32,000 nucleotides of DNA from Prochlorococcus marinus str. NATL2A (GCF_000012465.1 NC_007335.2:1290001-1322000), one strand, 5' to 3'; shown: positions 1 to 32,000, numbered from the stretch's first letter. Notes: generated from the sequence alone by a model not told the origin. Numbers and translations are program-made.

Positions 1-126
1 GGCTTTTCTTCCTCAACAGGCTTATCTTCCTCAACAGGCTTATCTTCTTCAACAGGCTTATCTTCCTCAACAGGCTTATCTTCTTCTACAGGCTTATTTT
101 CCTCAACAGACTTATTTTCTTCAATC
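1..126. repeat. 18-bp tandem repeat, about 7 units (ggcttatcttcctcaaca consensus), coding for the KPVEED repeats
   Basis: Units start at 1, 19, 37, 55, 73, 91 and 109 with 0-4 substitutions each. An eighth, degenerate unit follows at 127-144. The array may continue beyond the window edge. Confidence 0.9.
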
Positions 127-353
127 GGTTTAATTTCAACTATGTTGTCGATTGAAGAAGAGGAGTCGCTGCTTGTAAAAATCTGAGAGACCTCAATAAC
201 CGAATCAGACTCGGAGTCCTTAAGTAAAAATTTCAAAACATACCCAAGAGAGACAAACAAAGCTATTGGGAGGAAAAGTCCTAAAAGCAATTTATAGAGG
301 ATTATTCCTATACCAAGGACACCAATAGAAATAAGAATGTTCTTCTTGTTCAT
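1..353 (-). CDS. membrane-anchored acidic tandem-repeat protein (C-terminal part runs off the window)
   Basis: Own minus-strand translation from ATG (reverse complement of 351-353): MNKKNILISIGVLGIGIILYKLLLGLFLPIALFVSLLGYVLKFLLKDSESDS...IKPIEENKSVEENKPVEEDKPVEEDKPVEEDKPVEEDKPVEEEK. It stays open to position 1. Hydrophobic N-terminus followed by hexapeptide repeats. Not in the supplied ORF track. Confidence 0.6.
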   Translation of the reverse strand, partial: MNKKNILISIGVLGIGIILYKLLLGLFLPIALFVSLGYVLKFLLKDSESDSVIEVSQIFTSSDSSSSIDNIVEIKPIEENKSVEENKPVEEDKPVEEDKPVEEDKPVEEDKPVEEEK

Positions 354-468
354 ATGAGCTAATTGAATAGATTCTAAATCTAAGCTATTTCTGAGTTATC
401 TACATCACATGTCTTTAACGCGATGTCTATTTAAATAATCTAAATTACAAGTATTAACATTAAATTCA

Positions 469-894
469 ATGCTCATCAAAGAGAAAGAATTAAAAAAATT
501 CTTCAATTTGTCTTATGGAGAGAAAGCTCCATCAAGGGAAGAATGGGAATCCTTATACAATAAACAAGTTAAATTTATAGATCCTACCCAAGAAAAAAAT
601 GGAATTGATGCTTATATCAAAGCCCAAGATGGATTAATCAAAAGATGTGATGATATTTATCTAGAATCACACTCAATTGCCATCAATAAGAATATTGCTT
701 TTGTTGAATGGACAATGGGGTTAAAAATAAAAGGTCTCGAATTTTTATACGATGGGACAACCAGATTGATATTTGATGAAGAAGGTAAGGTTAAAGAACA
801 TAGAGATTATTTTGATTTTTGTTCTGGAACATTTGGAAATGTCCCAGTCTTAGGAGCATTTTTTAGATGGTTATATTCAAGATTTGTGGATTAA
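469..894 (+). CDS. NTF2/SnoaL-like fold protein (family assignment tentative)
   Basis: 141-aa ORF of soluble composition. Size and pattern (WESLY...FIDP...VEW...G...R..F.EEGKV..HRDYFD) resemble SnoaL/NTF2-like small proteins. A hairpin follows the stop codon. Confidence 0.55.
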   Translation: MLIKEKELKKFFNLSYGEKAPSREEWESLYNKQVKFIDPTQEKNGIDAYIKAQDGLIKRCDDIYLESHSIAINKNIAFVEWTMGLKIKGLEFLYDGTTRLIFDEEGKVKEHRDYFDFCSGTFGNVPVLGAFFRWLYSRFVD

Positions 895-920
895 AATAAT
901 TATTATTTTTAAAAATCATA

Positions 921-949
921 GAGAAATTTCCAATCATTTCTCTTTCTTT
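921..949 (+). terminator. putative rho-independent terminator
   Basis: gagaaat (921-927) pairs with atttctc (936-942) across an 8-nt loop, followed by a T-rich tail tttcttt. It lies 27 nt after the stop codon at 894. Confidence 0.4.
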
Positions 950-1170
950 GATTATCTTTCATAAGAGTTTGCTTTGTTTCCTAACAAGAATCTAAGCATT
1001 TTCATTTTTTGCTTTCGTTTGAGAAACCATAAAAGAACTAGTAAATTTACCTAATCGAAATCCAAGCAAAAATAATATTTAGTCATTTTCTAAATTTTGT
1101 TTGATTATTTAGTTGATTACGTAATTAATTTTTTTATTAGCTATAACACAAGTGTTGCTGGAAGAATCAA

Positions 1171-1527
1171 ATGGGAACATTAGTTGAGTTAATCAAGGAA
1201 ACCTACGACCATAAAGCATGCTTAGAAATTGCCAGTAGTGGCTGCTCTGATGGGGCCTGCACAAGGCATAACTATCAAGCTGACACTCTCTTGCTCTATA
1301 TGAGTTACTCAGATGAGATAATCAAATACACTTCAGAAAGACTCGGATACAATTTTCTATCTAATCTTGCAAGAGATTTTGGTTCACCACTAAAAGATAA
1401 TAAAGATCAAGATAATTTCTCATGGCAAGAAGTAGTTTCGGCTTGTCCAAATAAGGACGACTATAAACATGCCCTTGTATGGAAATTTATAGAATTAGTT
1501 GCCAAAGAGAAAAGTTTAGATCACTAA
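1171..1527 (+). CDS. hypothetical protein, Cys-rich N-terminal part
   Basis: 118-aa ATG-initiated ORF with protein-like composition. No family recognised. Confidence 0.55.
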   Translation: MGTLVELIKETYDHKACLEIASSGCSDGACTRHNYQADTLLLYMSYSDEIIKYTSERLGYNFLSNLARDFGSPLKDNKDQDNFSWQEVVSACPNKDDYKHALVWKFIELVAKEKSLDH

Positions 1528-1577
1528 TAATTCAGCACGGAGATTAATTGGTAATAAATTCTCTATTAGTTGAGGAT

Positions 1578-1802
1578 TTAACCTACAAGTAATTTAATTT
1601 TCAAAAAAAGATCAATTACAGGTTTCATCCAAAGAGGTTGAAAAATAAAATAAATTATAACGAAGAAGAATATTGCACATATTATTCCATAAAATTGAAC
1701 CTCTATTTCTTCACAAATCTCTTCAATCCAAATAAAAAAAGATTTATTTCTACTGTCTCTTTCCATTGAAAAATAGATTAGAAACGTAGTATATCCGAAC
1801 AA
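1578..1802 (-). CDS. hypothetical small membrane protein (TTG start in the track; ATG alternative at 1766)
   Basis: 74-aa ORF with one clear hydrophobic segment (GIICAIFFFVIIYFIF). No homology recognised. AT-rich, so it could be spurious. Confidence 0.3.
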   Translation of the reverse strand: MFGYTTFLIYFSMERDSRNKSFFIWIEEICEEIEVQFYGIICAIFFFVIIYFIFQPLWMKPVIDLFLKIKLLVG

Positions 1803-1850
1803 TAAAAAGTTTCAAAATAATATTTATTAAATGCCTGTGATTTCTCCATA

Positions 1851-1880
1851 TTTATATTCAATAGATAAATTGAATATAAA
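1851..1880. promoter_or_regulatory. 12-bp perfect inverted repeat with 6-bp spacer (candidate operator)
   Basis: tttatattcaat (1851-1862), spacer agataa, then attgaatataaa (1869-1880). It lies in the gap between the divergent ORFs 1578-1802(-) and 1952-2152(+). Confidence 0.25.
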
Positions 1881-1951
1881 ATTATTGAACAAAAGACTCG
1901 GCAGAATGGATTTTTAAGTAAATTAACTTATTAATATATAAAAAAGAAAAA

Positions 1952-2152
1952 TTGAAGAATAGCCCTTCTATTGAAGAAATTGTTTCAGTAACTCTTAGCT
2001 GCACCTTAATCAGGATGACTGAAATAAATAAAATAGATAGATCAGTTCTTTATCAAGAGTTCAAAGAATGGATTTTAAATTCTGGAGAGAATGAAGAGAG
2101 CCAGGAAATCCTATGCCTGAGGTACTTAAAAAATGATAGAAAGACTAATTAG
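1952..2152 (+). CDS. hypothetical small protein (TTG start in the track; ATG alternative at 2015)
   Basis: 66-aa ORF with no recognisable domain. Confidence 0.3.
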   Translation: MKNSPSIEEIVSVTLSCTLIRMTEINKIDRSVLYQEFKEWILNSGENEESQEILCLRYLKNDRKTN

Positions 2153-2250
2153 TTTAACTTATAATTATTATTTGATTATCTTGCAAAAAAAAGAGTATTA
2201 AAATCCTCATTAATGCTTTAATACCGCTAATATAAAAAAAATCTAAAGAA

Positions 2251-2526
2251 ATGTTTAGTTCAATATTTTCATTGTTTTTCTCCACTCTACTTTGGGTTCA
2301 GGTGCCTCAATGGAGCGATAACTGGTCAAAATGTGCCGTAGACGTCCCCGACACGGCATGTCATTGGTACATTGTCTCACCAGACAATACTTTCGGAAAA
2401 GGCTTCGATTGGGCAACAGCTCCTTGGTTTGATGCAAACGGATTAAATGACGTTGCAAAAATTTCTTCTGAGACTGTAGTAGAAAAACTACAAGCAAAAG
2501 AAGCTAACAGTAAATTATTATCTTGA
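2251..2526 (+). CDS. small secreted Trp/Cys-containing hypothetical protein
   Basis: 91 aa with a hydrophobic signal-like N-terminus (MFSSIFSLFFSTLLWVQV), 6 Trp and 2 Cys. GC is locally elevated: I counted 85/180 for 2281-2460. Confidence 0.55.
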   Translation: MFSSIFSLFFSTLLWVQVPQWSDNWSKCAVDVPDTACHWYIVSPDNTFGKGFDWATAPWFDANGLNDVAKISSETVVEKLQAKEANSKLLS

Positions 2527-2575
2527 TTATTTTTTAGATAATTACTAAAAAAAAAATAATCAACAATTTTAAAAG

Positions 2576-3037
2576 TTAATTTCTTATCTCGCCTAATACT
2601 CTAAGTGCCTCATTCACATGAGCAGGACCATTTAAAAGATCATTGAAAATATGCCTAATAACACCTTTTGAATCAATAATGTAAGTTACTCGACCATCAA
2701 GTAAGCCAAGAACTTTAGGAACTCCAAACGCTCTTCTCAAAGAATTTTCTGTGTCACACAATAATGGAAATGGAAGCTTATTTTTGTCTGCAAAAGATCT
2801 ATGACTTGCTTCATCATCACCACTTACCCCCCAAACTTCAGCCCCAAATAGTTTAAAAAGATCGTATTTGTCTCTAAAGCCGCAATTTTCAGCCGTACAA
2901 CCAGGTGTATCATCTTTGGGATAAAAAAATAAAACTAGTGGCCTACCTTTTGCTTGTTTATTCGTCCTAGAAACACCTAGTTGATCAGAGAGTGAGAAAT
3001 CAGGTATTTGATCACCTAACTTTAAAGGCATTTGCAT
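2576..3037 (-). CDS. bcp: peroxiredoxin, BCP/PrxQ family
   Basis: 153 aa. Contains FFYPKDDTPGCTAENCGF, with the peroxidatic Cys in a PGCT context and a second Cys 5 residues later. Thioredoxin-fold length is as expected. Confidence 0.9.
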   Translation of the reverse strand: MQMPLKLGDQIPDFSLSDQLGVSRTNKQAKGRPLVLFFYPKDDTPGCTAENCGFRDKYDLFKLFGAEVWGVSGDDEASHRSFADKNKLPFPLLCDTENSLRRAFGVPKVLGLLDGRVTYIIDSKGVIRHIFNDLLNGPAHVNEALRVLGEIRN

Positions 3038-3228
3038 CCTAAAATATATAAAAACATTATATAAAAAATTAGGGCTTATTGGAGGGAATAAGAATTAATA
3101 AAAGTGTATTAACTCCATAATCTATAAATAAATTACTATTAACTACAGTTTGGAAACTATAGATTTATTAAGCTAAAATAATTAGATTATTAACTTTTTG
3201 TATAATCATATTAATTAAATAAAAATCA

Positions 3229-5568
3229 TTGAGTGGTTTCGGGGAAAAGAAAAAAGAGGCTAAAGGCTCTTCTAAAAAACTCCAAAAGCTTTCAGAAAAG
3301 GATCTGAAAGCAAAATCAATCAATAATCATATTAAAGGGAATTTAGATGAAGCAGAGAAAGGGTATATAGCTTTTTTAAGAAATGGTTATTCTGATGCAG
3401 ATATAATTTCAAATTATGCACTCATATGTGAAGAAAAAGGAGAAAATGAGAAAGCAATAAGATTATACGAACAATGTGCTAAAAGTTTTCCAAATCATAT
3501 TTACTCAAAATTAAATTTATCTTTTTTATATTATAAATTAAATCAATTAGAAATAGCAGAAATAATAATTGAAGAAGCAATTCAATTAAAGCCAAGCCTG
3601 CCAAATGGGCATTGTATAAGAGGATTGATTTTAAAAGGTTTAGATAAATATCATGAGTCAAGATTATCACTTGAGAAAGCAATCGAACTAGATAAAAATT
3701 ACTTTGATGCTTATATCAATCTAGGATTATTAAACAAAGATTCTAATAAATATAATGAAGCAGAAGAATATTATTTAAAAGCATTAGAAATAAATAATAA
3801 ATCTGCTATCGCTCATTTGAATCTAGGCGCATGCTACAAAGAGAAACAAGATCTAGATAAAGCCATTTTGCATACAAAGATGGCAATAGAGATAGATAAT
3901 AAATTAGAAAACTGTTATTTAAATCTAGCTACAATATATAACCAAATTGGAGATTATAAAAAATCACTATCACTTACAAAAAAAGAACTTTTATTGCATA
4001 AGCATAGTGAGTTAAGTTATCAACTTATAAGTGAATTAATCAAAAAAGGAGAAGTTTTAAACACATCGGAAAAAGATAATAGAGAATTACTTAAAAATTT
4101 ATTAAATAGAAAAGATATATCTCATCGAGAACTATTTGGGAATATAAACAGCCTTATCTCGAAAGAAATATTAGAAGAATTATCTATTTTAGAATCGAAG
4201 TTGTATGAAAACAGTAAATTTAATATTTTAATTAAAAATAAGGAATTAGTAAAAGCACTTTCTTTGCTAATATTTTGCTCACCATTATGGGAAAAGGTTT
4301 TAGGAAATATACGCAAGAATATTCTATTAAACTATTCAGATAAAGATAAAATAAGTAATAGTATTTTCAACTTTATAATAGGGCTTGGATCACAATGTTT
4401 CTTGAATGAGTATGTCTATTACATATCTACGGAAGAAAAGGATAAACTAAAAGAACTTAAAAAGATAACCAATAATAATAAAAATCAAGACTATAAATTA
4501 GCAATAATCTCTTGCTACCAATCTCTATCTTCAATAAATGATGAAATAATTAATTTAAATACTTATATACCAAATAAAAAAGAATTAAATAGTCTTCTTG
4601 ATTTACAATTTAAAGAGTTGAATGCTGAAAAAATGATTTCAAAAGGAATTAAAAAGATAGGAAATATAAAAGATTCAACATCTAAAGAAGTGAAAAATCA
4701 GTATGAATTAAACCCATATCCTAGATGGAGATACAATTCATATGCTAAAGAAAACAAACTAAACTTTTTATCAGTTATTAATTCAGAAATTTCACCAAAT
4801 ACAATTAAATCTAATTCAGTTCAATTAACAAATAAAAAAATAAATATTCTTATAGCAGGTTGTGGAACGGGTATTCAAATAATTGAAGCATCTCGGTATA
4901 GTAATTGTGAAATAACAGCAATCGATCTAAGCAATTCAAGTATCTCATATGCAAAGAGAAAGGTCGATGAATATGGATTGAAAAATATCAATTTTATAGA
5001 AATGGATTTACTTGAATTGACATCGCTAAATAAAAGATTTGATTTAATAGAATGTTCAGGTGTTCTTCACCATATGAATGAGCCTAGCAAGGGATTATCA
5101 AATCTATTTGACGTATTAGAACCAGAAGGCTTTTTAAAGTTAGGTTTGTACAGCAAGTATGCAAGAGAAGAAATCCTAAAAGCAAGAAAACTAATCAAAG
5201 AAAAAGATATTAAACCAAACATTGATGGAATAAGAAACTTCCGAAATGATCTTCTTAATGGAGAAATTAAAGAGATAAATGAGATAAGTAATTGGTCAGA
5301 TTTCTACTCAACTTCAATGTGTAGAGATCTTTGCTTTCATACCCACGAAAACTGTTATACGCTAATCGAAATTAAAAACATGTTAAAAGTATCTAATCTG
5401 GAATTCCTAGGTTTTACTCTTTCAAAAGAAATTAGAGATAAATATCAGATAGATAATAAAGATAAAGACTCTTTAAAAAATTTAGAATTATGGGATAAAT
5501 TTGAAAAATTAAATCCTAATTCTTTTAGAGAAATGTATCAATTCTGGTCTAGGAAATCAACTAAATAG
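3229..5568 (+). CDS. TPR-repeat protein fused to a class I SAM-dependent methyltransferase
   Basis: 779 aa. N-terminal TPR units (for example AIELDKNYFDAYINLGLL, ALEINNKSAIAHLNLGACY). C-terminal Rossmann motif I ILIAGCGTG, plus FDLIECSGVLHHMNEP. The TTG start is supported by the paralogous N-terminus MSGFGEKKK versus MSGFGEQKK at 28228. Confidence 0.9.
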   Translation: MSGFGEKKKEAKGSSKKLQKLSEKDLKAKSINNHIKGNLDEAEKGYIAFLRNGYSDADIISNYALICEEKGENEKAIRLYEQCAKSFPNHIYSKLNLSFLYYKLNQLEIAEIIIEEAIQLKPSLPNGHCIRGLILKGLDKYHESRLSLEKAIELDKNYFDAYINLGLLNKDSNKYNEAEEYYLKALEINNKSAIAHLNLGACYKEKQDLDKAILHTKMAIEIDNKLENCYLNLATIYNQIGDYKKSLSLTKKELLLHKHSELSYQLISELIKKGEVLNTSEKDNRELLKNLLNRKDISHRELFGNINSLISKEILEELSILESKLYENSKFNILIKNKELVKALSLLIFCSPLWEKVLGNIRKNILLNYSDKDKISNSIFNFIIGLGSQCFLNEYVYYISTEEKDKLKELKKITNNNKNQDYKLAIISCYQSLSSINDEIINLNTYIPNKKELNSLLDLQFKELNAEKMISKGIKKIGNIKDSTSKEVKNQYELNPYPRWRYNSYAKENKLNFLSVINSEISPNTIKSNSVQLTNKKINILIAGCGTGIQIIEASRYSNCEITAIDLSNSSISYAKRKVDEYGLKNINFIEMDLLELTSLNKRFDLIECSGVLHHMNEPSKGLSNLFDVLEPEGFLKLGLYSKYAREEILKARKLIKEKDIKPNIDGIRNFRNDLLNGEIKEINEISNWSDFYSTSMCRDLCFHTHENCYTLIEIKNMLKVSNLEFLGFTLSKEIRDKYQIDNKDKDSLKNLELWDKFEKLNPNSFREMYQFWSRKSTK

Positions 5569-5724
5569 TTGCTCTTCCAATCCTGGAATAAACATTTTAC
5601 ATAGGGTAAAAATAAATAATATTGCTAGAACATTACCAAGCATTGCTATTGCAAAGCGAATTCTTAGATCCTTAGCAAAGGGTAGTAGGTTTTCCCAAAG
5701 TTGTAATAATGGTCCGCCTGCCAT
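5557..5724 (-). CDS. possible 55-aa membrane protein, below the ORF-track length cut-off
   Basis: Own translation: MAGGPLLQLWENLLPFAKDLRIRFAIAMLGNVLAILFIFTLCKMFIPGLEEQLFS. One TM segment. Same strand as, and downstream of, 5823-6089. Its 3' end overlaps the 3' end of the 779-aa gene by 12 nt, convergently. Confidence 0.3.
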   Translation of the reverse strand: MAGGPLLQLWENLLPFAKDLRIRFAIAMLGNVLAILFIFTLCKMFIPGLEEQLFS

Positions 5725-5822
5725 TGGATATTAATGTTTAATTACTAATAGCTTACAGTGGGACTACCTTATTGGCTACATGAAAACACAGATTTAAAGC
5801 AAAAAGATTCTATTAATATCTT

Positions 5823-6089
5823 CTATTTTAATTTGCTTCTCATAACAAATAGGAGTATCAAACCTATCAATATTAGGGCTAAAGGGTAAAGAAATACGAA
5901 TAATATATCTGTTAATGTTTCTGGTCTATTCACTATAAATAAACCTACTATAAAAATTATTATGGGCAAAAGGATAAGTGATTTTATTAATAGGCCTTCA
6001 TTCCATTTTTTAATCTCATTATCTTCATCTAATAAAATTTCTAATTTATCCTTTAAAAGCTCATCATTAAATTCAGACTGATCACTCAT
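5823..6089 (-). CDS. hypothetical two-TM membrane protein with acidic N-terminus
   Basis: 88-aa ORF. Acidic soluble head (MSDQSEFNDELLKDKLEILLDEDNE) followed by two hydrophobic helices. Confidence 0.5.
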   Translation of the reverse strand: MSDQSEFNDELLKDKLEILLDEDNEIKKWNEGLLIKSLILLPIIIFIVGLFIVNRPETLTDILFVFLYPLALILIGLILLFVMRSKLK

Positions 6090-6180
6090 AAAATTTTGAT
6101 ATTATTAATTCAAGATAGAACTACATTACATAATAATTTACTATATAGTTTTTATCAATAACTATTTTTATAAAAAAAAA

Positions 6181-6459
6181 ATGAGTCACCTTAATTATAT
6201 AGATTTATTTGGTTTTTCAGCTGCTCTGCTAACTACTATAGCCTTCTTACCCCAGCTATATAAGACATGGGAAACAAAATCAGCTGATGATGTTTCATTA
6301 GTTATGTTGATTTTATTTATAACAGGCCTTATTTGTTGGATTATTTACGGTTTAAAAATCCATTCAATTCCTATTCTAGTCGCTAATATTGTTACCTTTA
6401 TTTTTAATTTTATGATCTTAATTTTAAAGCTTAGTTATAATAAAAAAAATAATAAGTAG
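6181..6459 (+). CDS. SemiSWEET / PQ-loop family 3-TM sugar transporter
   Basis: 92 aa with three TM helices. PQ motif in TM1 (AFLPQLYKTWETKSADDVSL). Overall pattern matches bacterial SemiSWEETs as I remember them (for example the Bradyrhizobium protein ...AYAPQFIKVLKTRSARDISL...). Confidence 0.8.
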   Translation: MSHLNYIDLFGFSAALLTTIAFLPQLYKTWETKSADDVSLVMLILFITGLICWIIYGLKIHSIPILVANIVTFIFNFMILILKLSYNKKNNK

Positions 6460-6535
6460 TTTCTTTTATATATATTAAATTATTTTTTTTCACCTTCCAT
6501 ACAGTGTATAGTTAATTAAGAATTAATCTAATTAA

Positions 6536-6697
6536 ATGTCAGGAGAGGAACTTCAACTTATTGGCAGATCTTTAGCTCTGCATCCACCCGTAATGATAAT
6601 CACACTTGGTCTATTCATGTACATTAGAGGAAAAGCTATTGCAAGTAGCAACCCCACTAAAAAAGTTACTCCATTTTTTCCTTTTAGAAACGTCTAA
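6536..6697 (+). CDS. possible 53-aa single-TM protein, below the ORF-track cut-off
   Basis: Own translation: MSGEELQLIGRSLALHPPVMIITLGLFMYIRGKAIASSNPTKKVTPFFPFRNV. GC is slightly higher than the flanks. Confidence 0.3.
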   Translation: MSGEELQLIGRSLALHPPVMIITLGLFMYIRGKAIASSNPTKKVTPFFPFRNV

Positions 6698-6754
6698 AAA
6701 ATATATTTAAATTTCAACAGCTATAAAACCTAAAGAATATTCTTGAATTAACTT

Positions 6755-7183
6755 TTAACCAAATGGATTGGTCCCTTTTAGTGGGCCAACGAAAAGGAAC
6801 TCAATAACAGCTCCTGTTATTGCAACTGGAAAAACCCAAATAGACATAAATCTAATTCCCATAAATTTCATTCCACCTTTACCGGCAAAAGCATCTTTAG
6901 TCATTGTATAAACAGTCTCAGTATCACTAACCTCGTAAGAATCATTAATACCAGATTCATAAGGCTTCACGAAATCCATTCTACTAACTAAATTTCTAAA
7001 TTTATTTACCGCAACAATTGGCCAAACCCATAAAAAAAAGATTCTAGACCCTAATCTATTAGCATCAGATTGTGGATTTCCCAGGTCTTTATCACTATTT
7101 TTCTTTGGGAATGAATCTTCGATAATTGAAGCTATTTGCTCTTGGTCAGTTGGAAAATCAACTACAGTATTTTCAGAATCCAT
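6755..7183 (-). CDS. hypothetical membrane protein (two hydrophobic segments)
   Basis: 142-aa ATG ORF. Acidic N-terminus, then TM-like IFFLWVWPIVAV and MSIWVFPVAITGAVIEFLFVG. Family not recognised. Confidence 0.6.
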   Translation of the reverse strand: MDSENTVVDFPTDQEQIASIIEDSFPKKNSDKDLGNPQSDANRLGSRIFFLWVWPIVAVNKFRNLVSRMDFVKPYESGINDSYEVSDTETVYTMTKDAFAGKGGMKFMGIRFMSIWVFPVAITGAVIEFLFVGPLKGTNPFG

Positions 7184-7274
7184 CTAAAACTTATAATTTG
7201 GAATAATTATAAGATGAATTGATTATTTTTGTATTAAAGAAATAATTTAATATTTATTGGTAACAATGACCATT

Positions 7275-7308
7275 AAAAAAAAGACCCAATATTAATTAGG
7301 TCTTTTTT
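7275..7308 (-). terminator. rho-independent terminator (bidirectional geometry)
   Basis: aagacc (7281-7286) pairs with ggtctt (7299-7304). An A-run lies 5' and a T-run 3' on the plus strand, giving a T9 tail on the minus strand. It lies 42 nt downstream of the stop of 7350-7643(-). Confidence 0.6.
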
Positions 7309-7349
7309 ATAGTTAATTTTTAAAAAGAAATTTTGATAACTATTATTTT

Positions 7350-7643
7350 TTATGCGTTTATCACTCCGCGGCGGATAAATTGCATTGCAAAAATTGCACC
7401 TAGGAAGAATACAGACGGTATACCTAATGCATTCACTGCCAAAGTCCTAACGGTAAATACAGGATATCCATCTGAGGGTCTTCCTTTATCTGCAACAATT
7501 GCAGTATCTTCCCAAACTTGCTGGTTTTGAATAGTAGGACCGTTATCCCATACAAATACTCCCCATCTTCTCAACCAATAATCAGTAAAGGCAACTGAAA
7601 AAATGACTGGTGTTAATACCAAGAGTAATTTGAGGTTGATCAT
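7350..7643 (-). CDS. conserved-looking two-TM membrane protein, function unknown
   Basis: 97 aa. N-terminal TM ([14 protein letters not shown]) and C-terminal TM ([17 protein letters not shown]). Relatively GC-rich, protein-like loop. Followed by its own terminator. Confidence 0.7.
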
Positions 7644-7833
7644 CCATCTATATATTTATCCAATAAATCTTGGCATATCAGAGCCAAAAAGGCTGATTGA
7701 TTGATTGACCTTATGAATTCTGTAACAAATTGGTCCGATTTTAGAAGCTTTGATAACTCTCTAAGTTGACTCGCTTTACTTCTGATATTGTGGAATCATT
7801 GCCCTAACAGGCGTAAATTAATTGGTTTAATTT

Positions 7834-8280
7834 ATGGAATTCGGATTTAAAGAAATTCTTTTTGGGTTGGCGGGTGTAAGCATGATTGCTTGGGCCGGAG
7901 TAATAGGCCTCTGGCATACTTATATGTTCCCAAGATTCTTCAGAGAAGATACAAGTCGACTCAATTCCGCTTCTTCAGCAACTTCAGTCATCTCAGAAGC
8001 TCAGTCAGCCCCTGAGAACAATAGTCCCAACAAGCCTTGGTTCCTTGATGACGAAGGTGGCACTCTTACACCTAAGACAGCAATGGGAGCAATAGGTCTT
8101 AGCGATAGAGGAAAATACAGCAAGAAATCTTTTGTAGTTGCTGATTTCAATCCTGTTGAAGCTGGTTATGGAGTTAATAGGCTTTACACTTCGGTTTTAA
8201 TTGGCTTGGCTATCAGTACATTTGTAATAATTTCCTTTGGACTTCAAAGTGGATTCGGAATGATGGGACCAAACTTATAA
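7834..8280 (+). CDS. hypothetical membrane protein
   Basis: 148 aa. TM at the N-terminus (ILFGLAGVSMIAWAGVIGLW) and at the C-terminus (VLIGLAISTFVIISFGL), with a Ser/Pro-rich linker. Confidence 0.6.
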   Translation: MEFGFKEILFGLAGVSMIAWAGVIGLWHTYMFPRFFREDTSRLNSASSATSVISEAQSAPENNSPNKPWFLDDEGGTLTPKTAMGAIGLSDRGKYSKKSFVVADFNPVEAGYGVNRLYTSVLIGLAISTFVIISFGLQSGFGMMGPNL

Positions 8281-8603
8281 ACCATCTGAATTGAAAAAAG
8301 ACAGCAATAGTAAGCAAAATTTAATTTTTCTAAGTACATAAGAGCCTTAAGTACAACCAATACAAATGTTTTCAGATAAAGATCTTTAATAACGTCCTTT
8401 TTGAATAATTTTCAAATCTTTTCTTTAAAGTTAATTAAAAATCGATAGGAATTTATCTTTTGTTCTAATACTTTTGAAGATTTTTCCTTTAAAAGCCTTT
8501 TGAGCACTAGATTTAAGAATCGTAATAGAGATGAAGAAGAATATGAGAAATTAATTTTCTAGAGAGAAAAGCAATAAATATTGACTTATTTATGTATCAA
8601 AAA

Positions 8604-8613
8604 TCAATATTGA
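8604..8613. promoter_or_regulatory. perfect palindrome tcaatattga upstream of isiB (candidate Fur-type operator)
   Basis: The 10-bp perfect palindrome lies about 85-95 nt upstream of the probable isiB ATG at 8697. A TTGACT hexamer sits at 8581-8586. AT-rich context, so specificity is low. Confidence 0.2.
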
Positions 8614-8696
8614 ATAGACAAGAAAATTTAAAAAAAACCAAATTCACTCTAAATGTGCAAAGCTGCTTTAAAATATTCTTGATTTTAAATTGCTCC

Positions 8697-9212
8697 ATGA
8701 CTGTAGGAATCTACTTCGCTACAACAACAGGTAAAACCGAAGATATAGCTGAACGGCTGCACGGATTACTTGACTCTGCTGAAGGTCCAAAGGATATTTC
8801 AGACGTCGATGACCTTAGTGAATTAGCTGGACATGATGGGGTTATTTGTGGCATCCCCACATGGAACACCGGTGCTGACTCTGAGAGATCAGGAACTGCT
8901 TGGGACTCAATCCTTGAAGACATTGGGGAGCTAGATCTCAGTGGTAAGAAAGTTGCAATTTTTGGTTTAGGAGATTCTTCTACTTACACCGAAAACTATT
9001 GCGATGCAATGGAAGAGCTTCATAGATACTTCCAGCAAGCAGGTGCTTCAATGGTTGGATACACTGCAAAGACTGATTACACTTTTGACGAGTCAAAAAG
9101 TGTAGTTGGAGAAGAATTCTGTGGGTTACCTCTTGACGAAGACAGTGAATCAGACATGACTGACGAAAGGCTTTCTGGATGGGCTGAAAAACTAAAAGGC
9201 GAAATGTTCTAA
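8697..9212 (+). CDS. isiB: flavodoxin (long-chain)
   Basis: Starts MTVGIYFATTTGKTEDIAERL, containing the FMN phosphate loop T-T-G-K-T. About 171 aa from this internal Met. The track's 8592 start adds 35 non-flavodoxin-like residues. A terminator follows the stop codon. Confidence 0.9.
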   Translation: MTVGIYFATTTGKTEDIAERLHGLLDSAEGPKDISDVDDLSELAGHDGVICGIPTWNTGADSERSGTAWDSILEDIGELDLSGKKVAIFGLGDSSTYTENYCDAMEELHRYFQQAGASMVGYTAKTDYTFDESKSVVGEEFCGLPLDEDSESDMTDERLSGWAEKLKGEMF

Positions 9213-9233
9213 GCCTTAAACATAAACTGATAG

Positions 9234-9268
9234 ATCTTCCTAGGTAATTGCTTAGGAAGATTTTTTTT
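9234..9268 (+). terminator. rho-independent terminator of isiB
   Basis: atcttccta (9234-9242) pairs with taggaagat (9253-9261) across a 10-nt loop, followed by a T8 run ending at 9268. Confidence 0.75.
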
Positions 9269-9353
9269 GTTCATTTTTTATTAGATTAAAAATTCAGAAA
9301 AGTTAAATTAAAAATATCCCTAAAAAAGTCATTTTCTGAAGCTATTCAAGAAA

Positions 9354-9632
9354 ATGCCCCAAAGAGCCCGACGATATCTTAATGTTTTCTTTATGAACTC
9401 AAATAATTGCTCAGGACAAAACGTTTCTATAAACGTAAATCTCTCTTTAAAAAATGAGACTTTGCGAATTTTGGTAGAGATGTCAAATGATATGGGAGCA
9501 AGTCTTGAGGATGTAATAAGCTCGATAACTGAAGATTCGGTAATTGATTTAGAGAGGCTTCAGGATGATCTAGGCATTGTTATTATCCCTGAAAGATGTA
9601 GCAAACAAGATTTAATAAATTCGATTCAATAG
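9354..9632 (+). CDS. hypothetical protein
   Basis: 92-aa ORF with several internal Met alternatives and an acidic C-terminal half. No family recognised. Confidence 0.4.
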   Translation: MPQRARRYLNVFFMNSNNCSGQNVSINVNLSLKNETLRILVEMSNDMGASLEDVISSITEDSVIDLERLQDDLGIVIIPERCSKQDLINSIQ

Positions 9633-9646
9633 ATATTTGACGTTTT

Positions 9647-11485
9647 TTAAAATCTCTCTGGTCTAGGATTTTTCCAAGTAGAACTAACACCATCTGTTTT
9701 CAAATATTTAGCTCGTCTTTCAATAATTTCTCTATCAAGTCTCCAAACGCTATAAACACCAAAATTACCTAAGACTTCTGGATTAAGTCCTTGCCAATAA
9801 GATTTTTCCACTGATCTTTTATCAATAAGTAAAAGAGTAGTTTGTGATCCATTGGATCCATATATTGGCATTCCTTTCCAGCCTCTTCTCTTCTCATTTT
9901 TAAGTCGATCTGAAACATTTACAAAAGCATTTTTAGATCTACCTTCAAAAACAATGACTTGATTAGTATAAAAATGAATTGAGGGTTTCATAGCTCCTAC
10001 CATTACTAAAGGCTCGTTTCTATTTTGGGAATTTAAAAGTAATTCTGATGCTTGTCTTAATGGGAGTTGTCTTAACCTATCTGCCAAATCAAAAGTTGGT
10101 AAGACAATCAGGAAATGAGATAAAACTAAAGGGATTTGCAAAATTAATAGTTTTCCATATATTTTTCTCGATGAAAATATGATTCCTAGAACAGCAATTA
10201 AAAGAAAAATAAATCCAGCTTTTTCAATTAAAAAGCTATTGTTTAATTCCTCTGAGAAGTTTGGAATCTCAGGATCATTAAGAAGCTGAATCCATAGCTT
10301 TGAAGAGAAAAGAAATATAGAAAAGAGTATTGATAAAAATATTGTAAATTTCCAAGCTAAAGATTTTAAAAATTCCTCTTTAACATTATTAGTTAAGGAA
10401 AGTGATATTAAAACTGATGCTGCAGGAGTAGCAGGAAGCCAATAGCTCGGTAGCTTCGTAGCTGAAATAGTAAAGAACACAAATACAGCTATTAACCAAA
10501 AAAATGAAAACTCAAATAATGACTTTTCTGGTCTTTTTATAACTCTTCTAGACCATTTAGTTACATTGTAAAAATTCTTCCAAATACTTATTAATAAAAA
10601 TGGAGTAAATGGCAAAGAAGCTATACATAATACTGTTAAAAAAAACCACCAAGGCTCCCCATGAGAATTTACTACTGAGGTAAATCTTTGAAGATTATGA
10701 TACCCAAAAAAACTATCTAAAAAGGGTTTTCCCTCGATTAATAATTCAATTAAATACCAAGGAAAACTAATAATAAAGACAAGAAAAAGTCCAGGAATTA
10801 CCCTCAATATTTTTAAAATTCCTAAAGGCTTATTTTGAAAAAAGGCAAAAAATAATATTGTTAATCCTGATAAAACCAATGCTACAGGACCTTTAGTTAA
10901 AACTGCAAATGACAAAAAAATCCAAGACAACCACCAAACTTCTCCTTCTGGATTAGCGAATCTTCTCCATTTAAGAAGCAAACAAATTCCAAGAGTGCTG
11001 CAAAGGAGTGCATCACTTACGGCAATTCTTCCCCAAATTATTACCAAAGGCGACAACGCAAATACCACTGCAGTAATAACTGCAGTCCTTCTATTGAAAT
11101 TATTTTCTTCTTGGGGATATTTCATCATTGTGTCCCCTAAAACAAGCATTAAAAAAATTGTTGATAATGCAGAAGGAAGCCTGGCAGCCCATGTACCTAA
11201 AGGGTCCCAAGAATTATTTCCTGGGATCGAAAATCCCAGTCCCATTAACCAATAGACCAAAGGTGGCTTGTCAAATCGAGGTAATCCATTTACTTGAGGA
11301 GTAAACCAATTACCCGTTTCTGCCATTGCTCTACTGGCTGCCGCAAACAAAGGTGGTGTTTCATCAACCAAACCTGTTTTCCCTAATTGCCAAACAAAAA
11401 TTATTAATCCAATAAATAAAATACAAAGAAGACCACGTCTTCTTTGTATTAAAGTTGGGTAAAAAGATTTAGTTAAACTTTTCAA
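9647..11485 (-). CDS. GT-C fold glycosyltransferase, family 39 (ArnT/PMT-like)
   Basis: 612 aa with more than 10 TM helices. First-loop acidic motif GLVDETPPLF, then RFDKPPLVYWL, as in ArnT/PMT_2 proteins. The TTG start abuts the stop of the upstream gene (taattg). Confidence 0.85.
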   Translation of the reverse strand: MKSLTKSFYPTLIQRRRGLLCILFIGLIIFVWQLGKTGLVDETPPLFAAASRAMAETGNWFTPQVNGLPRFDKPPLVYWLMGLGFSIPGNNSWDPLGTWAARLPSALSTIFLMLVLGDTMMKYPQEENNFNRRTAVITAVVFALSPLVIIWGRIAVSDALLCSTLGICLLLKWRRFANPEGEVWWLSWIFLSFAVLTKGPVALVLSGLTILFFAFFQNKPLGILKILRVIPGLFLVFIISFPWYLIELLIEGKPFLDSFFGYHNLQRFTSVVNSHGEPWWFFLTVLCIASLPFTPFLLISIWKNFYNVTKWSRRVIKRPEKSLFEFSFFWLIAVFVFFTISATKLPSYWLPATPAASVLISLSLTNNVKEEFLKSLAWKFTIFLSILFSIFLFSSKLWIQLLNDPEIPNFSEELNNSFLIEKAGFIFLLIAVLGIIFSSRKIYGKLLILQIPLVLSHFLIVLPTFDLADRLRQLPLRQASELLLNSQNRNEPLVMVGAMKPSIHFYTNQVIVFEGRSKNAFVNVSDRLKNEKRRGWKGMPIYGSNGSQTTLLLIDKRSVEKSYWQGLNPEVLGNFGVYSVWRLDREIIERRAKYLKTDGVSSTWKNPRPERF

Positions 11486-12595
11486 TTAATCTTGCAAGTC
11501 TGCTGAGATTTTCTTATTTAAGCCTTTATGAAGCCAATTCTCCACTCTTTCTGCAAAGACTTTGCTGGTGGCTTTTTTTTCAAACCAAGCTCTACAATTT
11601 TTTCTTTTGATTTCTGAGATTGATTTTGTTGCTTTTATCAAACCTTCAATATCATTGGGCTTAACCAAAAAGCCATTGAATCCATCTTCGATCAATTCGC
11701 CTGGTCCTCCCAAATCATATGCAATTACAGGAACACCACAAGCCATCGCTTCAACAATAACATTGCCGTAGGCTTCATTCCATTTGGGCGTGTTTATTAA
11801 CGCTCTGCATCGTCCAAGTTGTTCCTGAAATTTATTCGTTGGAAGAAATCCTTTCCACTCAACAATTTCGTTTGTGAAGGTATTTTCAATTTTTGATGCA
11901 TATTCTTTATCTTCTATGAGTCCCCAAACTAATAATTTTTCACCCAAATCATTCGCAACTTTTACTGCATCTTCTAAACCTTTCTCTGGCGCTATTCTTC
12001 CAGCCCAACCTAATGGTCCATTCTCCATTTCATTGAATAAATAATCATCCGTATCAAAACCATTTCCAACGATAATTGGATCAGTTTTTAAAGAATAATC
12101 TTTAGATTGTCTTTTAGTATGAAAAGCCAGACGAAAAGGAAATAATTCACTTATTTCACTAATAGTTTCTTTCATTACTATTGATTCAGCGCCCATACTA
12201 ATTAAGTGAAATATTTTAATTGATTGTGTTTTTGTTAACCATAATGGAAGCCAATCATATGCAAAATTAATAACTGCGTCGGATTTATTTGCGATATCAA
12301 TTACCTCTTCCCATAAATTTGGTAAGACACTTTTAGAAGGAATTAAAACTGGATCTTTTCTATCCTGATGCTGCCAACTAGGTTGATCAACTCCATCTAT
12401 TAATCTTATTTCAAGCAACTCACTTTCGAAAGGTAATTTTGATCCTTTTGGTGCAATTAAAATAATTTTATGACCTAATGAAATTAATCCTTTTATAAGA
12501 GAAACAATAGTAAGTTCAACTCCTCCGCCTTTGCCACTGCCCAGATAACCTATAGGTGTACTTACAAGAATAAGTTTTAATTGCTTTTTTATCAC
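11486..12595 (-). CDS. GT-B glycosyltransferase, family 4 type
   Basis: 369 aa. C-terminal E-x7-E region EAYGNVIVEAMACGVPVIAYDLGGPGELI. The N-terminal GGVE motif is typical of GT4. Confidence 0.85.
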   Translation of the reverse strand: MIKKQLKLILVSTPIGYLGSGKGGGVELTIVSLIKGLISLGHKIILIAPKGSKLPFESELLEIRLIDGVDQPSWQHQDRKDPVLIPSKSVLPNLWEEVIDIANKSDAVINFAYDWLPLWLTKTQSIKIFHLISMGAESIVMKETISEISELFPFRLAFHTKRQSKDYSLKTDPIIVGNGFDTDDYLFNEMENGPLGWAGRIAPEKGLEDAVKVANDLGEKLLVWGLIEDKEYASKIENTFTNEIVEWKGFLPTNKFQEQLGRCRALINTPKWNEAYGNVIVEAMACGVPVIAYDLGGPGELIEDGFNGFLVKPNDIEGLIKATKSISEIKRKNCRAWFEKKATSKVFAERVENWLHKGLNKKISADLQD

Positions 12596-12600
12596 TTAAA

Positions 12601-13584
12601 CTAAGCCTCTTTTATTAATTCATTATCACTTTTATTCCCCCAGAATCTTCGTCTCTGACTTACAAATAGTACTGATATTAAAACCAAAACTACTCCAATC
12701 CACTGAAGGAGAAAAAGTCTCTCCCCTAACCAAATCCCGCCAGTAATCAAGGCAAATACAGGCGTTAAAAATGCAAGGGTGCTAAAGCTTGTTAATTCTT
12801 TTCGACTTGCAAACCAAAAAAATAATCCATAGGCCAATGCGCTACCAAACAAACTTGAATAAGACATCAAAGTCCATTCAAAAGCAGACCAGTCTGGAAA
12901 CAATGGCCAGTTTTTATCGAAAACATGCCAAACGATAAGAGGAACACTTCCTAGAACCATGTGCCATCCAGTTACAGCAACAGGATCACTTTTTCTACAA
13001 GCAAATCGAATAAGCACCGTCCCTAAAGCCATCGAGGTTGCTGCGCATATCATCCATACTTCTCCATGGCTTAAAAAATTACTTCCTGATTCAAAGTTGC
13101 CAAGTAAAAACCAATTTCCTAGTAATTCAGTAGGGACTCCAAGACAAATTATTCCAACCAAGCCAAGCACCAAGCCAATCCATCCAATTGGATTAATTGC
13201 ATCTCCAAACAGAATTCTTGCTAACAAAGCAACCATCAAAGGTTGGGAATCTATAAGAACAGAACCCAATCCTGCGCCAGTTTCCATTAACCCTTTGGCT
13301 AGAAAAATCTGAAAAAGGGTTGCGTCAATCAAAGTAAATACTAAAAACCACACCAAATCATCTTTTGAAATATTCCAACTCCTCTTCAAGAAAGGAACTG
13401 AAGCTAAAACTACTAGACCAGCAGGCAAAAGCCTTAGTGAGGCTACAATCTCAGGTCCCGCGGCATTAACCAAAGGTGCCATCGCCGCCATTGAGGTCCC
13501 CCAAAGAGCGAAGGGCAAAATCATCAAAAACCAATTCCAAATGACAAACATAAGGTCAGAAAGCAATCTCCTTTTTAAGATCAA
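12601..13584 (-). CDS. EamA/DMT-superfamily transporter (10 TM)
   Basis: 327 aa built from two EamA-like halves of hydrophobic helices. The track start is TTG; the ATG at 13551 (MFVIWNW...) is an alternative. Confidence 0.8.
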   Translation of the reverse strand: MILKRRLLSDLMFVIWNWFLMILPFALWGTSMAAMAPLVNAAGPEIVASLRLLPAGLVVLASVPFLKRSWNISKDDLVWFLVFTLIDATLFQIFLAKGLMETGAGLGSVLIDSQPLMVALLARILFGDAINPIGWIGLVLGLVGIICLGVPTELLGNWFLLGNFESGSNFLSHGEVWMICAATSMALGTVLIRFACRKSDPVAVTGWHMVLGSVPLIVWHVFDKNWPLFPDWSAFEWTLMSYSSLFGSALAYGLFFWFASRKELTSFSTLAFLTPVFALITGGIWLGERLFLLQWIGVVLVLISVLFVSQRRRFWGNKSDNELIKEA

Positions 13585-13605
13585 TAAAGTTATGCATAAA
13601 TTTGA

Positions 13606-14415
13606 ATGATTTGGCCCTTGAGACGAAAATCCAAAAAGAGGATGGCACGAATCTGTATTGAAGGTCCTATCAATTCAGAAACTCGAAAAATTGTTCTAAA
13701 AGCATTAAAGCAAATTGAGGAAAGAGAGTTTCCAGCCCTATTACTTCGCATTGATAGCCCTGGGGGAACAGTTGGTGATAGCCAAGAAATCCATAGTGCT
13801 CTCTTGAGGCTAAGAGAGAAAGGTTGTCACGTTGTAGCTAGTTTTGGCAATATCTCAGCTTCAGGTGGAGTCTATATAGGTGTAGGTGCTGAAAAAATTG
13901 TTGCAAACCCAGGAACAATAACAGGATCTATTGGTGTGATTTTAAGAGGAAACAACCTATCTAAGTTATTAGAAAAGGTTGGTATTAAATTCGAGACTGT
14001 AAAAAGTGGAATCTATAAAGACATTCTTTCCCCTGATCGCCCTTTATCAACAGAAGAGAGAGCTCTTCTACAATCATTAATTGATAGCAGTTACGAACAA
14101 TTTGTTTTAGCAGTTTCAAAAGGAAGAAATTTAACCCCAGAAGTGGTTAAGAGCTTTGCCGATGGAAGAGTTTTTACTGGAGAGCAAGCTAAAGAATTTG
14201 GGCTGGTAGATGAAATAGGTGATGAGAATGATGCAAAACTACTTGCTATAAAAATTGCAAACCTAGATGAAAAAACAAAACCCATAACATTTGGTAAAAC
14301 CAAAAAGAAATTATTAGGGTTTTTACCTGGAGGGAAAATAATCCACAATCTTGTAAATGCATTAAACCTTGAGTTGGAGGGGAATGGTCAGATCCTTTGG
14401 CTCTTTAAGCCATGA
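13606..14415 (+). CDS. sppA: signal peptide peptidase SppA, 36K type
   Basis: 269 aa. Motifs IDSPGGTV, the ISASGGVYI serine nucleophile context and GSIGV. The start could instead be the internal MARICIEGPI. Confidence 0.9.
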   Translation: MIWPLRRKSKKRMARICIEGPINSETRKIVLKALKQIEEREFPALLLRIDSPGGTVGDSQEIHSALLRLREKGCHVVASFGNISASGGVYIGVGAEKIVANPGTITGSIGVILRGNNLSKLLEKVGIKFETVKSGIYKDILSPDRPLSTEERALLQSLIDSSYEQFVLAVSKGRNLTPEVVKSFADGRVFTGEQAKEFGLVDEIGDENDAKLLAIKIANLDEKTKPITFGKTKKKLLGFLPGGKIIHNLVNALNLELEGNGQILWLFKP

Positions 14416-14789
14416 ATTGTCAAAATGAATTGACTTATCTGTGTGCATTGAGGGGGGCAACGACTTGTGAAAACAATTCTGTTGAGTCAATCACTTCTGC
14501 GGTAGAGGAATTGTTAGTTGAATTAGTTTCTAGAAATAATTTGATCCCAGATCAAATTATTTCTATTACTTTCTCCGTAACATCAGACTTAGATGCTTGT
14601 TTCCCCGCTTCTATTGCTAGAAAAAACACTGGCTGGGAAAAAATCGCACTTTTAGACTGCCAGCAAATGTTTGTTAAAGACGACTTACCAAAATGTATTC
14701 GTCTACTTGCTTATGTTTCTTTACCAAACGAGCAAATACCTAAAAATCCTTATCTTGGGAAAGCAAAAAATTTGCGTCCAGACAGATAA
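14412..14789 (+). CDS. aroH: chorismate mutase, AroH class
   Basis: 125 aa. N-terminal LRGATT motif characteristic of AroH-type chorismate mutases. ATGA overlap with sppA. Confidence 0.85.
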   Translation: MNCQNELTYLCALRGATTCENNSVESITSAVEELLVELVSRNNLIPDQIISITFSVTSDLDACFPASIARKNTGWEKIALLDCQQMFVKDDLPKCIRLLAYVSLPNEQIPKNPYLGKAKNLRPDR

Positions 14790-14886
14790 ATCAAGATTTT
14801 TTTCCAACAACCATTTATATTCATTCAAGATCATGCAAATGCACTTGAAAACTTTCAAGTGATTTATATTTCTAAAACTTCAAGTT

Positions 14887-15462
14887 ATGTTCAAGAAAAA
14901 ATTATTATCAGCTATCAAGAAAAGTTTTTTTATTGGATTTTCAGCTTTTTTATTTGGAACAGGGTCTTCTATTTTAGCTCCACGAACTTCGGCATCCCCA
15001 GGTTTCTTTGAATACCAATGGGATCCAGAACCTGGATATAAAAGACTTAAATATTATCAATCATCCTCTGAAAGGAATGAAAGATCTACTTATTACTTTT
15101 TCCTTAGAGGGAAAGATAGAAAAGAAGATATTAAAAAATTAACGATTGCAATTCCTGATTATTTCAAAGCAACAATCAAGACAAAAAAATTAAATCTCTG
15201 CAAAGTAAAGGTCGGTGGATATACAGAAAGGACTCGTTGTTTAGAAAACATTCCTTCTCTGATTGAAGTTAATGATAAACAAACTATTATTGATATCTTT
15301 CCAGAAAAACCGATTCCTTTTAATAAGGATAATTACGCCGTAGTAATGAAAATTTTCAATCCCAGAAAAAGAGGTATGTTTCAATTCCGAGCGCTATCAC
15401 AAAACGCAGATGAAATTCCAATCTCAACATATTTAGGGACTTGGAACATAGACGTACAGTGA
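14887..15462 (+). CDS. secreted conserved hypothetical protein (possibly DUF2808-type; family uncertain)
   Basis: 191 aa with a signal-like N-terminus (FFIGFSAFLFGTGSSILA). Position upstream of rpmH is typical for cyanobacteria. Confidence 0.6.
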   Translation: MFKKKLLSAIKKSFFIGFSAFLFGTGSSILAPRTSASPGFFEYQWDPEPGYKRLKYYQSSSERNERSTYYFFLRGKDRKEDIKKLTIAIPDYFKATIKTKKLNLCKVKVGGYTERTRCLENIPSLIEVNDKQTIIDIFPEKPIPFNKDNYAVVMKIFNPRKRGMFQFRALSQNADEIPISTYLGTWNIDVQ

Positions 15463-15509
15463 ACTGATAAATTAACCTTTGTATTTATCCAATAAGAGCA
15501 TAAATAGAA

Positions 15510-15647
15510 ATGACTAAAAGGACCTTTGGAGGAACCAGTAGAAAAAGGAAAAGAGTTTCTGGTTTCAGAGTGAGAATGAGATCTCATACTGGAAGGAGAG
15601 TTGTAAGAACACGTAGAAAACGTGGAAGATCGCGCTTAACTGTCTAA
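15510..15647 (+). CDS. rpmH: 50S ribosomal protein L34
   Basis: Own translation: [45 protein letters not shown] (45 aa), a canonical L34. Missing from the ORF track because it is short. Sits upstream of rnpA as usual. Confidence 0.95.
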
Positions 15648-15692
15648 AAGAAAATTCTCAAATAAAGATACTTACAACAAAAGTTTCTTCTA

Positions 15693-16079
15693 ATGGTTTT
15701 GCCAAAACATATGAGACTCAAAGGTCATAGATGTTTTGACTTCATCTATAAAGAGGGTTCAAGGTTCTACAGCTCCTCAATGGTTCTTAGAGTTACAGAC
15801 GCAAATAAAAAGCCTCAAGTCAAAGGGAAACAATCAAAAACAAGGCATTCTATAAAATGTGCCATATCCATAAGCAATAAAGTAAGCAAAAAATCAGTTA
15901 CAAGAAATAAGCTTCGACGGTTATTCCACCATCATTTGTCATTAAGACTTTCTAATATGGCCTGTGATAATGAGATTTGGGCTTTTATTTCTTTAAAGCC
16001 TTCTTGCATGAAAAATCCCGACAGCACTTTGCTTAAGGAGTGTGACAAACTACTCACTAAGGCTGGAATAACAAAATGA
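15693..16079 (+). CDS. rnpA: ribonuclease P protein component
   Basis: 128 aa and very basic. RNR-type motif VSKKSVTRNKLRRL. Conserved rpmH-rnpA-yidC context. Confidence 0.85.
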   Translation: MVLPKHMRLKGHRCFDFIYKEGSRFYSSSMVLRVTDANKKPQVKGKQSKTRHSIKCAISISNKVSKKSVTRNKLRRLFHHHLSLRLSNMACDNEIWAFISLKPSCMKNPDSTLLKECDKLLTKAGITK

Positions 16080-16486
16080 CAATTAGTCCCAACGAAGACA
16101 TTTTTTACGAAGGTGGTCCTGCCAGCAGCGACCTAATAATAAATTTAATTGCTGGGATAACACTTATTGGTCTTCCTTTTACTTTTGGAGCCTTAGTTAG
16201 AGCCCTTTGGGTTAGATACAAAATAACGACTCGTAGAATATCCGTTACTGGTGGATGGCTAGGTAGGGATAAAACTCAAGTTGTTTACAGTCAAATCTCT
16301 GAGATCAGAGCCATTCCAAGAGGTCTAGGATCTTATGGTGATATGGTTCTAGTCCTCAAAGATGGGGCTCGCCTTGAGATGAGATCGCTTCCAAATTTTA
16401 GGGAAACAGAATCCTACATCCTTGAAAAAATAGAAAAATCACCCGCTAATAAGCCTGATAATGAGGTTCAAGGCTTTTCAAACTAA
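16076..16486 (+). CDS. membrane protein with bacterial PH (YdbS/YdbT-like) domain
   Basis: 136 aa. Hydrophobic hairpin (LIINLIAGITLIGLPFTFGALVRALWV) followed by YKITTRRISV...V.YS.I, typical of bPH_2. ATGA overlap with rnpA. Confidence 0.7.
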   Translation: MTISPNEDIFYEGGPASSDLIINLIAGITLIGLPFTFGALVRALWVRYKITTRRISVTGGWLGRDKTQVVYSQISEIRAIPRGLGSYGDMVLVLKDGARLEMRSLPNFRETESYILEKIEKSPANKPDNEVQGFSN

Positions 16487-16570
16487 TGAGCCCTCACAAA
16501 CATGTGAGACAAGAACACATCTTCTAAGGCAAACTGGCCTAACAACCTTAAACTTTCTACCTTTAAAACC

Positions 16571-17719
16571 GTGATCGGGTACATCTCTGACAATCTACTT
16601 ATCCCGATCCTAGATTTTTTCTACGGATTAGTTCCAAGCTATGGACTAGCGATTGTCGCATTAACTATAGTTATCCGCCTAGCACTTTTTCCTCTTAGCG
16701 CTGGCTCCATTAGAAGTGCAAGAAGGATGAAGATAGCTCAACCTGTCATGCAAAAAAGACAAGCTGAGATAAAAAGCCGCTATGCAAGCAATCCTCAAAA
16801 GCAACAAGAAGAATTAGGCAAATTAATGGGTGAATTTGGAAGTCCCTTAGCTGGTTGCCTTCCTCTGATTGTTCAAATGCCAATATTATTCGCATTATTC
16901 GCAACTCTAAGAGGATCACCTTTTGCTGATGTACCTTATCTTGTCAATATCAAAGTTCTTCCATCAGACCAAATAGCCGCTGTAGAGCCCAAACCTTTCA
17001 AGAGCGCAAAACACTCCATATTCATAACTGAAAAGAATCATTTCCCTGTTATCGCAGCTCTTCCGGGAGGTACAAAAATCGGTTCAGGTGATTCAGTTAA
17101 AATCAATCTGCAAACCGTGAATGGAGATTCATATGTAAACGAATTGCAGAAATATGAAAATGGATCGAAATTTTCTCCTTCTTGGAAAGTCACGAAAGGG
17201 GAAGACATCGTAAAAGTCTCTTCTGATGGGACTGTGAATGCACTTAATCCTGGAGATGCCACCGTAGAAGCGAAGATCCCTGGTTTAGCAGCGAAAAGCG
17301 GATTCTTGTTTATAAAAGCATTAGGAAATGTTGGTTTTTATGTAGATGGCTCAATTCATTGGGATATTGCAATTTTAGTAGCAGGTTTTGGTTTAACACT
17401 CGTTATTTCTCAAGTGCTCTCTGGAAGAGGAATGCCTGTAAATAAACAACAATCCACAGCGAATAAAATCACACCGGTAATGATTACTGGAATGTTTTTA
17501 TTCTTCCCTTTGCCTGCTGGTGTTTTGCTTTATATGGTCATTGCAAATATTTTTCAAGGGTTACAAACATTTCTCCTTAGCAGAGAATCCCTACCAGATA
17601 ATTTGCAAAAAATACTTGATGATCAACTAAACCAGCAAGATAAATCAACTGTTTCTATTGCTTCAGAAGTAATTTCTGATTCCGATAGATTACCCTTTGA
17701 ACCAAAAAGTAATAAATAA
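16571..17719 (+). CDS. yidC: membrane protein insertase YidC/Oxa1/Alb3 family
   Basis: 382 aa with a GTG start. Coiled C1 region ([18 protein letters not shown]), the [19 protein letters not shown] helix and the C-terminal helices [19 protein letters not shown]. Confidence 0.9.
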
Positions 17720-17776
17720 TTTTAAAAGCAACTTATTATATAAATTCACCCTCATAGAGAATCAAATCAATAACTG

Positions 17777-19255
17777 ATGTCTAATTGGGAGGAACAACTT
17801 GATCTACTAATTCGAGCTAGAACTCCAATTATTTGGATAAGGAGTAACGAAGAAGAAAGAGTTGAAACTCTTTTACAAAATTCTACTAAAAGGCTTTCTC
17901 CAAGAAGACTTGCAACTTGGGATTACATTGATGGAATCAGTAATGTTCTTAATTCCAATAATCTTGGGTCAAGGCAGCCAATGGCCGTCCTTGAATGGCT
18001 TAAAAAACTGGATGAAAGTTCTCCTACTATCCTTTTGCTTAAGGATTTTCACCATTTTTGCGAAGATCCAGGCATTCTAAGAATGCTAAAAAATCTAACT
18101 ATTAATCTTCGTTCCAAGCCTCATTCAATAGTTATAAGTTCTGGATTATGGAGCCCCTCAAATGATTTAGAAGAAGATCTAACGATTCTTGATCTTCCAC
18201 TACCCAAGGAAAATGAAATCAAGACCCTTTTATCAAATATTGCTCAAGCTAGTAATTCTCAATTAGACGAAAACGTTCTTAAGGAACTTACAAATGCATG
18301 TGGTGGTCTAAGTGAATCAAGGATCCGTAAAGTAGCCGCTAGGGCTCTTGCGCAAAGAGGTCAAATTGGTAAAAAAGATTTAATAGAAGTACTGGAGGAA
18401 AAACGCCAATCTATTGCGCGTAGTGAAGTACTGGAATATTGCAAAACAAATAAGTCGCCAAATGACGTTGGTGGTTTACAAATATTGAAAGATTGGTTGA
18501 AGCAAAGGAAACAAGCCTTCTCCGAAGAAGCAAAAGATTTTGGATTACCTTTACCTAAAGGTGTTTTATTAGTTGGCCCTCAAGGGACAGGAAAAACTCT
18601 AGTAGCGAAAGCAATAGCGAATAGCTGGTCTATGCCCTTGTTAAGACTTGATGTAGGCAGATTATTTGCTGGATTAGTTGGAGCCAGTGAAGCACGGACA
18701 AGGGAGACCATTCAGCGAGCCGAAGCTATGGCACCTTGCATTTTATGGATTGACGAAATTGACAAAGCTTTTGGCGGAGATGGGAGGAGTGACGGAGGAA
18801 CCAGTCAAAGAGTGCTTGCAAATATTCTTACGTGGATGTCAGAAAAAACTTCTTCTGTCTTTCTTGTAGCCACTGCAAATGGAATAGATAAACTTCCTCC
18901 TGAACTACTTAGGAAAGGAAGATTTGATGAAATTTTCATGCTGGAATTACCCTCCAGGAATGAAAGACATAGCATTCTTGAACTTCATCTTCAAAAACGA
19001 AGACCTAATTTAAAAATTGATTTAAATGCTGCTTTGGATAGAACAGAGGGATTCTCTGGTGCTGAATTAGAACAATCCGTTATCGAGGCAATGTACTTTG
19101 CATTTGCAGAGAAAAGAGAGCTTGTTGAAGGTGATTTAATTCTCGCTACAAGTCAACTAGTTCCTCTTTCAAGAACTGCAAGAGAACAACTTGAATCTTT
19201 AAGAGAATGGGCTTCTAGCGGAAGAGCAAGAGCTTCATCTCCAAAACTTTTTTAG
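17777..19255 (+). CDS. AAA+ ATPase, cyanobacterial Ycf46-like
   Basis: 492 aa. Walker A GPQGTGKT, Walker B ILWIDEID and second region of homology ATANGIDKLPPELLRKGRFD. The N-terminal approximately 230 aa is a non-AAA domain. The Ycf46 assignment rests on architecture and size only. Confidence 0.8.
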   Translation: MSNWEEQLDLLIRARTPIIWIRSNEEERVETLLQNSTKRLSPRRLATWDYIDGISNVLNSNNLGSRQPMAVLEWLKKLDESSPTILLLKDFHHFCEDPGILRMLKNLTINLRSKPHSIVISSGLWSPSNDLEEDLTILDLPLPKENEIKTLLSNIAQASNSQLDENVLKELTNACGGLSESRIRKVAARALAQRGQIGKKDLIEVLEEKRQSIARSEVLEYCKTNKSPNDVGGLQILKDWLKQRKQAFSEEAKDFGLPLPKGVLLVGPQGTGKTLVAKAIANSWSMPLLRLDVGRLFAGLVGASEARTRETIQRAEAMAPCILWIDEIDKAFGGDGRSDGGTSQRVLANILTWMSEKTSSVFLVATANGIDKLPPELLRKGRFDEIFMLELPSRNERHSILELHLQKRRPNLKIDLNAALDRTEGFSGAELEQSVIEAMYFAFAEKRELVEGDLILATSQLVPLSRTAREQLESLREWASSGRARASSPKLF

Positions 19256-19377
19256 AATTTTCTTGTTGTTTTTATTCTAATTAATCTAAAAAAGTCCTTG
19301 ATTTGAAAGAATCTAACAAGTGTGATTAATTTAGGAGCAATTAACGATTAGGCTGAAACTACTTCCTCATTTAGATA

Positions 19378-20658
19378 GTGATAGATCAGAGACTTCTAAG
19401 AGAAAATCCTAATTTAATTTCGGAAGGGCTTAAATCAAGAGGAATGGATGTTGACTTAGGACCTCTACAAAAATTCTGCAAAGATCTTAAAGAGCTAGAA
19501 GAAAAGAGAAATTCTCTACAAGCACAGGGGAATTCAATTGGGAAAGAGGTTGGACAAAAAATAAAACAAGGTCTTCCTCATGATTCTGAGGAGATTTCAA
19601 ATCTTCGTGTTAAGGGCAATCAAATCAAAAAACAAGTTGGAATAATTGAAGAGGAAGAGAAATCAATTTCAAATAAATTAAATGAACAAATCCTTTGCTT
19701 ACCGAATCTTCCAGAGAAGAATTCTCTGGAAGGGAAAAACGAAAAAGATAATAAGGAACTAAGAAGATGGGGAGAACCTATTTCGGGAAATACTTTAAAA
19801 GAGCATTGGGAAATTGCTAATCAATTAAACCTCTGGGATAGTGAGAGATCTTCTGTAATAGCAAAAAGTCGATTTGTAACCCTTTTTAAGCACGCTGCAA
19901 AACTTGAGAGATCACTTATAAATTTCATGCTTGATTTACATATTAAAAAAGGATATTTAGAAGTTCTTCCTCCAGCTCTTGTTAACACAGCCAGTCTTAC
20001 TGGTTCTGGACAGTTACCAAAATTTGCAGAAGAAAGTTTTCGGTGTGCTGATGATGATTTATGGCTGACACCTACTGCTGAAGTTCCAATAACATCTCTC
20101 CATCGTGGAGAGATCATCCCTAGAGATTTGCTGCCATTAAGGTACGTTGCTTATAGCCCTTGTTTCAGAAGAGAAGCGGGAAGTTACGGAAGGGATACGA
20201 GAGGTCTGATCAGACTTCATCAATTCAATAAAGTTGAACTTTATTGGTTTTCTACTCCAGAAAGATCTGAAGATGCTCTAGAACAAATCACATCTGATGC
20301 AGAGTCTGTGTTGCAAGAACTTGAACTACCTTATCGAGTAATTCAACTTTGCACAGGCGACTTAGGTTTCTCAGCAAAAAAAACTTATGATTTGGAGGTT
20401 TGGCTTCCAGGTGCTAACACTTTTAGAGAAATATCTAGTTGCAGTAATTGTGGAGATTTTCAAGCTAGACGTTCATCAATACGAACAAAAGATAACAATA
20501 AAAAAAATATACTTTTGCATACATTAAATGGAAGTGGATTGGCTATTGGTCGCACTATGGCTGCGATTTTGGAAAATGGTCAACAAAGTGATGGAAGTAT
20601 CAATTTGCCAAAAGCCTTAATACCTTACTTCGGTTCAAACAAATTAAAGCCAGAATAA
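19378..20658 (+). CDS. serS: seryl-tRNA synthetase
   Basis: 426 aa with a GTG start. N-terminal coiled coil. Class II motifs FRREAGSYGRDTRGLIRLHQFNKVE and GSGLAIGRT. Confidence 0.95.
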   Translation: MIDQRLLRENPNLISEGLKSRGMDVDLGPLQKFCKDLKELEEKRNSLQAQGNSIGKEVGQKIKQGLPHDSEEISNLRVKGNQIKKQVGIIEEEEKSISNKLNEQILCLPNLPEKNSLEGKNEKDNKELRRWGEPISGNTLKEHWEIANQLNLWDSERSSVIAKSRFVTLFKHAAKLERSLINFMLDLHIKKGYLEVLPPALVNTASLTGSGQLPKFAEESFRCADDDLWLTPTAEVPITSLHRGEIIPRDLLPLRYVAYSPCFRREAGSYGRDTRGLIRLHQFNKVELYWFSTPERSEDALEQITSDAESVLQELELPYRVIQLCTGDLGFSAKKTYDLEVWLPGANTFREISSCSNCGDFQARRSSIRTKDNNKKNILLHTLNGSGLAIGRTMAAILENGQQSDGSINLPKALIPYFGSNKLKPE

Positions 20659-20677
20659 CCCAATCAAAATCTAATTA

Positions 20678-21763
20678 ATGAACGTTCTCTTATCTATAGC
20701 TGTACTTGGCCTTCTGATTTTTTTTCATGAATCTGGTCATTTTTTAGCAGCAGTACTTCAAAAAATTAAAGTCAGTGGATTTTCAATTGGTTTCGGACCA
20801 GCTCTTTTGAAAAAGGAAATAAATGGTATTACTTATTCACTTAGATCGCTTCCTTTAGGTGGATTCGTTTCCTTTCCTGATGAAGAAACTGATTCACTAG
20901 TTCAACCTAATGACCCAGATCTTTTAAAGAATAGACCAATTCACCAAAGAGCAATAGTTATTTCAGCGGGTGTCATAGCAAATTTATTACTTGCATGGAT
21001 TGTACTTATTGGTCAAGCAAGCTTTGTAGGAATTCCTAATCAACCTGAGCCAGGAGTAATAATCATGGGAATCCAACCAGATGAGCCTGCATTTAATTCT
21101 GGATTAGTGGCTGGAGATCGAATAATGAGCGTAAACGGGAAAGAATTAGGAAGCGGTAAGGAGGGGATTATGAATTTAGTCAATATCATTCAAAATTCAT
21201 CGGGGGAAGAATTACTTTTTGAAAGAGTTAATGAAGGAGCAAACGATACAGTTTCTATAATTCCAGCTGAAAACGAAGGGAATGGGAGGATAGGAGCTCA
21301 ATTGCAACCAAATCTTCCTAATGAAGTATCGAAAGCAAAAAATATTGGAGAAATATTTAATAGCTCGAATTCACAATTTTATGAATTACTAAGTCGAACA
21401 GTTATTGGCTATAAAAGCTTGATTACTAATTTCTCTTCAACGGCTCAGCAGTTAAGTGGTCCAGTCAAAATTGTTGAAATTGGAGCTCAGCTCTCAGAGC
21501 AAGGGGGCTCAGGTCTTGTACTCTTTTCTGCTTTGGTTTCAATTAACCTTGCAGTTCTTAACTCGTTACCGTTGCCACTGCTAGATGGAGGACAACTTGT
21601 ACTTCTAATTCTAGAAAGTATCAGAGGGAAGCCTGTTCCTGAAAAAATTCAATTAGCTTTTATGCAATCAGGATTTGTTTTACTTGTAGGACTAAGTGTT
21701 GTTTTGATAATCCGAGATACTACTCAGCTAGCATTAGTTCAACAGTTTGTTCACAGACAATAA
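20678..21763 (+). CDS. rseP: RIP site-2 metalloprotease, M50 family (RseP-like)
   Basis: 361 aa. HESGHF (HExxH) in TM1, PDZ-like GLVAGDRIMSVNG, and NSLPLPLLDGG in the C-terminal TM region. Confidence 0.9.
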   Translation: MNVLLSIAVLGLLIFFHESGHFLAAVLQKIKVSGFSIGFGPALLKKEINGITYSLRSLPLGGFVSFPDEETDSLVQPNDPDLLKNRPIHQRAIVISAGVIANLLLAWIVLIGQASFVGIPNQPEPGVIIMGIQPDEPAFNSGLVAGDRIMSVNGKELGSGKEGIMNLVNIIQNSSGEELLFERVNEGANDTVSIIPAENEGNGRIGAQLQPNLPNEVSKAKNIGEIFNSSNSQFYELLSRTVIGYKSLITNFSSTAQQLSGPVKIVEIGAQLSEQGGSGLVLFSALVSINLAVLNSLPLPLLDGGQLVLLILESIRGKPVPEKIQLAFMQSGFVLLVGLSVVLIIRDTTQLALVQQFVHRQ

Positions 21764-21882
21764 CTTCAAACTGTTTGTTATTTTGAATTAAAAAATATTT
21801 TGAAAATAAATTTCTAGCAATTTCTTAAAACAATCAGGTAAGGAGTTAAAATGTTTATCAAATGAGCTAGATAAGCCCTTTA

Positions 21883-22185
21883 ATGGCCAAAAAGTCAATG
21901 ATAGCGCGTGATGTAAAGCGCAAGAAACTAGTAGAAAGATACGCAGCTAAGCGTAAATCTCTTATTGAGGCTTTCAAATCAGCCAAGGATCCTATGGAAA
22001 GACTAGAAATCCATAGAAAAATACAAGCTTTGCCTAGAAATTGTGCACCAAATAGAATTAGAAATCGTTGTTGGGCTACAGGAAAGCCAAGAGGAGTTTA
22101 TAGAGATTTTGGACTTTGCAGAAATCAACTTAGATCAAGAGCTCATAACGGAGAATTGCCAGGAGTAGTAAAATCCAGCTGGTAA
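21883..22185 (+). CDS. rpsN: 30S ribosomal protein S14
   Basis: 100 aa. Contains [25 protein letters not shown] and ends in W, a canonical long-form S14. Confidence 0.95.
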
Positions 22186-22216
22186 AAACTAACAATAAAT
22201 TCATTTATACCTAACA

Positions 22217-22249
22217 AGTGGGAAAGATTATATCTCCCACTTTTTTTTT
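22217..22249 (+). terminator. rho-independent terminator of rpsN
   Basis: agtggga (22217-22223) pairs with tcccact (22235-22241) across an 11-nt loop, followed by a T9 run. Confidence 0.75.
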
Positions 22250-22369
22250 AGTTTATAGTTTCAGTAATTGTTGTAAATGTTTTCTCTAGAAAACAAATCT
22301 ATCGAAATTTTTACTCAATTAGTCCCATTAAGTGTAAGAATGTCTGAAGACAAAAAGCTATAAAGGCAC

Positions 22370-24538
22370 GTGCAAGGTCAGACAAAATCCGTTTCTTTCG
22401 ATGGTAGAGAGATAAAGCTCACTACAGGGAGATTTGCTCCACAAGCTGGTGGTTCAGTAATGATTGAGTGTGGGGACACCTCTGTCCTAGTAACAGCAAC
22501 AAAATCATCAGGAAGAGAGGGGGTTGATTTCTTACCCTTAATGTGTGATTACGAAGAAAGGCTATATGCGGCAGGAAGGATTCCAGGGAGTTTCATGCGT
22601 CGTGAAGGGCGTCCTCCTGAGAGAGCAACTTTAATTTCACGACTTATTGATCGTCCAATGAGACCTCTTTTCCCAGGTTGGATGAGAGACGATATCCAAA
22701 TAGTTGCTACATGCCTCTCCTTAGACGAGAGAGTTCCAGCGGATGTTTTGGCTGTTACTGGAGCTTCAATGGCAACATTAATGGCAGGTATTCCTTTCCA
22801 AGGACCTATGGCTGCTGTTCGCGTTGGGCTCTTGGGTGATGACTTTGTCCTGAATCCTAGTTATCGAGAAATAGAAAGAGGTGATCTAGACCTTGTAGTT
22901 GCTGGAACTCCAGATGGTGTAGTAATGGTTGAAGCAGGAGCCAATCAACTTTCAGAACAAGACGTTATTGAAGCCATTGATTTTGGCTACGAAGCCATAA
23001 CTGAATTAATCAATGCTCAAAAAGAAGTTTTAAAAGAATCTGGAATCAAGCAAGAGATGCCTAAAGCCCCTGAGATTGATGACACTATATCAACCTATTT
23101 AGATAAAAACTGCACAAAATCAATTAGTGAAGTTCTAAAGAACTTTGATCAAACAAAGGAAGAGAGAGACAATAAAATCGAAGAAATAAAGATAAGTATT
23201 TCTGCAAAAATAGATGGACTAAAAGATGATAATGCTGTAAAAAAATCTCTTTCTTTAAATAACAAGCTCCTAGAAAATAGTTATAAAGCTTTAACTAAAA
23301 AGTTAATGAGAGAGCAGATAATCAAAGAAGGTAAAAGAGTCGATGGAAGAGAATTAAATGAAGTAAGAGCTATTGATGCTGATGCTGCAGTTTTACCTAA
23401 TAGAGTTCATGGATCAGCGTTATTCCAAAGAGGTTTAACTCAAGTCCTCTCCACTGCAACATTGGGCACTCCAAGCGATGCTCAGGAAATGGACGATTTA
23501 AACCCTAATACTGATAAAACCTACATACATCATTACAACTTCCCACCTTACTCAGTGGGAGAGACTCGACCAATGCGAACTCCTGGAAGAAGAGAAGTTG
23601 GTCATGGAGCTTTAGCAGAAAGGGCGTTAATACCTGTACTACCAGCAAAAGATACTTTCCCATATGTTTTAAGAGTTGTTAGCGAAGTCTTGAGTTCAAA
23701 CGGCTCTACTTCTATGGCTTCAGTATGTGGAAGTACTCTTGCACTTATGGATGCAGGAGTCCCATTAAAAGCCCCTGTAGGTGGAGCAGCTATGGGTTTA
23801 ATCAAAGAAGGAAAAGAAGTACGGATATTGACTGATATTCAAGGCATTGAAGACTTTCTTGGAGACATGGATTTCAAAGTTGCAGGGACAGAAAAAGGAA
23901 TTACAGCCTTGCAAATGGATATGAAAATAACTGGACTTCCAATTGAGACAATTGGGGAAGCTATTAATCAAGCACTTCCTGCGAGGACACACATATTAGG
24001 AAAAATGCTAGATGCAATTGAGACACCAAAAGACAACTTATCTCCTCATGCCCCAAGATTGTTAAGCTTTAGAATCGATCCAGAGCTCATAGGAACTGTT
24101 ATTGGCCCTGGAGGAAGAACAATAAAGGGGATCACAGAGAGAACTAACACAAAAATCGATATAGAAGATGGAGGGATTGTCACTATTGCATCTCATGACG
24201 GAGCAGCTGCAGAAGAAGCGCAGAGGATTATTGAAGGTTTAACGAGAAAAGTACATGAGGGAGAAATTTTCCCTGGCTCTATCACAAGAATCATTCCAAT
24301 TGGCGCCTTTGTTGAAATCCTTCCTGGTAAAGAAGGAATGATACATATTTCTCAATTATCCGAAGCAAGAGTTGAAAAAGTTGAAGATGTTGTAAAAGTT
24401 GGAGACCAAGTGACTGTAAGGGTAAGAGAAATAGATAATCGTGGGCGCATTAATTTAACTTTGAGAGGAGTCTCTCAAAATGGTGGAATGAGCAATTACC
24501 CTGAGCCAACTCCTACTCCTGTTGCCCCTCTTACTTAA
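22370..24538 (+). CDS. pnp: polyribonucleotide nucleotidyltransferase (PNPase)
   Basis: 722 aa with a GTG start. Two RNase PH-like halves, a KH GxxG motif ([10 protein letters not shown]) and an S1 domain ([28 protein letters not shown]). Confidence 0.95.
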
Positions 24539-24541
24539 AAA

Positions 24542-25456
24542 TTAGACGAAGTATTTAGGTTCTTCCAGAGAGAAAAAATCCATAGCTTTTTGGCAAATCT
24601 TTTGATGAGATTTTCCATGGCTTGCAATTAAACAACCAGATTGAGAATAGTTTTTTTCTTGGTAAACTAAATTTTTTCCATCTGCATGAGAGAACATACC
24701 ACCAGCCGCCTCAATAAGAGCATGTGGAGCAGCCATATCCCAATCCTTGGGTGAAGTTTTTCCAGATAGAGAGATATAAACATCTGCTTCTCCCCTCAAG
24801 ATTGAAGCAACTTTACAACCGACACTGCCTATTTTTTTTGTCTCACCAAAGCACAGAGTTGACAGAAGGTTATTAAGTTTTGATTGTTGATGATTTTTAC
24901 TTGAAACTAGTATCAATTTCGAAATATCCAATCTATCACTAAAAGAAAAGTGGTTTTTAGAGCCATCACGATCTTCAAACCATGCACCAATCCCAACAAT
25001 TCCAAACCATAATTCATTCTTTTCAGGTATCAAAACTATCCCGATTTTTGGCTTTTTTTTGTACGCCAAAGCAATATGAACTGCATAGTTTTCAGATCCT
25101 TGAAGAAAATCCTTTGTCCCATCTAATGGATCAAGAATCCAACACCAATCTTTTTTATAATTATCTTGCTGAAAAGTTTTCTCCTTAGAAGTTTCTTCGC
25201 TTAAAATATCCCATTCTTTGAAAGCGAGATTATCCTTCAATCCAGAGATCAATAATTCATTCACTGCCATGTCAGCTGCAGATACTGGGCCATCCCCGCC
25301 TTCCTCTACATTTAATGATTTAGGGAAGCCATATGGAGGTTCACCACCTCTTGCATATGCCATCAAAACATCAGCGGAAGCCCAGCTAAGCTTTCTAAGC
25401 TCATCCAATAAAGTCGGTAATTCGACCTCTTTTGGCACAACAAGATCAATAGACAT
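24542..25456 (-). CDS. cysQ: 3'(2'),5'-bisphosphate nucleotidase / inositol monophosphatase family
   Basis: 304 aa. Motifs WILDPLDGTKDF and WDMAAPHALIEAAGG. Confidence 0.8.
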   Translation of the reverse strand: MSIDLVVPKEVELPTLLDELRKLSWASADVLMAYARGGEPPYGFPKSLNVEEGGDGPVSAADMAVNELLISGLKDNLAFKEWDILSEETSKEKTFQQDNYKKDWCWILDPLDGTKDFLQGSENYAVHIALAYKKKPKIGIVLIPEKNELWFGIVGIGAWFEDRDGSKNHFSFSDRLDISKLILVSSKNHQQSKLNNLLSTLCFGETKKIGSVGCKVASILRGEADVYISLSGKTSPKDWDMAAPHALIEAAGGMFSHADGKNLVYQEKNYSQSGCLIASHGKSHQKICQKAMDFFSLEEPKYFV

Positions 25457-25457
25457 A

Positions 25458-26345
25458 ATGGATTTAATTGATGAAAAGCAACTTCAACAAGAAAGATCAG
25501 AACCTTGTCCAGGGACTCTTTACCTAGTAGGTACGCCAATAGGTAACTTAGGCGATTTATCACCAAGGGCAAAGTCAATACTTAAGAATGTTTCTCGAAT
25601 AGCTTGTGAGGATACACGTAGAAGCGGACAATTATTGAAAATAATAAAATCTGAAGTACCACTACTGAGCTATCACAAACATAATTTCAAAAGTCGTCAA
25701 TCTCAATTATTAGAAATCCTAGAACGTGGTGGGAGTCTTGCCTTAATTAGTGATGCTGGCTTGCCAGGGATCAATGACCCAGGAGAAGAACTTGTTCATG
25801 CTGCAAGATCTAATAGTTATGAAGTGATTTGCATACCTGGGCCTTGTGCAGCAACAACAGCGTTAGTAATAAGTGGATTGCCCTCAGAGAGATTTTGCTT
25901 TGAAGGGTTTCTACCAAAAAAACAAAGCCTTAGGAAGAAACGTTTGGAAGATATTTCTCAAGAACAAAGAACGACTGTAATCTATGAATCACCTCATCAA
26001 TTAATCAAACTTTTAGAGGATTTATCTATTTCATGCGGAAAAGAACGCCCTATTCAAATCGCGAGAGAACTTACAAAAAGATATGAAGAGTCAATAGGTA
26101 AGACAATTGAGGAGGTAACAAAATATTTTATTACAAATAAGCCAAAAGGAGAATTCACAATAGTTTTAGGAGGAAATAATAATAAGCAACAGAATAAAGT
26201 AAGTGAATCAGAAGCCTTAAATAAGCTTAATACATTAATAAATCAAGGAGAAAAATCTAATATTGCAGCGCAAAAAGTCGCAGAAGAAACAGGATATAAA
26301 AAAAAATGGCTTTACTCCAAATTACATAAGAGGCTTGACAAATAA
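25458..26345 (+). CDS. rsmI: 16S rRNA (cytidine1402-2'-O)-methyltransferase
   Basis: From the internal Met: MDLIDEKQL...GTLYLVGTPIGNLGDLSPRA, with SDAGLPGINDPG (tetrapyrrole-methylase fold of RsmI). The track's 25218 start would add 80 aa antisense to cysQ. Confidence 0.9.
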   Translation: MDLIDEKQLQQERSEPCPGTLYLVGTPIGNLGDLSPRAKSILKNVSRIACEDTRRSGQLLKIIKSEVPLLSYHKHNFKSRQSQLLEILERGGSLALISDAGLPGINDPGEELVHAARSNSYEVICIPGPCAATTALVISGLPSERFCFEGFLPKKQSLRKKRLEDISQEQRTTVIYESPHQLIKLLEDLSISCGKERPIQIARELTKRYEESIGKTIEEVTKYFITNKPKGEFTIVLGGNNNKQQNKVSESEALNKLNTLINQGEKSNIAAQKVAEETGYKKKWLYSKLHKRLDK

Positions 26346-26399
26346 ACTTTTTCACTTGATGCTAATTAAAAGATAAATTCTAATTATCAAATTTTCTAA

Positions 26400-26639
26400 A
26401 TGTTTTTTAGATTAAAACTTTTAACTCTAAATATTTCCACCGCAATATTTCTAATTTTATTTCTTTGCCTTGGATCCCAAAATCTAGAAAAAAAATATAG
26501 TTTAGATCTGATTATTAATAAAACGGTAGATCTTCCAATTGGTTTCTTAATGGGTACATCATTTACTTTAGGATTAATTTCTGGAGGCCTAACTTCAGTA
26601 TTAATTATTAAAAATAATCAAACAATTAAACCAAGATAA
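26400..26639 (+). CDS. small two-TM membrane protein (LapA/DUF1049-like; tentative)
   Basis: 79 aa with two hydrophobic helices separated by a short loop. Confidence 0.5.
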   Translation: MFFRLKLLTLNISTAIFLILFLCLGSQNLEKKYSLDLIINKTVDLPIGFLMGTSFTLGLISGGLTSVLIIKNNQTIKPR

Positions 26640-26653
26640 AATTTTAACAATGA

Positions 26654-27517
26654 TTAATTATCCAATCCTATTATTGAATCTTCAAGAATTAATCTAGTGA
26701 TTCCCTTTGAGATTAAATATGACTGTGAAAGTTTAAAAACGCTTGTGTTTGGGATCTTAATAACTCTCTGACTTCTAGAACATATTCTTTTTGCTGAACG
26801 TTGATTAGAAAATAATAAAATTGCTTTTCTTTGCAATTCATTTTCTGGCAAAAAGCTCCATTCTGGTAAATCAGAAATAAGTTGTAACTCTAGTTCTACT
26901 TTCTTATCAACAATCATATAAACGCTCTCTGGAAGACATTCATAATCAAGTATCTCAAAATCCGATTTTTGCTTCTGTAGGTCAAAATCAAAACCAGAAA
27001 CAAGGGGGGCTATTTCCTCGAAATTATCATCAAAGTTTTGATTATTTATATCCTTATCATAATCTTTACTTTTTTGAATAACGGAATATTGATCTTCTAC
27101 AAATCCATCAGCATCCTCAGGGTCTAAAGAAGTAATTTCATCAACACCAAGTCTATGATATTCCTCATTTACCTTTAAATATTGATCTTCTTCTTTAATT
27201 TTTTCTTTAAATGAAATTAATAAACTTTCATTTTCTAAATCTTCCTTTTCTTGTTTTACCTTTTCATTCTCAACCAATTTCTCTTTTTTATTGATGATCT
27301 TTGATCTTTTTTTCTTTAAAAGTGTATATTCACTCTCAGACAAAAGAGTTTTGACTGTTCTATTTATAGTATTTGGAGTGCAATTATATTTTTCTGCTAA
27401 GGCATTAGTATTATCTCCAGACCTATATGCCTCTAGGATTTCAGTCTTTTGTGTCTTGGTCAATCTTCTTGAAACCATCTCTATTATTTCTATATATCCA
27501 AGATAAGACTTAATCAT
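26654..27517 (-). CDS. hypothetical protein with N-terminal helix-turn-helix-like region and acidic middle
   Basis: 287 aa. The probable true start is MVSRRLTKTQKTEILEAYRSG at 27478. NALAEKYNCTPNTINRTVK looks like an HTH. Confidence 0.6.
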   Translation of the reverse strand: MIKSYLGYIEIIEMVSRRLTKTQKTEILEAYRSGDNTNALAEKYNCTPNTINRTVKTLLSESEYTLLKKKRSKIINKKEKLVENEKVKQEKEDLENESLLISFKEKIKEEDQYLKVNEEYHRLGVDEITSLDPEDADGFVEDQYSVIQKSKDYDKDINNQNFDDNFEEIAPLVSGFDFDLQKQKSDFEILDYECLPESVYMIVDKKVELELQLISDLPEWSFLPENELQRKAILLFSNQRSAKRICSRSQRVIKIPNTSVFKLSQSYLISKGITRLILEDSIIGLDN

Positions 27518-27795
27518 AAGAAGTAGTAAAAAAAATTCTCAACCTATAAAAACTCCTACAAAAATTTAGAAAGCCAAAGAACTCATCACCCAAAATCTAT
27601 ATCCCTACTTAATTCTTTGGTTATAAATTTAATTTTCCTATCTTTTAAAAGACTCAATATCAAGCAAGCCTTAACCAAGCTATTGTTGGTCTGCTTAATT
27701 CTGCTTGTGGTGGGCTGCATGAGTATGTACTCTTAAAGAGCTGGTTTTTGAAATCAAGGTGCGTTTTGTCGTCTTTATTTTAAAGATCTGTTTTG

Positions 27796-27869
<74 letters not shown>

Positions 27870-27925
27870 TACTCAAACCAATGTGATACCAAGAGATTAC
27901 AGTAATTCGACTAAGTAAGTGTTGG

Positions 27926-27958
27926 AAAAAAGGTGAGACATCTGAGGTCTTTTTTTTG
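27926..27958 (+). terminator. weak hairpin plus T8 run downstream of the tRNA
   Basis: aaaaaaggtgagacatctgaggtctttttttt. Only agac/gtct (plus a G-U pair) can form a stem. Flanked by an A-run and a T8 run. Confidence 0.3.
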
Positions 27959-28227
27959 TCCCAACTACTCAATATGCTGTCAGACGTACGTCCCTAATCG
28001 GTTGTCAGCAGTGATTATTATTTGAAAAATCTAAAAGTTCACAGAAGCGTTCGTAAAATCAGAAAACTAGGCTAAAAAAACTCATAAGGCATAATGGATC
28101 TGAACTAATTACTTCCTTTTGCAAGAAGATAATCCCCAGCCTAATTAATGAAGGCAATGTATTTCTATCAAGTTCCTTAGGAGGATAGTATTATCGAAGA
28201 AAATAAAAGACCCTGCAAGTTTAAAAC

Positions 28228-28935
28228 ATGAGCGGTTTTGGAGAACAGAAAAAGTCAAAAAAGAAAAGCAATAAAAAGACCACACATTCTAAAGAAGAAA
28301 TAATAAATCAAGCATTTAAGTTTCATTCACAAGGAAATATTCGAGAAGCTACAAAATATTATCAAAATTTTATAAGTCAAGGTTTCAAGGATCACAGAGT
28401 TTTTACTAATTACGGAGGCATATTAAGAAATCTTGGAAAATTAAAAGAAGCAGAATTATTAACCCGTAAAGCAACTGAGCTAAAACCTGATTTCGCAATG
28501 GCGCACTCCAACATGGGAACCATCTTGATAGATCTTGGTAAATTAAAAGAAGCAGAACTATCTACACGCAAAGCGATTGAACTCAATCCTTATATTGCAA
28601 ATGATCATTTAAATCTTGGAAACATATTAATTGAACTTGGTAAATTAAAAGAAGCAGAATTATCTACTCGCAAAGCGATTGAACTTAATCCTGACTTAGC
28701 TGATGCTCATTACAATCTAGGTATCATCCTGAAATATCTAAACAAGTTAGATGAGTCTATATACTGTTACCAGAAAGCTATAGATTTAAAAAAAGATTTA
28801 AAAAAAGCGATAGCAGAAATGGGAGTTACGATGACCTTAATTGGAAATTACAAAGAAGGACTTCAAAAAATAAAAGAAGGCTATGGTTCAATTATCTTTA
28901 ACCACACAACTAATTCTATGAAAATTGAAATTTAA
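28228..28935 (+). CDS. TPR-repeat protein (TPR-only member of the local family)
   Basis: 235 aa with at least five 34-aa TPR units, including near-identical GKLKEAELSTRKAIELNP units. The N-terminus MSGFGEQKK matches the 3229 gene. The TPR block closely matches the N-terminus of the 29613 gene. Confidence 0.85.
   Translation: MSGFGEQKKSKKKSNKKTTHSKEEIINQAFKFHSQGNIREATKYYQNFISQGFKDHRVFTNYGGILRNLGKLKEAELLTRKATELKPDFAMAHSNMGTILIDLGKLKEAELSTRKAIELNPYIANDHLNLGNILIELGKLKEAELSTRKAIELNPDLADAHYNLGIILKYLNKLDESIYCYQKAIDLKKDLKKAIAEMGVTMTLIGNYKEGLQKIKEGYGSIIFNHTTNSMKIEI
28432..28692. repeat. 102-bp-period intragenic repeats (three consecutive TPR units)
   Basis: 57-nt cores start at 28432, 28534 and 28636. 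The 28534 and 28636 cores match at 54/57 by my count, and the 28432 core matches 28636 at 47/57. A fourth copy at 29880 in the next TPR gene matches at 50/57. Confidence 0.85.
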
Positions 28936-29534
28936 TGGAAAGATTAAACACACCAATTTCAAATCTACACCCTAATTTTATTAGCTCTTGGATCATAAAA
29001 CCACTTTCATTATGCGATGATCTCATAGAGTATTTTGAATCAAATAAAGCAAATCAAAAAAAAGGATTAACGGGAAGTGGTTTAAATACTAATAAAAAAG
29101 ATAGTTTTGACATAGTCATTAGGCCAAAAGAAATAATATTACCTAGAAATGAGGTTTTCAAAAAATACTTTGAAAAACTTTTTGAATGTCATAGTGATTA
29201 CATTTCTCAATGGCCTTTTATAAACAATCTTTGTCAAAAATATGAAATTGGGTCTTTTAATCTACAAAGATATACACCAGGCCAGCATTTTAAGGAAATC
29301 CACACTGAGCGAACAGGAATAGGAACTCTTCATCGCGTTTTTGTTTTTATGACATATTTAAATGATGTAAAAGAAGGAGGTTCAACATATTTCAGCCACT
29401 ATGATCTGGAAATTGAACCTCGAAAAGGCTTAACTTTAATTTGGCCTGCTGAATGGACACATGCCCACAGAGGTAACATATTAAAAGCTGGAAAAAAATA
29501 CATCATTACGGGTTGGATCAATTTCCCTAGTTAA
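28935..29534 (+). CDS. 2OG-Fe(II) oxygenase-fold (double-stranded beta-helix) protein
   Basis: 199 aa. Pattern FNLQRYTPGQHFKEIHTE (His-x-Glu), YLNDVKEGGSTYF, distal His in WTHAHRG and KYIITGW. This resembles the approximately 200-aa putative 2OG-Fe(II) oxygenases common in marine cyanobacteria and cyanophages. Start overlaps the upstream stop (TAATG). Confidence 0.75.
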   Translation: MERLNTPISNLHPNFISSWIIKPLSLCDDLIEYFESNKANQKKGLTGSGLNTNKKDSFDIVIRPKEIILPRNEVFKKYFEKLFECHSDYISQWPFINNLCQKYEIGSFNLQRYTPGQHFKEIHTERTGIGTLHRVFVFMTYLNDVKEGGSTYFSHYDLEIEPRKGLTLIWPAEWTHAHRGNILKAGKKYIITGWINFPS

Positions 29535-29612
29535 TGTTTACACTAATTCAATACTTTAGGATAAGAAGAAAATGAACAAACTAAATTAATAAAACCAGTA
29601 CAAGAAGAAAAA

Positions 29613-31598
29613 ATGAAGCGATCAGATAACAAGAAAAACAAACAACTCTACAAGGTCTCAACATTCCCTGTTCCAGCTGATTTAGGGGCAGATCATAGAA
29701 ATCTGACCCTTAATACATATACTCTTTCTCAACCCTCAAAAGAAAAAATAATTGATCAAGCATTTAAGTTCCATTCACAAGGAAACATTTCAAAGGCAGA
29801 AAAATATTATCAACTTTTCATCAACCAAGGTTTGAAAGACTTCAGAGTTTTCTCTAATTATGGAGCAATTTTACTAGATCTTGGTAAATTAAAAGAAGCA
29901 GAAATATTAACTCGCAAAGCAATTGAACAAAACCCTGATTTCGCAATAGCGCAATTCAATCTAGGAAAAATACTACAAAATCTTGGCAGATCAAAAGAAG
30001 CATTTGATTGTTATGTAAAAGTAACTAAAATTGATCCAAAATTTCCTAATATTTACGAGACCATAACAAGTTTTCTAGGAAACTCAAATTCATCTCTACT
30101 AAATCACACTAAACTTATAGATATTTTAAATCTTCTATTAGAAAGAAATGACATCACACATAACGAATTATTTGCAGCATTTAACTTTTTATATAATGAT
30201 AAAATAATCTCTCATTTAGAAAAACTTGATTCAGATTTATTTAAAGAGGAATCATTTAAATTATTTATTAATGATAAACTTATAATGAAAGCACTTAAAA
30301 AAATAACTTTTAAGGATCTTAGATTGGAGAAAATACTAACTAGGATAAGAAAATATATATGCGAAGTGATTAGCAATAACACAGAAGAAATAGATTACTC
30401 TGAATTACAATTTATTATTGCTTTAGGAGAACAATGCTTCCTAAATGAATATATTTACTCACTATCAGAAGAGGAAGATTCATTTCTTAGTACAATAATG
30501 AATAGATGTATTAATGGCGAAATAAGTGAAACAAATATTTCAATTCTATCTTGTTATTTTCCCTTATATAAACTTCTTGATAAGTTGCCATCATTAAATT
30601 CTTTTAATTCCTCTAATCAAAGCTTAAAAGAACTTATCAAATTACAAATATTAGAGCCCTTAGAAGAAATAGAATTGTCTAAAAGTATAAAAAAAATAGG
30701 TTTTATTTATGATGATATTTCTCAAAAGGTGAAATCTCAATACGAAGAAAATCCATTTCCCAGATGGAGATATGGAAGCAACTTAGGAAGTCATAAAGTC
30801 TCTATTAGTCAAGCAATTAACAATGAAATTAAACCTAACTTTATAAGTCAAAATTTAAGTGATAGTAATTTAAAGGTTCTCATTGCTGGATGTGGAACTG
30901 GTAATCAAATCTTACAAGCACAGAGATATAAAAATGCTCAGATAACATGTATCGACTTAAGTATATCTAGTCTTTCTTACGCTCAAAGAAAAATAAATGA
31001 ACTTAAAATTAATAATGTTGAATTAATTCAAATGGATATTTTAGAGGTTTCTTTATTAAAGACTAAATTCGATATTATTGAATGTGGTGGTGTTTTACAT
31101 CACATGAAAGAACCTAATTTAGGGTTAGATTGTTTATTGGATTGTATTGATAAAAATGGTTTTCTCAAGCTAGCTTTGTATAGCAGAATTGCGATCAAAG
31201 ATGTAATTGCTGCCGCCCAACATATTGCCTCAAGGAATTTGGAACCTACTTTAGAAAATATTCATTTATTCAGAGAGGAAGTTTTTTCAGGCAAGTATCC
31301 TGGAAATAAAGATTTTGTCAACTTCAGGGATTTCTACTCTTCATCCGAGTTTCGTGATTTTTTCTTTCATTATCAAGCACATTATATTTATCTAAGTCAA
31401 CTCCAAGAAGTATTGAAGACAAGATCCTTGAAATTCTTAGGCTTTTTGCTATCTCAATCGACTAAATCTCTCTACAAAAACTATTTCCCTGAAGATAAAA
31501 AACAAACCAACTTAGATAACTGGGCAAAGTTTGAAGAGAAGCATCCAAATACTTTCAGAGGAATGTATCAATTCTGGGTTTGTAAAACTAAAAACTGA
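29613..31598 (+). CDS. TPR-repeat protein fused to a class I SAM-dependent methyltransferase (paralog of 3229-5568)
   Basis: 661 aa. Shares these motifs with the 779-aa protein: ALGEQCFLNEYIY, NPFPRWRY, VLIAGCGTG, FDIIECGGVLHHMKEP, MYQFW. Confidence 0.9.
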   Translation: MKRSDNKKNKQLYKVSTFPVPADLGADHRNLTLNTYTLSQPSKEKIIDQAFKFHSQGNISKAEKYYQLFINQGLKDFRVFSNYGAILLDLGKLKEAEILTRKAIEQNPDFAIAQFNLGKILQNLGRSKEAFDCYVKVTKIDPKFPNIYETITSFLGNSNSSLLNHTKLIDILNLLLERNDITHNELFAAFNFLYNDKIISHLEKLDSDLFKEESFKLFINDKLIMKALKKITFKDLRLEKILTRIRKYICEVISNNTEEIDYSELQFIIALGEQCFLNEYIYSLSEEEDSFLSTIMNRCINGEISETNISILSCYFPLYKLLDKLPSLNSFNSSNQSLKELIKLQILEPLEEIELSKSIKKIGFIYDDISQKVKSQYEENPFPRWRYGSNLGSHKVSISQAINNEIKPNFISQNLSDSNLKVLIAGCGTGNQILQAQRYKNAQITCIDLSISSLSYAQRKINELKINNVELIQMDILEVSLLKTKFDIIECGGVLHHMKEPNLGLDCLLDCIDKNGFLKLALYSRIAIKDVIAAAQHIASRNLEPTLENIHLFREEVFSGKYPGNKDFVNFRDFYSSSEFRDFFFHYQAHYIYLSQLQEVLKTRSLKFLGFLLSQSTKSLYKNYFPEDKKQTNLDNWAKFEEKHPNTFRGMYQFWVCKTKN

Positions 31599-31605
31599 GT
31601 GCATC

Positions 31606-31971
31606 CTAGATTTTTCTAACTCGATTGTTATACGAGGAATCAGCAGCTAATCCAGCCAGGGAAATTATTTGTTTCGAGCAGGCAGCAACACCACTGGATT
31701 GGTTATTGATAAGTCTAAGTCCTTTCTGCATCCCCTGTTCAAGATTTACGAGTAGTTTTGCAACCATTTGCGGCCGCTCAATATTGATCTCTTCAAAGTC
31801 TTGAACAATCAAGTCCATTGCCTTGGCTGTGATCCTTCGATCTTGCCCTCTGCTTAATTCGTACTCTTGGGTCACTCGGCTCGTTACGACAATGCAGCTG
31901 TAGCCTTGAGCAAGCAAGTCAGCAGGAAAACCTGCCCTTAATTCCATCTCTTGTTTATTAGCTTTTTTCAT
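31606..31971 (-). CDS. hypothetical protein in a compositionally foreign (about 44% GC) segment
   Basis: 121-aa ATG ORF, convergent with the methyltransferase gene across a 7-bp gap. I counted 158 G+C in 360 nt (31621-31980). No domain recognised. Confidence 0.6.
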   Translation of the reverse strand: MKKANKQEMELRAGFPADLLAQGYSCIVVTSRVTQEYELSRGQDRRITAKAMDLIVQDFEEINIERPQMVAKLLVNLEQGMQKGLRLINNQSSGVAACSKQIISLAGLAADSSYNNRVRKI

Positions 31972-32000
31972 ATTCCAGCTCGATGCAATGTAGATTCAAT

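What the first reader, a model, noticed from the sequence alone, without database searches (positions are those of the whole stretch)
28228..31598. tRNA-Arg-adjacent cassette: TPR protein + coupled 2OG-Fe(II) oxygenase + TPR-methyltransferase fusion (candidate TPR-guided modification system)
Three same-strand genes start 358 nt downstream of tRNA-Arg.
- The TPR-only ORF (28228-28935) ends in TAATG, sharing one nucleotide with the start of a DSBH/2OG-oxygenase-like ORF (28935-29534). This implies translational coupling and probably a complex.
- After a 78-nt gap comes a 661-aa protein with the same kind of TPR module fused to a conserved middle domain and a class I SAM methyltransferase.
- The two TPR modules are close paralogs: INQAFKFHSQGNIREATKYYQNFISQGFKDHRVFTNYGGILRNLGKLKEAELLTRKATELKPDFAMA versus IDQAFKFHSQGNISKAEKYYQLFINQGLKDFRVFSNYGAILLDLGKLKEAEILTRKAIEQNPDFAIA.

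So closely related recognition modules are paired with two different chemistries: an oxidation or hydroxylation (in trans) and a methylation (in cis). That points to a shared macromolecular target, such as a protein, peptide or surface polymer. I know of no characterised pathway with this architecture. Its position in a tRNA-flanked variable region suggests an accessory role, possibly cell-surface or phage-interaction related.
Basis: partly seen in the sequence, partly recalled or inferred. Interest (0 to 1): 0.7.

Follow-up and report, generated by a model that had tools for sequence, protein, structure and literature searches.

The report
Split TPR–prolyl-hydroxylase-like enzyme pair
Two of the three genes form a TPR-plus-oxygenase unit of unknown substrate that is conserved across abundant marine bacteria and probably hydroxylates a protein, while the neighbouring TPR-methyltransferase is a loosely linked member of a larger family of TPR-tagged enzymes.

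Summary
The window is Prochlorococcus marinus NATL2A. The three ORFs, the TAATG overlap, the 78-nt gap, tRNA-Arg 358 nt upstream and the 63%-identical TPR modules are all present.

The 199-aa protein is a prolyl-4-hydroxylase-like 2OG/Fe(II) oxygenase. It has a DSBH fold and invariant H123, E125, H178 and K188.

The real unit is two genes, not three.
- In about 80 loci from cyanobacteria, proteobacteria and Flavobacteriales, only the oxygenase and a TPR gene directly upstream of it are conserved.
- That partner carries a diagnostic C-terminal tail found only in proteins that precede such an oxygenase.
- Many relatives are single-chain TPR–tail–oxygenase fusions.
- Cyanophage homologs lack the partner.

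The TPR-methyltransferase most resembles the protein lysine methyltransferases Rv2067c and rickettsial PKMT1/2. It is multi-copy, has a second copy in this window, and lies near the pair in only some Prochlorococcus.

In Prochlorococcus the same N-terminal TPR module also carries sulfotransferase, O-GlcNAc-transferase-family, glycerophosphotransferase and other oxygenase domains. The pairs cluster next to tRNA genes.

Best reading: a two-subunit protein hydroxylase, set within an island-borne set of TPR-targeted tailoring enzymes. The substrate is unknown. I rate it a new variant of a known kind, of moderate interest.

The parts
27796..27869 (+). tRNA-Arg (anticodon TCT), the island-boundary marker 358 nt upstream of the cassette
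   Evidence: Found by ARAGORN. Prochlorococcus TPR/oxygenase pairs are enriched next to tRNA genes: 8 of 25 lie within 800 bp against about 0.8 expected.
28228..28935 (+). TPR partner subunit (235 aa). It has a basic, presumably disordered N-terminus, then TPR repeats, then a conserved C-terminal tail.
   Evidence: Pfam finds TPR families only. A same-strand TPR ORF abuts the oxygenase in 79 of the ~80 distinct loci.
28288..28503 (+). Shared N-terminal TPR module (aa 21-92, ...INQAFKFHSQGNI...KPDFAMA)
   Evidence: 63% identical to aa 42-146 of the 661-aa protein. An HMM of this module hits 41 ORFs, all in Prochlorococcus, that carry many different C-terminal enzyme domains.
28822..28932 (+). 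Partner-specific C-terminal tail (aa ~199-235, ...GNYKEGLQKIKEGYGSIIFNHTTNSMKIEI). I infer it is the docking or junction element to the oxygenase.
   Evidence: The tail is conserved in all partners, including Pelagibacter. A tail HMM hits 79 ORFs, always at the C-terminus and always directly upstream of an oxygenase. In natural fusions the same motif lies 20-30 aa before the oxygenase domain.
28933..28937 (+). TAATG stop/start overlap between the TPR gene and the oxygenase gene
   Evidence: Read directly from the sequence. Junctions of -4, -1, 0 or +1 nt dominate across the 82 loci.
28935..29534 (+). Prolyl-4-hydroxylase-like 2OG/Fe(II) oxygenase (199 aa, PMN2A_0816). Ligand codons: H123 at 29301-29303, E125 at 29307-29309, H178 at 29466-29468, K188 at 29496-29498.
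   Evidence: PF13640, E 6e-11. Sequence matches to solved P4H structures. The ligand residues are invariant. AF2 model pLDDT 81; Foldseek top hits are prolyl hydroxylases.
29613..31598 (+). TPR-methyltransferase fusion (661 aa). It is a loosely linked neighbour, not part of the conserved unit.
   Evidence: Pfam. Relatives lie near the pair in only 6 of ~27 Prochlorococcus loci. The family is multi-copy.
29736..29951 (+). N-terminal TPR module of the 661-aa protein (aa 42-113), paralogous to the module in the TPR partner
30051..30680 (+). All-helical middle domain (aa ~147-356). It has no Pfam family and is restricted to this TPR-methyltransferase family.
   Evidence: The AF2 secondary structure is all helical. 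A search with this region alone gave 36 hits; those with Pfam calls carry N-terminal TPRs and/or a C-terminal methyltransferase, and many are fragments.
30849..31586 (+). Class I SAM methyltransferase core (aa ~413-525) plus an alpha/beta C-terminal extension (aa ~529-658), resembling protein lysine methyltransferases
   Evidence: Pfam methyltransferase families. PDB sequence search: 8hkr (Rv2067c) E 7e-15, PKMT2 E 5e-9, PKMT1 E 2e-5. Foldseek top hits are 8hkr and then PKMT1/2.
3229..5568 (+). Second TPR-methyltransferase paralog (779 aa) in the same window, with no oxygenase beside it
   Evidence: Pfam. 38% identical to the 661-aa protein across the middle, methyltransferase and C-terminal domains.

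Best explanation
The core of the finding is a two-subunit enzyme.

The pair. The 199-aa protein is a prolyl-4-hydroxylase-like 2OG/Fe(II) oxygenase. The 235-aa TPR protein encoded directly upstream is its dedicated partner. The two genes are translationally coupled. I infer that the partner's conserved C-terminal tail (...EGL...G.G.I.F...) docks onto or leads into the oxygenase. I also infer that the TPR superhelix recruits a protein or peptide substrate and presents it to the active site, where a side chain (proline is the default guess) is hydroxylated using Fe(II), 2-oxoglutarate and O2. This is the logic of the collagen prolyl 4-hydroxylase alpha subunit (TPR peptide-binding domain plus catalytic domain), but split into two genes.

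The methyltransferase. The adjacent 661-aa gene is a separate enzyme: a TPR-guided methyltransferase related to protein lysine methyltransferases. It belongs to a multi-copy family.

The wider set. In low-light Prochlorococcus the same N-terminal TPR module is attached to hydroxylases, methyltransferases, sulfotransferases, an OGT-family glycosyltransferase and others. These genes accumulate in tRNA-linked genomic islands.

Shown: the fold and ligands, the conserved pairing, the partner-specific tail, the natural fusions, the module sharing and the tRNA linkage.

Inferred: physical complex formation, a protein substrate, the residue modified, and any common target.
For: Oxygenase identity
- PF13640 is above threshold.
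- Sequence matches to Bacillus anthracis P4H, human collagen P4H alpha-2, PBCV-1 P4H and lysyl hydroxylase LH3.
- H123, E125, H178 and K188 are invariant in 30 homologs and align to the P4H HxD...H...K positions.
- AF2 model pLDDT 81, pTM 0.83.
- Foldseek top 50 hits are almost all prolyl or lysyl hydroxylases.

The pair is one unit
- Clustering all ORFs from 82 loci, only two families are shared: the oxygenase (80 loci) and the TPR partner (79 loci). The next best family is in 12 loci.
- Junctions are mostly -4, -1, 0 or +1 nt.
- The partner in Pelagibacter is also TPR.
- A tail HMM hits 79 ORFs, all at the C-terminus and all directly before an oxygenase. These include two extra pairs I had not targeted. 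No other TPR protein in the loci is hit.
- Partner tails co-diverge with their oxygenases: Mantel r 0.74 within Prochlorococcus, with 0 of 2000 permutations as high.
- About 20 of the top 37 representatives are 320-570 aa long. All 8 tested are TPR+PF13640 single chains with the tail motif between the two parts.

Methyltransferase
- Best characterised relatives are Rv2067c and rickettsial PKMT1/2, by sequence and by fold.

Module sharing and islands
-.
- TPR families are reported as enriched in low-light strains (PMC11357015).
Against: - No substrate was identified. No conserved third gene and no obvious proline-rich or collagen-like neighbour was found.
- The match to the P4H peptide-binding TPR family (PF23558) is below threshold.
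- PF13640-type folds also occur in small-molecule enzymes; PolD and PasI appear lower in the Foldseek list.
- Phage homologs work without any TPR partner, so the TPR is not needed for catalysis as such.
- The complex could not be modelled here.
- There are no expression or biochemical data, and no paper mentions PMN2A_0815-0817.
- The acidic ligand is Glu rather than the Asp typical of P4Hs.
Confidence: 0.6

Rival explanations
1. The three genes form one dedicated pathway in which the TPR protein, the oxygenase and the TPR-methyltransferase act together or in sequence on one target, for example hydroxylation followed by O-methylation.
For: - The three genes are on the same strand, with a 78-nt gap and no predicted terminator.
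- The N-terminal TPR modules are 63% identical.
- The trio is conserved in NATL2A-type contigs.
- TPR-methyltransferases lie within 8 kb of the pair in 6 of ~27 Prochlorococcus loci. By rough estimate this is more than chance for a family of about 4 copies per genome.
- Hydroxylation followed by methylation or sulfation has been proposed for bacterial dioxygenase clusters (PMC2938197).
Against: - The methyltransferase is absent from the pair's neighbourhood in about 75 of 82 loci, and among non-Prochlorococcus loci only L082 has a weak relative.
- Where it is present, its distance and side vary and other genes intervene.
- The family is multi-copy with variable TPR number.
- A paralog lies 25 kb away without an oxygenase.
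- The shared module is common to at least eight enzyme types.
- The nearest characterised methyltransferase relatives are lysine N-methyltransferases, not O-methyltransferases.
Confidence: 0.12
2. The pair is a unit, but the TPR subunit is a stabilising, regulatory or localising partner rather than a substrate binder. The oxygenase then acts on a non-protein substrate such as a free amino acid, a secondary metabolite or an envelope glycan.
For: - Phage homologs at 37-40% identity work without a TPR partner and sit in tandem dioxygenase arrays that have been proposed to make secondary metabolites (PMC2938197).
- The NATL2A island downstream encodes polysaccharide-type enzymes: WbqC, a pyruvyl transferase, an acetyltransferase and formyltransferase fragments.
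- Other enzymes on the same TPR module include a glycerophosphotransferase and GT9-like domains typical of glycan work.
- Collagen P4H also needs a non-catalytic subunit (PDI) for solubility. This is established knowledge, not tested here.
Against: - The closest structural and sequence relatives are nearly all protein hydroxylases.
- TPR domains fused N-terminal to catalytic domains are the standard way of recruiting protein substrates, and GT41 on the same module belongs to the protein O-GlcNAc transferase family.
- No biosynthetic genes (NRPS, PKS, precursor peptides) are conserved near the pair.
Confidence: 0.18
3. The conserved C-terminal tail of the TPR protein is itself the substrate. 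On this reading the oxygenase modifies its partner, for example on the conserved Phe-Asp/Asn, as a switch or maturation step.
For: The tail is the most conserved part of the partner and lies at its extreme C-terminus in all split pairs. It co-diverges with the oxygenase.
Against: - In the natural fusions the same motif is internal, 20-30 residues before the oxygenase domain. That is what one expects of a structural junction, not of a free substrate peptide.
- The motif has no conserved proline.
- The variable number of TPRs (183-587 aa partners) would have no role.
Confidence: 0.05

Closest known systems
Collagen prolyl 4-hydroxylase alpha subunit (and the P3H/leprecan enzymes), which combine a TPR peptide-substrate-binding domain with a P4H catalytic domain
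   Same: A TPR module lies N-terminal to a P4H-type DSBH catalytic domain with an HxD/E...H triad and a 2OG-binding Lys. The catalytic domain matches human collagen P4H alpha-2 (7zsc), viral P4H (5c5t) and algal P4H by sequence and fold. Fused relatives have the same N-to-C order in one chain.
   Different: - Here the two parts are separate, translationally coupled genes joined by a distinct conserved tail.
- The TPR region is ordinary TPR_1/2 repeats. Its match to the P4H peptide-binding family PF23558 is below threshold.
- No conserved neighbour that could serve as a PDI-like beta subunit was seen, and nothing indicates secretion.
- The acidic ligand is Glu.
- The substrate is unknown.
Stand-alone bacterial and viral prolyl hydroxylases: Bacillus anthracis P4H, Pseudomonas putida PPHD (EF-Tu prolyl hydroxylase) and PBCV-1 vCPH
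   Same: They are of similar size (~200 aa), share the fold and are the best structural matches (TM about 0.6-0.7). All act on proteins or peptides.
   Different: Those enzymes need no TPR subunit. Sequence identity is only 15-24%. The family here is defined by its obligatory TPR partner or fusion.
Cyanomyovirus and pelagiphage 2OG-Fe(II) oxygenases (PHROG 61, listed as 'auxiliary metabolic genes')
   Same: They are 37-40% identical over the full length, occur in 462 phage records, and match phrog_61 at E 2e-38.
   Different: The phage genes lie in tandem arrays of several oxygenases and have no TPR partner. Their function is also unknown (PMC3037559).
Seven-beta-strand protein lysine methyltransferases: M. 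tuberculosis Rv2067c (8HKR) and Rickettsia PKMT1/PKMT2
   Same: The methyltransferase core and part of the following helical subdomain align with them (E 7e-15 to 2e-5). They are the top Foldseek hits for the 661-aa model. All are protein-modifying enzymes.
   Different: Identity is about 20%. Those enzymes have no N-terminal TPR or helical middle domain. Lysine specificity has not been tested for the protein here.
O-GlcNAc transferase (OGT) and SPINDLY (SPY), the standard examples of TPR-guided protein modification
   Same: An N-terminal TPR superhelix is followed by a catalytic domain. The TPRs of the 661-aa protein hit the OGT TPRs best in the PDB. One Prochlorococcus protein with the same N-terminal module carries a true GT41 domain (E 8e-62).
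   Different: The catalytic domains in the window are an oxygenase (in trans) and a methyltransferase, not GT41.

Membership tests
2OG-Fe(II) oxygenase superfamily, prolyl 4-hydroxylase clan (PF13640) | Pfam family score above the gathering threshold | tested here: met
   43.5 bits against a cut-off of 27, E 6.3e-11.
2OG-Fe(II) oxygenase superfamily, prolyl 4-hydroxylase clan (PF13640) | Double-stranded beta-helix fold | tested here: met
   AF2 model pLDDT 81, pTM 0.83. Foldseek hits: 5c5t at E 6e-10; 4j25, 6t8m and PHD2 at TM 0.65-0.70.
2OG-Fe(II) oxygenase superfamily, prolyl 4-hydroxylase clan (PF13640) | HxD/E...H iron-binding triad and a basic residue that binds the C5 carboxylate of 2OG | tested here: met
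   H123, E125, H178 and K188 are invariant in 30 homologs. H178 and K188 align to the distal His and the Lys of B. anthracis P4H. H123-x-E125 sits in the YxxGxxFKxxHxE motif, read directly from the sequence.
2OG-Fe(II) oxygenase superfamily, prolyl 4-hydroxylase clan (PF13640) | Peptidyl-proline 4-hydroxylase activity | not testable with these tools
   This needs an enzyme assay or mass spectrometry.
Collagen P4H alpha-type architecture | TPR substrate-binding domain and catalytic domain in one polypeptide | tested here: not met
   In the window and in the 80 closest loci they are separate ORFs. The feature is met only in more distant relatives: 8 of 8 long representatives tested are fusions.
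Collagen P4H alpha-type architecture | Homology of the TPR part to the P4H peptide-substrate-binding domain (PF23558) | tested here: not met
   18.4 bits against a cut-off of 27, E 0.0024, over aa 7-61 only.
PKMT/Rv2067c-type seven-beta-strand protein lysine methyltransferases | Class I Rossmann methyltransferase core with the glycine-rich SAM-binding motif | tested here: met
   Methyltransf_25, _31, _12 and _11 are all above threshold. G426-C427-G428-T429-G430 is invariant.
PKMT/Rv2067c-type seven-beta-strand protein lysine methyltransferases | Similarity that extends beyond the core into the family-specific helical subdomain, with family members as best hits | tested here: met
   8hkr residues 59-254 aligned at E 7e-15. 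Foldseek ranks 1-7 are 8hkr, 5doo, 5dpl, 5do0 and 5dnk. Identity is only about 20%, so membership is at superfamily level.
PKMT/Rv2067c-type seven-beta-strand protein lysine methyltransferases | Lysine N-methylation of a protein substrate | not testable with these tools
   This needs biochemistry.
Known anti-phage defence systems (PADLOC) | Match to a system-specific protein model together with the other genes of that system | tested here: not met
   Only generic domain hits were found: TPR, '2OG Cas-associated' and the mad2 methyltransferase core. No companion genes are present.
RiPP or secondary-metabolite gene cluster | A conserved precursor peptide or NRPS/PKS/halogenase genes next to the tailoring enzymes | tested here: not met
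   No third family is conserved across the loci. No repetitive or proline-rich small ORF is conserved.

The most novel reading that the evidence does not exclude
Low-light Prochlorococcus, and to a lesser degree other marine bacteria, may run a combinatorial cytoplasmic protein-modification system. In it a single conserved N-terminal TPR module would direct at least eight different chemistries to a common protein target or small set of targets. The chemistries are two types of hydroxylation, lysine-type methylation, sulfation, O-GlcNAc-type glycosylation, glycerophosphorylation and others. A surface or secreted protein seen by phages would be one possible target. The enzyme set would be reshuffled at tRNA-linked islands, giving strain-specific patterns of modification. 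The TPR/P4H-like pair would be the oldest and most widespread member of this toolkit.
Probability: 0.15. Interest if true: 0.8.

Novelty: new variant of a known kind. Interest (0 to 1): 0.55.

Why it matters
The TPR/oxygenase pair occurs in several of the ocean's most abundant bacterial groups: Prochlorococcus, SAR11, SAR116, Methylophilaceae, Halieaceae and Pseudohongiella. Its catalytic half is also one of the commonest "auxiliary" genes of cyanophages, and the function of that gene has been open since at least 2010.

Three things follow from this work:
- Showing that the cellular enzyme always comes with a dedicated TPR subunit, or is fused to one, gives a practical handle. The TPR part can be used as bait to find the substrate.
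- The work offers an explanation for the reported excess of TPR proteins in low-light Prochlorococcus. Many of them are targeting modules on tailoring enzymes.
- If the target is a protein, this would be a widespread bacterial counterpart of collagen-type TPR-guided hydroxylation.

Tried and rejected
1. An "MSGFGE.KK" N-terminus shared by the TPR partner and the distant 779-aa methyltransferase looked like a family signal. Only 4 relevant ORFs in all loci have it, so I dropped it.
2. I searched for a conserved third gene or substrate. ORF clustering found none.
3. A scan for proline-rich, collagen-like or repetitive ORFs returned mostly spurious antisense ORFs. The one striking case (L041, 1046 aa, directly upstream of a pair) is a subtilase with Gly-rich linkers.
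4. Defence-system membership: only generic PADLOC domain hits.
5. A TPR partner in phages: tblastn found none in cyanophages, and phage loci show oxygenase arrays only.
6. Recent gene conversion as the cause of the similar TPR modules: DNA identity is 73%, with 45 shared codons against 34 expected. This points to old paralogy under protein-level selection.
7. Literature: no paper mentions PMN2A_0815-0817. Searches on hydroxyproline or post-translational modification in Prochlorococcus found nothing relevant.
8. Modelling the TPR-oxygenase complex or a natural fusion was not possible.
9. Promoter and terminator scans were uninformative: promoter-like sites were at or below the shuffle expectation and no terminators were found.

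Full report
**1. The observation**

The window is from Prochlorococcus marinus NATL2A; the 199-aa protein is PMN2A_0816.
- The three same-strand ORFs lie at 28228-28935, 28935-29534 and 29613-31598.
- tRNA-Arg(TCT) lies at 27796-27869, 358 nt upstream of the first ORF.
- The first two ORFs overlap as TAATG. A 78-nt gap precedes the third.
- Pfam calls ORF1 as TPR only. ORF2 is 2OG-FeII_Oxy_3 (PF13640, 43.5 bits against a cut-off of 27). ORF3 has TPRs followed by a class I methyltransferase.
- The N-terminal TPR modules of ORF1 and ORF3 are 63% identical over 105 residues.

**2. The oxygenase**

- Sequence search of solved structures finds Bacillus anthracis P4H, human collagen P4H alpha-2, the PBCV-1 P4H and lysyl hydroxylase LH3.
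- In an alignment of 30 homologs, H123, E125, H176, H178 and K188 are invariant.
- The motif YtpGQhFKeiH(123)tE(125) corresponds to the P4H YxxGxxYKxHxD motif. H178 and K188 align with the distal His and the 2OG-binding Lys of the B. anthracis enzyme.
- The AlphaFold model (pLDDT 81, pTM 0.83) is a double-stranded beta-helix.
- Its best PDB matches are nearly all protein prolyl or lysyl hydroxylases: PBCV-1 vCPH, Pseudomonas PPHD, Dictyostelium PHD, B. anthracis P4H, Chlamydomonas P4H, LH3 and PHD2.

**3. The conserved unit is two genes**

A scan of one genome per species found 306 relatives of the oxygenase, of which 80 loci were kept. They come from Prochlorococcus (often several paralogs per genome), SAR116, Pelagibacter, Methylophilaceae, Halieaceae, Pseudohongiella, Flavobacteriales and Bdellovibrionales.

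- tblastn with the window's TPR protein hits the DNA immediately upstream of the oxygenase in nearly all loci.
- The junction between the upstream ORF and the oxygenase is -4 nt in 17 loci, 0 in 15, -1 in 6 and +1 in 4. Most of the rest are 10-31 nt.
- The two loci that BLAST missed also have an abutting ORF. The Pelagibacter one was scanned and is TPR by Pfam.
- When all ORFs from the loci are clustered, only two families are shared: the oxygenase (80 loci) and the TPR partner (79 loci). The next family, a TonB-dependent receptor, is in 12 loci and reflects synteny within Pseudohongiella.

**4. The partner has its own signature**

Beyond generic TPRs, all partners end in a conserved tail, with consensus LGSVLLKKGKHKEGLKKLREGFGVISFDLKNGVSI.

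- An HMM of this tail hits 79 ORFs in the loci. The hit is always at the C-terminus, and the ORF is always directly upstream of an oxygenase.
- Among these are two additional TPR/oxygenase pairs in L004 and L021 that I had not targeted.
- The HMM hits none of the many other TPR proteins in the same loci.
- Identity between tails tracks identity between the cognate oxygenases. Mantel r is 0.77 overall and 0.74 within Prochlorococcus, where several paralogous pairs share a genome. None of 2000 permutations reached the observed value. Pairs are therefore inherited and duplicated as units.

**5. Rosetta-stone fusions**

An exhaustive search of 1.84 billion cluster representatives found 4727 relatives, 91 of them at E ≤ 1e-30.

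- About 20 of the top 37 are 320-570 aa long, with the oxygenase domain at the C-terminus.
- All eight that I tested are TPR + PF13640 in a single chain.
- In the fusion sequences the tail motif can be read 20-30 residues before the conserved oxygenase start "PNFIG.W"; the tail HMM scored it there in 5 of 17. P0278 reads ...LGLALLDLGRHAEGLGAIAKGPGIVHF... and then ...PNFIGCW....
- The gene pair and the fusions are thus two forms of one architecture, and the tail is an inter-domain junction.

This is strong evidence that the two window proteins work as one enzyme. It also argues against the idea that the tail is a free substrate peptide.

**6. Phages**

The oxygenase is 37-40% identical to 2OG-Fe(II) oxygenases in 462 phage records, mostly cyanomyoviruses plus Pelagibacter phage HTVC008M. 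It matches phrog_61 at E 2e-38.

- In S-RSM4 and HTVC008M these genes sit in tandem arrays of oxygenases with no TPR partner.
- tblastn with the TPR partner finds nothing in cyanophages.
- The literature treats the phage genes as being of unknown function (PMC3037559; PMC2938197).

**7. The methyltransferase**

- Its methyltransferase core and the following helical region match M. tuberculosis Rv2067c (8HKR, E 7e-15) and Rickettsia PKMT2 and PKMT1. These are seven-beta-strand protein lysine methyltransferases.
- The AlphaFold model (pLDDT 81) has a disordered N-terminus (aa 1-39) and a continuous helical region (aa 43-356) made of the TPRs and then the "middle domain". The Rossmann core is at aa 420-524 and an alpha/beta C-terminal domain at aa 529-658.
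- Foldseek again ranks Rv2067c and PKMT1/2 first.
- The middle domain has no Pfam family. Searched alone, it gave 36 hits; those with Pfam calls carry N-terminal TPRs and/or a C-terminal methyltransferase, and many are fragments.

The gene is not part of the conserved unit.
- Relatives lie within 8 kb of a pair in only 6 of ~27 Prochlorococcus loci. Distance and side vary, and other genes intervene. Outside Prochlorococcus only L082 has one, with weak matches.
- The family is multi-copy: three copies in CP114784.1 and four in MIT 0916. TPR number varies, giving proteins of 570-880 aa.
- The window holds a second copy at 3229-5568. It is 38% identical across the middle, methyltransferase and C-terminal domains and has no oxygenase beside it.
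- Immediate adjacency with a 78-nt gap is seen only in NATL2A-type contigs.

**8. One TPR module, many enzymes**

An HMM of the shared N-terminal module hits 41 ORFs, all in Prochlorococcus loci and always near the N-terminus. Their C-terminal parts are:
- the tail, that is, partners of the P4H-like oxygenase;
- a weakly PF13640-like fused domain;
- 2OG-FeII_Oxy_5 (PF13759);
- Sulfotransfer_3;
- GT41, the O-GlcNAc transferase family (E 8e-62);
- a CDP-glycerol glycerophosphotransferase domain;
- a GT9-like domain;
- the PKMT-like methyltransferase;
- at least two unassigned domains.

An alphaproteobacterial locus (L023) likewise has TPR-CmcI-type methyltransferase and TPR-Oxy_5 fusions beside the pair. 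In 11 gammaproteobacterial and Flavobacteriales loci a stand-alone 2OG-FeII_Oxy_5 gene occurs, in several of them just upstream of the TPR partner.

At DNA level the two window modules are 73% identical, with only a modest excess of shared codons (45 against 34 expected). This indicates old paralogy maintained at the protein level, not recent gene conversion. Conservation of one module across unrelated chemistries is what a common binding partner would produce, but that is an inference. The pattern also fits the reported enrichment of TPR families in low-light strains (PMC11357015).

**9. Island context**

- In Prochlorococcus, 8 of 25 pairs have a tRNA gene within 800 bp, against about 0.8 expected at one tRNA per 45 kb (Poisson P about 1e-6).
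- Six tRNA species are involved: Asn, Ser, Phe, Arg, Ala and Thr. Some of these sites may be orthologous, so the events are not fully independent.
- In other taxa the figure is 1 of 54, with 1.8 expected.
- Downstream of the cassette the NATL2A genome carries polysaccharide-type genes (WbqC, a pyruvyl transferase, an acetyltransferase) and another large TPR protein.
- tRNA-linked islands are an established feature of Prochlorococcus genomes. That rests on my own knowledge and was not tested here.

**10. Mechanism**

Shown:
- a P4H-type catalytic subunit with intact ligands;
- an obligatory TPR partner or fusion with a specific junction motif;
- translational coupling signals at the gene junction.

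Inferred:
- the tail docks on the oxygenase;
- the TPR groove recruits a protein or peptide;
- a side chain is hydroxylated.

Neither the residue nor the substrate is known. None of the proteins has a hydrophobic N-terminal segment, and all the cofactors are cytoplasmic, so the reactions are probably cytoplasmic (inference).

The methyltransferase probably acts independently, on a protein recruited through the same kind of TPR module. Whether the two enzymes share a target is open.

**11. Comparison and novelty**

The closest known systems are:
- the collagen P4H alpha subunit and P3H/leprecan, for TPR plus a P4H catalytic domain;
- stand-alone bacterial and viral P4Hs, for the fold;
- OGT and SPY, for the TPR-guided logic;
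- Rv2067c and PKMT1/2, for the methyltransferase.

What is new is the split form with its dedicated tail, its wide distribution in marine bacteria, and the reuse of one TPR module by many enzyme types in tRNA-linked islands. I found no description of this in the searchable literature. Iyer et al. 2010 did note a TPR-fused dioxygenase family in cyanophage Syn9.

I rate it a new variant of a known kind, with interest 0.55. It is a solid and testable lead, with a clear experimental handle on a long-standing unknown (the marine and phage 2OG oxygenases). It has no substrate yet, and the three-gene "system" as originally proposed does not hold.

Noticed in passing
window 3229-5568 (+): A second TPR-methyltransferase fusion (779 aa). 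It is 38% identical to the 661-aa protein across the middle, methyltransferase and C-terminal domains. It shares the 'MSGFGE.KK' N-terminus with the 235-aa TPR partner. No oxygenase lies next to it.
   Followed up: partly
window 9647-13584 (-): A run of envelope-type genes: a PMT_2 (ArnT/dolichyl-phosphate-mannose mannosyltransferase-like) protein of 612 aa, a GT1-family glycosyltransferase of 369 aa and an EamA transporter of 327 aa.
   Followed up: no
window 26654-27517 (-) and 31606-31971 (-): The two ORFs flanking the cassette belong to no curated family. The 287-aa one is rich in acidic and lysine residues and has only sub-threshold helix-turn-helix hits. The 121-aa one has no hit at all. 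Both are conserved in NATL2A-type contigs.
   Followed up: no
window ~27930-27958 (+): A short, weak hairpin followed by a run of eight T, about 60-90 nt after tRNA-Arg. It could terminate the tRNA transcript, in which case the cassette would need its own promoter. The terminator scan did not call it.
   Followed up: no
L060 6174-6812, with similar genes in L039, L042, L044, L049, L057, L062, L066, L071, L076 and L079: In gammaproteobacterial and Flavobacteriales loci a stand-alone 2OG-FeII_Oxy_5 (PF13759) gene of about 212 aa recurs. In several of them it lies just upstream of the TPR partner, giving a two-oxygenase variant of the module.
   Followed up: partly
L005, L008, L010, L012, L015, L045, L064 and the window: Prochlorococcus TPR/oxygenase pairs sit within 280-720 bp of tRNA genes of six different kinds (Asn, Ser, Phe, Arg, Ala, Thr). 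No such enrichment is seen in other taxa. This suggests repeated insertion at tRNA-linked island sites.
   Followed up: yes
L004 4921-7080: A Prochlorococcus protein with the same N-terminal TPR module carries a GT41 (O-GlcNAc transferase family) domain at E 8e-62. It lies directly upstream of a TPR/oxygenase pair.
   Followed up: partly
P0182, P0187, P0203, P0261: Several TPR-methyltransferase homologs carry the source name 'Translation elongation factor P' in NCBI or UniRef. This is very likely a propagated annotation error.
   Followed up: no
P0364, P0375, P0381: A more distant subgroup of the oxygenase family (motif LVFMTYLNDVTD.GETEFFHQ) has N-terminal extensions of 90-160 aa that are not TPR. 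These extensions are of unknown nature, and the source organisms are not known.
   Followed up: no
L041 3775-6915: A 1046-aa secreted-type subtilase (Peptidase_S8 with PPC domains and GGGGN(G/D)SI repeats) lies immediately upstream of the TPR/oxygenase pair in a Betaproteobacteria MAG. It occurs in this one locus only and is not a collagen-like substrate.
   Followed up: yes
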